Shown: one piece after another, positions 1 through 64,000 of the stretch
Position numbering within the stretch: the first letter of the stretch is position 1
Layout: each line of letters begins with the position of its first letter
Assembly (NCBI GenBank): GCA_963667365.1
Contig: OY763324.1
Coordinates: 3,921,829 to 3,985,828, forward strand
DNA from: Candidatus Poribacteria bacterium
Lineage (GTDB): Bacteria; Poribacteria; WGA-4E; WGA-3G
Reading direction: 5' to 3'
Length of the DNA stretch: 64,000 nt
Translations under genes and position numbers: made by a program
The notes under the pieces: model-generated
Database searches by the model: none
Told to the model about the DNA's origin: nothing
The model's input: the letters and a program-made list of their open reading frames with translations, nothing else

Positions 1-2
1 AT

Positions 3-863
3 TATAGTGAACCCTTTGGTGAAGCAGGTGAAGGACTATACTATACCTTTATTTCTGGTGCATTACCACTCGGCGATATTGGAACTGTCGGAGCAACACT
101 CCAATTACAGGGACAAGGAACAATTGCAGTTACCGGTGACTCTCCTGATATACTTCGCGAAGAGAGTCTTGGGACAAATATGGCTTTTACCTTAACCTAT
201 GCAGATTCAATAACAGATTACCTTACAGCTGGTATAAACGGTAAGATGATCCGTATGGTTCTGGGGAGAGAAAGTGGAACTTCGTATGCAGTTGATATGG
301 GTATACAATATCTATTACCATTCAAACCTATACCCACCAATCTCGGATTCGTAATACAGAATGTTGGACCGGGAATCTCTTTTATAGATGAAAACCAATC
401 AGACCCTTTACCGCGAATGCTCAGAGTTGGAACATCCATGAGTCTTTATCGTGATAGGTTCAACCATATCCGCTTCGTTAGCGGAATATCGGCTTATATT
501 GATAAGTTGACTGAAGATCCAACAGAATTAGATGCAGATTTGGAACGTCTTAATGCTGATAGATTAGAATCAGAATTACTTACAAAGGATCAGTTGTTAT
601 CTGATAGAGGCGTTGGATTGCGTGCGTTTGAGTGGCGGCATCTTCAAAAGAATCTTGGTTTGGAATACTGGATAGGTAATATACTGGCATTAAGGGTAGG
701 ATACAAATCGGAACCGGGTATAAACCTTCCGGATTTCGTTGATTATATCACATACGGACTTGGGGTCAAATATTATTTTATCAATATAGACTTGACACAC
801 GGACCGCGTTTCGGTCCCTTGCAGAAAAGACTAATTGAAGTGACTGGAATTGTCGTATTTTAA
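3..863 (+). CDS. PorV/PorQ-family outer-membrane beta-barrel protein, 5' end outside the window
   Basis: Frame 3 is open from base 3 (YSEPFGEAGEGLYYTF...) into the 180..863 ORF. Motifs A-V-D-M-G, NLGFVIQNVGP, DPLPRMLRVG and GLEYWIGNILALRVGY, with a C-terminal Phe. Confidence 0.7.
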   Translation, partial: YSEPFGEAGEGLYYTFISGALPLGDIGTVGATLQLQGQGTIAVTGDSPDILREESLGTNMAFTLTYADSITDYLTAGINGKMIRMVLGRESGTSYAVDMGIQYLLPFKPIPTNLGFVIQNVGPGISFIDENQSDPLPRMLRVGTSMSLYRDRFNHIRFVSGISAYIDKLTEDPTELDADLERLNADRLESELLTKDQLLSDRGVGLRAFEWRHLQKNLGLEYWIGNILALRVGYKSEPGINLPDFVDYITYGLGVKYYFINIDLTHGPRFGPLQKRLIEVTGIVVF

Positions 864-891
864 TATCTTAATAAATAGGAATACAATATAA

Positions 892-1677
892 GTGAAACTC
901 AACTTAAGTATTTTTACAATAATAGTTCTTAGTTTGACATCTTCAATATGCTTAGCAAAGTCACCTTTGTTGGCACAATTTTATTTAGATTCTAACCTCG
1001 GCATCCGCACTCTTACCAAACAAACTACTATTTCAATTGCAGCTGGGGAAAACCTTGCTAACCATAAGTCACCAAATGAAGCATTCCTATATTCACTTGC
1101 AGTTCCAGGGATGGGACAAATCTACACGGGGGCAAAGCATGGATATTTTTATACTGCTGCTGAAGTAGGTTTATTGGTTACATATTTTATTCTTCGAAAT
1201 GCCGCTGTAAATACACGTGATGATTACCGTGGTTTAGTCAGAGAAAACCTTATTTTTATCGGTCCTGGATCTTTTGATAATTGGGATCTTGTTGAGGATT
1301 ATGAACATGCCACTCAATATGAAAATTGGAATCACGTATATGATTCCGATGCAACACGGAACCGTACAGGTAAGTGGTATTGGAGAGATCTTGATCCATC
1401 TTTAAAGGACGAAAAGGATACCTCCATTGAGTTTGATTCAAAATATCGTTTGGAGGCATTTGACTTGCGACAACAGGCAAATGACACATTTCAAACAGCG
1501 CGCACTATTATCGGAGTCGTTATATTGAATCATATTGTTAGTGCTGTGGAAGCGCGTATTACAACGAAACGTAGGAATCTAAAACAGATGGAATCAAAAA
1601 GTATTCAGATGGAAGTCCAAACAGATGTTAGTTCTGGAGCACTTAAAGGTGTGCTGGTTCTAAGTAAAAAGTTTTAA
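892..1677 (+). CDS. exported/outer-membrane hypothetical protein (DUF5683-like)
   Basis: Signal peptide, KSPxxAFLYSLAVPGMGQIY motif, terminal beta-strand ending in F. Confidence 0.5.
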   Translation: MKLNLSIFTIIVLSLTSSICLAKSPLLAQFYLDSNLGIRTLTKQTTISIAAGENLANHKSPNEAFLYSLAVPGMGQIYTGAKHGYFYTAAEVGLLVTYFILRNAAVNTRDDYRGLVRENLIFIGPGSFDNWDLVEDYEHATQYENWNHVYDSDATRNRTGKWYWRDLDPSLKDEKDTSIEFDSKYRLEAFDLRQQANDTFQTARTIIGVVILNHIVSAVEARITTKRRNLKQMESKSIQMEVQTDVSSGALKGVLVLSKKF

Positions 1678-1689
1678 TAGGAGGAACCT

Positions 1690-2628
1690 ATGCCATTAAC
1701 GTTACCACATCTATTGGATGCTCTTAATTCTGTTACCACCATACCTATTATTCCTTTCAAAGGTAACAAAGTTGATTTTGCAGGTCATGCGAAAAACATA
1801 AACTATTTGATGAAAAACAATTACCTTGATGAAGGTCGCCAACGTGTCATTGCAATTGCAGGAACAAGTCTAATCCATCATATTGCAGAAACCAAACAGT
1901 TACGTCTCATTGATAAAACCGGACATCAGATGGGTACTGATGGTATCCTAATATCTGGAATTGTCCCGAATCCAATTAATCAAGCTGGTCAGTTGATTGA
2001 AGCACAGTCTGAACTTAATAGAGCACCCGATGCGTATCTATTGATGCCTTTAACTGGCATTAGTAGTCCTGAAGGAATCTATGAACAGTATATGGATTTC
2101 TCTGAACATTACGGTACTACTTGTAATGCCAGATTCATTTATTATTTTCGGCAAAAACGTGAATTGGATGCAGTCATACGTTTGTTGAACGATTCACCAC
2201 ATTTCATTGGGGTTAAAATCGGCACAGATGAAGAAGATGTAATCCCACTCGTTGAAGGTATTGGGGATTCTGGGATAGTGATGTGGGGTATTGGAGATAG
2301 GTGTACGCGTCCGGCACAACTTGGAACAAAGGGACATACATCTGGAATTGCAGTTGCATTTGCCCGCGCTTCTGACGAAATCAGCAACGCACAGAGACGT
2401 GGTGATTACGAAACTTCAGATCGAATAGAAAAAGAAATTGCCCCACTTGAAGAGATACGGTTTTGGAACGGTAGAGTATACAATTATTCTGCAGTAGTTG
2501 AAGCGATGATATTGAGTGAGTTTGAGGATATTGAGGCTGGTACTGGAGGTCCATTCAATCCTCGTGTACCGAGAGATATTAGACAGAAACTCCGTAGTAT
2601 TACTGATAACCTTAAAAAGTACCATTAA
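1690..2628 (+). CDS. dihydrodipicolinate synthase-like class I aldolase/lyase
   Basis: N-terminal IIPFKGNKVDF, Schiff-base Lys region FIGVKIG, GGAGG RBS upstream. Confidence 0.7.
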   Translation: MPLTLPHLLDALNSVTTIPIIPFKGNKVDFAGHAKNINYLMKNNYLDEGRQRVIAIAGTSLIHHIAETKQLRLIDKTGHQMGTDGILISGIVPNPINQAGQLIEAQSELNRAPDAYLLMPLTGISSPEGIYEQYMDFSEHYGTTCNARFIYYFRQKRELDAVIRLLNDSPHFIGVKIGTDEEDVIPLVEGIGDSGIVMWGIGDRCTRPAQLGTKGHTSGIAVAFARASDEISNAQRRGDYETSDRIEKEIAPLEEIRFWNGRVYNYSAVVEAMILSEFEDIEAGTGGPFNPRVPRDIRQKLRSITDNLKKYH

Positions 2629-2651
2629 TATCTATCCTGATGATTACTATT

Positions 2652-2822
2652 GTTCTGTCCACTCTAAAATTGTGAATCGGCAAAGAATTCGGGAATCCAA
2701 ATCAACAGTATGAATGCCATTTAGGTATTCCCCGGAGTATCCTCCTACAAAGACAAATCCGTATTCAGTAGGAATGATCTCCAAATCACGATATTTATCT
2801 GCAAAATAGGAGTGGACACAGC
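2652..2822. mobile_element. MITE-like element carrying REP-like sequences
   Basis: Imperfect terminal inverted repeats GTTCTGTCCACTC (from 2652) and GAGTGGACACAGC (to 2822), flanked by direct repeat ACTATT (2646-2651, 2823-2828). Internal 2712-2753 matches 11091-11131. Confidence 0.6.
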
Positions 2823-2906
2823 ACTATTGTGTTACCATATAACTAATATCACCAGTCAAATAATTACAACTATTCACAGTTGGCAACTAATACGGTAATA
2901 TCGACT

Positions 2907-4622
2907 ATGTCCTTTGACAGTTTAACCCTGCACCATGTTAAGCATGAGTTGTGTGATGCACTTATTGGTGGCACAATTCGGCACATAGAACAAGCTAATC
3001 CGAGTACTTTTAACATCAAGATTGTTGATGGTAGACACATTAACTGGCTTACATTATCTGCACATTCGGTGCATGCACGTGCCCATCTCATTCAAAAACC
3101 TCCTCAAGGGCAAAAACAATCCTACTTTGCCGATTTTCTTTCCACACACTTGAAACACGGTCAAATCATTGACATAAACCAACTCGGTTGGGACCGAATA
3201 CTAAAAATTACAATCCAACCAGTATCTGATGAGCCGATTCAACCACCACGGAAAGCAATTATTGCGGAGTTTATGGGAAAACACAGCAATATTATCCTAC
3301 TTGATGATACTGACGATAGGATTTTGGAATGTCTGAAGCATATTGACGAATCTATGAGTCGGTATCGGGAGGTGTTGCCAGGAGAGACCTACTGTTTGCC
3401 ACCACAGCAGGATAAGATTGATCTATTGAAGATGGATAAAACCACTTTTACTGAATTATTTTCTTCCTCTGAAGTGACTTGGAAATCTCTATTTAATAAA
3501 ATTGATGGTCTGAGTCCGACACTTGCAAAAGAAATAATAGCACGTGCCAAAAATACTGAACTATGGGATGCATTTCAACAAGTAATTGTTTTTTTTGATC
3601 CAAAACATGCTGCACCGCAACTGTTGATGAACGAAGAAGATCCAATAACTGCATCTCCATTACAACTACAACAATATCCTGATTCCTCTTCACAAATATT
3701 TGATACGATGAGTGTAGCTCTAACTACCTATTACGACACAATTACATTAAAAGAGAGTATTGCGACAGAAAAACAGAAGCTGAACCAGGCATTGGAAAAA
3801 CAGAAAAGATTGCTTCAGCGAAAAGAGAAAGGACTTAGCAAAGATTTAGAAAAAGCGGAAAAGTCGGAAGACTACCGGATACAAGGTGAGCTAATCCTTG
3901 CAAACCTTCACAAAATAACACGCGGACAAAAGATAATTGAACTTCAGAACTATTATAGTCCAGAACTTGATAAATTGACTATCACACTTAATCCGGAACT
4001 GACCCCTTCAGACAATGCACAATCATATTTCAAGAAGTATACCAAAGCAAAACGCGGATTTTCACAAATACAACAACATATTGCTGAACTTGAGGCAGAA
4101 CAAGAAGTCTTAAGTAGTTATGAAACCAAGTTAGAATCATCTGATACACTTGAATCCTTAAAAAAACTTCGTACAGAATTTATAGAGAACGAATATCTGA
4201 AACCGCATATACAACACAGAAACAAGAATAAACAGGTTATAAGTGAAGGTCCCTATCGTAAGTATATTTCAAAAAATGGCTTTCATATCTATGTAGGACG
4301 AAATAGTGAATCTAACGATCTGCTTTTACGTCAGATTGCGAAACCCCGCGATATGTGGCTCCATGCCAAACAAATTCATGGGTCGCATGTTATCATCCGT
4401 AATCCAGAAAATCGTCCTGACATCCCTATGCCTACTCTGCTCCAAGCTGCTCAACTTGCTGCATTTTTCAGTAAAGCACACCATTCAAGTTATGTGCCTG
4501 TAGACTATACCTGGGCACGATATGTTGTAAAACGTAAAGGTAACGTCGCAGGATATGTACATTACACACAGGAAAAGACGTTGTATGTTGAACCAGCAGT
4601 GCCTTCTACGAAAAACAATTGA
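2907..4622 (+). CDS. rqcH: RqcH/FbpA (NFACT family) ribosome quality-control protein
   Basis: MSFDSL start, DRIL, EFMGKHSNIIL, NAQSYFKKYTKAK, VGRNSESND, WLHAKQIHGSHV and VPVDYT. ATG at 2907 preferred over TTG at 2880. Confidence 0.9.
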   Translation: MSFDSLTLHHVKHELCDALIGGTIRHIEQANPSTFNIKIVDGRHINWLTLSAHSVHARAHLIQKPPQGQKQSYFADFLSTHLKHGQIIDINQLGWDRILKITIQPVSDEPIQPPRKAIIAEFMGKHSNIILLDDTDDRILECLKHIDESMSRYREVLPGETYCLPPQQDKIDLLKMDKTTFTELFSSSEVTWKSLFNKIDGLSPTLAKEIIARAKNTELWDAFQQVIVFFDPKHAAPQLLMNEEDPITASPLQLQQYPDSSSQIFDTMSVALTTYYDTITLKESIATEKQKLNQALEKQKRLLQRKEKGLSKDLEKAEKSEDYRIQGELILANLHKITRGQKIIELQNYYSPELDKLTITLNPELTPSDNAQSYFKKYTKAKRGFSQIQQHIAELEAEQEVLSSYETKLESSDTLESLKKLRTEFIENEYLKPHIQHRNKNKQVISEGPYRKYISKNGFHIYVGRNSESNDLLLRQIAKPRDMWLHAKQIHGSHVIIRNPENRPDIPMPTLLQAAQLAAFFSKAHHSSYVPVDYTWARYVVKRKGNVAGYVHYTQEKTLYVEPAVPSTKNN

Positions 4623-4726
4623 TATATCATACAAAGATATGATACACCTACCATTAACTTCCTCATAATAACACTTATTCAAGCACTATCCGATTTTCTA
4701 ATTCCCATCTATTGCACATAAAATTA

Positions 4727-4755
4727 TTGACACGATTTTTTAATACGGTTATACT
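4727..4755 (+). promoter_or_regulatory. sigma70-type promoter
   Basis: TTGACA-17nt-TATACT upstream of the ATG at 4789. Confidence 0.6.
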
Positions 4756-4788
4756 GCACTGCAAATTCATAATTTGGAGAGTAGTACC

Positions 4789-5517
4789 ATGAAAATTGTT
4801 AAGTTGTCAATATTACTAACAGTATTAGTCGCGATTTTCCTTTGTCCAGTTTGGCAAACAGTAGGATTAGAGGAATTTGTACCTATTGACCTTGAACCGT
4901 ACTCAAATACTAAACTTGTGGGACATGAATGGTGGACACTTAATGCTGGTGACAATACGTATTCGCTGTTACCCATAGGGGAAGTTGGGGAATTTGAGGG
5001 ACCAGACAAAAAGGTAAAATTCCAAATATTTGATGGAGCAGTCGTCCTCTTCGGTACAAACGCACAGAGATGGCCAAAGGCTGTTAATGATATAGCGGTG
5101 GAGGGAGTAGGTAAATCCATTTATTTTTTCCATGCTACAGGTTGGTCTGCTGCCAATGTACCAAGTTATAAGTTCGTGATGAACTATCGTGGTGGTAAGA
5201 CAGAAGAGCTTGAGATGATAACTAACTTTAATTCTCATGATTGGTGTCATATTGAGAAAAATTTCGAGGATAAAAATTCTGTGTGGGGGTGGACAGCTAA
5301 TGAAAAACCCGCATGTAACAGGGCAGGATTAATTACAACAAAATGGGATAATCCACATCCAACGACTGAGATTGTTTCAATAGATGCTATTTCATTAGAA
5401 TTAGGTGCTGTTCCTATTATTGTAGCGATATCTTTGGGAGATGGTTCGCTTGATGTGCATCCTGTACAAAAGATAACCCTCACATGGGGAAGTCTAAAGG
5501 ATTCCATTGGACGATAA
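4789..5517 (+). CDS. secreted hypothetical protein with C-terminal VxPxxKxxxTWGxLK motif
   Basis: Signal peptide MKIVKLSILLTVLVAIFLC. Beta-sandwich-like core (FVPIDLEPYSN, IYFFHATGW, WDNPHP). Ends LDVHPVQKITLTWGSLKDSIGR. Confidence 0.7.
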   Translation: MKIVKLSILLTVLVAIFLCPVWQTVGLEEFVPIDLEPYSNTKLVGHEWWTLNAGDNTYSLLPIGEVGEFEGPDKKVKFQIFDGAVVLFGTNAQRWPKAVNDIAVEGVGKSIYFFHATGWSAANVPSYKFVMNYRGGKTEELEMITNFNSHDWCHIEKNFEDKNSVWGWTANEKPACNRAGLITTKWDNPHPTTEIVSIDAISLELGAVPIIVAISLGDGSLDVHPVQKITLTWGSLKDSIGR

Positions 5518-5547
5518 GAAATTTCAATTTGATTTGTATATTCCTTC

Positions 5548-5586
5548 AGGTATGACAGTACCTCTATTACCTAAATTGTCATACTT
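5548..5586 (+). terminator. inverted repeat, possible terminator
   Basis: AGGTATGACAG...TTGTCATACTT downstream of the stop at 5517; no clear U tract. Confidence 0.35.
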
Positions 5587-5679
5587 ACAGAAAACTAATT
5601 CATCATTTTTCGTGTGAAATGAATGATTATTATACACGCTGCCTAATGGCATGGACATGAAGTTAGAATGCTAAAAAAG

Positions 5680-5708
5680 TTGACTTTACGTAATCTGCAT
5701 GCTATAAT
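5680..5708 (+). promoter_or_regulatory. sigma70-type promoter of groEL
   Basis: TTGACT-17nt-TATAAT with an extended TG. Confidence 0.65.
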
Positions 5709-5747
5709 TTAATATCACATAAATAATTAAGATTATAGTTTTTTTAA

Positions 5748-7403
<1,656 letters not shown>

Positions 7404-7476
7404 TTCAAGTGTAATATAATTGAGTTATATTTATTAATAATTAGAAATTGAAGAAATAATCTACACTCAGTTTTGC

Positions 7477-7514
7477 AAGCGCGTTCTATTTTGGACGCGC
7501 TTTATTATTTTTTT
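7477..7514 (+). terminator. intrinsic terminator after groEL
   Basis: Stem AAGCGCGTTC/GGACGCGCTT followed by a T-rich tract. Confidence 0.75.
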
Positions 7515-7530
7515 ACTAATTTTACAATTC

Positions 7531-8004
7531 TTACACACGGTAACGCGCAACCATTCCACTATCCCAATCACAATCCAGACAAAACATTTCGGTTGGTCCT
7601 AAATACTGAATTTTGTTACTTCCACATGTAGGACATTCAGATACCTTTTGTGTTGATTCCTCACACTCGGATTGCTGAAATATATTCAAATGGTATACTT
7701 TCATGATACCGGAATAACGATGTCCAAGTGGACACCGTATCTGATTTGTATCTTCATTCTCAAATCGTTCAATTAGTTCTCGGAGGAACTTCAGTGGATG
7801 GTGACAGATTGGACATGGATTCGGTACTAATTCTTTTACAACGATGATATCAGTATTTTCTGACCGAACCGATACAGGTAATGAAAGTTGATGCTCAAGT
7901 CTTAAGGTTTCATTGTTTTCTGTACCTTCTGTTTCAGATTCAAGACGTTCTGCAACAACTGTTGCGTAACTATCAGGACTCAATATAACTGCCGTCGGCA
8001 CCAT
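7531..8004 (-). CDS. hypothetical Zn-ribbon protein
   Basis: CPIC..CPLGH, plus C-terminal CPTC..FCLDCDWD similar to the tail of 38872..39681. Confidence 0.7.
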   Translation of the reverse strand: MVPTAVILSPDSYATVVAERLESETEGTENNETLRLEHQLSLPVSVRSENTDIIVVKELVPNPCPICHHPLKFLRELIERFENEDTNQIRCPLGHRYSGIMKVYHLNIFQQSECEESTQKVSECPTCGSNKIQYLGPTEMFCLDCDWDSGMVARYRV

Positions 8005-8170
8005 AGTCCCACCTTTTAAACTTGAGATGAGTCTGTATATACGTTCTAAAATGGTTCGGCACCTCCAAATATCGTAACTGATACAAAATAAACAACAGTT
8101 TTATTAAGTCAATCTTTACGACATACACCTATAAGTTATTAAAGAATATACATTTACTGAATTATTTTCA

Positions 8171-8533
8171 TTATACAACGGGATCAGTAGATAGTAACTG
8201 GTCACGAGTCCGTGCTAATGATGAGGAACCACGTTGAGTCCGGTATGCATCTTCTGTCTGGCTCCTGACAATGAATAAGTCGTTACCATCACGAATAATA
8301 CTATCACCTTCAATCAATGTAGTCTCGTATTTTCTCATACTCGTAATGAAATTGACGGTAACACGTCCTGTATCAAGCAAGTGGATAGTCCAGCCATTTT
8401 CAGAGTTGACACGATTAAATCGTTGTTGTATTTCAAGGGATTGCATCTGTTCGACATTGAGAACAACACCACTTTCGGCGGGATTCTGATCATTACTTTC
8501 GGTCAATTCGACCATCGTATTTTCGTCTGCCAT
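8171..8533 (-). CDS. hypothetical protein
   Basis: 120-aa ORF with AAGGAG RBS and an upstream TTGACA-18nt-TAAAAT on the minus strand. Confidence 0.65.
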   Translation of the reverse strand: MADENTMVELTESNDQNPAESGVVLNVEQMQSLEIQQRFNRVNSENGWTIHLLDTGRVTVNFITSMRKYETTLIEGDSIIRDGNDLFIVRSQTEDAYRTQRGSSSLARTRDQLLSTDPVV

Positions 8534-8669
8534 TATTGTCTCCTTTTAAAAAATAGACATTATGTAATTTTATCTAAATATACAGATGTTTGTCAACCCA
8601 TTTTATTTTTTCTTTGTTTCCTGACCAAACAACATACATTGTAATTAACTTGCATGTTTTAAATACTTA

Positions 8670-8699
8670 TTGACAGTGACTACGATAACAAGGTATAAT
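8670..8699 (+). promoter_or_regulatory. sigma70-type promoter
   Basis: TTGACA-18nt-TATAAT upstream of 8732. Confidence 0.5.
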
Positions 8700-8731
8700 T
8701 TTATAGAATTTAAATAGAAAGCATACAAAGC

Positions 8732-11041
8732 ATGCAGTTCACATACTATTGGCCGGTATGGGCGGTTATACTCGGTATCTTTATTACAATTTGTATCACT
8801 ATATATGGGTATCTTAATATAGGTCAACCGTTAAGTAAGTTCTATCGTTATGCACTCATTACCTTACGATTTATTGCAGTTGTAATTTTGTTTTGTTGTC
8901 TTTTAGCACCTGTGATTATAGAACAGAAAGACGTTACCCCTCCAACACATCTTTCAATATTAGTTGATACCTCCGGTAGTATGCAATTGGAGGATAATTA
9001 TCTTGGCAAAACCGATTTATCACGACTGAATCAAGTTAATCAACTTTTGTTTAACGAATCAAGCCAATTTCTGCCGAGTATGGAAAGTAAGTATAAAGTT
9101 CATCTGTACAGATTTGATTCAGAACTTCAGGAAAAACCGAGTGGTGTAGAAAATTTTGAATCTGATGGAACTCTTACAAATATTGAATCCGCTATCCAGG
9201 ACACGGTACAAGCGTGGCGAGGACAACCCAACGCTGGAATTGTTATAATAACTGACGGTGCACATAATGCTTCAAGATTCGTGGGAGAAGACATTGCCGC
9301 ATTGAATACACCTATTTATGCTGTAGGTGTCGGATCACCACAACCACCCAAAGATATTCAGATCCAGAAAGTTGATGTGTTGCCAATTGCTTACACTGGA
9401 CATGAAACTGTTATCCGTATAACAGTCGTAGAAACAGGGTACACAAATGAGTCAATCCGATTGTCACTTCGTGATATGGGAGCGAATCGTCTCGTTGATG
9501 CTGCGATGGTAACTTTTACTCAAGGAAATGTGGATGACACTGTTAGGATGGATGAGCAACATATTTTGAAAAGTACTCAACAGGTCGTTGAGTTAAAAAT
9601 GACACCTAAAACCGAAGGGAATTTCCAATTTATTGTGAAACTACCTACATTAGATGGTGAATTGACAGATTCAAACAATGAAAAAACTTTCTCAATTAAG
9701 GTGGTAAAAGCGAGACTCAATGTATTTTATTTAGAAGGTAGACCCAGGTGGGAATATGCATTTCTCAAACGTACATTAGAACGTGACCCAGATATTGAAC
9801 CAACATTTGCGATTCTGTCAAAAAATGCAAATCAAGAATCAGTACTCACACGTAACAGTGGGTATTATCCAGAAAACAACACAAATCAGGTGTCTCAGTT
9901 CCCGGAAACGCGCGAAGAAATCTTCAATTATGATGTTTTGATATTTGGTGATATATCAGCAGATCATCTTACAATAGCACAGCAGAAAGCAATTGTTGAC
10001 TTTGTAGAACAGCAAGGGAAAGCAGTTATATTTTTACCATCACATATTGCTTTAGGCACAAATGGATTTAGAAGTACACAACTTGCAGAGATACTTCCTA
10101 TTCAAATACCTACAAATGGTTGTATGCAGCAAAAAGGAGAATACTCACTAAACCTTACACAAACTGGTAAGTTTCATCCAATTATGCAGCTCTCTGACAA
10201 ATTAGACCGTAATTCTGAATTATGGCAAAATCTACCTGCTCTTTCACATTCATATCAAGGATTCCAACTTAGAGCAGGAGCAACTACTCTGATAACAAAG
10301 CAGAATGGTGACCCTATTCTGATTTTTCAAAGAGTTGGTCTTGGGAAAAGTCTTCTATTTGCAGCAGAAGGAATTTGGAATTGGGATTTTGGTGTAAACT
10401 CATATAAAGGTTCAACATATCAAACTGTTTATCCTCGTTTTTGGGCACAAACACTTAGATGGATGTCACAGCAGCCAGATGAAAATCAGATCTATATTAC
10501 AACCGAAGCACCGACTTATGCCCAAGGTGAGAATGTCAATATAAACATAAGGACATACTCACATACAATGCAACCTCAAGATGGGGCAGAAATACAGTTG
10601 TCTGTTACTGCACCAAACGGTTCGACATTTCCGCTTAAAACTCATACTGACACAGTGGATACACAGAACCGTAATGCAGGTACATATTCAGCAAAATTTA
10701 AAGTAATGGAAAAAGGAACCTATAAAATACATGCTATTGGTAAAGCAGGGAGTATTCCATTGGGTGAAGATGAAATTGATATATTCGTCCATCCACAACT
10801 CGTTGAATTAGAAGCACCACAACTTAACGAAACATTACTCAAGGAACTCGCTGATAAAACAGGAGGGGAGTTCCTTACTATAGATGATGCACAAAATCTA
10901 CATGAGAAGATTAACACCGTAACTGATCCAATCTTTGTTGACACTGAACGTGATTTATGGGCACACCCACTCATACTAATTACAGTTGTTGGTTTGTTGG
11001 GAACTGAATGGTTTATACGAAAACGTATCGGATTGATATAG
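8732..11041 (+). CDS. membrane protein with vWA and glutamine-amidotransferase-like domains
   Basis: Two N-terminal TM helices, MIDAS motifs DTSGSM and ITDG, EGRPRWEYAFLKR, C-terminal TM ending EWFIRKRIGLI. Confidence 0.8.
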   Translation: MQFTYYWPVWAVILGIFITICITIYGYLNIGQPLSKFYRYALITLRFIAVVILFCCLLAPVIIEQKDVTPPTHLSILVDTSGSMQLEDNYLGKTDLSRLNQVNQLLFNESSQFLPSMESKYKVHLYRFDSELQEKPSGVENFESDGTLTNIESAIQDTVQAWRGQPNAGIVIITDGAHNASRFVGEDIAALNTPIYAVGVGSPQPPKDIQIQKVDVLPIAYTGHETVIRITVVETGYTNESIRLSLRDMGANRLVDAAMVTFTQGNVDDTVRMDEQHILKSTQQVVELKMTPKTEGNFQFIVKLPTLDGELTDSNNEKTFSIKVVKARLNVFYLEGRPRWEYAFLKRTLERDPDIEPTFAILSKNANQESVLTRNSGYYPENNTNQVSQFPETREEIFNYDVLIFGDISADHLTIAQQKAIVDFVEQQGKAVIFLPSHIALGTNGFRSTQLAEILPIQIPTNGCMQQKGEYSLNLTQTGKFHPIMQLSDKLDRNSELWQNLPALSHSYQGFQLRAGATTLITKQNGDPILIFQRVGLGKSLLFAAEGIWNWDFGVNSYKGSTYQTVYPRFWAQTLRWMSQQPDENQIYITTEAPTYAQGENVNINIRTYSHTMQPQDGAEIQLSVTAPNGSTFPLKTHTDTVDTQNRNAGTYSAKFKVMEKGTYKIHAIGKAGSIPLGEDEIDIFVHPQLVELEAPQLNETLLKELADKTGGEFLTIDDAQNLHEKINTVTDPIFVDTERDLWAHPLILITVVGLLGTEWFIRKRIGLI

Positions 11042-11046
11042 CGATA

Positions 11047-11162
11047 TATAGTGAAATATAATATATGTTTACACATCTTCTGTAGGCGGGGAATGCCAAT
11101 AGGCATTCCCCGGAGTTTCCTCCTACAAAGAAACTGTCAAGATAATTGTAAAATCCACTATA
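11047..11162. mobile_element. MITE-like element with TATAGTG termini and internal REP-like palindrome
   Basis: Ends TATAGTGAAAT... and ...AAATCCACTATA. Internal TGTAGG..CCTACA (11081-11127) encloses a perfect hairpin GGGGAATGCC-AATA-GGCATTCCCC. Confidence 0.6.
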
Positions 11163-11224
11163 AAACAATTTTATTTTTCTTCAGTATATCATGTTTGATT
11201 ACTTAAATCTCAGAATATTAAATT

Positions 11225-11932
11225 ATGGATAGAATACAATCAAAAAGTAAATTCAATAAAACACTCTTTACTCAACTGTTACTAATTAGTTTCTGCTGCT
11301 TTTTGATTTGTATTCAAATTTTTCCACAGGAAGCAGGAGAACTCTTTACAATTGCTCAAATTCAGTATGGTGGTGGTGGTGACTGGTATGGAGATCCGTC
11401 TGCTATCGGTAATTGGCTTCGGTTATTGCGTGAGAGGACAGAGATTGAAACTGCAGACGACCGTGTGATTCTCAAATTAACCGATCATGTGCTATACCAA
11501 TACCCTATGTTATATCTGGTAGGACATGGGAATATCCGTCTTACAGAAAATGAAGTTACTACGCTCAGACAATATCTCACTAATGGAGGATTCCTCTTTG
11601 TAAATGATGATTACGGACTGGATATGAGTTTCCGTAGAGAAATAAGTAGAGTATTCCCTGAGAAGGAGTTGCAACCGATACCCAATTCACATCAGATATA
11701 TCACTGTTTTTATGATCTTCCGGGTCTACCAAAAATACATGAACACGATTCAGAACCCGCCCAAGGATTTGGAATTTTTCATGATGGAAGAATGGTGGTC
11801 TATTATGCATATAGTTCTGATATCGGTGATGGTTTAGAAGATCCCAGAGTGCATCCTGAAGATACACCTGAAGTCCGTGAACTCGCTTCCAAAATGGCAA
11901 TTAATATAGTTGTATATGTATTAACTCACTAA
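11225..11932 (+). CDS. DUF4159 domain protein
   Basis: YGGGGDWYGDP, LRQYLTNGGFLFVNDDYGLD, GLPKIHEHD and SDIGDGLED. Confidence 0.85.
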   Translation: MDRIQSKSKFNKTLFTQLLLISFCCFLICIQIFPQEAGELFTIAQIQYGGGGDWYGDPSAIGNWLRLLRERTEIETADDRVILKLTDHVLYQYPMLYLVGHGNIRLTENEVTTLRQYLTNGGFLFVNDDYGLDMSFRREISRVFPEKELQPIPNSHQIYHCFYDLPGLPKIHEHDSEPAQGFGIFHDGRMVVYYAYSSDIGDGLEDPRVHPEDTPEVRELASKMAINIVVYVLTH

Positions 11933-12004
11933 GCAATATCTATACAAGTGGTTTGGACACTTTTTGCGAAACAGTGAGGAATTTTAAAAGACATAGGATA
12001 ACCA

Positions 12005-15000
12005 ATGACAAATCATAACATAGATCAGACTTATCAAATTTTAATCAACAAACTCAGGTTAGTTAGACGAACATGGAAATGGCTTATCCTATCTGAAAAC
12101 ATATTAAAATGTATCACAACACTTGCTATTTTGATGGCAGTTGTTTTACTGAGTTTTCAATTGCCTTTACCACAATTATTCAGAACGGGAATCGTTGTCC
12201 TAACTATATGTACTGCACTATACACCACTTTTCGTATTATTATCCGTCCAATGCTCCGCAAATTCTCTTATTCAGAAGTCGCGTCATATCTTGAGGAAGC
12301 ACACCCTAACATAGAAAATAGGATACTTAGTGCTGTTCAACTTCAACCTACCCTTGATAACAATCCATTAGGGTACGCTCAAGATTTTGTTGAAAAGTTG
12401 ATTATGCAGACACAGCAAGATGTTGATATGATTCAGATGAAAAAGATCTTTAATAGGGAATATACCAGAATAAAACGTAACACAGGTGTTGCTGTAGCTG
12501 CTATATGTGTTTTGATGTTGACTAATTTCCTTCTCCCATCTGCATTGAAAGGTTTTACACAAACAATTGAAACTATACCGAAAACAACGTTGGATGGATT
12601 TACAGCACAAATTGAAGAAATAAGTCCTGGAAACATCAACATTAAACGTGGTGAAGATGTAACAATCACCGCAAAAGTAAGTGGACATCTTGATGCGTCT
12701 GTTTATGTATATTATAGTTTTGCACAAACAAACATTGTTGGCGAAGTTACCCACAGTCTGCAGGAAACACCTGATACAATCTCAACTGAAAAGCATAATG
12801 TGGATCAATTACCACATCAACAAGACAGTGATATGTGGCAAACGATTCTGATGGATCGGGAACCCACAGACATTCTATATACCGCAACAATAGAAAATAT
12901 TGATCGTTCCCTTCAATACTATATTTCAACTAAAGGCATTGCTTCGGATCGGTTTCAGATTGGTGTAAGTCATGAACCGATTGTAAAATCCTTTCAACTC
13001 CAACTCGACTATCCAGCTTATACACAACTTCCATCTGAAACACTTGAAGCAAATATTGGGGATGCAGAGGTACTCTACGGAACAGAAATCAGTATTACCG
13101 GTGAAAGTAACAAACCACTCAGTGAAGCACATCTAATTTTTGATGAATCTGATATTGTTCCACTAAAAATTGAAACAGAAACTGTTATGAAAGGCAGTTT
13201 TATTGCAGAAGAAGCAGGTACATATCACATTCAAGTGCAGGATATGGATGGTATGTCAAATACTAATCCGCTCATATACACAATCAACGTATTCAAAGAT
13301 TCAGTTCCTCAAGTGGAAATAGTTGAACCTGGCAAAGATCTCATCTTAGATAACGACATGGTGGTTAAACTCAAAGTTGAAGCAACTGATGATTATGGAA
13401 TCCATGCACTACAATTAATTCACCGTATACAGAAAGAGTCTGTAGAGGATGGAATTGTCACTCTCAAGCAAATTCCGTTAAGCACTTCACCTCCACAAAC
13501 TTCACATTTCTTAACTTATACTTGGGATATTGACCCTATTGGTCTTTTTCCTGGTGAAATGCTCTCTTATTATGTACAAGTTCTTGATACTGACAATATA
13601 ACGGGTCCTAATATTGGTAAATCGCGTACGTATACACTTCGTTTTCCAACCTTGGATGAATTATATGAAGATCTTGCTGTAGAACAGGAGTCTGAACAGT
13701 ACGGACTTGATGAGTTGTTTGACGAACAGTCTGACGCAACTGGTATGGTTGATGAACTTCTTGACAAAATCCGCAAATTTAAAGAGTTTTCACTTACAGA
13801 TAAGAAACTGCTACAACAAGTTGTAGAAACCCAAAAAGAGATTGAAAGAAAAGCAAATGAACTCATCACCGAGATGGAACAGACTACTACCGATATAGAG
13901 AAAAATCAACTTTTTGAACCAGAAACGGTACAGAAATATCAGGAACTCCAAGAGTTGATGAAAGAAGCATTGTCTGAAGAACATCAGGAACTCCTAAAAA
14001 AACTGAGTGAGGCATTGGCACAACAGCAATTATCTGAACAAGAAAGGTCAATGACAGAAGCTAATTTCAATCAAGAGCAATTTCAACAACAACTGGAACG
14101 GATGAAATCTTTATATCAGCAATTGATTATGCAACAGAAACTTGAAGCAGCAGCCAAACAAGCACAAGAACTTGCGGAACAGCAGAAACAATTGATGGAC
14201 TCTTTAGATGCCTCTACAGCAGAAAAATCGGAGGATTCCACCAAATCTGAGAATTCAGAACAATCTCCGATACCTGATGATACACAGTCTAAGGAAGGTC
14301 AACAAGGGACCAATACATTGGAACAATCGCAGCTCAATGAATCTGCTCAAAGAGAAGATCGTATTAAACAAGAATCTGATAAACTTAGCGAGAAATTGGA
14401 CACACTTGGAAATGAAATGTCCGATATAGCAAAATCACAAGAAAACTCCGCACCACAAATAGAAAAAGTTGCTGATGAAGTTATGCGACTTAACCAATAC
14501 ACAAAGGATCAAAAATTATCTGAAAATCTACAAAGGACGAGTAATAATCTTCGGAATGAGCTGCAACAAGAAGCACTTCAAACCGGTAGAAATGCTGAAC
14601 AAACAATGTCCGAATTAGCCCAGGGATTAGACAATGCAATGGAATTTATGCAGGGTGCAAATTCTGATCAAGCATTGACCGCTATGCGAGATGCAGTGAA
14701 AAGTGGTCTGTATTATTCCCATCTCCATGAAAATGCTATCGATAGGACAAACGAACTGCTTAGTACTAACATGCAAGATTACATTCCAAGTGAAATATTA
14801 CGGCTTCAGCAACTGGCTGCAGATGAACTTAGTGCTGCAAACGGTATATCCCAACTTGCTGATAAACTATGGGAACTTGGTAAGCAACAGATGCAAATTG
14901 ATCCTGAAATAGTATGGCGATTAAATGCATCAAGCGATGCTATGAGCCGTGCCGCACGAGCACTTGAAGATAGACAAACTATCCTTGCATTACCCATACA

Positions 15001-15643
15001 AAGACAAGGTCTTGCTGATCTTAATCAGGCAATCTATGACTTACTCAATGCAATGGAACAAATGAATCAACAGATGGGTGCAGGGGGTCTGCAAGATATG
15101 ATGGAACAACTGCAACAACTTGCACAAAGTCAAGAGCAGCTAAATGAGATGGCACAAACCCTTAGCCAACAGATGCGTGAACAAGGACGGACTCCCGGTA
15201 TACAACAACGCCTTGATAGGCTTGCATCTCAACAACAACTCATCCGTGAAGCAACAGAAAGACTTGCCGAATTAGCAGAAGAAGCAGCTGAGATGCTGGG
15301 AAGTCTGAAAGATGTAGCTGAAGAGATGGCTGATGTTGAGAGAAAACTTGACGCAGGTACACTCGACGATGAAGTAATTGACCAACAGGAAAGAATTGTG
15401 ACTCGTATGCTTGATAGTCTAAAATCACTGCAAAAACGTGATCTTGGAAGACAACGGAAAGCACAAGTTGCTAAGAAGGCATCTGTACCTCCCCAAGATA
15501 TACCATCGCTACATCCAGAATTATTAAAAATTGTCCGCAAATTTGAAACCACTCCCAATGCTAAGGAACTGGAGAACATTCCATTTCAATATCGAGAACA
15601 ACTAAGACAGTATTTCAAAGCATTATCACAAAAAACCAAATAA
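12005..15643 (+). CDS. DUF4175-like large membrane-anchored coiled-coil protein
   Basis: N-terminal TM helices, YPAYT and ATDDYGI motifs, long Q/E-rich coiled coil, terminal PFQYREQLRQYF. Confidence 0.75.
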   Translation: MTNHNIDQTYQILINKLRLVRRTWKWLILSENILKCITTLAILMAVVLLSFQLPLPQLFRTGIVVLTICTALYTTFRIIIRPMLRKFSYSEVASYLEEAHPNIENRILSAVQLQPTLDNNPLGYAQDFVEKLIMQTQQDVDMIQMKKIFNREYTRIKRNTGVAVAAICVLMLTNFLLPSALKGFTQTIETIPKTTLDGFTAQIEEISPGNINIKRGEDVTITAKVSGHLDASVYVYYSFAQTNIVGEVTHSLQETPDTISTEKHNVDQLPHQQDSDMWQTILMDREPTDILYTATIENIDRSLQYYISTKGIASDRFQIGVSHEPIVKSFQLQLDYPAYTQLPSETLEANIGDAEVLYGTEISITGESNKPLSEAHLIFDESDIVPLKIETETVMKGSFIAEEAGTYHIQVQDMDGMSNTNPLIYTINVFKDSVPQVEIVEPGKDLILDNDMVVKLKVEATDDYGIHALQLIHRIQKESVEDGIVTLKQIPLSTSPPQTSHFLTYTWDIDPIGLFPGEMLSYYVQVLDTDNITGPNIGKSRTYTLRFPTLDELYEDLAVEQESEQYGLDELFDEQSDATGMVDELLDKIRKFKEFSLTDKKLLQQVVETQKEIERKANELITEMEQTTTDIEKNQLFEPETVQKYQELQELMKEALSEEHQELLKKLSEALAQQQLSEQERSMTEANFNQEQFQQQLERMKSLYQQLIMQQKLEAAAKQAQELAEQQKQLMDSLDASTAEKSEDSTKSENSEQSPIPDDTQSKEGQQGTNTLEQSQLNESAQREDRIKQESDKLSEKLDTLGNEMSDIAKSQENSAPQIEKVADEVMRLNQYTKDQKLSENLQRTSNNLRNELQQEALQTGRNAEQTMSELAQGLDNAMEFMQGANSDQALTAMRDAVKSGLYYSHLHENAIDRTNELLSTNMQDYIPSEILRLQQLAADELSAANGISQLADKLWELGKQQMQIDPEIVWRLNASSDAMSRAARALEDRQTILALPIQRQGLADLNQAIYDLLNAMEQMNQQMGAGGLQDMMEQLQQLAQSQEQLNEMAQTLSQQMREQGRTPGIQQRLDRLASQQQLIREATERLAELAEEAAEMLGSLKDVAEEMADVERKLDAGTLDDEVIDQQERIVTRMLDSLKSLQKRDLGRQRKAQVAKKASVPPQDIPSLHPELLKIVRKFETTPNAKELENIPFQYREQLRQYFKALSQKTK

Positions 15644-15662
15644 TTGATATTGCTATTTCATA

Positions 15663-17330
15663 ATGGAGAACAAAATGCGTTTTATAAATCACATTCTGAT
15701 ATATCTAACCATGTTAATGTTTTCAACAACTTGCACCTTTGCCCTCACTGATTTAGAGATTGAGGGTTTGATTGGTAGGATGTCATTAGAAGAAAAGATT
15801 GGGCAACTTTTCATTGCAGGAACAGGCGGAAGAGTAATAGGTCCATTACCAAAAGCACACATCTCCAAACGTTATGTCGGAGGGTTTGTACTTTATGAAA
15901 AAAACATCCTGAATCCTGCACAGGTAGCAGCCTTAACAACAGAACTTCAACTACTATCAAAACAAACACCAAACGGCATTCCTCTTTTTATTGCAATTGA
16001 CCAAGAGGGAGGAAAGGTGTCAAGATTTAAAAAAGGTGCAACTATTTTACCTGGGAATATGGCATTAGGTGCTACACGGTCTAAACGTTTAGCAGAAAAA
16101 GCAGGTGAAATCACTGGAATTGAATTGAAAAGAATGGGTATCAACCTAAATTTTGCTCCTGTGCTTGATGTTAACACTAATCCAAAGAATCCTGCTATCG
16201 GTGTCCGTTCATTCGGTGAATCCCCCGAACTTGTCTCACAACTTGGTGTAGCCTATATCCGTGGCTTACAAAATCAAGGTGTACTTGCTACTGCTAAACA
16301 CTTTCCAGGACACGGTGATACAAATGCTGACTCATATAAGAAATTACCTTTGGTAGATCATAATAAAAGACATCTAAGCAAAGTTGATTTAGTACCGTTT
16401 CGCGATGCAATTGACGCTGGTGTTGGAGTAATTATGTCTGCACATATCCACTATCCAGGTCTGGATAATAACATACCAGCTACGCTTTCACACTCAATTA
16501 TGACAAAACTTCTGCGTGCAGAACTTGGTTTTGAAGGGATAATCATTACAGATGATCTTGAGATGAAAGCAATTGAAGACGAATATGAAATTGGTGAAGC
16601 TGCAGTTTCTGCCATTCAAGCTGGTGCGGATATACTACTTATTCCGTGGTCTTGGAAAAAATTACAAACTGCATATAGCGCAATACGACAGGCAGTGAGA
16701 AACCGACAAATAACCAAAACACGAATTGATAATTCTGTTCGTCGCATTTTAAAGGGTAAAAGTGCATGCGGTGCATTTGATAGACCGATAAAGCATATTG
16801 AAAACCCAAATGCAATCAACTCGCCACTTTCAGTCATAGGAAGTATGGAACATAGAGAAACAGCTAAAACTATCGCAGCACAAGCAATATCTATTGTAAA
16901 GGATACTCCGAATATACTCCCATTATCTGCAGAACCAACAGAGCCTGTTCTCATCATCAGTCCTTCACGAGACTTTTCAAACGCCTTCTTAAAAGCACAT
17001 ACCGATCTTACCCATGTCAATACAGTTATGATACCACCCAAAGTGATCATAAGGCAATATATACCACATCTCTTATCATCAAAACCTAATGTTATTGTAG
17101 CGGGTATAGCATATTTACATCACGCGAAACTTGTGCATGAATTGAGTCGTAACACAGATATTCCAATTGTTGCTATTTCTGTTGGATCTCCATATCTACT
17201 TGCTGAGTGTCCTAATGTTGAGTGTGCTATTGCCGCATACGATGATAACTATTTTTCTCTTTTCGCTGCTGTGGAAGTTTTGTTAGGTAAAAAACAAGCT
17301 ACTGGAAAGTTACCAGTTACTATTCGGTAA
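15663..17330 (+). CDS. nagZ: GH3 beta-N-acetylhexosaminidase (NagZ-like), exported, with catalytic His replaced by Tyr
   Basis: IDQEGG, NFAPVLD, RSFG, KHFPGHGDTNADSY and ITDDLEM; C-terminal GH3 domain. Confidence 0.85.
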   Translation: MENKMRFINHILIYLTMLMFSTTCTFALTDLEIEGLIGRMSLEEKIGQLFIAGTGGRVIGPLPKAHISKRYVGGFVLYEKNILNPAQVAALTTELQLLSKQTPNGIPLFIAIDQEGGKVSRFKKGATILPGNMALGATRSKRLAEKAGEITGIELKRMGINLNFAPVLDVNTNPKNPAIGVRSFGESPELVSQLGVAYIRGLQNQGVLATAKHFPGHGDTNADSYKKLPLVDHNKRHLSKVDLVPFRDAIDAGVGVIMSAHIHYPGLDNNIPATLSHSIMTKLLRAELGFEGIIITDDLEMKAIEDEYEIGEAAVSAIQAGADILLIPWSWKKLQTAYSAIRQAVRNRQITKTRIDNSVRRILKGKSACGAFDRPIKHIENPNAINSPLSVIGSMEHRETAKTIAAQAISIVKDTPNILPLSAEPTEPVLIISPSRDFSNAFLKAHTDLTHVNTVMIPPKVIIRQYIPHLLSSKPNVIVAGIAYLHHAKLVHELSRNTDIPIVAISVGSPYLLAECPNVECAIAAYDDNYFSLFAAVEVLLGKKQATGKLPVTIR

Positions 17331-17429
17331 CTTTATTTATAAGTTGAATAACAGGAATTTGTGAATTGTTTGAAATATAGGATATTGGACAGGTATTATC
17401 ACTAAAGGAAACATTAGGAGAATTAATAC

Positions 17430-18170
17430 ATGAATGTTCTACTTGTAGGTGGTTCTGGACATGTGGGTACGATGACGCTACCATACATGAAGGAGCATCA
17501 CAATTTCCGTGTGCTTGATCTCGCACCACCAAAGGATACCTCTATAGAATATATCCAAGGATCTGTAACTGATGTGGATGTCGTAAAAAAAGCGTTAGAG
17601 GGGATGGATACATTTGTGTATATGGTGATGTTACGTCCGACAAGTGACCGCTCATCTGTAGCCGATTATCCAGATATTATTGCAAATTATGATGTAAACG
17701 CTAAGGGATTACATATAGTGCTGCATGCGGCAAAGGAAGTTGGAATTCGACACGGTGTCTACACGAGTACTTTTACGGTGCATGAACGAACACGAAATAG
17801 TTATCCTTATGAAGATATCGTACCCCGTGATAATCCTGGTGTTTACGGTTTGACCAAAAGTTTTGGTGAACAAGTCTGTGAATACTTTGCACGTGAACAT
17901 GATATGTCCCTTATTGCACTACGAATTACAGGTCCATCTACGCGTGATCAGTGGTTGGAACGACGTAATCAACCCAAAGATCCTTCAGTGCATATCTGGT
18001 GGACAGATGAAGAAGATTTGGCACGTGCATATCTCGCTGCTGTTTCTGTTGAGCATGAAGGCTTTGACGCATTTTTTATTGCTGGAGACTATGAACAGAA
18101 GGAAATCAATCTATCAAAAGCAAAACGATTGTTAGGTTGGGAACCGCTAACACATACGCTGACTTTGTAA
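17430..18170 (+). CDS. NAD-dependent epimerase/dehydratase (extended SDR)
   Basis: GGSGHVG Rossmann motif and YGLTK (YxxxK). Confidence 0.85.
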   Translation: MNVLLVGGSGHVGTMTLPYMKEHHNFRVLDLAPPKDTSIEYIQGSVTDVDVVKKALEGMDTFVYMVMLRPTSDRSSVADYPDIIANYDVNAKGLHIVLHAAKEVGIRHGVYTSTFTVHERTRNSYPYEDIVPRDNPGVYGLTKSFGEQVCEYFAREHDMSLIALRITGPSTRDQWLERRNQPKDPSVHIWWTDEEDLARAYLAAVSVEHEGFDAFFIAGDYEQKEINLSKAKRLLGWEPLTHTLTL

Positions 18171-18201
18171 ACAATCATAAAAGTTGTGGTTTTCTGTTAA
18201 T

Positions 18202-18230
18202 TTGACATAGATGATACTTCATGCTACAAT
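18202..18230 (+). promoter_or_regulatory. sigma70-type promoter giving a near-leaderless transcript
   Basis: TTGACA-17nt-TACAAT with TG; the ATG at 18239 is only 8 nt after the -10 box. Confidence 0.6.
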
Positions 18231-18238
18231 ATACTGAA

Positions 18239-18540
18239 ATGAAGCCAAGGGTTTACGTTGAAACGACAGTTGTCAGTTATCTCACTGCACGACCCAGTAG
18301 TAATGAGGTAGTAGAATCTTGACAACGCGCAACCCGGCAGCTGTGGGAAGAATATTCCGATAACTTTGAATTTGTGATTTCGGATATAGTGATCAATGAA
18401 GCAGGATAAAAGAAGCATTTACGGCTAAATTCAACTCGGCACAAGAACTCTACGATTATTTGAAAGCAAACCAAAAGAAATGGAAAGCACTTGGTTGGAA
18501 ATATGTGCCGCTCCCGCAGTCCCATACGAAAGATAATTCA
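18239..18540 (+). pseudogene. decayed PIN-domain (VapC-like) toxin with a downstream partner-gene remnant
   Basis: MKPRVYVETTVVSYLTARPSSNEVVES*QRATRQLWEEYSDNFEFVISDIVINEAG* (TGA 18320, TAA 18407), followed by a fragment EAFTAKFNSAQELYDYLKANQKKWK. Confidence 0.7.
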
Positions 18541-18699
18541 AATGTAAAAGAAACCTTATTCTCACATGGTTCTATCCAACACTACCCCGAACTACACCCA
18601 TCACACTGATGTTTTCGTTTTCCCACTAAATTCTGTTATAACTTGCTTAATATTTACAATTTTGGTATTCTGTTAGATATATAAAGGAAAAATGTCTAT

Positions 18700-19512
18700 A
18701 TGGCGCACCCAGAACTAACATTAACTGAACACCGACCTTTCCAAACCCAGCGAAAAGACACCTGGTGGGTTCAGCCTTTGGCTGTATTTATCGGGTTAGG
18801 AGCATTCATCGTTTACGCGACCTTTCGTGTTTTTGAAGGGAACCATTTCATACACGATCCATATTTAACACCATTCTATTCACCACTACTTTTTGGTCTA
18901 AATGATGTCGCGCATAGTATTGAGCACAGTTGGTTTGGTAAAATGCCATCTTGGATGCCCGGTTTTATTACGCCTGCTGTTCTAATTCTGTGGGCACCAC
19001 TTGGATTTCGTTTTACATGTTATTATTACCGGGGCGCGTACTACAAAGCGTTTTGGGCAGATCCCCCCTCCTGTACGGTTTCAGAACCACGCAAAGGTTA
19101 TCGTGGCGAACATTCTTTCCCATTGATTATACAGAACATTCACCGCTATTTCCTTTATGTAGCAATCATTATAGTAGGTATATTAGCCTACGATACTTGG
19201 AAGGCGCTCTGGTTTGATGATGGGAACGGTGGAAAGACATTTGGAATTGGGATAGGTACTATCGTTTTAGCAGGAAATGTGGTCCTTTTAGGTGGGTATA
19301 CCTTCGGATGTCACTCATTACGGCACTTAGTAGGTGGCGTAGTAGACTTACTATCGAAAGCACCTGTACGTCGTAATATATACAACTGCGTCAGTTGCTT
19401 GAACCAACGGCACATGCTTTGGGCATGGATGAGTCTGTTTTGGGTAGGTTTTTCGGATGTATATATACGGTTTATAGCACCAGCACTTGGTAAGGACTGG
19501 ATTACATTTTAA
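18700..19512 (+). CDS. succinate dehydrogenase membrane anchor, mycobacterial Sdh1 (Rv0249c)-like
   Basis: About 5 TM helices. FRFTCYYYRGAYYK, QNIHRYF, GCHSLRH and HMLWAW motifs. Directly upstream of the flavoprotein gene. Confidence 0.85.
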   Translation: MAHPELTLTEHRPFQTQRKDTWWVQPLAVFIGLGAFIVYATFRVFEGNHFIHDPYLTPFYSPLLFGLNDVAHSIEHSWFGKMPSWMPGFITPAVLILWAPLGFRFTCYYYRGAYYKAFWADPPSCTVSEPRKGYRGEHSFPLIIQNIHRYFLYVAIIIVGILAYDTWKALWFDDGNGGKTFGIGIGTIVLAGNVVLLGGYTFGCHSLRHLVGGVVDLLSKAPVRRNIYNCVSCLNQRHMLWAWMSLFWVGFSDVYIRFIAPALGKDWITF

Positions 19513-19579
19513 ATTCTATACATTCTTTTTAAATTTTAAAGACATTAATAATTGTTCGGAAAAGTGAGGAAATAATAGT

Positions 19580-21397
19580 TTGGCATCTTACGAAACTTTT
19601 GAGCATGACGTATTAATTATCGGTGCAGGTGGTGCAGGATTACGTGCTGCAATTGAAGCAGCTGCGGGTGGTTTGAACGTTGGGTTGGTGTGTAAGTCTC
19701 TACTTGGTAAAGCACACACTGTTATGGCTGAAGGCGGTGTTGCCGCAGCATTAGCAAATGTAGATGAAAGAGATAGTTGGCGTGTTCATTTTGCTGATAC
19801 CATGCGCGGAGGACAATATCTCTCTAATGCGAGAATGGCAGAATTACATGCTAAAGAATCACCTGACAGAGTCCGTGAACTTGAAGCATGGGGTGCTCTA
19901 TTTGATCGGACTAAAGAAGGCAGTATCTTACAACGAAATTTCGGAGGACATCAGTATCCACGACTTGCACACGTTGGTGATCGTACCGGTTTAGAGATGA
20001 TACGTGCGTTACAAGACCACGGTATTCACCAGGGCATAGATGTGCACATGGAGAATACGATCGTTTCACTCCTTAAAACAGGTGATAGAGTATCAGGTGC
20101 TTTCGGTTACGAACGCGAAAAAGGACGATTCAAGATATTTTCCGCGAAGTCAGTCGTCTTGGCGACAGGTGGTGTTGGAAAGGCATTCAAAATCACGAGT
20201 AATAGTTGGGAATATACTGGCGACGGTCATTCTCTGGCATATCATGCTGGTGCAGAACTGATTGATATGGAGTTTGTGCAGTTTCACCCAACAGGAATGG
20301 TATGGCCGCCGAGTGTCAGAGGAATCTTAGTTACTGAGGGGGTTAGAGGAGAAGGCGGTATTCTTACAAACAGTGAAGGTAACCGTTTTATGTTTGATGA
20401 TATTCCTGATCTTTATGTGAACCAAACTGCCGATAATCCAGAAGAAGGATGGCGATATACACAAGGTGACCGAGAGGCACGTAGACCTCCTGAATTGCTA
20501 ACACGTGACCATGTTGCACGTTGTATTGTACGCGAAGTTCATGAAGGTAGAGGTAGTCCCCACGGTGGGGTGTTCTTAGATATCGCATGGATTAAAGAGA
20601 AACTTCCAAATGCTCCAGAACATATACGTAGAAAACTGCCAAGTATGTATCATCAATTCAAAGAACTTGCAGATATTGACATAACACAAGAACCGATGGA
20701 AGTAGGTCCCACAACACACTATATTATGGGGGGAATCCGTGTTGATGCTGATTCACAAATGACATGTGTTCCTGGACTTTTTGCTGCAGGTGAGTGCGCT
20801 GCGGGTCTACACGGTGCAAACCGGCTCGGTGGTAATTCTCTTTCTGACTTACTTGTTTTTGGTAAACGTGCTGGTGAATACGCCGCACAATTTGCCACAG
20901 AGAACGGTGAGATTCCACTTGAGGAAGACATAATCGATTCCATCGCAGAGCATGTTCTCAAACCGTTTGAAAATCCTGAAAATGGAGATAATCCCTACGA
21001 AATTCAAGCACAACTACAGGAAAAAATGCAGGAATTAGTAGGAATTGCACGTAGTCAAGATAGTCTGACACAAGCATTAGAAGAAGTACATCATCTACGT
21101 GAAAAAGCGGATAACGTTCATTCAATCGGCAATAGAGAATACAATTCCGGTTGGCATACTGCACTTGACCTTGACTGTCTTCTCACGGTATCAGAAGCAA
21201 TCGCACTTGCTGCGCTTGAACGCAAAGCCAGTATCGGCGCACATTCTCGTGATGATTTCCCTGAAAAAGAGGAACCTGAAGCTGGTAAATACAACACTAT
21301 TGTCCATAAATCTCAAGATAATACGATGGCTATTCGACGTGAACCCGTTCCTGAATTGTCAGAAGAGCTTCAGCAAATTATAGAGGAAATGGGATAA
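19580..21397 (+). CDS. sdhA: succinate dehydrogenase/fumarate reductase flavoprotein subunit
   Basis: IIGAGGAGL, KAHTVMAEGG (FAD His), QFHPTG and HGANRLGGNSL. TTG start after GAGG. Confidence 0.95.
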   Translation: MASYETFEHDVLIIGAGGAGLRAAIEAAAGGLNVGLVCKSLLGKAHTVMAEGGVAAALANVDERDSWRVHFADTMRGGQYLSNARMAELHAKESPDRVRELEAWGALFDRTKEGSILQRNFGGHQYPRLAHVGDRTGLEMIRALQDHGIHQGIDVHMENTIVSLLKTGDRVSGAFGYEREKGRFKIFSAKSVVLATGGVGKAFKITSNSWEYTGDGHSLAYHAGAELIDMEFVQFHPTGMVWPPSVRGILVTEGVRGEGGILTNSEGNRFMFDDIPDLYVNQTADNPEEGWRYTQGDREARRPPELLTRDHVARCIVREVHEGRGSPHGGVFLDIAWIKEKLPNAPEHIRRKLPSMYHQFKELADIDITQEPMEVGPTTHYIMGGIRVDADSQMTCVPGLFAAGECAAGLHGANRLGGNSLSDLLVFGKRAGEYAAQFATENGEIPLEEDIIDSIAEHVLKPFENPENGDNPYEIQAQLQEKMQELVGIARSQDSLTQALEEVHHLREKADNVHSIGNREYNSGWHTALDLDCLLTVSEAIALAALERKASIGAHSRDDFPEKEEPEAGKYNTIVHKSQDNTMAIRREPVPELSEELQQIIEEMG

Positions 21398-21419
21398 GTT
21401 AGACAGGAAGGATCAAAAT

Positions 21420-22160
21420 ATGGCTACAGCAACATTTAGAATCTGGCGCGGGGATGCTAACGAAGCGCAATTTGTAGACTACGAAACCGAAGTATCTGAG
21501 GGGATGGTCGTTTTAGATGCCGTCCACCGTATTCAAGCTGAGCAGGCTAATGATATGGCAGTCAGATGGAACTGTAAGGCAGGTAAATGCGGTTCTTGTT
21601 CTGCTGAGGTAAACGGTAACCCCAAATTGATGTGCATGACTCGTCTGAACGATTTGCCACTTGACCAACCTGTCACCGTTGAACCGATGCGTGCATTTCC
21701 CATTATCAAAGACCTCGTAACCGATGTATCGTGGAATTATAAGGTAAAGGAGAAAATGAAACCATTTACACCACGTCCACCTGATGCTGAAGATGGGACT
21801 TGGCGTATGGAACAAGAGGACATAGACCATATTCAAGAGTTTCGCAAATGTATTGAATGTTTTCTGTGTCAAGATGTTTGTCATGTCTTGAGAGAACATG
21901 ATCTCCACGACGAATTTATTGGACCGCGTTTCTTTGTATACGCAGCCTCATTAGAAATGCATCCTATAGACACCGAAAACCGATTGGAAGAACTAAAGGA
22001 TTCCGATGGTATAGGTTACTGCAACATCACGAAATGCTGCACGAAAGTTTGTCCTGAACACATCACGATTACAGACAATGCGATTATTCCACTGAAAGAA
22101 CGAGTAGTTGATGAGTTTTATGATCCGATCAGAAGACTATTCCGTATTTTTACAGGTTAA
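21420..22160 (+). CDS. sdhB: succinate dehydrogenase/fumarate reductase iron-sulfur subunit
   Basis: CKAGKCGSC, CIECFLCQDVC and CNITKCCTKVCP clusters. Confidence 0.95.
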   Translation: MATATFRIWRGDANEAQFVDYETEVSEGMVVLDAVHRIQAEQANDMAVRWNCKAGKCGSCSAEVNGNPKLMCMTRLNDLPLDQPVTVEPMRAFPIIKDLVTDVSWNYKVKEKMKPFTPRPPDAEDGTWRMEQEDIDHIQEFRKCIECFLCQDVCHVLREHDLHDEFIGPRFFVYAASLEMHPIDTENRLEELKDSDGIGYCNITKCCTKVCPEHITITDNAIIPLKERVVDEFYDPIRRLFRIFTG

Positions 22161-22161
22161 T

Positions 22162-22403
22162 ATGGATGAAATTCAAAATAGTGCAATCTGTAATGAAATC
22201 CTAATTGATCAGAAGGTTACGTATACACTTGTACACCTGGATTGGAAGTTGTTTGTAATTAAAAATGTGCATGCACGTGTCAATGTTCAAACAGGAGAAC
22301 AATTTTTCTCACCCAAAAACTGTTGACCGCCTGCATCAAATTGTGTGAAGGGCAGCGACCTGTTTAAACTATGACATTACCTGTATATGAATACACAAAT
22401 TGA
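22162..22403 (+). pseudogene. YgiT/MqsA-type antitoxin-like gene, frameshifted
   Basis: QKVTYTL..LFVIKNVHARVNVQTGEQFFSPK, then after a frameshift in an A-run TVDRLHQIV, then ..LPVYEY, with internal stops. Confidence 0.65.
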
Positions 22404-22447
22404 CTTAATGACAGAATTTAATCTGACATATCCCGGAGATGTAAAGA

Positions 22448-23581
22448 ATGGCAAGTAAAAATGATATTTTAAGAGTTGGTGTGATTGGACCTGGTGGTGC
22501 TGGACGTGGAAACACACTTGGATTTGCAACACGACCTGATTGTGAAGTTGTCGCTGCAGCAGATGCCTATGAGTCCAGTTTAGATGCATTAGAAAATGCC
22601 CTACAGGAACGTGTTGAAGACTATAAATCAAATAGTATGACACGTTATCACGGTGAATATGAATTTGTTGAGATGCTTAATCATGAAGATTTAGACATTG
22701 TTGGGGTTTTCTCACCACATTCATTGCATGACATACATGTCAAATATGCACTCCGCGCTGGATGTCATGTCATCGTTGAAAAACCGATGGCAAATATTGT
22801 TGGCGATGCAATTACAATTACCAAAATCGCTATCGGCAGCGGGTTACATCTTGTCGGTGGTTATCAGCGACACTATGAAGATACCTACATTACCGGTAGA
22901 CGTGGTATAGCTGAAGGCATCATTGGTAATCTGAAAAAATTTGAAGTATACATGGCACAACGTTGGGGTGCTGGTGGATGGCGTGGGGATCCTCGTTTTT
23001 CTGGTGGAGGACAACCGAACGACTCTGGTAGTCATCTTCAAGACATCTTCCTATGGATGACCAATGCTTTACCATCTGAAGTATATGGTACAACGGACAT
23101 GAAATTTGAAGACAATGACGGAAAACTCGTACCAAAATATGTTGAGATAAATTCATACTCTGATGTCAAACTTGACAACGGTGCAGAAGGTACAATCACT
23201 ATCCTTGGAAACACACGTATTGGATTTGAAGAGTGGGTAATTCTTGAAGGGGACGAAGGCACAATTGAAATTAAAAAAGGTATACACTTTACTCCAAAAG
23301 GTGGTGAATCACAGCCATTATCATACCCACGTCCCGAAGGATATCCTAATAGTAAGGTCGACCAACTTGTCGGTCTTGTCAAAGGTGATTACCAAACAAA
23401 CTACACATCTGGAGTTAACGGTGTTAGAACCAGTTGGTTAACTAACTCCATTCTTGAAGCTGGCAAAGGACCTAATGATAAGAATAGAGTGGATTGCAAC
23501 AATCTTATTGAGCAAGAAGGATATAGCCACCAGGATGTGGTAGACTTAATTGACCAATGTTCCACATTACAGATGTTTTAG
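22448..23581 (+). CDS. Gfo/Idh/MocA family oxidoreductase
   Basis: VGVIGPGGAG, HVIVEKPMA, GYQRHY and SGGG..DSGSH. Confidence 0.9.
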   Translation: MASKNDILRVGVIGPGGAGRGNTLGFATRPDCEVVAAADAYESSLDALENALQERVEDYKSNSMTRYHGEYEFVEMLNHEDLDIVGVFSPHSLHDIHVKYALRAGCHVIVEKPMANIVGDAITITKIAIGSGLHLVGGYQRHYEDTYITGRRGIAEGIIGNLKKFEVYMAQRWGAGGWRGDPRFSGGGQPNDSGSHLQDIFLWMTNALPSEVYGTTDMKFEDNDGKLVPKYVEINSYSDVKLDNGAEGTITILGNTRIGFEEWVILEGDEGTIEIKKGIHFTPKGGESQPLSYPRPEGYPNSKVDQLVGLVKGDYQTNYTSGVNGVRTSWLTNSILEAGKGPNDKNRVDCNNLIEQEGYSHQDVVDLIDQCSTLQMF

Positions 23582-23686
23582 ATCAATAGTAATCAATTTT
23601 ATATAACAAAATGAACACAAATATTTCGGACATTGAAAGATAGATTCAAAACTGCATGATCAAAACAATTAGAAAGGAGTAAACCC

Positions 23687-25621
23687 ATGAAATATGTCAA
23701 CTACTGTCTGCTTATTGCTTTCTTATTCATAAGTATTGCACAGGTAGGGTGTTTGTCTGGTAGTGCAACTGGTACAGCTGAAAAATTAGTTGAAGCAAAA
23801 GACTATCGTGGTGCAGTAGAGGTGTATCAGAGTGTAGTTGATACCGAACCCGGTACAAAAGAAGCACGGAAGGCTCAACTTGCTATCGGTAAGCTCTACA
23901 TAGAAAAAATGAATCAGCCTGATGCAGGTATTAAGGCTTATGAAGCTGTTATTGCGGATGCACCTGAAAGTGATGAAGCTGCTCAGGCGCGCTACAGTCT
24001 CGGGATGCAGTTATATCGTCAACAAGATTACGAAGCAGCACAGACCCAATTTGATACCATTATAAACGAGTTCCCAAATCTTGAGTTGAGTCATAAAGCA
24101 CAACTGATGTTAGCAAAAAGTTATGAAGAGGGAGAGAAGTATGAACTCGCTGTGGAAGTGTTTGATAACTTTGCTAACAGGAACCCACAAAGTGAACGTG
24201 CTGCACAAGCACTTGCAAATAAAGCACGTATACAACGTAGTTTTCTAAAAGATGATAACGAGGCAAAACGCACATTACAATTCATGGTTAGAAAATACGG
24301 GAAAATTGATTCTGCACAGTCACATATTGAGAAAGCCAAAGTGGAACTCACTGAACTCAACGCAGAAATCCCTAAGCCAGAGAATCCCGAGGAAACTCAA
24401 ATAGGTAGGGCAATGGCGCGACAACAAGACCGACGGCAACGGGATCGTCCGCAAGATGTTGAAGTTAGTCCAGCCATGAGATCAAAAGTTGTTGTTGAGG
24501 ATTCAGGATTTGGTGTTAGTGCTGAATCAGTCATGAGAAGTTTTGGTGGACAAACTGCTATTGCTGGTGATGAACAAGGAACGTATTACGATGCAGAACT
24601 GATGATTGCTGGTTTATTTTACGGTGAGGAAAGCTATCGTGATGCTGGTGCATTGCTCTTTGATGCCATAGCGCGCGCAGAAGCAGATAAGGTTAGACTT
24701 GAGCCGATCAATTACTTACGACTCTCAATTTGTTATAGAAAACTCGGAATGCATCAGAAAGCGTCAAAAGTCCTTAAAAAAGCCGCAACTCGTGATCCAA
24801 AAGTAATTGATGCAGTAATTGGTACTGGACAGAATCAATATACTAACGAAGAATATGAGAAGGCATTAGATACATTTCAGTCTGTCATCGGATTCAATCG
24901 AAACAAAGACGCAGAACTATATTGGTTAATCGGGAAGACTTATGAAAAGCTTGGTGAATATGAAAAAGAAAGGGAGTCATTTGAACGTGCAGTCGCAAAA
25001 AATCCAGAGGATACTGATGCACTTCAAAGTCTCGCTGAAGTGCTACATTTCCGTCTGAAAGACCGTAAGACTGCAGTTATATTCCAAGATCTTGTTGAAA
25101 ATAAAAGAGATTCTTTTGTAACCATGAAGACACTTGGTGACGTATGCTATAAATACGGTGAATATAGCAAAGCGCAAATTAAGTATAAAGCAGCTGCCAG
25201 AACAGCAAAGAGACATCTGGAAAAATCTGATAACGCTGCTGAGAAAAAGATTCTGACACATCAGTACGGATACGGTACAATCCTTGCAGCTATTTCAATA
25301 TTCAAACAAGGTAGAGAAGAGGATGCAAATAAATTGATTGACACACTTACCAGTGAATTTCCGGATCACACTCTACTATCTTATGCAAGAGGGGAAATTG
25401 CCCTTATCAAAGGAGATGAACAAGGTGCAGTCGATGCATTTAAAGAAGCTATTAATCAAGATCCGCGTTCAGATATTCCTGTGATTGCACTTGGAGATTA
25501 CTACGTATCTAAGGGATATAACGATGATGCAATTACCCTTTGGGAAGGATACCTGGAAAAGGATAAATATAATGCTAAAGTGATGCAAAGACTTAAACCA
25601 TTAAAGGAGAGCAGTGAGTAG
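23687..25621 (+). CDS. TPR-repeat protein, probable lipoprotein
   Basis: Signal peptide ending VG-C; many TPR-like helices (AQLAIGKLY, ARYSLGMQLY, LYWLIGKTY, ALGDYY). Confidence 0.8.
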   Translation: MKYVNYCLLIAFLFISIAQVGCLSGSATGTAEKLVEAKDYRGAVEVYQSVVDTEPGTKEARKAQLAIGKLYIEKMNQPDAGIKAYEAVIADAPESDEAAQARYSLGMQLYRQQDYEAAQTQFDTIINEFPNLELSHKAQLMLAKSYEEGEKYELAVEVFDNFANRNPQSERAAQALANKARIQRSFLKDDNEAKRTLQFMVRKYGKIDSAQSHIEKAKVELTELNAEIPKPENPEETQIGRAMARQQDRRQRDRPQDVEVSPAMRSKVVVEDSGFGVSAESVMRSFGGQTAIAGDEQGTYYDAELMIAGLFYGEESYRDAGALLFDAIARAEADKVRLEPINYLRLSICYRKLGMHQKASKVLKKAATRDPKVIDAVIGTGQNQYTNEEYEKALDTFQSVIGFNRNKDAELYWLIGKTYEKLGEYEKERESFERAVAKNPEDTDALQSLAEVLHFRLKDRKTAVIFQDLVENKRDSFVTMKTLGDVCYKYGEYSKAQIKYKAAARTAKRHLEKSDNAAEKKILTHQYGYGTILAAISIFKQGREEDANKLIDTLTSEFPDHTLLSYARGEIALIKGDEQGAVDAFKEAINQDPRSDIPVIALGDYYVSKGYNDDAITLWEGYLEKDKYNAKVMQRLKPLKESSE

Positions 25622-25694
25622 GAAGGAATAAATTGGAACATCATATTGAGATTTAACTTACAATACGATGTTTGACTGATACAAAAAGTATTTT

Positions 25695-25727
25695 AGTGTA
25701 AGTACATAATATAATCGTACTTACACT
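25695..25727. terminator. perfect 11-bp inverted repeat after the TPR gene
   Basis: AGTGTAAGTAC-11nt-GTACTTACACT. Confidence 0.45.
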
Positions 25728-25796
25728 GAATAATTAAGCATTTTATGCTACAATAATCCCATACTGCCCTATAATCCACTACTGTCAAAAAAAGAC

Positions 25797-25825
25797 TTGA
25801 CATTATACACAAAAATATGTATAAT
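25797..25825 (+). promoter_or_regulatory. consensus sigma70 promoter, probably for rho
   Basis: TTGACA-17nt-TATAAT with TG, about 420 nt upstream of the rho start. Confidence 0.7.
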
Positions 25826-26251
25826 ATAAAGTGATATGATTCAAATGATGGATCAACATTCGGTCCAACACATAAAGGATGTCAAATTCCTACCAACTTT
25901 TTCATACGGACCCCTAAAATAAATACCAAATACTGTTTTTGTCAAACATGTACCCTCCAGAATATATTGGAAATGGTGGTTGGTACTTGTATGCCTTCCG
26001 GGCACGATGAAAATTTGCCCTACGATGTATAATACGTTCCGAAATTCAATTACAATCCAATTTTATACACACTCCGTCAATATTGAATGGAGTATAATCA
26101 ATTTTTTAGACAGTTCTGCGGCATTTGCGGGGTTCTGTCAGAATCATAAGTATACACCTGATCCTAACGTGACAATTTTAACACAATGAACTATATGGTG
26201 CGTGTTCTATAGTCAATTGGGTACAGGTAATACCGAGGAGTATGAAAAATT

Positions 26252-27601
26252 ATGGAGAGCTTGGAAATAGGCAAGCTCCGTGAAATGGAGATCTCAACCT
26301 TAAATACAATGGCGCAATCCCTGGATATTGATGACAGGAATACATTGCGAAAAGATGAACTCATTACTCGTATACTGGAACAGGTATCTGATCAGAATAT
26401 ACCTCTTTATGGTAAAGGTGTGTTGCAGATCTTAGATGACCGTGACCAAAATTACGGTTTCCTTCGGTCCCCACGATCTAATTACTTTCAGAGTGATGAA
26501 GATATTTATGTTTCGTCTTCGCAAATACGTTTGTTTGGATTGCAGACTGGACATGTTGTTGAAGGTTTAGTTCGTCCCCCTAAAAAATCGGAGAACAAAA
26601 CTGAACGGTACTATGCTCTGTTACAGATAGAGAGAGTAAACGGCGAACCACCGGAATTAGTCAAGACCAGAACACCCTTTGACACTCCTATGCCGGTTTT
26701 TCCATTTGAACAGTTTAAACTTGAACATAAAGCATCTGAAGTCGGTACGCGTATAATTGACCTGATCTCACCGATCGGTAAAGGACAGCGCGGTTTAATT
26801 GTCGCACCTCCATATTGTGGTAAAACAACTCTGCTAAAAAATATCGCCTGCGGAATTGAAGCGAATCATCCGGAAACCTCCCTCATCTTTTTACTGATTG
26901 ATGAACGTCCAGAAGAGGTTACTGATGTTATCCGTACAGTTGAAGGTGAAGTCATTAGTTCTACATTTGATGAACCACCCGATCGACACATACAAGTAGC
27001 GGAAATGGCACTTGAAAAAGCAAAACGAATGGTTGAATGTGGACAGGATGTAGTTATATTACTCGACAGTATGACTCGCCTCGCAAGAGCACACAATATG
27101 ATAGCCCCACCAACCGGGAAAACTCTTACAGGTGGATTAGATGCTATGGCATTTGTTAAACCACGTCGATTCTGTGGTGCTGCACGTAAATTTGAAGAGG
27201 GTGGAAGTCTGACAATTATTGCTTCTGTTCTCGTTGATACTGAAAGCCGATCTGATACTTATATTTATGAGGAGTTTAAAGGCACAGCGAACATGGAGAT
27301 CCACATGGATCGCACCTTGTTGGAACTACAGATTTTTCCTGCAATCAATATAGAAAAATCAAGAACGCGCCGTGAGGAACTCTTATTAAAACCTGATGTG
27401 CTAAACAAAGTTTGGGCATTACGGAAATTTATTAGTCAAATGAGCATGGCAGAATCAATGGAGTTATTAATTAAACAATTCAGCAAGTATGAAACGAATG
27501 AAGAATTTCTTGAAAGGATGACTGAAGATGCTGGACAAACAGGAAAACCACGTGCTAAACCAGCACGACCTGCTAAAAGAGGAATATCTTCAGCTGTGTA
27601 A
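26252..27601 (+). CDS. rho: transcription termination factor Rho
   Basis: [54 protein letters not shown] and EEFKGT. Confidence 0.97.
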
Positions 27602-27746
27602 GTCGTTAAGGATAATCTTCTAATCCAAGTATAGAAATTTGTTGAATTCAAAGTGATGTGAAAAATTATTGGTAATAGTCATTTCAATTTAGTTTATTAT
27701 TATTACAATTAATAAACTACATATACAAACTAAAGGGAGTGATAAT

Positions 27747-27959
27747 ATGAAACCTGAAATCCATCCAGAAACAACAGAATGTACAATCAATTGTGTTTGT
27801 GGAGCTACATATCAAACGGTTACAATAGCATCTGACATGCGTGTAGATGTATGTGCGAAATGTCATCCGTTTTATACTGGTCAACAAACACGGTTTATTG
27901 ACACTGCTGGACGTGTGGAGAGTTTCCGTCGCCGTTATGGATTAACTGATAAATCTTAA
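27747..27959 (+). CDS. rpmE: 50S ribosomal protein L31 (Zn-binding type)
   Basis: [21 protein letters not shown] and DTAGRVESF. Confidence 0.97.
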
Positions 27960-28065
27960 TATAACAAATGTATCTTGTTTATAAATCTATTGGTTAATCT
28001 CATTCCATTGATATTCACTTGAACGATTCGTGTGGTTATCCAAATTATCCCATAAAGGGAATGTT

Positions 28066-29139
28066 ATGTTTGATAAACTCAGAGAAATACAACAGAAATT
28101 CATTGATGTTGAAAAATCATTAAGCGATCTTGTACAGATATCTAATCCACAACGGTTGCAAGAACTCTCAAAACTTCATGCTGAACTTTCACCTATTGTA
28201 TCTGCATATAAAGATTATCAGCAGTTGGAAACTGCAATTGAGGAGACACAAGCACTGTTAGATGAAGAAACTGATGACGAGATGCTGGAGTTAGCACAGG
28301 AGGAATTGAATGATCTTAAGAAGCAACAAGAAGAACTCATAGAATCAATTAAGATGCTTCTTATTCCAAAAGATCCTAATGATGAAAAAAATGTTATTAT
28401 TGAAATCCGTGCGGGTACTGGTGGAGAGGAAGCAAGTCTGTTTGCTGCGGAGATATTTCGAATGTATACACGATTCGCAGAGAGATATAATTGGAAAGTT
28501 GAAATGCTGAGTGCAAATGCAACTGGTTTAAAAGGATTTAAAGAGGTAATTTTTTCAATTGAAGGTAAATCAGCATATAGTCAACTAAAATATGAAGGTG
28601 GAATTCATCGAGTGCAACGAATTCCTACGACCGAAACGAGTGGACGCATTCATACATCTGCAGTTACAGTTGCAGTACTTCCAGAAGCAGAAGAACTTGA
28701 TCTTGAAATAGACGAAGCAACCGAATTGCGGATCGACACTTACCGGTCATCTGGACCTGGTGGTCAAAGTGTCAACACAACAGATTCTGCCATCCGGATA
28801 ACACACCTTCCGACTGGGATGATAGTTACCTGCCAAGATGAAAAATCGCAGCATAAAAACCGATCCAAAGCGATGAAGATCCTTCGAGCAAGACTGCAGG
28901 AATTGAAACAAGCAGAGTTAAACAGTGAACGCGCAGAAACGCGACGATCTATGGTCGGCAGTGGAGATAGAAGCGAAAAAATTCGTACATACAACTTCCC
29001 TCAATCGCGTGTAACAGACCACCGAATCCAATTCAGTTCACATCAATTAGATTCTGTTTTAGATGGTGATTTAGATTCGTTTATTGAAAGATTAACAACT
29101 GCAGACCAAGCAGAAATGTTAAAGAGTGAAGGAACCTAA
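28066..29139 (+). CDS. prfA: peptide chain release factor 1
   Basis: EIRAGTGGEEA, PTT (PxT) motif, GGQ, RTYNFPQSRVTDHR. ATG 28066 preferred. Confidence 0.97.
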   Translation: MFDKLREIQQKFIDVEKSLSDLVQISNPQRLQELSKLHAELSPIVSAYKDYQQLETAIEETQALLDEETDDEMLELAQEELNDLKKQQEELIESIKMLLIPKDPNDEKNVIIEIRAGTGGEEASLFAAEIFRMYTRFAERYNWKVEMLSANATGLKGFKEVIFSIEGKSAYSQLKYEGGIHRVQRIPTTETSGRIHTSAVTVAVLPEAEELDLEIDEATELRIDTYRSSGPGGQSVNTTDSAIRITHLPTGMIVTCQDEKSQHKNRSKAMKILRARLQELKQAELNSERAETRRSMVGSGDRSEKIRTYNFPQSRVTDHRIQFSSHQLDSVLDGDLDSFIERLTTADQAEMLKSEGT

Positions 29140-29272
29140 GTAACCTTGACACTTTCATAAATTATTCAAGAATAGGTCTAAGATCGGTATTTAACCTATT
29201 CATCCTTCCAAGTATTCACCTTCCCAAAATAGCCACTTCCCTGATGGAGTTCATGACAAACAAGATAAATTT

Positions 29273-30142
29273 ATGGCTACCAAAATCTGGCACGTGCTTG
29301 AACTCCTTAAGTGGACAACAGAATATTTTGAAAAGCATAAAATTCCAAATCCCCGTTTAGATGCTGAGGTATTACTCGGATACCTTCTTGAAAAAAGTCG
29401 TCTTCAACTATATCTACATTTTGATATGCCAGTATTTCAACATGACTTAAAGGTATTTCGAGAGTTGATTAAGAAACGGATTGCGCGCACTCCAATAAGT
29501 TATCTAACTAATCACAAAGAGTTCTTATCTCTGGATTTTTATGTTGATGAACGTGTGCTTATCCCACGACCAGAAACTGAATTCATCGTTGAGACTATTT
29601 TAAATACAGAAGAGGATAAAAGTCAACGTATGTTAGAAATAGGTACGGGTAGTGGCGTAATTGCAACTTCAATTGCTATAAACAAACCAGAATGGGAAAT
29701 CATCGCAACCGACATATCAGGTGACGCATTGGTAGTGGCAGAAAAAAATAGTGATGTACATGAGTGCACTGAGCAGATTACATTTCTACAAGGCGATCTA
29801 TTTGAACCCATTCACCCATTGGATTCATCACGTTTTAACTGGATAGTTTCGAACCCACCATATATTAAAACGGGTGAACACGATTCGTTATGTTCTGACA
29901 TCAAGGACTACGAACCCCACATAGCACTATTCGCCGGAGAAGACGGTTTATCCATTATCCGGTCTCTGATAACAGAATCCCCAAATTACCTTTTACCAGG
30001 TGGAAAACTCATCTTTGAAATTGGGGATAGCCAAGCAGAACCAGTCAGATGCTTACTTGAAGAGCAACCCGCGTATAAGAATTTTCGTTTCATAAAAGAC
30101 TACTCAGAAATAGAACGTGTTGTTCTTGCATGTGTTGAGTAA
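29273..30142 (+). CDS. prmC: release factor glutamine methyltransferase
   Basis: VLIPRPETE, EIGTGSG and SNPPY; downstream of prfA. Confidence 0.95.
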   Translation: MATKIWHVLELLKWTTEYFEKHKIPNPRLDAEVLLGYLLEKSRLQLYLHFDMPVFQHDLKVFRELIKKRIARTPISYLTNHKEFLSLDFYVDERVLIPRPETEFIVETILNTEEDKSQRMLEIGTGSGVIATSIAINKPEWEIIATDISGDALVVAEKNSDVHECTEQITFLQGDLFEPIHPLDSSRFNWIVSNPPYIKTGEHDSLCSDIKDYEPHIALFAGEDGLSIIRSLITESPNYLLPGGKLIFEIGDSQAEPVRCLLEEQPAYKNFRFIKDYSEIERVVLACVE

Positions 30143-30165
30143 CATATAGATTTAAATCGAAGTAC

Positions 30166-30194
30166 TTGACACAAAACTTGTCTACAGATAAACT
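30166..30194 (+). promoter_or_regulatory. sigma70-type promoter
   Basis: TTGACA-17nt-TAAACT upstream of 30224. Confidence 0.5.
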
Positions 30195-30223
30195 AATCTC
30201 AGAATCCTGTTGAAAGAATATCT

Positions 30224-31267
30224 ATGCATATCAATGATCTTGATACTCCTGCATTAATTGCTGATTTAGATGTACTTGAGGGAAATATAAGTGGGATGGC
30301 AAGTCATTGCCATGAGATCGGTATTCCTCTACGGGTTCATACCAAAACACATAAGGTTCCAGAAATCGCCAAATTACAACTTGATGCTGGTTCTCAGGGA
30401 ATTACTTGTCAGAAGTTAGGTGAGGCTGAAGTGATGGTTGATTCTGGGATCGACGACATCCTGATACCATATAATATCGTTGGTAAACCGAAGTTGAAGC
30501 GGTTGACAGAGTTGGTCAAAAGAGCACAGATAATTGTTGCCCTCGATTCTGAAGAGACTGCCTTAGGTCTTTCCCAACAAGCGATTGTGGATAAGTGTGT
30601 TGTTCCTGTAGTAGTGGAGTTGGATACAGGAAGCAGCCGATGTGGTGTAGGGTCACCATTCGATGCACAATGCCTTGCTCGAAAGGTGCATAAAATGCCA
30701 GGACTTGAATTTCAAGGTGTGATGACTTATCCGAGTAATGTAAACGCAAAACCGTTCATATCTGAAACAGTTGAACTACTTAATCAGGATGGTATTCCTG
30801 TGAATATAATCAGTGGTGGCGGGACAGGAGCAGAAGCAGCATCAAAAGAAATAGGATGCACGGAGACACGTAGTGGTTCCTATGTCTATGAAGGGATGAC
30901 ACGTATTGGAAGTTCCGATATGTTATCACCGGAACGGTGTGTGCTTAGAGTACTCGTAACGGTGGTTAGTACGCCAACCTCCGATAGGATTATTGTTGAT
31001 GGAGGACAAAAGACATTTACAAGTTATCCACCTACACCGTATGGAAATATTATTGACTTTCCTGATGCGAAAATATACGGCATGTCGGTTGAACACGGAC
31101 ATGTAAATGTAGGAGAATGTTCACACCGGTTTCGGGTGGGTGATCGTCTTTCTATCATTCCTCTGCATCAGGGAATGACAAGTAACCTTCATGATGAATT
31201 GGTTGGAGTACGCGGGCAAACAGTTGAGATTATATGGAAAATTGCAGGTAGAGGAAAGGTAAAATAA
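30224..31267 (+). CDS. D-threonine aldolase/DSD1-family PLP enzyme (fold type III)
   Basis: LDTPAL, RVHTKTHK (PLP Lys), CQKLGEAEVM, DGGQK and SVEHG. Confidence 0.85.
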   Translation: MHINDLDTPALIADLDVLEGNISGMASHCHEIGIPLRVHTKTHKVPEIAKLQLDAGSQGITCQKLGEAEVMVDSGIDDILIPYNIVGKPKLKRLTELVKRAQIIVALDSEETALGLSQQAIVDKCVVPVVVELDTGSSRCGVGSPFDAQCLARKVHKMPGLEFQGVMTYPSNVNAKPFISETVELLNQDGIPVNIISGGGTGAEAASKEIGCTETRSGSYVYEGMTRIGSSDMLSPERCVLRVLVTVVSTPTSDRIIVDGGQKTFTSYPPTPYGNIIDFPDAKIYGMSVEHGHVNVGECSHRFRVGDRLSIIPLHQGMTSNLHDELVGVRGQTVEIIWKIAGRGKVK

Positions 31268-31983
31268 TGAATCGACCAACCACAGAACAGAAAAAACAGT
31301 GGGAACAAGATGGATATCTTGTATTTGAAAATGCAATACAAGATAGTGAGTTGAAACGATTACAATCAGTCTTTGATTTTTGGGCAGCTGAATGTAAGGA
31401 AGAGTGGTTAGATAAAGTAGAAGCAGGAGAAGCTGCAGCTACTTTTTACGACATTCCGAATCCTCTTGAAAAAGACACTATATTTATTGACATAATTGAT
31501 CACCCGAGTTACTACGGTACATTAATGGAATTTACAGAGGACGATCTGATTCTATTAGGTCCACAAGTTCGGACAGTAGCCCCTTGGCCGGTTAGTTACA
31601 CAGGATGGCATCCTGATGTTGGTAAAGATAATCCACTCCACATAAAGGTGCAAATATATGTTAACGATGTGCCATCTGGAGGAGGTGAATTCGGATTTGT
31701 TCCAGGTAGTCACAAACCAGATTCAGGTCCCTATAAACGTCCATTACTACAACAGAGTATGCCGGGACATAAAACTTTCCCAGGCAAAGCAGGTACTGCG
31801 ATTATGTTCAATTCGTGTGGGTGGCATGCATCTATGGACAATGTGACAGATGAACCCAGAAAATCGATAATTCTGATTTATGAGAAACGCACTCAAGGTC
31901 GGATTGGACCAACCCAGTTCGCTGCTATATCCAAATATTGCACAACTCCTGAGCGTCGCAAATTGTTTAGTCTACCAGACTAA
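31267..31983 (+). CDS. phytanoyl-CoA dioxygenase (PhyH) family protein
   Basis: WEQDGYLV, WHPD, VPGSH and distal WH; TAATG overlap with the upstream gene. Confidence 0.85.
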   Translation: MNRPTTEQKKQWEQDGYLVFENAIQDSELKRLQSVFDFWAAECKEEWLDKVEAGEAAATFYDIPNPLEKDTIFIDIIDHPSYYGTLMEFTEDDLILLGPQVRTVAPWPVSYTGWHPDVGKDNPLHIKVQIYVNDVPSGGGEFGFVPGSHKPDSGPYKRPLLQQSMPGHKTFPGKAGTAIMFNSCGWHASMDNVTDEPRKSIILIYEKRTQGRIGPTQFAAISKYCTTPERRKLFSLPD

Positions 31984-32044
31984 TCATGCATTCTACAATA
32001 TCTCAATGTGTCAGTCTAAATCTGACTGGTAAGGAAGTGATATT

Positions 32045-32944
32045 ATGCCAAAAATAGACGCACATCTCCATGTATTTACTAAAGTTTCACCTAAGTTTCC
32101 TCGAGAAGTTACCGCATTATGTCCTGCTGAACGAGAGGAACCTGTTGAAAAACTGTTAGGTGAAATGGACAAACATCAGATTGACCAAGCAGTTCTTGTC
32201 CAGATCGGTGGAACAAGTATTCAACACCACAAGTATCTGGTACATTGTCTTCAGAAATATCCTGACAGGTTTCTTGGAATTGGTGTTGTCCCGATCAATC
32301 ATCCAAACCCCGATAAACATATGTCAGAATTATCTGAAGGAACAGGTATAATCGGATTTCGCCTTTTTGAGCTTGGTGGACCAAGAGATATATTTGCAAC
32401 CAAAGGTGTACGCAACATTAAGGCATATAAGATTTTTGAATATGCTGCTGAACATGATTACGTTTTATGGCTTTATCCACGTTCAATTGATGCCCATCTG
32501 CTTCCATTTTTAATACGCGCATTTCCGCAAGTTAGGGTTGTACTCAACCATCTGGGTATGACTCCCGGTAAAGGAAAATTCGATTTGGATGAACTTGGTA
32601 GACCACGGATTCAAGTATCAGGTTACAATCTCAATATGCACACAACATACAGATTGGCTCGGTATGAAAACGTCATGGTGCATTTGTCGGGTCAGTATGC
32701 CTTCAGCAAACAGGAATATCCATATAAGGACTTGGCAGGATGGCATGGTAATCTACTAAATGACTTTGGGTCGAAACGATTGATGTGGGCAACAGATTTT
32801 CCGTGGATTTTGGAAGAACCAGGTTACGGTGAACTCACAACAGTTGTAGAAAAATTGTTACCGAATCTCTCTGAATCAGAGTTAGCAGACATAATGGGTG
32901 GAAATGCTAAGCGATTTCTAAGGTTTCCCAATAGAAATTCATGA
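32045..32944 (+). CDS. amidohydrolase_2 family protein
   Basis: IDAHLH, VVLNHLG, RLMWATDFPW and IMGGNA. Confidence 0.85.
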   Translation: MPKIDAHLHVFTKVSPKFPREVTALCPAEREEPVEKLLGEMDKHQIDQAVLVQIGGTSIQHHKYLVHCLQKYPDRFLGIGVVPINHPNPDKHMSELSEGTGIIGFRLFELGGPRDIFATKGVRNIKAYKIFEYAAEHDYVLWLYPRSIDAHLLPFLIRAFPQVRVVLNHLGMTPGKGKFDLDELGRPRIQVSGYNLNMHTTYRLARYENVMVHLSGQYAFSKQEYPYKDLAGWHGNLLNDFGSKRLMWATDFPWILEEPGYGELTTVVEKLLPNLSESELADIMGGNAKRFLRFPNRNS

Positions 32945-32993
32945 TATTAAGTAGATAGGCATATCCATCAATCTCACACCGATTTTAACCAAT

Positions 32994-34667
32994 CTAATCT
33001 GGTCGTAGACGAGATAATCCAGTAAACAAAAGTATAATGACTCCAATTCCGATAAGTATACCTAATCCGGATGGGAATCCGAGTGCGGCTGGAAGATAAC
33101 CACATAGTAATGCAATCACAGCAACAGTAAGTGCATACGGCATTTGGGTCCTCACATGATGCATTGGATCACAACTGCTAACAATAGCACTTAGTATAGT
33201 TGTGTCGGATATTGGGGAACAGTGATCACCGAAGATCGCGCCATCAAGCACTGCACCTAAGCAAATTATTGTAGTGATACCGTAAGCGTTACCGTCAAGG
33301 ACGAAAGCAACAGGAATTGCTGTAGGGATAAGTATTGCCATCGTCCCCCAACTTGTGCCAGTTGCAAATGAAGTTAGAGAAGCAACCACAAATACAAGAG
33401 CAGGAAACCAGAGAGGTGACACAACATCGCTGAGTAATGAAGCAATAAAATCTCCTGTCATTAATTTGTCGCAACTTGCTTTTATTCCCCATGCACATAA
33501 AATAATTGCTATCGGTAATAGAGTTCCTGAGAGACCTTCCTTGACTGCTTTCCCTATTTGTGGAAATGACATATTTGAGAAAATTAACCCACATAGGATT
33601 GCTGCGATAAAAGAAGTTATGGCTGCAGATGCGAGTATTTTGACGTTGTTCGCATTTGAAAGTGCATCTCGCCAAGCAATCAGTGAGAAAACAGATCCTG
33701 TTCCTTTTCCATCAATCCATAATCCACCAAGTATTAAGCTAAACAGGAGTACAAGCGGTATGACTGCAGAAAGGATTTGTTTTTTACCGTTTTCAGTGTT
33801 AATATCCGCAGAGATGCCACCCATAACTTTCGCATCTGGATCGGAAACATTACCAGTATCGCGAGCACGGTTTTGTGCATTCCGCATCATACCGTAATCA
33901 CGTCCACTGATTGTGTTTATGATAACGAATATAATTGTCAGAATACAATAGAAACGGAACGGCAGTGCATCAAAGAACATCTTATAACCATTTGTATCTA
34001 CTAAACCGATATTCTGTGCAACCGCTTCAAATAAACCCACTTCATAACCAATCCAAGTGCTAACAAAGGCAAGACCAGCAATCGGTGCACTTGTGGAATC
34101 GACAATATATGCTAACTTTTCACGACTGACTTTATATTTATCAGTAATTGGTCGCATTGTAGGACCAACGAGCATTGCGTTGCTGTAGTCTCCAATGAAG
34201 ATAACTGTCCCCATTATAGCAGTGACGAGTTGTGTGGAACGAGGACCCTTTGCAAGGTGGGATAACACAGAAATAGTACTTGCAATTCCTCCAGATGCAA
34301 TGACTACTGAGATCATAGACATCATGAAAAGGACAAATAGTATCACCCATAGGTTAAAAAGATCAATTCCTTCATTTCCAACAGTAACTGCACGTGTGAA
34401 CCAAACTATTTCTGAAATTAATGATTGAAAGGATATATCTTGATTACTCCATGCAAGGAGTAGACCTGAACCAACTGCTACCCCGAGACTGAGAAATAGT
34501 CGTGTTGTAATAACTGCTAAAGTGATGGCAATCAAGGGTGGGATTACGCTATACCACCATACAACTGTTCCATCATCAGCACGGACATTGGGAAATTGCC
34601 ACATCAGAACAGTACATATTGCTAAGAAAATTGGGATACATATAAAACTTTTTTGTTTGTAATTCAA
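32994..34667 (-). CDS. Na+/H+ antiporter NhaC family transporter
   Basis: SREKLAYIVDSTSAP, FATGTSWGT and GAIFGDHCSPISDTT; many TM helices. Confidence 0.9.
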   Translation of the reverse strand: MNYKQKSFICIPIFLAICTVLMWQFPNVRADDGTVVWWYSVIPPLIAITLAVITTRLFLSLGVAVGSGLLLAWSNQDISFQSLISEIVWFTRAVTVGNEGIDLFNLWVILFVLFMMSMISVVIASGGIASTISVLSHLAKGPRSTQLVTAIMGTVIFIGDYSNAMLVGPTMRPITDKYKVSREKLAYIVDSTSAPIAGLAFVSTWIGYEVGLFEAVAQNIGLVDTNGYKMFFDALPFRFYCILTIIFVIINTISGRDYGMMRNAQNRARDTGNVSDPDAKVMGGISADINTENGKKQILSAVIPLVLLFSLILGGLWIDGKGTGSVFSLIAWRDALSNANNVKILASAAITSFIAAILCGLIFSNMSFPQIGKAVKEGLSGTLLPIAIILCAWGIKASCDKLMTGDFIASLLSDVVSPLWFPALVFVVASLTSFATGTSWGTMAILIPTAIPVAFVLDGNAYGITTIICLGAVLDGAIFGDHCSPISDTTILSAIVSSCDPMHHVRTQMPYALTVAVIALLCGYLPAALGFPSGLGILIGIGVIILLFTGLSRLRPD

Positions 34668-35033
34668 AGATTACCTCAATATAGTATAATTTGAAAAGAC
34701 TAATGATACCGTTTAGTAAAATATCATAAATGCTTTTATAAATCAAGTTTCACATTTAAATGGGTGTGTACAGTTTTTGGCATTTACCGCATAATTCACT
34801 CCTGTCCATCACTCAAAATATCTTGAAATGCTATTACAAAATATTCACGATAATTGATTCGTTTTATAATGGGAACCGTAATTACTTATACATTTCTACG
34901 ATTTCATCGATTGACGCTTCGGCATTGTATTCCCATTTGCGCTTTTCTATGTTACCCATATTCTGGTTGCATTATATATGGTGATATTATAAAATACGCA
35001 CAAGTTTATTAGAATCTCAGGAGTACCTCCCAA

Positions 35034-35984
35034 ATGTTTAAAGCTGGATTTATTGGTGCTGGTGGACGCAGCCAAGGTGCACATTATCCAAGTGTCAATC
35101 GACTTGAAGATGATGTTGAAATGTCCGCTGCATGTGAACTTGACGAGGGAAAACTTGCACAGGTTGCACAGAAATATGAGTTTCCTCAAACCTTCACTGA
35201 CCACCGCAAGATGTTGGATACAATGGATTTAGACATTGTATATTGTGTGATGAACGAAAAATGGATTTTACAACCCGCTCTGGATTGCCTAAATGCAGGA
35301 AAACATCTGTTTATTGAAAAACCGCCTGGGAAAAACAGTGATGAGACACAACAATTGTTGGAAGCAGCTGTAGCAAATGATGTTTACTGTATGGTAGGAT
35401 TTCAACGTAGATTTGCTGCTGTTACCCGCGAAGCAATGCGTCGTGTTGGAGAAAAAGGTCCTGTTTCGTTGGCAGTCACAACATTCAATAAACAGATTCT
35501 TGGTGGTAATAGAGAATTTACAACAACACTTTGGAACGATGTCTGTCATGTTGTTGATTTACTGCGCTATATGGCTGGTGGTGAACCAGTTGAAGTTTCC
35601 GCACATCGCGACAAATTTGGTGCAGAAGCACGCAATTTTTATACGGCTTATGTGCGTTTTGATAACAATGTCACTGGTGTTGTTTTCGGTAATCGTGCTT
35701 CGGGTGGACGAGTTCTGCGATCAGAATTACACGGTGTTGGGATCGGATGTTACATGAAAATCCCAGAAGAGATCGAAATTTATGAAAATAATAATAGAAG
35801 TGTAATGGGAGGCTGGGAAGTAGATGGTGTAGACGAACGCGATTCTGCGAGTTACGAAGGTGTGCTGACAATGCATAAACACTTCATAGACTGCGTCCAG
35901 AATAAAAAAGTTCCACTCACCGACCTACGCGATGTTATACATTCTATTCATCTTGTTGACCAAATAGAAGGTCCTCTACCTTAA
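35034..35984 (+). CDS. Gfo/Idh/MocA family oxidoreductase
   Basis: GFIGAGG, HLFIEKPP and VGFQRRF. Confidence 0.9.
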   Translation: MFKAGFIGAGGRSQGAHYPSVNRLEDDVEMSAACELDEGKLAQVAQKYEFPQTFTDHRKMLDTMDLDIVYCVMNEKWILQPALDCLNAGKHLFIEKPPGKNSDETQQLLEAAVANDVYCMVGFQRRFAAVTREAMRRVGEKGPVSLAVTTFNKQILGGNREFTTTLWNDVCHVVDLLRYMAGGEPVEVSAHRDKFGAEARNFYTAYVRFDNNVTGVVFGNRASGGRVLRSELHGVGIGCYMKIPEEIEIYENNNRSVMGGWEVDGVDERDSASYEGVLTMHKHFIDCVQNKKVPLTDLRDVIHSIHLVDQIEGPLP

Positions 35985-36005
35985 GTAAACATGGAGGAAT
36001 ATTAG

Positions 36006-36869
36006 ATGCTTGATGAACGTCATCTCCAGCATCAGATTACTGAGGAACAACTGTGTGCGTTAAATGCAGATGGGTTTTTTATTGTAGAAGACGCGCTACC
36101 GATAGAGCTTGTTGTCCAATTAGAAGAACGAGTTGATTCTATCTATAAAACTCATTTAGATGCTGAATATGACCCACATAGAAAAAAACAGATGACACCG
36201 CACGACAATTTTTTCTATCCAAATTTTCTTGGTAAAGACCAACTGTTTGTCAACATTTTGGATTGGTATAAAACCTTTCCTAAAGTCTGGGGTATTTTAG
36301 GATGGAATATCTACTCCTATCATAGCCATTTTATTATAACACCACCACGTCCTGAATCCTCGCGTGGGACTCAGTCACCACTGGGTTGGCATCAAGATAG
36401 TGGACGGGTGAATATTGAAATAGAGAGTTCTCCACGTCCCCGCCTATCAATTAAAGTTGTCTATTGGTTGTCTGACTGTTCTCTGCCGGGACGTGGAAAT
36501 TTCTATATTATTCCAGGTAGTCATCTGTGGGATAAGTTGGAACGACCTAAAGATGGAACACTCCCTGATGGAGCAACAGTGGTATGTTGTAAACCCGGAG
36601 ATGCAGTCTTTTTTGATAGACGGATATGGCATGCGCGTAGTGAAAATGACTCTGATATAACACGCAAAGGTATTTTTTATGGATATGGATACCGATGGTT
36701 ACGCAGTAAAGATGACATGACTATTCCTGATGATTTATTTACGCAGAACGATCCTATCCGTCAACAACTTCTTGGTGGAGGCACGAATGCAAATGGTCAT
36801 TTCTCCCCGAAAGATGTGGATGTGCCATTGAAGGTGTGGCTTGAAGAGAAAGGGGTTATTTCAAACTGA
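36006..36869 (+). CDS. phytanoyl-CoA dioxygenase (PhyH) family protein
   Basis: WHQD, IPGSH and PGDAVFFDRRIWH. Confidence 0.9.
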   Translation: MLDERHLQHQITEEQLCALNADGFFIVEDALPIELVVQLEERVDSIYKTHLDAEYDPHRKKQMTPHDNFFYPNFLGKDQLFVNILDWYKTFPKVWGILGWNIYSYHSHFIITPPRPESSRGTQSPLGWHQDSGRVNIEIESSPRPRLSIKVVYWLSDCSLPGRGNFYIIPGSHLWDKLERPKDGTLPDGATVVCCKPGDAVFFDRRIWHARSENDSDITRKGIFYGYGYRWLRSKDDMTIPDDLFTQNDPIRQQLLGGGTNANGHFSPKDVDVPLKVWLEEKGVISN

Positions 36870-36898
36870 TTGTAATGATGTTGTGAAATATAAATGTC

Positions 36899-36932
36899 TT
36901 GACATTACCTTCAGGTCGTGGTATGGTATAAT
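36899..36932 (+). promoter_or_regulatory. probable sigma70 promoter for the peroxiredoxin gene
   Basis: TTGACA-17nt-TATGGT, with TATAAT at 36927-36932. Confidence 0.45.
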
Positions 36933-37217
36933 TAGGATATGGATGGGGATTGCGATATTACATATCCACAAGTTTTTGTCTGAATCTCAGATTAATCAGA
37001 TCAATTAATTATCAGTATTTGTAGTGGTACCATTTATTGCTCCACAAGCAATTATCTGAATTCTTGATTTACATAGATTGCTTGTATTCCGCGAATTATT
37101 AACCTAATTTATCATTTTAATTAAATATGTTTAGAGTAAACGCGTACATCAGACTTTAATAATTCGTTTATTATTCATTTAACCTGATTTTAGTATTACC
37201 AATTTAGAGGTACAAAT

Positions 37218-38234
37218 ATGTTTCATAAACTATCAATTCAATTTGTTGGAGTCGTGTTATTATTTGCATTGCTTCTGACTCCAGCAGTAATAGCGGAGAA
37301 AGAAGTGGAAAAACCCAAAGAACTTACCGTAGGCATGGTTGCCCCAAATTTCACTCTTAAAGATGAGACAGACACCGAACGAAATCTCAATGAATTTTTG
37401 GGTGAGAAAAACGTTGTGCTTGCCTTTTATCCGAAAGACTTTACTGGTGGCTGAACAGCGGAACTTAAATCGCTCCGGGATAAATTGAGCGAAATAGAAG
37501 AGACAGAAACAGTCTTGCTTGGTGTTAGTGTAGACACGGTTGACTCCCATAAAAGGTTTAGAGAGGAAAATAAGTTTGGATTTTCTTTACTTGCCGATAC
37601 AGAATTTGAGGTAAGTAAGCAGTACAGCGGTATAATAGAAAGGTTCAACGCGTCAAAACGTACTACTTTCATTATAGACAAGGCGGGTTATATACGGGCT
37701 ATAGATAAAAAGGTCAATGTAAAGACACACGGTGATGATGTGGTTACTCTGCTTAATGATGTATTACCGAAGATAAAAGTAGGTCAGTCTGCGCCTGATT
37801 TTATCGTCAAAGATGCTGAAGGGAAATCATACCAACTCAGTAAGTTGCATGAGAAAAAGAATGTGGTTTTAGCGTTTTATCCGAGAGATTTTGGTCGTGG
37901 CTGAACGCTTGAAGTATGCTCGCTCCGTGATGAGTCGAGTAATTTTGCAAAACACGATGTCCAAGTCTTTGGAATTACTATGAATGATGCTGATTCTCAT
38001 CAGAAATTTACGGAAGAAAATAAGTTAAATTTTCCGTTGTTAGTAGATACTAACAAGAATCTTGCCTTCCTGTTTGGTGCTGCAGAAAAGTCGAAGGAAC
38101 GACTTAATCGTCTGACGGTAATTATTGATAAGGCAGGTAAAATAGTGAAAATTGACAAAGAGGTTAACCCAACCACCCATGGGTCTGATATAGTGGAATT
38201 CTTCAAAACTTCCGATACACCAAGAATTAATTAA
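37218..38234 (+). CDS. exported tandem BCP/PrxQ-type peroxiredoxin with two in-frame UGA (selenocysteine) codons, 338 aa
   Basis: ORFs 37218..37454, 37485..37904 and 37980..38234 share one frame. TGA at 37452 and 37902 fall at the peroxidatic positions: FYPKDFTGG-U-TAELKSLRD and FYPRDFGRG-U-TLEVCSLRD. N-terminal signal peptide. Confidence 0.9.
37470..37492 (+). promoter_or_regulatory. putative bacterial SECIS hairpin 1
   Basis: TCGCTC-(CGGGATAAATT)-GAGCGA, 15 nt after the first UGA. Confidence 0.6.
37917..37941 (+). promoter_or_regulatory. putative bacterial SECIS hairpin 2
   Basis: TGCTCG-CTC-(CGTGAT)-GAG-t-CGAGTA stem with a bulged U, 12 nt after the second UGA. Confidence 0.6.
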
Positions 38235-38845
38235 TGAAACACAAGGCTTCCTCGGTATTTCCCTCAAGGATTGCGCTGGGGACATCTGTAATATTCAGTC
38301 CGTTTCTCGTCCCAATTGTGGCAGCTATCTTCGTAATTAATAAACATGCTGACACAACCGAGGAAGTCTTACTTTGGTTCGTAGTTGTTGCTACGTTTGT
38401 GACAGTTCTTCCAATATTCTCAATATTTATGCTATATCGTTATTCTAAGGTGAGTGATGTGCATTTGCATGCCAAAGAAGAACGTCTTATTCCGTTAAGC
38501 TTAACATTAGCAAGTATGATGTTCGGTACTATCATTCTATATCGAATAGGTGCTAATGAAAGTATTATCTGGGTGTGTCAAGCGTATATTGTTAACAGTG
38601 TAGTGTTTACTGCTATCACCCCATTTTGGAAGATCAGTTTCCACACCAGCGTAGCCACAGGTTGTATTATAGTCTTGGCGTTATTCGTCAATCTGTATTT
38701 AGTATTGCTTTTCCTTTTTATTCCATTGATTGCTTGGGCACGAGTTTTTCGTAAACGACACACACTTACCCAAACTGTGGTTGGAACGGTGTTAGCAATT
38801 ATAAATACGATGTTATTTTACTATATTCTACCACCTACGGTTTGA
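38234..38845 (+). CDS. integral membrane protein, PAP2-like
   Basis: About 6 TM helices. WKISFHTS and WARVFRKRHT motifs. TAATG overlap with the peroxiredoxin stop. Confidence 0.7.
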   Translation: MKHKASSVFPSRIALGTSVIFSPFLVPIVAAIFVINKHADTTEEVLLWFVVVATFVTVLPIFSIFMLYRYSKVSDVHLHAKEERLIPLSLTLASMMFGTIILYRIGANESIIWVCQAYIVNSVVFTAITPFWKISFHTSVATGCIIVLALFVNLYLVLLFLFIPLIAWARVFRKRHTLTQTVVGTVLAIINTMLFYYILPPTV

Positions 38846-38871
38846 GATAAAAGGATGATCGAGTTTGTTTC

Positions 38872-39681
38872 TTATCGATATTGAGAATAACGTGCTAATT
38901 GTGGAAGATCATCCCAATCGCATTCCAAGCAGAAATAACTTTGACTGATTTGCCTCACCTCACCGTTACATTCAGGACAGCATGTAAGACGGTCCTCCTC
39001 TTTTGAATCGGATTCCGATGACTGTGGAAACAGCAATAGTTGTCCCATCGGTATTGCACTTTCTCGACTGGCAATATCCTGCTGGACAGTGTCAATTACT
39101 TCTTGTGCATTTAGATGGAATGGTGGGGGTGCATTTTCTGTTAGATCAATGAATCTACTTCGATAGAATCGGATACTTTCAACATCGTTGACACGTCGCA
39201 TGAATACCGTAAATTTTTCTGGTGCTACCAGAAATGCGGAGGAATCGTGTATGTGGTGTTTTGCATTTAGTGAAAGTTCATATCCTTCATATTCAAAGAT
39301 AGAATTTCCATATTCCAACATTGTTGTGTCTGGTGTGTCTTGAAATACCTCATTAAGTTCATAGGATCGGGTTACAGATAGAATTAAGGTATACCGTTGA
39401 CATGGAAACCGAGATAGGTGTTCTATTGGTAGAAAGGATTCTGGTTCAGAATTTTGTCGTAGAAATGTCGTAAATGCTTTATATGCAGCTTCTTCTGCCT
39501 CTTTCAAAATTGCACGATTTTCTCTTTGAAGATTTTGGTCGTTATTATCCGAATCAGATGTAAAGGATTCACGGATGTACATTTCAGTCTCAACATGAAC
39601 ATCAAGAACCCTATTCTCATTTCTTAGCAAATGAAGACGAAGAAACGGATCATCAACTGTTTTGAGGACAAAAGGTAACAT
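38872..39681 (-). CDS. hypothetical protein with C-terminal QLLLF plus Zn ribbon
   Basis: GGAG RBS; tail GQLLLFPQ...CPEC...FCLECDWD. Confidence 0.75.
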   Translation of the reverse strand: MLPFVLKTVDDPFLRLHLLRNENRVLDVHVETEMYIRESFTSDSDNNDQNLQRENRAILKEAEEAAYKAFTTFLRQNSEPESFLPIEHLSRFPCQRYTLILSVTRSYELNEVFQDTPDTTMLEYGNSIFEYEGYELSLNAKHHIHDSSAFLVAPEKFTVFMRRVNDVESIRFYRSRFIDLTENAPPPFHLNAQEVIDTVQQDIASRESAIPMGQLLLFPQSSESDSKEEDRLTCCPECNGEVRQISQSYFCLECDWDDLPQLARYSQYR

Positions 39682-39896
39682 ATTTTACTCCGATCACAGT
39701 GGATAAAGTAATTTTAACATATTCCATAATTTCTATTCAACCAAAATACCGTATCTACATTTAATTTGTATCTTTAACAACTATCTGCTATACTATCTAT
39801 AGGTGTAATGCCGATTACACTCCTTCAGTTTTTTAGGTCCCTGATGCTTACCAAATTTCTATTATGGAAAACTGAAATCAAGAAAGGACACAGACT

Positions 39897-40643
39897 ATGT
39901 CAGGACACTCTAAATGGTCAACGATAAAACATAAAAAAGCTGCTATCGATTCCAAACGTGGTAAACTTTTTTCAAAATTAGTAAAAGAAATTTCAGCTGC
40001 AGCACGTCTTGGTGGTGGTGATGTTGATATGAATCCGCGTCTACGTACTGCAATTGCAACTGCTAAATCAAGTAACGTGCCAAATGATAACATTGAAAAA
40101 GCAATTCTTCGAGGTACTGGTGAACTTGAAGGTGCTTCTTTAGAAGAAGTTGTATATGAGGGATATGGTCCCGGTGGTGTCGCGCTGATGATTGAAGTAA
40201 TAACAGACAATCGGAATCGTGCAATCGCTGATATCAGACATGTATTGGGTAAGTTTGATGGACGGATTGGTGAACGTGGATGTGTGGCATGGGGATTTGA
40301 TAAGTGTGGACTCATTGTTGTTGAAGCCGATAGTATTGACGAAGAAGAACTATTTATGCTTGCTGCTGATGCCGGAGCCGAAGACTTGACACCGTTGGAA
40401 TCTGCGATTGAAATCATCACTCCGTTTGAACAATTTGATAAGGTTGTAACTGCCATTCAATCCACAGATGCGAGTATACAACTTGCGGAAATTAGTATGA
40501 TTCCACAAAATACCGTTAAACTTGAAGGCAAAGTTGCAGAAAAGATGCTCCGTCTGATGGAATCCCTTGATGAATTGGATGATGTCCAGAAAGTATATGC
40601 CAACTTTGACATTCCTGATGACATCCTTGAGGCTGCAGCGTAA
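39897..40643 (+). CDS. yebC: YebC/PmpR family protein
   Basis: MSGHSKWSTIKHKK, YEGYGPGG, TDNRNR and ELDDVQKVYAN. Confidence 0.97.
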   Translation: MSGHSKWSTIKHKKAAIDSKRGKLFSKLVKEISAAARLGGGDVDMNPRLRTAIATAKSSNVPNDNIEKAILRGTGELEGASLEEVVYEGYGPGGVALMIEVITDNRNRAIADIRHVLGKFDGRIGERGCVAWGFDKCGLIVVEADSIDEEELFMLAADAGAEDLTPLESAIEIITPFEQFDKVVTAIQSTDASIQLAEISMIPQNTVKLEGKVAEKMLRLMESLDELDDVQKVYANFDIPDDILEAAA

Positions 40644-40655
40644 TAATAGGACCTA

Positions 40656-41177
40656 TTGATGATAATTCTTGGGATAGACCCTGGCATTGCAAACACAGGT
40701 TATGGAATCGTCCAATCTAATGTGACTCGTGTCCAACCGCTTCACTACGGCAATATCCAAACCAGTTCAAAAACCGCATCCGAGAAACGTTTAAAAATAA
40801 TATACGATTCTGTGATGGAACTGATTGTGCAGTTTGATGTAGAAGTCGTAGCACTTGAAGATATATTTTTCAGTAAAAACGTAAGTAGTGCGTTCGTTGT
40901 TGGTGAAGTGAAAGGTATTATTAAACTTGCAGCAGCGAATTCTGGTGTGACTATAGGAGTTTATACACCTTTACAAGTAAAACAAGCCGTTACCGGTTAT
41001 GGGAAAGCACCTAAAACACAGGTCCAAAAAATGGTGCAGATGTTATTAAAACTGAAAGAACTACCCCAACCAGACCATGCAGCGGATGCACTTGCTCTAA
41101 CAATATGTCATGCTCGTTCTCACAAAATGATCCAACTCCAAGAAAATATAAAAGAATCCGCTGGAATCAGAAGTTGA
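40656..41177 (+). CDS. ruvC: Holliday junction resolvase RuvC
   Basis: ILGIDPG, VKQAVTGYGKA and DHAADALA. Confidence 0.96.
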   Translation: MMIILGIDPGIANTGYGIVQSNVTRVQPLHYGNIQTSSKTASEKRLKIIYDSVMELIVQFDVEVVALEDIFFSKNVSSAFVVGEVKGIIKLAAANSGVTIGVYTPLQVKQAVTGYGKAPKTQVQKMVQMLLKLKELPQPDHAADALALTICHARSHKMIQLQENIKESAGIRS

Positions 41178-41193
41178 AAGGAATTGTATCAGT

Positions 41194-41790
41194 ATGATTG
41201 CTCACCTTAAGGGAACACTCGTTTCTATTGATACAAAAGAGGTAGTCGTAGATGTAAATGGTGTTGGTTATTTCGTTGAAGTTGCTGAGAGAACACTAAA
41301 TGAATTACCAGCCATCGGTGAACCGGTTATGTTTTACACATACTATTCCCAAAATCGTGAAAATGATATAAAAATATACGGTTTCACATCACGAGACGCA
41401 CTAAAGATTTTTAAATTAGCAATCACCGTAAAAGGTGTCGGTCCAACTTTAGCACAAAATATCGTAACAAGACTATCACCATCCCAATTTCAGCAAGCTG
41501 TGCTTAAAGAAAATATACCAATTTTGAGAAGAGTTCCACGTTTGAGTGATGAACTTGCGAAACTAATTATCATAAAATTGAAAAAGATAATAGCAAAAGT
41601 GAAATTAGAGGAAAAAGTAGAGATTGGTGGAGTAGGTTCAACACATCAAGCAGTTATCAATGTGCTTGTTAATCTTGGTGCGTCAGATCTTGATGCAGAA
41701 CTGGCATTAGAAAAAGCACAGGAATCTCTCGGCGATGATGCTGATCGTGATGTTTTAGTAAAAGCAGCACTACGATATATCAAAAAATAA
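41194..41790 (+). CDS. ruvA: Holliday junction branch migration protein RuvA
   Basis: MIAHLKG, VDVNGVGY, IYGF and VKGVGP; lies between ruvC and ruvB. Confidence 0.92.
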   Translation: MIAHLKGTLVSIDTKEVVVDVNGVGYFVEVAERTLNELPAIGEPVMFYTYYSQNRENDIKIYGFTSRDALKIFKLAITVKGVGPTLAQNIVTRLSPSQFQQAVLKENIPILRRVPRLSDELAKLIIIKLKKIIAKVKLEEKVEIGGVGSTHQAVINVLVNLGASDLDAELALEKAQESLGDDADRDVLVKAALRYIKK

Positions 41791-41883
41791 TTAGTTAATA
41801 TTTTACACAATTTGTTGTATTGTAGAAAAAATCACCTTTACTGATTTAGTTACAGGATTAATCTTCCTCAATCATAGACTAAA

Positions 41884-42921
41884 ATGAAAAACTACGATAT
41901 TCTCGATAATAGTGAAGATGAATTTGGGTATAGCCTGCGTCCAGAAACATTAAATGAATTTATAGGACAAGATACAGCAAAAGACCAACTTCGCCTTCAC
42001 ATTGAAGCTGTGATAAGTAGACGAGAAACCAAGGGTAAAGGTGGTAATAGTAGAGACAATGTGTTAGAACATGTACTCCTCGTTGGTCCTCCCGGACTTG
42101 GTAAAACCACACTTGCGAAAATAATTGCAAATGAATTTGGTACTAATTTCAAACAAGCAATTGGATCGGTGATGGAACGGCTTGATCTTGCCACAACATT
42201 AACTAATCTTGAAGAAGGGGATATCTTATTTATTGATGAAATTCACGGAATGAAGTCAACAACACAGGAATCCTTGTATCCAGTACTTGAAGATTATATA
42301 CTGGACTTAGCAATCGGTCAAGGTCCTGGTTCAGATGTTGTTCAAGTTGCAATAGAACCATTTACCTTGGTGGGTGCAACAACTCGTGAAGGATTACTTA
42401 CAGGTCCATTTCGTGATAGACTTGGAATCCATATTCATCTTGATTACTACACACCTGAAGATATTCAGCAAGCCATACGTATTAACAGTGCAAAGCTCAA
42501 TATTGAAATTGATGAGGAAGCTGAATACGCATTAGCATTGCGTGCACGTGGTACGATGCGAATAGCAAACAAACTTCTTATTAAAGTTAGAGATTATGCC
42601 CAAGTGAAAAGTGGAGGTGTTCTCACACTTGATGTTGCTTTAGAAGCGTTGGAATTCTTCGGTATTGATGAAAAAGGGTTGAATGCACAAGATTATGCTT
42701 ACTTTCGTGCCTTGATTCAGACATTTAAAGGACGTGCTGGGGCAAGATCGCTCTCTGTTGCTCTGAGTGAAGACGAACGCACTATCTCGGAAGTATATGA
42801 ACCGTACTATATCAAAGAAGGATTTCTAATGCTTACACCGAGTGGCCGAGTTGCAACAGAGGCAGCGTATGAATACTTCGGTTACCCAACAGGACTGCAA
42901 CCAACACTTTTTGATATATGA
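41884..42921 (+). CDS. ruvB: Holliday junction branch migration ATPase RuvB
   Basis: LRPETLNEFIGQ, GPPGLGKTTLA, LFIDEIH, FTLVGATTR and VYEPY. Confidence 0.96.
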   Translation: MKNYDILDNSEDEFGYSLRPETLNEFIGQDTAKDQLRLHIEAVISRRETKGKGGNSRDNVLEHVLLVGPPGLGKTTLAKIIANEFGTNFKQAIGSVMERLDLATTLTNLEEGDILFIDEIHGMKSTTQESLYPVLEDYILDLAIGQGPGSDVVQVAIEPFTLVGATTREGLLTGPFRDRLGIHIHLDYYTPEDIQQAIRINSAKLNIEIDEEAEYALALRARGTMRIANKLLIKVRDYAQVKSGGVLTLDVALEALEFFGIDEKGLNAQDYAYFRALIQTFKGRAGARSLSVALSEDERTISEVYEPYYIKEGFLMLTPSGRVATEAAYEYFGYPTGLQPTLFDI

Positions 42922-42971
42922 TGTATAAAAAGTATGACAGATCATACTGGATATCCCTTCTATAGTGTTAT

Positions 42972-44000
42972 ATGAATTTAGATGATTTCGATTACGACCT
43001 TCCTCCAGATCGGATTGCACAAGTTCCACTGCAACGACGGGATGCATCACGACTGATGATTATTGACCGCAGCACCCGAGAATTTCACCATACACATTTT
43101 TCCAATATAGGAGAGTTTCTGCCAAATTCATCACTGTTAGTTTTGAATGATACGAAGGTAATACCTGCAAGGTTGATCGGTAAGAAAAGCGAAACTAGTG
43201 GTAGAATAGAACTGCTTCTCATTCAGGAAAAGGAACAGGATACGTGGGAAGTCTTGGCAAGACCTCGTCGTAGTCTAAAAGTTGGAACACAGATAGATTT
43301 TGGTGGAGATAAACTTAAGGGTGAAGTAGTAGTTAAACCTGAGGAGGGTAATTGTTTAGTCCAATTCACTTATGATGGGATATTTTCAGAGATACTTGCA
43401 GATGTAGGGATCATGCCTTTGCCACCATACATTCGACGTTCACCAAATCGTGAGGATACATTACGTTATCAATCAGTATATGCCTCTAACGAGGGTGCTA
43501 TCGCAGCACCGACTGCAGGATTGCATTTTACAGAAGAGTTATTATATGAATTAAAATGCAATGGGGTCGAATCGGCAATGTTAACCTTGCATGTTGGAAT
43601 TGGTACATTTCAACCTGTGAAAGTTGATAACGTCCAAAGTCATAAAATGCATGCCGAATATATCAACCTTACCGATTCAGAAGTGGAGAAAATACAGAAA
43701 GCTCGTGAAACAAGTTCCAATATAGTTGCTATTGGTACTACAGTAGTACGTGGACTTGAAACTGCAGGTGCTGACGGAACTCTCAGACCTTATAGCGGGG
43801 AAAGTGACCTTTTTATTTATCCGGGTTACCAATTTAAGGTTGTAGATGCGTTAGTCACAAACTTCCATCTGCCAAAATCGACTTTACTCATGCTTGTTAG
43901 TGCATTTGCAGATATTCAACTGATTCAACAAGCATACAAAGAAGCACTCTTACACGATTACCGTTTTTTCAGTTATGGCGATGCCATGCTAATACATTAA
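42972..44000 (+). CDS. queA: S-adenosylmethionine:tRNA ribosyltransferase-isomerase
   Basis: FDYDLP, PLPPYI, AAPTAGLHF, TNFHLPKSTL and YRFFSYGDAM. Confidence 0.97.
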   Translation: MNLDDFDYDLPPDRIAQVPLQRRDASRLMIIDRSTREFHHTHFSNIGEFLPNSSLLVLNDTKVIPARLIGKKSETSGRIELLLIQEKEQDTWEVLARPRRSLKVGTQIDFGGDKLKGEVVVKPEEGNCLVQFTYDGIFSEILADVGIMPLPPYIRRSPNREDTLRYQSVYASNEGAIAAPTAGLHFTEELLYELKCNGVESAMLTLHVGIGTFQPVKVDNVQSHKMHAEYINLTDSEVEKIQKARETSSNIVAIGTTVVRGLETAGADGTLRPYSGESDLFIYPGYQFKVVDALVTNFHLPKSTLLMLVSAFADIQLIQQAYKEALLHDYRFFSYGDAMLIH

Positions 44001-44025
44001 ATTTACAAGGAGAAACTATTTTACA

Positions 44026-44328
44026 ATGGATAGTCTTACAAGTATACTATTTATGGTCGTCCCTATGATACTAATCTTGTATTTTCTGATGTTTCGTCCA
44101 GAACAGCAACGGCGAAAAAAACATCAGGCAATGCTTGATAATTTGACTAAGGGAGATGAAATCGTAACCAATGGTGGGTTACATGGAAAAATTCTGGGTA
44201 TAACGAATGACAAGAAGGTTGTTTTATTGTCAGTTGGTGAAATGAATAATCAGGATGTGAAAGTTCAAATATCACTTAGTGCAGTTGCATTTCTCAAAAA
44301 GGGTGGTGAACTCATTGAAGGGGAGTAG
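44026..44328 (+). CDS. yajC: preprotein translocase subunit YajC
   Basis: N-terminal TM, YFLMFRP and GDEIVTNGGLHG. Confidence 0.93.
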   Translation: MDSLTSILFMVVPMILILYFLMFRPEQQRRKKHQAMLDNLTKGDEIVTNGGLHGKILGITNDKKVVLLSVGEMNNQDVKVQISLSAVAFLKKGGELIEGE

Positions 44329-44956
44329 AACGGGATACTGATAACTGGTAGCATACACCTTCAATTTTAATCAAATGTGCGCGGGTTTTTTCTGGAACGA
44401 CAAGCATATCATTGTGGTGCAGAACGACTTGTGCCGCCTTCTTATCAGGTTCAACAATTTGTAGGGTAACATATCCATTCGTATCGTGGCAACGATACAA
44501 ACAAACCGCTTCCCCTACCAGATCACTTGTAAAGTCGTTTTCACGAATGCTGAGTTGATAATTTGATTCAGTATCTTTCTCACCTGCATTTAAAATCACT
44601 GCAGCTGTATCAGAATGCGATGGAGTTTTACAGATGGCAATCTCAACACTGTCTGTGTTAGTTATAACTTCATACGTGGTATGGTGAGGGATAAAAGCAA
44701 CACATGCATCCCCCTCAAATACATCTATTCGCTCACCCAAAATACCATTTGCTTTGTTGCCGTTATGACCAACCAGTAAGGTGCATTGTCCACCTAATGC
44801 AATCAGGACAACTTCGCAGTCAGCAGTATGATCGAAAAAAGAAGATTGTTGTGGGAGATTAAGAATACCGAAATGTAGGTTGTGGATACCATATTCACCA
44901 GGGTTAATAAGGTTAGTAAATCCCTCAGTGGTAGCGTAATGAATAATTGTTGACAT
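44312..44956 (-). CDS. IolB/KduI-like cupin protein, shortened and degenerate
   Basis: EVVLIALGGQC and GERIDVFEG..AFIP resemble the IolB N-terminus; no WSSYPPHxH catalytic motif. Confidence 0.55.
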   Translation of the reverse strand: MSTIIHYATTEGFTNLINPGEYGIHNLHFGILNLPQQSSFFDHTADCEVVLIALGGQCTLLVGHNGNKANGILGERIDVFEGDACVAFIPHHTTYEVITNTDSVEIAICKTPSHSDTAAVILNAGEKDTESNYQLSIRENDFTSDLVGEAVCLYRCHDTNGYVTLQIVEPDKKAAQVVLHHNDMLVVPEKTRAHLIKIEGVCYQLSVSRSTPLQ

Positions 44957-44960
44957 CAGG

Positions 44961-45539
44961 TCAAATATCCATTAGTTGTTCAACAAGGCTTGCCAATGGG
45001 AGTCCAACAACATTGAAATAACATCCATCAATTCGTTTAACAAAAGCAGCCCCTCTTCCCTGAATTCCATACGCGCCTGCTTTATCCGCTGCCTCTCCTG
45101 ATTTTATATAGTAATCAATCTCTTCCTTTTGTATCTCTCTAAAATAGACATGTGTTACTTCTGCCCAAGTTTTTTCATGACCTTCCTTAAGATTGATCAA
45201 GGAAACACCAGTCACGACCTTATGACATTGACCGCTTAGACGTGTTAACATTTGTAGCGCATGTTCAGCGTTAAGGGGTTTACCAAGCAATTCGTTTTCA
45301 ATCGAAACTAATGTATCAGCACCAATTACAATACCATCGGTATAACGTTCAGCAACAGCATTTGCTTTTAACGAAGCAAGTTGTTGGGTTACTTTCTCTG
45401 GAGATATATTCTGGTGTGGAACTGTTTCTTGAATTTCGCTTGGATATACCTCAAATGTCAGTCCAATTTGAGATAATAAGTCTGCACGACGCGGAGATGC
45501 TGATGCTAAAATGAGACGCGGGTTTTTAACGAATAGCAT
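44961..45539 (-). CDS. maf: Maf family nucleoside triphosphate pyrophosphatase
   Basis: LILASASPRR, IGADT, DKAGAYGIQ and NVVGLP. Confidence 0.95.
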   Translation of the reverse strand: MLFVKNPRLILASASPRRADLLSQIGLTFEVYPSEIQETVPHQNISPEKVTQQLASLKANAVAERYTDGIVIGADTLVSIENELLGKPLNAEHALQMLTRLSGQCHKVVTGVSLINLKEGHEKTWAEVTHVYFREIQKEEIDYYIKSGEAADKAGAYGIQGRGAAFVKRIDGCYFNVVGLPLASLVEQLMDI

Positions 45540-45546
45540 AGCACTG

Positions 45547-45855
45547 TTATTTTAAACAATACCATTGATCGTTGTTTTTATTTTGGATCAGTAATAAATT
45601 TGCTGCTATTAATTCTGAGATACCACTATCAATGTCGGTTTTCGAAAACCCAACTTGTTCAAGAACTTCATCTCTATTAGGTGTTCGAAACCATTCAGGT
45701 CTGTCAATTGAGTTCGATTTTGCGCGAAATACTTCAAGTGCGCAATATAGTCGTATAGTCTTTGCAGGTAGACCAACAAGCGGATTCACCTTAGTGTAGT
45801 GTTCTTTTGATCGTGTTTGCATCTTTATTTCCTCAATAGATTCCTTTACTATCAT
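45547..45855 (-). CDS. small hypothetical protein, winged-helix-like
   Basis: PNRDEVLEQVGFSKTDIDSGISELIAANLL HTH-like segment; immediately upstream of maf. Confidence 0.55.
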   Translation of the reverse strand: MIVKESIEEIKMQTRSKEHYTKVNPLVGLPAKTIRLYCALEVFRAKSNSIDRPEWFRTPNRDEVLEQVGFSKTDIDSGISELIAANLLLIQNKNNDQWYCLK

Positions 45856-46075
45856 TGATTATAACGTTATAAACGGAACCACTATATTGAGGTTACAAAA
45901 TTTTTAAATTACTATTAAGAACGAACTAAACATGTATGATACCTACAATCTCAAGGTATGGCTTCTCAATTACACTGATATATGGAAAGTGTGAAATATA
46001 TAAATTCATTGCATCTATTCGAATTTTATACTGGTATTAGTCCATAATCATATTATATAAAATCCCAACTTCAAT

Positions 46076-46104
46076 TTGACAAATTGGCAAGAAGATGTTA
46101 AAAT
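46076..46104 (+). promoter_or_regulatory. sigma70-type promoter
   Basis: TTGACA-17nt-TAAAAT with TG. Confidence 0.55.
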
Positions 46105-46158
46105 TGTTTAGTTTTGTTGAAAGATGTAGACATGTTTTTGATGTAGTATAGGATATAG

Positions 46159-46932
46159 GTGTTAGAACCTGAGGAACGCTTACATTTGGTATCGAATTGT
46201 GTTTTAAATTATTTACGTAAGGTACTTGATAAGAGTAATGCAGGATATCTCGTTCTGATTGATCCTGATAAGTGTGAGATAGGCAAATGTACTAAACTTG
46301 CACGAGAAATTGAACGGTCAGGTGCAGATGCAATCTTGCTTGGAGGGAGTCTATTAACTACGGATCTAAATCCTATTGCAGCAGCACTGAAAACAGAGAC
46401 AGCACTACCTCTCATACTTTTCCCGGGTGATTCAATGCATCTCACATCTCATGCAGATGCTATTCTTTTTATGAGTCTTATTAGTGGTCGTAATCCAAAC
46501 TATCTTATTGGTGAACAGGTCAAAGCGGCACCGTGGATTCAACGATATGCATTGGAACCTATCCCAACTGCTTATATTCTCATTGAAGGTGGTAACCGAA
46601 CCGCTGTTGAATTTATGAGCGGCACAGCACCAATCCCCAGAGAAAAACCGGATATAGCAGGACCTCATGCATTAGCAGCACAGTATCTTGGTATGCAGCT
46701 GGTCTATTTAGAGGCAGGAAGCGGTGCACAGTTTCCAGTACCCAATGAGATGATTTCAACGGTTAAGTCTCAAATTGATATTCCACTGATAGTTGGTGGA
46801 GGTATTCGAGATCCAGAAACTGCTGCTGACAAAGTCAATGCTGGTGCTGATTTTATAGTTACAGGTAATATACTTGAGAAAAATGGTTCATTTGATTTGA
46901 TGAAACGATTTGCTGATGCTGTACATGGATAG
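46159..46932 (+). CDS. geranylgeranylglyceryl/heptaprenylglyceryl phosphate synthase (group II-like)
   Basis: LIDPDK, LLGGS, SLISGRNPNYLIG, YLEAGSGA, VGGGIR and GADFIVTGN. Confidence 0.92.
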   Translation: MLEPEERLHLVSNCVLNYLRKVLDKSNAGYLVLIDPDKCEIGKCTKLAREIERSGADAILLGGSLLTTDLNPIAAALKTETALPLILFPGDSMHLTSHADAILFMSLISGRNPNYLIGEQVKAAPWIQRYALEPIPTAYILIEGGNRTAVEFMSGTAPIPREKPDIAGPHALAAQYLGMQLVYLEAGSGAQFPVPNEMISTVKSQIDIPLIVGGGIRDPETAADKVNAGADFIVTGNILEKNGSFDLMKRFADAVHG

Positions 46933-47005
46933 GATGTATAGTTAACTATTTCCACATAACATTGGTAACCAAGATAGAAGTAAAACGGAAGTGAGGTAAT
47001 TCATT

Positions 47006-47722
47006 ATGTCTGAAAATAATGAGGTAGTTATAGAAATAGAAACAGAAAAAAATAACAAACCTGATTTTCTAATTGATGAATCTGAGGAAGAAAGTGATGC
47101 TTCAACTGAAACAGTTGAACGGACAATAGAAAGCGTTGAAGCTGAAATTGATGAACTTAAAGAAGACTTTAAAAAACAACTTGAAGCAGTTGCCGAATCC
47201 GAACGAGAGCAGTTTCAAGAGGAACGCGAACGTTTACTTAGAACCGCTGCTGAAGCTGAGAATTCAAAAAAACGTATTGAAGCAGACGCAGAGAAACAAC
47301 TTAAGTTTGCTAACAAAAATCTTATAGAAGGACTTATCCCTGTGATGGATAGTCTTGAAGCTGCAATTAAAAGTGTCTCAGAGAATTTGGAGGAAGGTGA
47401 TACTTTAAAAGATTTCTCTACTTTCAATGAAGGGGTACAACTTGTTCACAAACAACTAATGGATGTGTTGAGAATACAGGGATTAACACCCATTCAAGCA
47501 GTAGGTGAAATGTTTGATCCTAACTTGCATGAAGCGGTTTTTGCAGCAGAATCAGATGACATACCGGAAGGAAATGTGATCGATGTGTATAGATGCGGTT
47601 ATTTATTGCACGAACAAGTTCTTCGTGCCGCACAAGTCGCAGTTTCCAAAGGGAAACCCGTAATAGAAGATGTCAGTGAGGATATAGACGAACATCAAGA
47701 TGAAAACACTACCGAAAATTAA
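47006..47722 (+). CDS. grpE: nucleotide exchange factor GrpE
   Basis: LLRTAAEAENSKKR, FDPNLHEA and GYLLHEQVLRAAQVAV. Confidence 0.93.
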   Translation: MSENNEVVIEIETEKNNKPDFLIDESEEESDASTETVERTIESVEAEIDELKEDFKKQLEAVAESEREQFQEERERLLRTAAEAENSKKRIEADAEKQLKFANKNLIEGLIPVMDSLEAAIKSVSENLEEGDTLKDFSTFNEGVQLVHKQLMDVLRIQGLTPIQAVGEMFDPNLHEAVFAAESDDIPEGNVIDVYRCGYLLHEQVLRAAQVAVSKGKPVIEDVSEDIDEHQDENTTEN

Positions 47723-47757
47723 GTGAAATAATTATGACAACGTAGGTAGGAAAATAT

Positions 47758-48882
47758 ATGCAGCAAAAACGGGATTATTACGATATATTAGATGTAGGTC
47801 GAGATGCTGATGAGAACGAGATTAAGAAGGCTTATCGAAAGTTAGCTGTCCAATATCACCCTGATAAAAATCCCGGTGATAAAGAAGCTGAAGATAAATT
47901 TAAAGAAGCAACCGAAGCATATGATGTACTAAGAACACCTGAGAAACGTCAACGTTATGATCAATATGGCCATGCTGGACTTGAAGGAACGACCTCTGGC
48001 TTCGGGTTTGGTGTTAACATAGATGATATTCTCAACGATGTTTTTGGAGACGTATTTGGAGGATTCAACAGGACACAACAACGGAGACCAAAACAAGGAC
48101 GCAGTCTACAAACAAACATAGAGATAACACTTGAAGATGCGTATTCTGGTAAAGAGGTAACAATCGATGTTCCGCGTATAGAATCATGTCCTGAATGTAA
48201 TGGAAGTGGTGCAGAAAAAGGTTCAACTGTTGACACTTGTCCACAATGTTACGGCCGTGGTCAAGTTACACAGTCTCAAGGTTTCTTTACTATGTCCCGT
48301 ACATGTCCCCGTTGCCATGGTGAAGGGGAAACAATAAAAAACCCATGTAGAAACTGTAATGGTCAAGGACGAATTAGGGCGAACCGTGAGATTAAACTAA
48401 GCATTGACAAGGGAGTGGTTAATGGATTTGAATATCGCTTACGTGGAGAAGGTGAAGCTGGGACACTTGGTGGACCTGCCGGTGATCTTCTTGTCGTTGT
48501 CCATATTAAACCACACGAACGGTATAGTCGTGAGGTAGACAATCTGATTACTTCCACAAAAATATCCTTCATTCAAGCTGCACTTGGAAGTAGTGTTGAA
48601 ATTGATGGAATTGATGGCACACACAAATTGGATATACCAGCAGGTACACAGTATGGAGATCAGTTACGGATACATGGAAAAGGAATGCCAAAGTACAGAA
48701 GTTCAAGTTTTGGAGATCTCATCGTACAGGTAGGAATTGGTACACCGAGAAACCTTACTGAGGAAGAACGTGATCTGTTAATGAAATTTGCTGAGTTACG
48801 TGGTGATGCAACAGAAACTGGTCACGGAGGATTCTGGGACAAACTATTTCGTCACCACGATGAGGATAGTAATGGAAAATAA
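47758..48882 (+). CDS. dnaJ: chaperone DnaJ
   Basis: J domain with HPD and four CxxCxGxG repeats. Confidence 0.97.
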
Positions 48883-48924
48883 TATTATTCTCAGGATGAA
48901 TTTGCAATTTATACACATCACAAG

Positions 48925-49812
48925 ATGAATTGGACGCGGATAACCGTAACAACTTCTCAGGATGCATCCGAAGCAGTTTCAAACTTTTTATTCGAAATGG
49001 ATGCATTCGGTGTTGAACTAAAAGACTCTGCTGCTTCAACGACATCTCTCATTGCTTACTATCCACTTGATGACCGTGTCAATTCAAGAGTCGAGAAACT
49101 CAGAGAGTTTCTTGCAAAACTTCCAACATGGGGTATACAAGCAAATCCTGCCAAAATTGACTTAAAGCGGATTGAGTCTGAAGAATGGGAGGAAGCATGG
49201 AAGTCTTCCTTTCCACCACGACGGATTGGAAACCGACTACAGATTGCACCTACATGGCATGAAATCCCTCCTGATGATACATCTATTCTAATACAACTTG
49301 ATCCGGGTATGGCATTTGGTACTGGTTACCATCCTACAACACATTTATCACTGGAAATGTTGGAACAAACGATATTACCTTGTCAAAACGTAGTTGATAT
49401 TGGAACAGGTTCCGGAATTTTAGCAATTGCTGCAATTAAGTATGGTGCAAAACATGTTGATGCAATTGAGTTGGATCCAACAGCAATTCCAGTAGCTGAG
49501 AAAAACTTCACAATTAATGGTGTTTCTGAACAAATTAGTTTGTATCAAGGTGATGGTATTAAGTCGTTAAGTGGAAAATACGATCTTATAATAGGGAATA
49601 TTCTGACAAAGGCGATTCTTCCTATAATTCCACACTGTCCATCAAGATTGAATCCTAATGGAAACATTATTTTCTCAGGTATCTTAGAGACAGAACTTGA
49701 TGTAATACAGGATGTATTGGTAGAAAATGGATTGGAATGTGTTAATGTGACCTATCAAGCAGAAGATGAAATCACTTGGATAGCATTGAGAGCGAAACAT
49801 GCTAATCCATAA
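48925..49812 (+). CDS. prmA: ribosomal protein L11 methyltransferase
   Basis: LDPGMAFGTGYHPTT and DIGTGSGILAI. Confidence 0.95.
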   Translation: MNWTRITVTTSQDASEAVSNFLFEMDAFGVELKDSAASTTSLIAYYPLDDRVNSRVEKLREFLAKLPTWGIQANPAKIDLKRIESEEWEEAWKSSFPPRRIGNRLQIAPTWHEIPPDDTSILIQLDPGMAFGTGYHPTTHLSLEMLEQTILPCQNVVDIGTGSGILAIAAIKYGAKHVDAIELDPTAIPVAEKNFTINGVSEQISLYQGDGIKSLSGKYDLIIGNILTKAILPIIPHCPSRLNPNGNIIFSGILETELDVIQDVLVENGLECVNVTYQAEDEITWIALRAKHANP

Positions 49813-49814
49813 TG

Positions 49815-50075
49815 CTATTCACTCTTTTCCTTTTCTAAGCCGTGGCATAACGTGCATCTACCAAGGTTGAGGTGTGGCATGGTTGGTGATTTTTCATCAC
49901 CTTTCAAGTGGCATGTCAGGCAGGCAGGTGCATCAGTTGGTTCTATATGTACATCAATGTTTGAACGTGCAGGTGCTGCATTAAAAAACATTATGACCAT
50001 GACAATCGCAAAAATGAGACCAATTACACTAACAAGGTAAAATAATACTTTTGGGTTTCCCTGATCAGTTGGCAT
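49815..50075 (-). CDS. small membrane-anchored c-type cytochrome with two CxxCH motifs
   Basis: N-terminal TM helix; CLTCH and CTLCH. Confidence 0.7.
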   Translation of the reverse strand: MPTDQGNPKVLFYLVSVIGLIFAIVMVIMFFNAAPARSNIDVHIEPTDAPACLTCHLKGDEKSPTMPHLNLGRCTLCHGLEKEKSE

Positions 50076-50166
50076 ATAAAATAAGTAGACTCCTAATCCT
50101 TAAAACTATATGATTCACCTAATAGGATACCCTATTAGCATCTGTTCTGCAATCAAAATAACGGAC

Positions 50167-50991
50167 TTAATCGAAAAAGGGAAATAGTTTTGGTAGATTG
50201 TCTGTATTTAGCGTAGAACCGTATTCACAGGATTCAAAAGCCTCTGCATATCGGATATTTTGACCTTCTTTTCCACCATAGAGTTCAATTAATTTCGTAC
50301 GGTACTTTTCGGCTATTGAGCTGAAACGATTTTTTAAACGACCAGCAAGCCATTCGCGACGGTCTTGGGTACTGTTGGGAACAGACTCAAGTGATCCGCT
50401 GTTGTAGGGTAACCATTCATAAAACTGCGATTCGTGGCAGTGTAACATATCTATTTTCTTTTCGACTACAGAATCAATATCGATTACTACATCTGGTGTA
50501 AATGGGTTTGGCTTTTGGAAGTTATCACTTAAATATACAATTACAGGGTTTTTTGCTAAATGAGGGGTTAAGGCACAGATGTTTGGAACAGTTACCATAT
50601 ACGCTGCATCCTGAACAAGCATAGAAGTGTAACGATGATCTGGATGATAGTCGTTTGGACGGTGCGTCATAATAAGGTCAGCACGAAAATCGCGAATAGC
50701 ACGGATAATCTTATACCGATTTTCTAAAGTTGGCATAAGTTCCCCATCGTGGTTGTCAAGTAGTTCATATTCAATACCGATGGTTTGTGATGCTGCTTGT
50801 GCCTCCAAATTACGTCTTTGTGCTAAAGTGCCTCCACCCATTTCATGATGTCCGGCATCGCCATTAGTTACAGAAACAAATTTGACAAGATGTCCCTGCT
50901 GAGAATATAGTGCAGCTATGCCTCCTGCTTTTATATCACAGTCATCTGGATGTGCACCGATGACTAATACACGTATCTGTTTTGTATCCAT
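50167..50991 (-). CDS. PIG-L/LmbE family deacetylase
   Basis: GAHPDD, TNGDAG, YHPDH and HESQF. Confidence 0.92.
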   Translation of the reverse strand: MDTKQIRVLVIGAHPDDCDIKAGGIAALYSQQGHLVKFVSVTNGDAGHHEMGGGTLAQRRNLEAQAASQTIGIEYELLDNHDGELMPTLENRYKIIRAIRDFRADLIMTHRPNDYHPDHRYTSMLVQDAAYMVTVPNICALTPHLAKNPVIVYLSDNFQKPNPFTPDVVIDIDSVVEKKIDMLHCHESQFYEWLPYNSGSLESVPNSTQDRREWLAGRLKNRFSSIAEKYRTKLIELYGGKEGQNIRYAEAFESCEYGSTLNTDNLPKLFPFFD

Positions 50992-51052
50992 TTGTACTAC
51001 CGATTTTATTTTAATCTCATGTTAATTATGTTATTTTGGTTCACCGAACACT

Positions 51053-51538
51053 ATGAATATGGAGATTCCATTTTTGAATAATTGTAAAGTTGAAGTATTT
51101 TATAAACCTGAAGTGCCTGATACTGTTGGACAAGGTATAGTTGAAGATATAAACGATCTTGGAATCAGTGGTATCGAGTCTGTCCGTGTCGCTGCGGTTT
51201 ACTGGATTAAAGGTTCTCTCAATACACAAATAATTGAGCGAATTTGTTCTGAACTCCTTGCCGACCCTATCACACAAACATACACCTATGGTAATACCAC
51301 CGACGATGCATCAAGTTGGACACTTGAAGTACAATTCAAACCTGGGGTTACAGATGCTGTAGGTGATAGTACGGTTAAAGGGATTCAGGACCTTGGAATC
51401 ACTGATGTTACTGCTGTAAGGACTGGACAAAAGTACTGGTTGACGGGTGCACTGACCGCGGAGATTGTTGAGACTATTGCTCAGCAGCTGCTCATGAATG
51501 ATGTCATCCAAACATACTCCTATCAAGAACCTACATAA
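51053..51538 (+). CDS. purS: tandem PurS-domain protein (FGAM synthase subunit)
   Basis: Two repeats of EVxxKPxVxDxVG..I.DLGI...VR....YW..G.L.....E.I...LL...I.QTY. Confidence 0.75.
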   Translation: MNMEIPFLNNCKVEVFYKPEVPDTVGQGIVEDINDLGISGIESVRVAAVYWIKGSLNTQIIERICSELLADPITQTYTYGNTTDDASSWTLEVQFKPGVTDAVGDSTVKGIQDLGITDVTAVRTGQKYWLTGALTAEIVETIAQQLLMNDVIQTYSYQEPT

Positions 51539-51548
51539 TTACAGAAAT

Positions 51549-52391
51549 TTACATACTGGCATATACCCGAATTACTGTGCCTAAGTGCAATCTAACAAGC
51601 ATTGCAGTAGTGATTTGACGCATAACGAAATTGACACTTGTTGATGGATTAACGCGCTTTGGTTTCCCCAACCTTATGTTACGAAAACCGTGTTTTTGAA
51701 GCAATTTTGGTAAGGATTGTGACGAAAAATAGTAAAGATGATCATGGGGATGGACGTAGGGCCAATCTGCTTTCTGAAGTCTACTCTGCAACCCCCCACC
51801 GTTTGGAACTTCAATAACCAATGTACTTGCTTTTTCATCTTTTTTAGAAGGTTTCAAAAGTTTACCTATTTCACTGAGAAACGGATTTAGTTCAGAGATA
51901 TGTTCCAACACGTGGTATAACGTAATTACATCAAAATGTGCCTTTGAAAAACTGCTATCAAAGATGTCCCCACACTTGACATTAAGATTGTATTCCTGTT
52001 GAGCGAATGATATTCCACTTTTAGATGGATCTATTCCATACGAATCCCATCCTTGTTCTCTTGCAAGATTGAGAAACGTTCCGATCCCACAACCGACATC
52101 CAACAATCTTCCTTTCCCTTGATGCTGTTTTTCTAATTCCATAAGACGTTCCGATATCTGTAGCCATTCCATACTGTCCTGATGTATGCGTTCAACTTTG
52201 TCTGGAGGATAGTAAGTTTCTACATAACCTTCTTTCAGCGTCTGTCTGTTAATCCTCGGATTGACATAACGTAAACTACAATGTCTGCATGAAACAACCG
52301 ATAAGGAATCTTTTTTAAATAACAACTTTGTCTCATCCTGTTCACAGATGGGACAGTCAATATGTTCTAACGTACTCATGAACTTTACCAT
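51549..52391 (-). CDS. class I SAM-dependent methyltransferase with N-terminal Zn-binding Cys pairs
   Basis: CPIC..CRHC, LLDVGCGIG, FDVITLYHVLEH and IEVPN. Confidence 0.88.
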   Translation of the reverse strand: MVKFMSTLEHIDCPICEQDETKLLFKKDSLSVVSCRHCSLRYVNPRINRQTLKEGYVETYYPPDKVERIHQDSMEWLQISERLMELEKQHQGKGRLLDVGCGIGTFLNLAREQGWDSYGIDPSKSGISFAQQEYNLNVKCGDIFDSSFSKAHFDVITLYHVLEHISELNPFLSEIGKLLKPSKKDEKASTLVIEVPNGGGLQSRLQKADWPYVHPHDHLYYFSSQSLPKLLQKHGFRNIRLGKPKRVNPSTSVNFVMRQITTAMLVRLHLGTVIRVYASM

Positions 52392-52403
52392 TCTTTTGTT
52401 CTG

Positions 52404-53375
52404 TTAAAAAAGTGGTAAACCTTGTGCTTCTACATAAACTGAATAGAGTGATTGACTACCGGTCATAAAGAGTCTATTTCGTTTTACACCACCGAAACAA
52501 AGGTTGGAACATATCTCTGGAAGATGTATCTTACCGATAAGTGTGCCATCAGGAGCAAAAATATGGACACCGTCATAACCGTCACCAACCCAACCTGCAC
52601 TCGCCCATAAATTGCCATCAACATCACATCTTATTCCATCAGCAATACCGGGTGACATATCACAGAAAGTCCGTTTGTTATCAATTCTTTCGTCGTTAAC
52701 GACATCAAAGACATAGATGTTTCTGGGTGTTCCTTCCTTATGTGTAACCCCAGTGTCAACCACATAGAGTTTATCATAGTTAGGTGAAAAACAGATCCCA
52801 TTTGGTTTTTCAAGTTCTTCTGTTACAACTATTGCTTCACCGGTATCAGGGTCCAGACGATATACAGCAGTTGGCAATTCAAACTCAGCAATATGTCCTT
52901 CGTAATTGAGCATAATCCCATATCCTGGATCAGTAAACCAAATATGTCCATCAGGGTGAACAGCTACATCATTTGGTGCATTTAGCTTTCTGTTGTTATA
53001 CGTGTCCATTAACACAGTAACAGTTCCATCATATTCGGTTCGTGTGACTCTACGTGTACCGTGTTCACAACTTATCAGTCGTCCCTGACGATCGCGAGTG
53101 TGTCCGTTGCTATAATTTGATGGTTGACGATAGACACTAACTTTGTCGTTTGCTTCTTCCCATTTGAGGATACGGTTGTTTGGTATATCGCTCCAAAGGA
53201 GATATCCACCATCTCCAAACCAGACAGGACCTTCCGACCATCGCGCGCCTGTCCACAGCCGTTCTACAACAGAATTCCCGATTTTGTATCTTGCAAAACG
53301 GGAATCTATAACTTCAATCGCTGGATCTGGGTAACGTGTAATTGTACCATCCCATTTTCTACCAGATTCACTCAT
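52404..53375 (-). CDS. SMP-30/gluconolactonase family protein
   Basis: WSEGPVW, LNAPND, WFTDPGYG, KPNGICFSP and ADGIRCD. Confidence 0.92.
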   Translation of the reverse strand: MSESGRKWDGTITRYPDPAIEVIDSRFARYKIGNSVVERLWTGARWSEGPVWFGDGGYLLWSDIPNNRILKWEEANDKVSVYRQPSNYSNGHTRDRQGRLISCEHGTRRVTRTEYDGTVTVLMDTYNNRKLNAPNDVAVHPDGHIWFTDPGYGIMLNYEGHIAEFELPTAVYRLDPDTGEAIVVTEELEKPNGICFSPNYDKLYVVDTGVTHKEGTPRNIYVFDVVNDERIDNKRTFCDMSPGIADGIRCDVDGNLWASAGWVGDGYDGVHIFAPDGTLIGKIHLPEICSNLCFGGVKRNRLFMTGSQSLYSVYVEAQGLPLF

Positions 53376-53458
53376 GTATTATTCCTCCAAGAATCACTAA
53401 TCTCATTGTGTAGTATATCATAAGAATATCTTTATTTCATTAGATTAGAATAGGTAGA

Positions 53459-54634
53459 CTAACGACGTGCATGCTGTGATTCTGATGGTGCGCTGTATTC
53501 CACATTCAAATGCGGTGTTTCTAAACGAACATGTCCTTGATGACGGGACATCAAACAACTCTCCAGAGTACCACTTACCAACAAGGTGCGTTCTGCGGGA
53601 TACGGTGCAACACCTGTTTCAAAAAGTTCCTCAATTTTGGATACAAGACATGCAGAATATGTAACATTGGGCGTAGGTGTTAGGAAAAACTGTGTTGATA
53701 TAGGTACTATTTGATCCTTAAGTTTTCCGGCGAAGCAGTAATCACGTACTGCTCCATTGAGCATCAGAAGTGTTGCATTGAATCCATCGTTATATTCAAT
53801 GAAATAAGCAGAGGGATTTTCCACAAGACGAAAAAGTTCTCTATTTCGGATCAGATCTTGTGTTCTACCGTCCTCATCTGTTAAACCACAAGGTGTATCA
53901 CTTCTGGAGAGTACGGCTTCCAACAATTCCATTGACCAGCGTCCATCTTTACCTGCTTTCCAAACACCCTCGCCATCAATCAATTGCACAGCGGCAACAC
54001 CTGTTTCTCCTCCCTTTCTGCGTTCAACCATACATTGCATCGCCTCCAATGCGTGATAATCCATTGGGTCAGAACCACCAACACCAATCATGAGAGCATC
54101 TTCAAGTTCACATTCTAATGGTAAGTCTACATCTGGCAAACGCCATGTTACAGGTAATGATGAACCGGCAAGCAATCCGAAACCAATCCGGTTTGCGTCG
54201 TCTACCATCTCCTTTGCTTTACTAAAACTGTAAGAGAGATGTTTGTCGTTGAAGATTGGGACGGAACGTCCATCTTTCTCAAATACATCAACACATTGCT
54301 TGAAAAATTCGTATCGTGGATATAATACTTGACTCATTTCATTGTGTGGATAATCGCCATGTTCACCAATTAATAGCACTGCATCAACAGCAAGTTCATC
54401 AGCACCACAACGTAGTGCTTCAGCAATCGTAGGATAGACTGAAAAGCCAAATTCTCTTGAGCGGTCGATGCTCTGGTCACCCTCTGGTTTCTGATCTACA
54501 AACATAGATACAACTTTCATATTTGGATGATGCCATTTTCCTTCTTTTGGGTAACCTACCAGAAATCGGTCTGCAAAGTGTTGTGCATGTGTTAGATAAC
54601 GGTAAATTGTAGTTATAACGGCAATTCGTTTCAT
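53459..54634 (-). CDS. uncharacterised protein, paralog of 54639..55832
   Basis: Shares LLIGEHG.YP.NE, PIFNDKHLS, AGSSLPVTWR and HALE..QCMVERR with its neighbour. ATG 54634 (MKRIAVITT) follows a GGAGG. Confidence 0.75.
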   Translation of the reverse strand: MKRIAVITTIYRYLTHAQHFADRFLVGYPKEGKWHHPNMKVVSMFVDQKPEGDQSIDRSREFGFSVYPTIAEALRCGADELAVDAVLLIGEHGDYPHNEMSQVLYPRYEFFKQCVDVFEKDGRSVPIFNDKHLSYSFSKAKEMVDDANRIGFGLLAGSSLPVTWRLPDVDLPLECELEDALMIGVGGSDPMDYHALEAMQCMVERRKGGETGVAAVQLIDGEGVWKAGKDGRWSMELLEAVLSRSDTPCGLTDEDGRTQDLIRNRELFRLVENPSAYFIEYNDGFNATLLMLNGAVRDYCFAGKLKDQIVPISTQFFLTPTPNVTYSACLVSKIEELFETGVAPYPAERTLLVSGTLESCLMSRHQGHVRLETPHLNVEYSAPSESQHARR

Positions 54635-54638
54635 AGTC

Positions 54639-55832
54639 TCATGTCCTCCAGAAGGTGGAGACTTCAGTTGATTGATAATCAATGTCTAAATGTGGAGTTT
54701 CTTGTAATGTGCCATCTGCATGAAGGCTATCAACGCCTGCTGCAACTAACCCAGTCGTCAACAACGTTCGTTCAACAGGATATGTCGCTTTACCAGTCAA
54801 AAACATCTGTTCAATATTGTTTACCAAAGGTGAAAAGAAGTTTGCCAATGTTGTTCGTGCGGGTGGCATAGGCAGATACATCTGTGTTGAAAGGATTTCA
54901 TTGTCAGAACCTATGTATGCGGCGAAGTTAAAATCCTGCACTAAACCATTCATCAAAATCATGGTAGACTTCAATCCGTCATTATGTTCATATTGATAGG
55001 CAATTGGGTCTTTAACAATTTCTTTCATTTCATCTAAAGTAGGGAAAGGATTGTTAAATCCCGGACGTGATGGTGTAAGAGTATGACTTCGGCACAGTGC
55101 TGCCTCAAAGAGTTGCCTTGACCAGAATTCGGAATGATGTGCTTGCCAAAAAGCATCACCTCTGTATGCTTGTAACCATTTTACACCACTTTCCCCTCCG
55201 TTACGCCGTTCCACCATACATTGTAAGGTTTCCAGTGCATGAAAATCGTAGCTATCAACTCCTCCATAACCTACACATACTGCTTCAGATACTGACATAC
55301 CAAGCGGCATGTCTATGGACGGGGTGCGCCATGTTACTGGTAAGGAAGAACCTGCCATAAATGCGAAATCTATAGAATGAGAGATGTCATACATCTCACG
55401 CGCCCACTCCCAATTCCATGAAAGGTGTTTGTCATTGAATATTGGTACTCCGCGTCCACTATGTTCAAATACCTCAACTATCTGCATGAAATGCTCATAA
55501 CGAGGATAGAGACGTTGTCCTTTCTCATTACTGGGATATTCACCGTGTTCACCGATAAGTAGGACACCATCAACAGCCAATTCGTTGCCCCCAAGTGTCA
55601 GTGCTTCAGCGATTGTTGGATATCCCTTCATAGTTGGGAAACGTTCCAACCTATCATGACTAATGTCATTGTCCTTGATTTGTTCAACGTATAAAGAGAC
55701 GAGGTCCATCGGTGGGTAATGGTGTCGACTGTTCCAACCGTAACCTTCAAGGAACCGATCTACGATGTGCTGCGTGTGTGAGTATTTGTGATATATTGTA
55801 GCAATTGCAGCGATTTTTGGACGTTTTTCCAT
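54639..55832 (-). CDS. uncharacterised protein, paralog of 53459..54634
   Basis: Same conserved blocks as the downstream gene; 4-nt spacing between them. Confidence 0.75.
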   Translation of the reverse strand: MEKRPKIAAIATIYHKYSHTQHIVDRFLEGYGWNSRHHYPPMDLVSLYVEQIKDNDISHDRLERFPTMKGYPTIAEALTLGGNELAVDGVLLIGEHGEYPSNEKGQRLYPRYEHFMQIVEVFEHSGRGVPIFNDKHLSWNWEWAREMYDISHSIDFAFMAGSSLPVTWRTPSIDMPLGMSVSEAVCVGYGGVDSYDFHALETLQCMVERRNGGESGVKWLQAYRGDAFWQAHHSEFWSRQLFEAALCRSHTLTPSRPGFNNPFPTLDEMKEIVKDPIAYQYEHNDGLKSTMILMNGLVQDFNFAAYIGSDNEILSTQMYLPMPPARTTLANFFSPLVNNIEQMFLTGKATYPVERTLLTTGLVAAGVDSLHADGTLQETPHLDIDYQSTEVSTFWRT

Positions 55833-55855
55833 GGTTATGTTCCTTCGATGTTAAT

Positions 55856-56350
55856 TTAAGGAGATGGAATTAAAGAATCAGTATTTAACGGTTTTTCAAT
55901 CAGTTCAACTGGTGCTTGACAACAATCACAGTTCCCTGGTGCCACTGCGCGAATATAACAGGTATCGCAATAGTAATAGAGTTCATGGACAATACCCTCA
56001 ATGACAGACATCAAACTTAGTACTTCCAACAATTGTGTTTTGGGAAAGCTGCGTCCATTAACAATCAAGTCTTTCTCATGTATCCGTTTGTCAAGGAATA
56101 TTGCCTCAGATAACGATGTGCGTAGGAGTGTGAAATATTTTCCATCTTTAGTCTTAAGACCCATTAGATGATCTTGTTCTCCAGATATTTCAACTTTATA
56201 GTGCGTATTCATCTCTTCTGCTAAATTGACGATTTTGCCGTGTAGTTTTACATTCTGTGGTTTCGGTTTCTCATTTGTAGGTTTTGCACCACTCACCAGC
56301 AATACTGACATGATAATTATTGGAGTTAACACAATTATTTTACGCATCAT
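55856..56350 (-). CDS. exported protein with C-terminal Cys cluster (putative metal binding)
   Basis: Signal peptide; YYCDTC....PGNCDCC. Confidence 0.65.
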   Translation of the reverse strand: MMRKIIVLTPIIIMSVLLVSGAKPTNEKPKPQNVKLHGKIVNLAEEMNTHYKVEISGEQDHLMGLKTKDGKYFTLLRTSLSEAIFLDKRIHEKDLIVNGRSFPKTQLLEVLSLMSVIEGIVHELYYYCDTCYIRAVAPGNCDCCQAPVELIEKPLNTDSLIPSP

Positions 56351-57223
56351 CTACTCCTTTTTACTCCATCTATTTGGACCGGGACCCGGTTTATGTTCAA
56401 GTCGAATCCGCTTGAATTCTTCAGGGTCAGTTACTACATTATCTGGATGGAGTTTACTTCGTGCTAAAAAGCCTGCTTCCGGTTGGTAACCTGTCGGTTT
56501 TGCTGCATCCTGATAGCGTGAATCTACACTCCAACGAACCTGTTTACTGATGTTTGGAATGGAGCGATGCGGTGTTAGATTGGTAAATAATAGAACACTA
56601 CCGAACTTAACAGGTACAACTACGGGATCCACATCGGGTAATGCATCATCAGGAATTTCAAGATAGAATGTTTCTGATGGACGATGTATTAAAACGCCGT
56701 CACGATGCGCGTGTGGTATAACTTCAAGACAACCGTTTTCAACAGTGGCATCTATTAATGGGATCCAGATTGTAAGTTGTAACACTGAATCACACTTCGG
56801 TTCCATATATCCTGCATCTTGATGCCACGGGACTAATGTTCGGTCATGCTCAGGTAGTTTGGGACGAACACGGTAAGCAGGATGACACATAATCTCTGGA
56901 CCGACAAGTGATTCCGCAATATCAAGCAATTTATCATTAACCAGAAGTTGGAATAGTGCTGGACCAGTATGTGTACCACTAAATACTTTTTGAAATACGA
57001 CTGGAGATTGTTCAGTTATCTTTGCTAATCGAGTGTCAAATTCGAGTGTCTTAAATTCGGAGTCAATTTCGCCTTCTGCATAGAGATGGGATGCACCCGT
57101 GTCAACAATTTCTTCAAACTCGGTAATGAGAGGATTCAGGTCATCATGGGTGAGTGCATCTTCAACTAATAGGTAGCCATTCTCGTAGAATTTGCTGATC
57201 TGTGATTCAGTTAATGTAGTCAT
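56351..57223 (-). CDS. phytanoyl-CoA dioxygenase (PhyH) family protein
   Basis: FYENGYL, PWHQD, WIPLIDATVENGCL and TPHRS..RWS. Confidence 0.9.
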   Translation of the reverse strand: MTTLTESQISKFYENGYLLVEDALTHDDLNPLITEFEEIVDTGASHLYAEGEIDSEFKTLEFDTRLAKITEQSPVVFQKVFSGTHTGPALFQLLVNDKLLDIAESLVGPEIMCHPAYRVRPKLPEHDRTLVPWHQDAGYMEPKCDSVLQLTIWIPLIDATVENGCLEVIPHAHRDGVLIHRPSETFYLEIPDDALPDVDPVVVPVKFGSVLLFTNLTPHRSIPNISKQVRWSVDSRYQDAAKPTGYQPEAGFLARSKLHPDNVVTDPEEFKRIRLEHKPGPGPNRWSKKE

Positions 57224-57231
57224 AACACCTC

Positions 57232-57651
57232 TTATATCTGTACAAGTTCAATTAGAATTCCATCAGGATCTTTTGCACACACCACACCAGCTGCATCAGG
57301 GGCACTAATAGGATCTGAAAGAAATGTCACTCCGTTCCGTTTCAAGTCTTTAACAGATTTCTGAATATCTTCAACAATAAAGGTAAGCCATCGGACACCA
57401 GACGTGAACTTGTCATCTGGAGTCGGTGGAGGTGATTCAATGTCCATAAGTTTGATAAGTGTATTTCCTGCTTTGAGACGAACCTGCCGAAATCCTGTGG
57501 GTGCAAGTCCTACATTCTTTGCAAGAGTCTCTGGTATTTCCAAATCCAACACAATTTCAAAACCTAATTTATTATGATAGAAGTCCAATGATTTTTCAAA
57601 ATTGCTACATGTAATTGCGATATCCACTGTTGGGTGTGATATGTTTAGCAA
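57232..57651 (-). CDS. VOC/glyoxalase family protein
   Basis: SLDFYHNKLGF and DPDGILIELV. TTG start at 57651 after GGAGG avoids overlap with the upstream gene. Confidence 0.85.
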   Translation of the reverse strand: MLNISHPTVDIAITCSNFEKSLDFYHNKLGFEIVLDLEIPETLAKNVGLAPTGFRQVRLKAGNTLIKLMDIESPPPTPDDKFTSGVRWLTFIVEDIQKSVKDLKRNGVTFLSDPISAPDAAGVVCAKDPDGILIELVQI

Positions 57652-57655
57652 AGGT

Positions 57656-59485
57656 TTAACCTCCTGTGAAGACAAATATCGCTTCACGAAATTGACCCAA
57701 CGGTTTGTCGTTATAGATAACATCGATGGGAATGACAACTCTTCCCGATACTTTAGGATTCTGTGGAATAGGAATATTAAATTGGATGTGTCCATCAGTT
57801 TTCGGTGAGACTGTTGTTTCCGCTGCTGGTACATCAACACTCCACAGTTCAGGAAGAATAGGTTGTGCTATGACTGTGCGTGACTCGGATGAATGGTTGG
57901 TAACCATGACCTGCAAGGTTACCGTAACTCCGTGTGTAACTTCCTGTTCATAAGGAAGACATCGGACCCACTGGTCATCCATACCGTAGTTTGCGTGATC
58001 CCAAGGAAAAAGTTCGGTATAACACTTTTCTCGTTCAGCAAGGGTATCTAACATAAACTTAATTTCGTTGTCGGTAAAATCAAATGCTGGATCAACATGG
58101 CAGTTGAATATGTGTGTAGGTTGCAGTTCACGTATTAGTCGCAGACAATTATCGTAGCCCACACCTGTGCCGAGAAGATTCCGATTACCAGAACAGTAAT
58201 CATCGATACCAGCCATCGTGAAGGAATCACCAGCAAAAAACATCTTTACACCACGTCCCTCAACGAGTAATCCACCGTGGTAATAGGTCTGACCCGGAAA
58301 ATGGAATGCAGTCATAGTGAATTCATTCCATGTCCATGTATCCCCATCACATGTTGCACGATCAACCCTCGTAATAGCAGGAGAAATACATGGAAGACGG
58401 AAAGCAGTCGGCTCAGTTATAACATCAGCAACAACAGCATCTGTTATAGTTTCACATGGAAATGTTTCTTGGAATTCAGGATTAGCATTCACATGGTCGT
58501 CGTGATAGTGGGTTACCCAAAACTGGGTAACTTCTGAGATTTCCCCATCCGTTTGCAATTGCTGGATCTGTTTAATTACATTCGGTGAACCGCAATCCAT
58601 CACGAATGCTTCCCGATTTTCAGATATAATCAACCATGTTGTACCATAATGACACAAGAAACCAGGTGGTGGTTTGCCTTCACGGATAGGCATGTGGTCG
58701 GTGCGTCCTTCATATTCTGTAAAAAGTTTAGGAAAATAATGACGAAGGGCAGATATTGACACATATTTATCGTAACAATATGTCACTTGGTCAAGTAATT
58801 TGTCAATTGCAGTATCAGGATTTTTCATGACTACACCGTGCGTAGGTACAAGTGTAGTTGGGTATGACTGACGGACCTTTTCAAGACTATCCCGTATTTG
58901 ATCTCGTGCTCCAAGAAAGCCGTGATAGTCAGTTGTTTGTTGTCCCTTTTGCAAACTATATAGTTCCCAAATCTTGCCTTCATCATATATGAGATCGCCT
59001 GTGAAAGCATACCGTTGATCATCTATGTCAATAAGATAGGTAATGCTCCCATCAGTATGTCCAGGTGTTTCAAGGACGCTTATGGATGCTTTTCCCCATT
59101 CAATATGTGACTCTTCGGTATAGGTATCGGTCACGTCAATTGAGGTAGCCAACATGAGGTTGTGAGGGTGGCTGTTGTATAGATGCCATCTGTATTTTGG
59201 ATCGTTCCAGAAGGTTTCTACATTATTAAACCATGCTACTTCTGCTTCTGGAACGCCGATACTTACGTAATCAGGAAAAGGAAATCCAGCAGTGCTATCC
59301 CGATGGTGATGTGTAAATATAATTTGTTCTATGTTGGTTATACCAAGTTTTGTAAGTGTAGTATTAACAGATGTTCCGCACGGATCAATCAGAAGTGCAC
59401 ATTTCCCGTTGCGAAGAATTCCGGTATTGACATGTCCGTGATGCACATAAAGGTGTTGACTGAGTTGTGTATAGTGAGATTTCAT
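57656..59485 (-). CDS. tandem metallo-beta-lactamase fold hydrolase
   Basis: Two MBL motif sets: THHHRDS/TPGHT/FTGD and THYHDDH/FPGQT/FAGD. Confidence 0.85.
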   Translation of the reverse strand: MKSHYTQLSQHLYVHHGHVNTGILRNGKCALLIDPCGTSVNTTLTKLGITNIEQIIFTHHHRDSTAGFPFPDYVSIGVPEAEVAWFNNVETFWNDPKYRWHLYNSHPHNLMLATSIDVTDTYTEESHIEWGKASISVLETPGHTDGSITYLIDIDDQRYAFTGDLIYDEGKIWELYSLQKGQQTTDYHGFLGARDQIRDSLEKVRQSYPTTLVPTHGVVMKNPDTAIDKLLDQVTYCYDKYVSISALRHYFPKLFTEYEGRTDHMPIREGKPPPGFLCHYGTTWLIISENREAFVMDCGSPNVIKQIQQLQTDGEISEVTQFWVTHYHDDHVNANPEFQETFPCETITDAVVADVITEPTAFRLPCISPAITRVDRATCDGDTWTWNEFTMTAFHFPGQTYYHGGLLVEGRGVKMFFAGDSFTMAGIDDYCSGNRNLLGTGVGYDNCLRLIRELQPTHIFNCHVDPAFDFTDNEIKFMLDTLAEREKCYTELFPWDHANYGMDDQWVRCLPYEQEVTHGVTVTLQVMVTNHSSESRTVIAQPILPELWSVDVPAAETTVSPKTDGHIQFNIPIPQNPKVSGRVVIPIDVIYNDKPLGQFREAIFVFTGG

Positions 59486-59570
59486 AAGAATATCTGCTTT
59501 GAACTTTTTGACACCAGCGAATAAGTACAGTAATGTAAGATAGAAAGTTAGTTCACATTAATTAATTCTA

Positions 59571-60836
59571 TTATTCCACAGTTTCAGTTTTCTTTACTTG
59601 AAAATTATCCTTTTCAATGATTGCCATTTGGACTCTTTCTCTCTGACCATCACCATTTGAATTTACTTTTCTCCATTTACCAATTTCATTTTCAGAATTA
59701 GAATAAGACATGATAGCATAGTCTTTCCTTTCGTCCTCATGTTGTTTTCTATCATCTTGAATCCCGAAGAACCTCAATAAATCAAGAGGTGTGGTAATAA
59801 GTTGAAGATCATCATTCTTATATTTTTCCCAATTGGTGTATGTGACAGCTTCTCCGTTTTCCCATAACCATTTTCCCTCTATTTCAATATCGGTAATTCC
59901 AATCCAATAGGGACCTTTACCAAAAGCAGCTTCAAGCCATAACTGCTCTTTATCGCTCATGATTGTAACGAGGTATGCATTCTCTTTATCTGCTTGAACT
60001 TTTGCATCAATCCTATCAGTGCAATTGATCCTCTTATATCTGTGTCCATTTGCTGGATTTATAATCCACATTGCAGGTATATCAGTTACAGTAATTATTC
60101 GATCTGGTTGCTTATTTTCATGTTTAGGTGGTGGTTCTGTAAGTTCATCGGGATTACCATTGAGTTTTAATACAGAGGTTTTTGGTTCACTTACGTTGTT
60201 AATTAGAAACGGTCCATTTTCAGCAGAAAGACCACGATAGTGAACCGATAATGTAAAAATAAATGGTGAGTATACTGAATGTATAAAAAATCCTTCTCTA
60301 TCTGTCTTTATGGTCTGTCGGTATTTATAGTTTTCCAATCTATCCAATGTAATGCTGTCGAATTCAATTGTAAGGGATGTTTCAGTAAGCGGTTCACCGT
60401 TTTTGAATACGATTCTACCTCGAGATTTCAACCGTTCTGCTGTAATAACTTCTATGTTATTTATGATTGATCCAGGTGTAATAGTAAATGTAAATGGATC
60501 TCTTGATGAACTGTGGATATAATATGTCACTTTTCCTATTTTGATTGCCTGGATTCTTACACCCCTCTCAAGTATGCTGAGTTGAACCTGTCGTGAATGT
60601 ATGTTTGTAAGGGTGAATCGTCCTTCTGAATCTGTAATTGAGCTTGACGTTGATAGTTGAACAGTTACATCTTCAATTGGTTGACCTTGTTTATTGATTA
60701 CACGACCAGATAACGTTGACTTTGGTTCTTGTGCTATAACACCATTAGAGGAAAATAAACCAGTAACAATCAAAACAAAAAGAAATGTAAATAAATGATA
60801 ATTAAATCGGATATTAGTCATTCCGAATCTCCCCAT
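59571..60836 (-). CDS. secreted protein: carboxypeptidase-regulatory-like domain(s) plus C-type lectin domain
   Basis: Signal peptide; LSGRVINKQGQPI..TDSEGRF; NPANGHRY..YWIGITD..EGKWLWENGEAVTYTNW. Confidence 0.8.
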   Translation of the reverse strand: MGRFGMTNIRFNYHLFTFLFVLIVTGLFSSNGVIAQEPKSTLSGRVINKQGQPIEDVTVQLSTSSSITDSEGRFTLTNIHSRQVQLSILERGVRIQAIKIGKVTYYIHSSSRDPFTFTITPGSIINNIEVITAERLKSRGRIVFKNGEPLTETSLTIEFDSITLDRLENYKYRQTIKTDREGFFIHSVYSPFIFTLSVHYRGLSAENGPFLINNVSEPKTSVLKLNGNPDELTEPPPKHENKQPDRIITVTDIPAMWIINPANGHRYKRINCTDRIDAKVQADKENAYLVTIMSDKEQLWLEAAFGKGPYWIGITDIEIEGKWLWENGEAVTYTNWEKYKNDDLQLITTPLDLLRFFGIQDDRKQHEDERKDYAIMSYSNSENEIGKWRKVNSNGDGQRERVQMAIIEKDNFQVKKTETVE

Positions 60837-60883
60837 TTTGAATAGGTTTGGATATATGTCAACAACAGATTCTGAATTATGAG

Positions 60884-62110
60884 TTAGAATGCATTTTTTT
60901 CAAGAATTGCGTGCTTAACAATTGTTCTAATTGGATTTGTGGAATCTAATGCTATCCATTTCTTAGTTGAAGGAATAAGTGCAACAGGTATTTTTTTGTT
61001 ACTTACAGAATTGACATCAGGTGTTCCAGAAGGTCCCCAATTGACATAATTGACAGGTTCTCCACTGTTCCACTGCCATGGTTTACCCTTTATAGGAATA
61101 CTCATACCAATCCAATAGAATAAACTTTCCTTAAAAAGCGATTCAATCCACTTCTGCTCCGCAGCGTCATTGACTTCAACAAGATTGGCATTTTCTGCTT
61201 TTGCTTTTGTTAATGCATCGTCCCAATTTTCACATTCAATTTTCTTATATGCGTGGTGATTATCTGGATTTACGAACCACATTGCTTTCCTTGCTTCTGC
61301 TCTTTTTGTTAGATTTAATCTGTGTTTTTCAAGACCTCTGAGTCTTAGGATAAGATTTTGTTTGCTTTGTCCTCGTTTTAAATGAAACCATCTTGATTTT
61401 GCAGTAATTCCTTGATATTCTACTTTCACAGCGTATTCTGATTCATCCTCAGGTGTGTATGTAGCAAAGAAACCTTCTGCATCAGTCATAACATCTCTTG
61501 ATGTTGCTCCACCACTTCCACCTGAACTTAAGACAAAAAATTTGGTTCTCCTTTTCCTACGTAGTGTTGTTAGATATATTTCTGTATTACTGAGTGGAGA
61601 TCCATCAGATAATAAAACACGTCCACTAATATGCATGGGTGCCTTTTTGACGGTAACCACTACGTTTTCAAGATGTGCACCTGGTTCGATTGAAATAGTT
61701 GGTTTACCAAACCAAGTAGGAGACTGCCTTCGGAAAGCTGTTGAATAAACAGTAATATCATCGAATTTAAGTGATGATATTCCAAATCCGGAACCGAGTT
61801 CAGGATAGACCACTATTCGTGATGAACCCGAATCTATATTTGCAATTGAGAATAGTCCTTCCTTATCAGTTACTGCTTTCTTCCAAATTGAATTTGGTTT
61901 TCTCGGTCCTATCTCCCACCTATCTTTAATTTCAATAGGTTTTACTGCAAGAGTTAAATCTGGAATTGGTTCACCGTCTCTATCTACAACACGACCAGAT
62001 ATGCTTGATAAGTTATTATCTGCAATGCAAATGCAATTGACAGAGAAACTTACCACAACAATTACCAATAAAACGATAATGAATTTGTTTCTGATATGTA
62101 AACGCGGCAT
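60884..62110 (-). CDS. secreted protein: carboxypeptidase-regulatory-like domains plus C-type lectin domain
   Basis: Signal peptide; ISGRVVDRDGEPI..TDKEG; NPDNHHAY..YWIG..WQWNSGEPVNYVNW. Confidence 0.8.
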   Translation of the reverse strand: MPRLHIRNKFIIVLLVIVVVSFSVNCICIADNNLSSISGRVVDRDGEPIPDLTLAVKPIEIKDRWEIGPRKPNSIWKKAVTDKEGLFSIANIDSGSSRIVVYPELGSGFGISSLKFDDITVYSTAFRRQSPTWFGKPTISIEPGAHLENVVVTVKKAPMHISGRVLLSDGSPLSNTEIYLTTLRRKRRTKFFVLSSGGSGGATSRDVMTDAEGFFATYTPEDESEYAVKVEYQGITAKSRWFHLKRGQSKQNLILRLRGLEKHRLNLTKRAEARKAMWFVNPDNHHAYKKIECENWDDALTKAKAENANLVEVNDAAEQKWIESLFKESLFYWIGMSIPIKGKPWQWNSGEPVNYVNWGPSGTPDVNSVSNKKIPVALIPSTKKWIALDSTNPIRTIVKHAILEKNAF

Positions 62111-62208
62111 TGTTTACACCTCCATATAAACCAGTTGAATATACACATTGGTTTGTTGTAATAATATTAGTATCTGGTAAGGAGATTTGCTTCTTATGGA
62201 TTTGAAAA

Positions 62209-62281
62209 AGCGGTTGCATATCGTTTATTTATTGTTGACTTACTTAAGGATAAATCAATTCCTTCCAAATATGCAACCGCT
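62209..62281. repeat. 13-bp perfect inverted repeat, MITE-like remnant
   Basis: AGCGGTTGCATAT (62209-62221) and ATATGCAACCGCT (62269-62281). Confidence 0.55.
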
Positions 62282-62291
62282 CTATTCCAGA

Positions 62292-63680
62292 TTATTCTTC
62301 TGCGAACTGCGGTCTGCCGAGAGCGTCTGTTCTTCCTTGACGTTTGTAATGAGGTAGATGTCCACCTGCATCGGCTAATAAGCGTTCGTGTGCGAGTGCA
62401 ATTCTGTCCGCACCTTTATCTGTAATGTCATTTTGACATGTTGGATCAGCCTCAAGGTCAAAGAGACGTGTACCGTTATTAAGATCAACACTGGAAAAAT
62501 ACCAGTTTTTAGCGTCTTTATACCAAACAGAGTTAACATAGCGACATGTAAGGTATTCACGGGATACGAATCCATCTTTGCCTTCGACCAGTGGAAGGAG
62601 ACTCTGTCCCTGAAGTTCACCTGCAGGTTCGACTTGACTTGCTGCCATGACAGTAGCAGGCACATCAAGTGTATAAACGAATTCCTCACATGTTGTGCCA
62701 GCATTAGCTCCAGAAGGATGTCTAACGAGGAGCGGAATATCCATAGTTCCAGGATACATGAAGTTAGCAGGTTTACCTGTCGCTTTATCAGGATTCTCAG
62801 CGAAGTTGGTTCCGTGGTCACTTAGGAACATAATTAACGTGTTATCACGCATTCCGAGACGATCAATCGTATCTACTAATCTTCCAAACCACGTATCCAC
62901 AAGTGTGACCAATCCAGCATAATTTGCTTTAACACTTGGTAAACGGTTTTCCAGTTCTTCATCTTTGAGTGAACCGTAAGGGAGATTGAGACAGATAGGT
63001 TCACGATCCTCTCTGCTTCCGTATAGATCGTAATAGTGGATTGGTGCTTCCCAAGTTTCGTGTGGTGTGAATCCGTCAACATAAAGGTAGAATGGTGTAT
63101 TGTTGTGATTATGTTCTACAAATTCAATTGCGGACCGGAATAATCTCGCGGTTGGCCAGTTTTCCTCTTCACGTTCAGGTTGAACATTAACAATATGTGA
63201 TTTGACACGGGGTGCATTACCCCGATATCTTGCAACTTGGGAAGGATCAGCGTGTGCACCGCCACGATATCTATCCTCTGCTTGACCTCTCACAAACTGC
63301 CATTGTTGGAAACCACGCGTGAAGTTCATACCCGGTACAAAATAGTGCGGCACATCTGCAAAAAATCCCGTATGATATCCATTTCGGACAAGAGATTCAG
63401 CGATTGCAGGTTCATCAGGAGACATTGGCTGCCAGCCGGGTGTGTATACGTTATCCCACGGTACTGGATTATAAGAACTAATAGGATATACACGTCTACC
63501 AGTATGTAATGTGCGGCGCGTTGGGATTGTTGGTAAGATTTCTGGGTGTGCATTGGTAAATGTTACACCTTCTGAAGCAAACCGTGCCAAATTCGGTGTG
63601 TGAACCCAGTCGTTACCGTACGGACTGAGATATGCTGTACGAAGTGTATCTGAAACTACGACGACGATGTTCCAACTCAT
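62292..63680 (-). CDS. sulfatase/alkaline-phosphatase superfamily hydrolase with Thr at the formylglycine position
   Basis: NIVVVVSDTLR, TPNL, PTIPTRRTLHTG, PHETW and FLSDHG. Confidence 0.85.
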   Translation of the reverse strand: MSWNIVVVVSDTLRTAYLSPYGNDWVHTPNLARFASEGVTFTNAHPEILPTIPTRRTLHTGRRVYPISSYNPVPWDNVYTPGWQPMSPDEPAIAESLVRNGYHTGFFADVPHYFVPGMNFTRGFQQWQFVRGQAEDRYRGGAHADPSQVARYRGNAPRVKSHIVNVQPEREEENWPTARLFRSAIEFVEHNHNNTPFYLYVDGFTPHETWEAPIHYYDLYGSREDREPICLNLPYGSLKDEELENRLPSVKANYAGLVTLVDTWFGRLVDTIDRLGMRDNTLIMFLSDHGTNFAENPDKATGKPANFMYPGTMDIPLLVRHPSGANAGTTCEEFVYTLDVPATVMAASQVEPAGELQGQSLLPLVEGKDGFVSREYLTCRYVNSVWYKDAKNWYFSSVDLNNGTRLFDLEADPTCQNDITDKGADRIALAHERLLADAGGHLPHYKRQGRTDALGRPQFAEE

Positions 63681-63744
63681 GTATTACCTCCAAAAATAAT
63701 TTGTAAATTGTTCACTTAGATTACAACAAAGATGTACTGTTGAA

Positions 63745-64000
63745 TTATACTGTATAGTCAAAAACCAGAACGTCTTCAACGAGTGGACGTATGGAATCAC
63801 CTGCTACTTTTTGGTGAAAAGGATGTGGTAGATAAGCATCTCTCGCTGCTTCATCTGTAAATCTAACTATAAAACCGAAACTATATCCCTGACTCTTGCC
63901 TTCGGGACTGTTGTTAGTGCCAGCAGTAATAGATTCAATACCCGGTATTTCATCAGACATTTTCGATAAGGTTTGAGGTAATGCATCTATTTGTGCAGAT
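63745..64000 (-). CDS. Dabb family stress-responsive A/B barrel protein, 5' end outside the window
   Basis: IPGI..G.NNSPEGKSQGYSFGF..F..ARDAYLPHPFH..VLVFDY. Confidence 0.85.
   Translation of the reverse strand, partial: SAQIDALPQTLSKMSDEIPGIESITAGTNNSPEGKSQGYSFGFIVRFTDEAARDAYLPHPFHQKVAGDSIRPLVEDVLVFDYTV

Follow-up and report, generated by a model that had tools for sequence, protein, structure and literature searches.

Three open reading frames of Candidatus Poribacteria very probably form one gene, which encodes a 338-residue double selenoprotein, i.e. a probably exported tandem peroxiredoxin derived by duplication of a selenocysteine (Sec) peroxiredoxin together with its SECIS element. The double selenoprotein is genuine and conserved. 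The analysis demonstrates the structure of the gene, the conservation of its two UGAs, the Sec machinery, constraint and pairing of the RNA, and the fold, and we infer the insertion of Sec, the export, the peroxidase activity, and the reductant of the tandem peroxiredoxin from the evidence given below.

Gene layout

The window, i.e. the whole stretch of DNA that was analysed, has a length of 64,000 nt and represents positions 3,921,829-3,985,828 of the forward strand of contig OY763324.1 (assembly GCA_963667365.1). The coordinates of all features are summarized in Table 1. A preliminary description, made from the sequence alone, had proposed that the three ORFs lie in one frame and are split only by two TGA codons. 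Translation with TGA read as Sec (U) confirmed this proposal, yielding one protein with U79 and U229 and zero further stops. The coding sequence runs on past both TGAs, and the residues quoted for these positions (UTAELKSLRD and UTLEVCSLRD) were correct. Translation would begin at 37218.

Standard annotation fragments the gene, as had been foreseen, because an in-frame UGA is present at each active site: translation table 11 results in three ORFs, and the public protein sets hold pieces (P0123, P0193, and P0019) that begin or end at the TGAs. Other homologues (P0002-P0017) were translated by gene callers with W at both sites. Public sets thus store the gene in pieces or with Trp at the Sec positions, which is an annotation problem.

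Table 1. Positions of the features in the window (all on the + strand)
Feature	Position	Strand	Remarks
Shine-Dalgarno-like GAGG	37207..37210	+	7 nt 5′ of the ATG, seen in the sequence
CDS of the tandem Sec-peroxiredoxin (predicted)	37218..38234	+	338 codons and TAA stop, two in-frame TGAs
Table-11 ORF 1, common frame	37218..37454	+	78 aa
Table-11 ORF 2, common frame	37485..37904	+	139 aa
Table-11 ORF 3, common frame	37980..38234	+	84 aa
Putative Sec-type signal peptide	37218..37295	+	residues 1-26, judged by eye
Domain 1, AhpC/TSA	37329..37700	+	residues 38-161; Pfam, invariant columns, BCP/AhpE fold match
UGA 1, peroxidatic position of domain 1	37452..37454	+	predicted Sec79; TGA in 34/34 aligned orthologues
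Hairpin 1, candidate bSECIS	37470..37492	+	6-bp stem UCGCUC/GAGCGA, 11-nt loop CGGGAUAAAUU
Domain 2, Redoxin/AhpC-TSA	37776..38177	+	residues 187-320; Pfam, 43% identical to domain 1 (E 8e-39)
UGA 2, peroxidatic position of domain 2	37902..37904	+	predicted Sec229; TGA in 34/34 aligned orthologues
Codon of Cys234 (TGC), candidate resolving residue	37917..37919	+	sole Cys of the protein; U-x4-C
Hairpin 2, candidate bSECIS	37917..37941	+	9 pairs, one bulged base, 6-nt loop CGUGAU (37926-37931)
Gene for PAP2-like membrane protein	38234..38845	+	203 aa, downstream of the peroxiredoxin

The ATG of the PAP2-like gene overlaps the final base of the peroxiredoxin stop codon, and the two genes are therefore probably co-transcribed. 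The Pfam PAP2 score of the neighbour is 23.9 bits, under the cut-off of 27.2. The PAP2-like gene is located directly 3′ of the peroxiredoxin gene in 50 of 74 loci, i.e. in all 22 g1 loci of the genome search and in all 28 Poribacteria-type loci of the named collection; among these 74 loci it was not found downstream in those of other families. A scan of positions 36800-39000 revealed no excess of promoters (6 versus 7.3) or terminators (3 versus 1.3) over shuffled sequences.

Two peroxiredoxin domains and their active sites

The read-through product contains the two AhpC/TSA domains that the preliminary description had predicted. Pfam AhpC-TSA (PF00578) matches it in two stretches (E 3.3e-69, 231 bits versus a cut-off of 26), and the same is true for Pfam Redoxin and for NF006960 (BCP/PrxQ; 184.3 bits versus a cut-off of 140). 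In the AF2 model (mean pLDDT 89.6), each domain matches BCP/AhpE/PrxQ structures, a single domain at a time, with Foldseek TM values of 0.83-0.90. The identities are 30-36% to the structures 3drn (Bcp1), 1xvw/4x1u (AhpE), and 5epf (BcpB), and 19% to 3ixr (PrxQ; TM 0.87). No solved chain found by Foldseek spans both domains (query-normalised TM ≤0.42).

The active site of domain 1 is complete and comprises P72, T76, U79, and R148 (PxxxTxxU...R), with P72, T76, and column 79 invariant in 27 of 27 sequences. R148 and its counterpart R298 in domain 2 are invariant; R148 aligns with the Arg of ARITFVIDK in 3drn and is presumably the catalytic Arg. The site of domain 2 consists of P222, G226, U229, C234, and R298 and reads FYPRDFGRGU (PxxxGxxU). 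Both TGAs had been assigned to the peroxidatic position of an FYPxxxTxxC motif; the position holds for both sites, and the Thr of the motif holds for the first, since it is replaced by Gly226 in the second. Column 226 is Gly in 22 of the 34 aligned orthologues and Thr in the rest. C234, five residues past Sec229, is invariant in all 27 sequences, and we take its U-x4-C spacing to be that of CP-x4-CR in atypical 2-Cys BCPs. Domain 1 has K84 and no resolving Cys in this genome, and would thus be of the 1-Sec type.

The two BCP/PrxQ-type domains very probably arose by a tandem duplication of a Sec-peroxiredoxin and its SECIS. With its U-x4-C, domain 2 may form a selenenylsulfide within the chain, like atypical 2-Cys BCPs; its motif Thr has been lost within family f1. 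The competence of domain 2 as a peroxidase appears doubtful, because the catalytic Thr is absent.

A different use of the same double selenoprotein, which we consider unlikely, is that domain 2 serves as a resolving or recycling module (by a Se-Se or Se-S relay), or that the whole protein is an envelope thiol-selenol oxidoreductase. Such a reading would fit the loss of the Thr in family f1, which retains U229 and the invariant C234, as well as the missing resolving Cys of domain 1, the Ser at the domain-1 site of a paralogue (in G014), and the pTM of 0.84, which indicates that the two domains are fixed relative to each other in the model. Related exported two-domain proteins (P0130, P0147, P0151, P0171, P0187, P0219, and P0124) also combine one degenerate with one active domain. 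In contrast, the orthologues of families f2-f4 retain Thr in both domains, so that the ancestor seems to have had an ordinary peroxidatic site in each domain. In the specific form of a pseudo-dimer relay, to which we assign a similarly low probability, the selenenic acid of U79 would be resolved by U229/C234 of the Thr-less domain 2. If true, the exported peroxidase could turn over where thiol reductants are scarce, and no earlier natural example would exist of a peroxiredoxin whose resolving module relies on Sec.

Leader and predicted export

The leader contains K4 and a hydrophobic core (L5-A26) that ends in V-I-A, followed by E27; the leader and the pattern of A-x-A followed by E are kept in the orthologues of the genus. 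The AF2 model has a low-confidence helix at residues 3-24 and disorder at residues 19-32. The leader is devoid of Cys and is thus not a lipoprotein signal. Based on this N-terminal Sec-type leader, the protein most likely reaches the outer face of the cytoplasmic membrane, either by export or as an anchored protein; the leader may be an uncleaved membrane anchor instead of a cleavable signal peptide. The protein would likely serve to remove peroxide within the cell envelope, where a thiol reductant pathway would regenerate it. One DsbD_TM gene (DsbD/CcdA-type transporter) is present in the genome. An exported single-domain Cys peroxiredoxin, PprX of Caulobacter, is reduced across the membrane via the DsbD-family transporter ScsB, and the Poribacteria genome resembles the host of PprX/ScsB in having such a gene.

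Conservation of the two TGA codons

The gene was matched (E ≤1e-40) in 154 of 176 genomes of the phylum, all within one order; the fractions are 153 of 158 genomes for families f1-f4 and 0 of 17 for families f5-f11. Among the 150 matches listed, 145 have two TGAs, two have three, and three have one; none of these 150 is without TGA, and no Cys orthologue is among them. Both TGAs recur in 35 of 40 loci of relatives that were examined, and this recurrence, together with that in all 150 listed matches, shows that the pair is not due to chance. The orthologues have amino-acid identities of 49-83% and are under strong purifying selection, and no frameshifts are present among the aligned orthologues. 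One exceptional orthologue (in G039) carries an in-frame TAA. A distant match with two TGAs (G031:C1:1503464-1504372; L092) has an identity of 28% and lies outside the motif pattern.

DNA contigs from two studies, one of them independent, agree base for base at both TGAs. In an RNA library, a contig of 251 nt spans UGA 1; the RNA-library contigs are shallow (depth 3.4-4.2), so that DNA carry-over is possible, and two of them (X15 and X18) span only portions of the gene. Most RNA-library pieces have lengths of 31-67 nt, map near the second active site, and have loose ends, indicating that they derive from relatives. Assembly errors and pseudogene lesions had been named beforehand as findings that would argue against the gene. 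The recurrence of the TGAs in about 150 genomes and in contigs of two studies speaks against the former, and the TAA mentioned above is the single lesion in otherwise intact frames of homologues.

We regard it as extremely improbable that the region is a pseudogene or represents three independent small genes, with the TGAs as true stops and fragments at most being made. The table-11 ORFs, the three fragments in public sets, and the additional TAA could be taken in its favour. However, both TGAs are found at the same codons in 34 of 34 orthologues that are only 49-83% identical, frameshifts are absent, and the active-site residues flanking each TGA are invariant. Furthermore, the middle and the C-terminal piece would be without a catalytic residue, the table-11 starts (TTG at 37485 and ATG at 37980) lie inside the fold of the AF2 model, and the genome has a complete Sec machinery.

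Selenocysteine machinery and genetic code

A search for the Sec machinery had been suggested as a check, and tRNA-Sec, selA, selB, and selD are all present in the 4.78-Mb genome. The tRNA-Sec gene (74.9 bits, anticodon TCA) is located immediately 3′ of selB. The profile scores are 349.5 bits for selB, 606.8 bits for selA, and 358 bits for selD, and the selD gene itself contains one TGA. Of the 176 genomes of the phylum, 163 gave a selA match; among the 154 carriers of the peroxiredoxin gene, the number is 147. In the remaining seven carriers selA was not found; completeness is 73-90% for six of them and 95% for G016, which consists of about 300 contigs.

Table 11 yields 54 ORFs with a minimum length of 150 aa, which together account for 86% of the window, and 10 of the 54 terminate in TGA, i.e. 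TGA is otherwise an ordinary stop in the window. This bears on a selenium-free read-through of TGA, as would occur if the whole genome were recoded (code 4 or 25) or if Trp or Cys were inserted by near-cognate decoding; such read-through would result in a protein with W, C, or G at the two positions. The homologues with W at both sites might suggest such a mechanism, yet they were translated from short contigs of 923-4154 nt, for which the choice of the code is unreliable. In addition to the coverage and the TGA-terminated ORFs, several orthologues of the gene terminate in TGA, a Trp or Gly at the peroxidatic position would be inactive, tRNA-Sec adjoins selB, and a constrained hairpin lies at the same distance downstream of each TGA (see below). 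We therefore regard selenium-free read-through as very unlikely.

The exchange of TGA and Cys that would be expected at Sec sites was seen at both positions in P0021, a distant tandem homologue that has Cys at both sites, with FYPxDxTxGC in each domain. Distant two-domain homologues have Cys at the domain-2 column.

Candidate SECIS hairpins within the coding sequence

In the double selenoprotein, Sec would be inserted at U79 and U229 by SelB with Sec-tRNA(Sec), recruited at each UGA by a hairpin that lies a short distance downstream within the coding sequence. Candidates were found at both sites, and in both the loop starts 21 nt downstream of the UGA. According to PMC13188914, the bSECIS model comprises a loop of 3-9 nt, a stem of 4-16 bp, a G at loop position 1 or 2, a distance of 16-37 nt from the UGA, and an MFE ≤−7.5 kcal/mol. 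Hairpin 2 agrees with this model (6-nt loop with G as its second base and U next to it, a stem of 9 pairs, a spacing of 21 nt), and the MFE of site 2 is −12.8 kcal/mol over a 54-nt stretch. For hairpin 1, the 6-bp stem, the G at loop position 2, and the spacing are inside the limits; the 11-nt loop and the MFE of −7.2 kcal/mol are narrowly outside.

The z-scores for single-sequence folding of the 69 nt past each UGA were not significant (−0.64 and −0.22), and the hairpins appear convincing only by comparative analysis. Hairpin 2 was recovered independently by RNAalifold. Its cells are paired to 97.4%, compared with 24-46% in slid controls, and compensatory changes occur at two pairs (CG to UA in two sequences; GU to AU and UA in 10 and three sequences, respectively). 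The stem of hairpin 1 is invariant in 21 of 21 distinct sequences of the genus, and because it never varies, there is no covariation. In other families, site 1 is paired to 88.5% in a register like that of hairpin 2, in a form with a 6-nt loop. A further candidate, a pairing between the UGA region and UCGCUCC that RNAalifold proposed for the mixed site-1 alignment (−1.77 kcal/mol, no covariation), was rejected, since the Gly codons involved in it are constrained at the protein level.

Within the gene, synonymous codons vary least in the two stretches downstream of the UGAs, and least of all at site 2. The normalised entropy of the synonymous codons amounts to 0.35 over codons 85-96 and to 0.21 over codons 229-240; the mean of the gene is 0.70. 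At both sites, all 33 of 33 sequences have CTC for the Leu at +7, whereas five to six codons occur in other Leu columns.

The gene implies that a SECIS within a coding region can be duplicated together with its domain, that selection can maintain two Sec insertions per chain over a long time, and that one hairpin can be remodelled to pair in another register with the UGA unchanged. Two insertions per chain should lower the yield. If the relay proposed above is true, the gene would also offer a natural test bed with two independent SECIS elements inside one ORF; within a genus, one of these has changed its pairing register.

Comparison with known proteins

Sec-peroxiredoxins and double selenoproteins are already known, and the tandem duplicate is a variant, not a new category. 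The protein resembles PrxU of Eubacterium acidaminophilum (NF040737) and the "Prx, TxxU" selenoproteins known from marine metagenomes in having a predicted Sec in place of the peroxidatic Cys and a SECIS within the ORF. In contrast to these one-domain, one-Sec proteins, it has two Sec and a leader and is a member of the BCP/PrxQ branch. With a score of 103.7 bits versus a cut-off of 270 bits, it is no equivalog of NF040737. In the GOS data, 253 "Prx, TxxU" genes were reported (PMC2398784), and the family is listed as PF00578 with one Sec (PMC13188914). BCP/PrxQ and AhpE are the best family and fold matches of each domain; unlike the Poribacteria protein, the known enzymes are single-domain Cys proteins without a leader.

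A small subset of 119 bacterial selenoprotein families has two to three Sec and forms a known class, e.g. MbdU (NF045648), methyltransferase/UXPK-star (NF047649), the HUGP/GUXX-star fusion (NF041212), and TsoB (PMC13188914). As far as these entries go, the known double and fusion selenoproteins share with the Poribacteria protein the presence of two to three Sec per bacterial chain, but they contain unrelated joined domains or adjacent Sec, whereas here one Sec-enzyme domain is duplicated with its SECIS. As the Sec sites of the fusions are in different domains, each site would need its own SECIS. None of the 15 NCBIfam matches is a double-selenoprotein model. The literature searches retrieved neither a natural tandem peroxiredoxin fusion nor a tandem Sec-enzyme duplicate that keeps both UGAs and SECIS across an order (here about 150 species genomes). 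BSepDB handles proteins with at least two Sec, according to PMC13326102, and it may already list the gene.

The exported (pseudo-Prx)-(Prx) Cys proteins and P0021, all from public metagenomes, also have a leader, a Prx-like domain, and a Prx domain, with identities of 24-33%. Unlike the Poribacteria protein, the (pseudo-Prx)-(Prx) proteins use Cys, and their N-terminal domain is mostly without a catalytic residue; literature searches found nothing on them. A description of a Poribacteria selenoproteome was likewise not found in the literature searches; PMC13582414 mentions Poribacteria only as one source of Sec-containing [NiFe] hydrogenases. The gene points to a selenoproteome of Poribacteria that is unexplored and apparently rich; several further Prx-like hits with one TGA exist. 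Poribacteria are abundant sponge symbionts, and the host tissue is oxygenated and exposed to peroxide.

Gene structure and selenocysteine machinery

Frame and translation were re-read, and the coordinates and local sequences in the preliminary description of the tandem peroxiredoxin (Prx) gene were found to be correct. The frame is interrupted by two TGA codons only, and translation of TGA as selenocysteine (Sec, U) yields 338 residues with U79 and U229. A GAGG motif lies 7 nt upstream of the ATG. The tandem two-Sec Prx is very probably a genuine and strongly conserved gene, recoding included; the whole reading, with export and peroxidase function, is likely.

The window has a G+C content of 39.3%. 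With table 11, 86% of its length is taken up by 54 ORFs of ≥150 aa; 10 of these terminate in TGA, and TGA is therefore not reassigned genome-wide. The genome is a single contig of 4.78 Mb (window at C1:3921829-3985828) and, as the two-Sec reading demands, contains selA, selB, selD, and tRNA-Sec. The in-frame TGA in selD indicates that the selenophosphate synthetase is itself a selenoprotein. selA was detected in 163 of the 176 genomes of the phylum and in 147 of the 154 carriers of the tandem Prx gene. Six of the seven carriers without detected selA are 73-90% complete; G016, the remaining one, has a completeness of 95% and is split into about 300 contigs.

Coordinates and properties of the features
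Feature	Position	Strand	Properties
Tandem Prx gene	37218-38234	+	one continuous frame; ORFs of 78, 139, and 84 aa with table 11
UGA 1	37452-37454	+
UGA 2	37902-37904	+
Candidate SECIS hairpin 1	37470-37492	+	6-bp stem UCGCUC/GAGCGA, 11-nt loop
Candidate SECIS hairpin 2	37917-37941	+	RNAalifold hairpin plus one closing pair: nine pairs, one bulged base, loop CGUGAU
Gene for PAP2-like membrane protein	38234-38845	+	203 aa; Pfam 23.9 bits, below cut-off
selA	same genome		606.8 bits
selB	same genome, directly 5′ of tRNA-Sec		349.5 bits
tRNA-Sec	same genome, directly 3′ of selB		Rfam 74.9 bits; ARAGORN anticodon TCA
selD (L019)	C1:2988789-2989715, outside window		358 bits; one in-frame TGA
Prx-like match	C1:4002893-4003282, outside window	-	one in-frame TGA
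Prx-like match	C1:1123235-1123693, outside window	+	one in-frame TGA
Public protein P0123	query residues 90-227		140 aa
Public protein P0193	query residues 255-335		82 aa
Public protein P0019	ends before second TGA		200 aa

Many Prx-like matches with one TGA were also found in the genomes of relatives. Together with the two in this genome, they suggest a sizeable, undescribed selenoproteome of Poribacteria, for which the literature searched gave nothing beyond a Sec-hydrogenase survey.

Conservation of both UGA codons

The closer comparison set comprised 40 relatives and the genome itself. Full-length orthologues with two TGAs are present in 23 of the 24 genomes of the genus (69-83% identity) and in three more families of the order (49-63%). 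Among 40 excised loci, 35 specify both Prx domains, each with its U, three encode single-domain Sec forms, one encodes a paralogue (Ser at site 1, U at site 2), and one distant match could not be analysed. Two of the 35 (from G023 and G025) have an additional TGA in the leader region. In another (L088, G039:C4:42500-44200) an in-frame TAA at codon 124 accompanies both TGAs; the copy would be a pseudogene, or this one MAG would be misassembled there.

Phylum-wide, a match at E≤1e-40 was obtained in 154 of the 176 genomes, all within families f1-f4 of one order; counted by family, the values are 153 of 158 genomes in f1-f4 and 0 of 17 in f5-f11. Among the 150 matches listed, 145 have exactly two TGAs, two have three, and three have one, i.e. 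two truncated at contig ends and the paralogue. None of these 150 matches lacks a TGA, and thus there is no Cys orthologue in the clade examined.

The paralogue (L086, G014:C108:3100-4700; 52% identity) has Ser at the domain-1 peroxidatic position (FCPTDFLIGS) and keeps the second TGA; judged by its sequence, it would be a half-inactivated copy. The single-domain forms of genus g3 (L089, L090, and L091, from G029, G035, and G026) are domain-2-like, with 51-53% identity to residues 182-333, and have the same hairpin after the TGA.

Assembled contigs from two different Logan studies cover the tandem Prx stretch, both TGAs included, without any difference. One matching 17-kb contig may itself be the source; two contigs of another study jointly span the stretch. 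The contig of a divergent strain retains UGA 1. The gene is partly covered by two RNA-library contigs, one of 251 nt across UGA 1 and one of 220 nt at 37461-37680; their depth is just 3.4-4.2, and they may stem from DNA carry-over.

Domains and active sites

Pfam assigns two AhpC/TSA-Redoxin domains (PF00578, E 3.3e-69, two stretches). The best NCBIfam model is the BCP-type thiol peroxidase NF006960 (184.3 bits, cut-off 140, two stretches), and no dedicated double-selenoprotein model of NCBIfam matched. The domains share 43% identity over 141 residues (E 8e-39) and the nucleotides following the two UGAs are alike; most simply, therefore, a Sec-BCP gene would have been duplicated in tandem, its SECIS included.

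At its N-terminus, the AlphaFold2 model (27-sequence alignment; mean pLDDT 89.6, pTM 0.84) shows a helix of low confidence (3-24) and a disordered linker (19-32); two domains of thioredoxin type follow. Foldseek searches, one domain at a time, retrieved Sulfolobus Bcp1 (3drn), M. tuberculosis AhpE (1xvw, 4x1u), BcpB (5epf), and PrxQ (3ixr), with target-normalised TM values of 0.83-0.90 and identities of 30-36% (19% for PrxQ). No solved chain among the matches spans both domains.

Two FYPxxxTxxC sites had been claimed. Site 1 has the motif (P72, T76, U79); site 2 does not, as it reads FYPRDFGRGU with Gly in place of the Thr. Gly occupies position 226 in this genome and in 22 of 34 orthologues; families f2-f4 have Thr there. 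Invariant in orthologues are P72, T76, U79, and R148 in domain 1 and P222, U229, C234, and R298 in domain 2. C234, the sole cysteine, lies five residues past U229, as does the resolving Cys of atypical 2-Cys BCPs relative to their peroxidatic Cys. The equivalent residue of domain 1 is Lys in this genome and Cys in some metagenomic homologues.

Homologues in public protein collections

Sixteen near-full-length public proteins (P0002-P0017, 291-371 aa) stem from contigs of 0.9-4.2 kb. All 12 that were aligned have W at the first Sec column and 11 have W at the second (G in P0016), apparently due to code-4 gene calls of TGA on short contigs. Such Trp-for-Sec translations in public collections are a systematic annotation artefact. 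In the library of 50%-identity representative proteins the family occurs mainly as pieces delimited by TGAs (P0123, P0193, P0019), bearing out the fragmentation predicted for standard annotation. The expected exchange of TGA and Cys was found at both sites of P0021, a distantly related tandem protein of 375 aa with about 30% identity, each of whose domains contains FYPxDxTxGC. In seven other two-domain proteins (P0130, P0147, P0151, P0171, P0187, P0219, and P0124) a degenerate N-terminal Prx-like domain precedes an active-type Cys Prx domain.

Sec-peroxiredoxins and the principles underlying the tandem form are already established. PrxU of E. acidaminophilum is a precedent (cited in PMC13188914), and the GOS data contain 253 “Prx, TxxU” genes as well as Sec-Prx fused to other domains (PMC2398784). 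A 2026 review counts 119 selenoprotein families in prokaryotes; a small minority of them, including several fusion “double selenoproteins”, have 2-3 Sec, and Prx is entered there with one Sec, in contrast to two here (PMC13188914). A natural tandem-Prx fusion was not found in the literature searched, as far as its text was accessible, and BSepDB (PMC13326102) may already contain the gene. Noteworthy features are the architecture, the duplication of the SECIS with a shifted pairing register at site 1, and the second site without Thr.

RNA signals downstream of the UGA codons

Normalised synonymous-codon entropy was calculated for a codon alignment of 34 orthologues in 12-codon windows. The two lowest windows are codons 85-96 (0.35) and 229-240 (0.21), compared to a gene mean of 0.70. 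Seven codons past each UGA, Leu is encoded by CTC in all 33 of 33 sequences, and five or six codons are used at other Leu columns.

RNAalifold independently predicted a site-2 hairpin at 37918-37940. In the nine-pair form, 97.4% of cells are paired; sliding the 3′ arm by 1-3 columns lowers this to 24-46%. Changes on both sides occur at two pairs: C-G is replaced by U-A in 2 sequences, and G-U by A-U in 10 and by U-A in 3. At site 1, the 5′ arm matches site 2 in sequence and distance, and the 3′ arm differs in genus g1, that of the window's genome; the stem is unchanged in 21 of 21 distinct sequences of the genus. In other families site 1 has the site-2-like register (88.5% paired). The genus 3′ arm differs from L075-L088 following a Glu-to-Lys change (GAG to AAA); the pairing register of the candidate site-1 SECIS has shifted, with the UGA retained.

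The bSECIS model specifies a loop of 3-9 nt, a stem of 4-16 bp, G in loop position 1-2, 16-37 nt from the UGA, and an MFE ≤−7.5 kcal/mol (PMC13188914). The site-2 hairpin agrees with it in every respect. The site-1 hairpin is inside the model in stem, G, and spacing (21 nt), and outside in loop (11 nt) and energy (−7.2 kcal/mol). In single-sequence folding, z-scores were unremarkable at both sites.

Leader and genomic neighbourhood

Leader residues 1-26 contain one Lys and a hydrophobic core of 20 residues, with V-I-A ahead of Glu27, and the A-x-A|E pattern is kept in genus orthologues; these features point to a signal peptide of the Sec type, or at a minimum to an anchor that faces outward. 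The genome encodes one DsbD/CcdA-type membrane reductant transporter (172.4 bits), making an envelope recycling pathway possible without linking the transporter to the tandem Prx gene.

The ATG of the PAP2-like gene overlaps the Prx stop codon. This gene is directly 3′ of Prx in 50 of 74 loci, i.e. all 22 genus loci retrieved by searching genomes and all 28 of Poribacteria type in the named collection, and was not found in other-family loci among the 74 examined. Upstream, PhyH-type dioxygenase and GFO/IDH/MocA oxidoreductase genes are separated from the tandem Prx gene by 348 nt.
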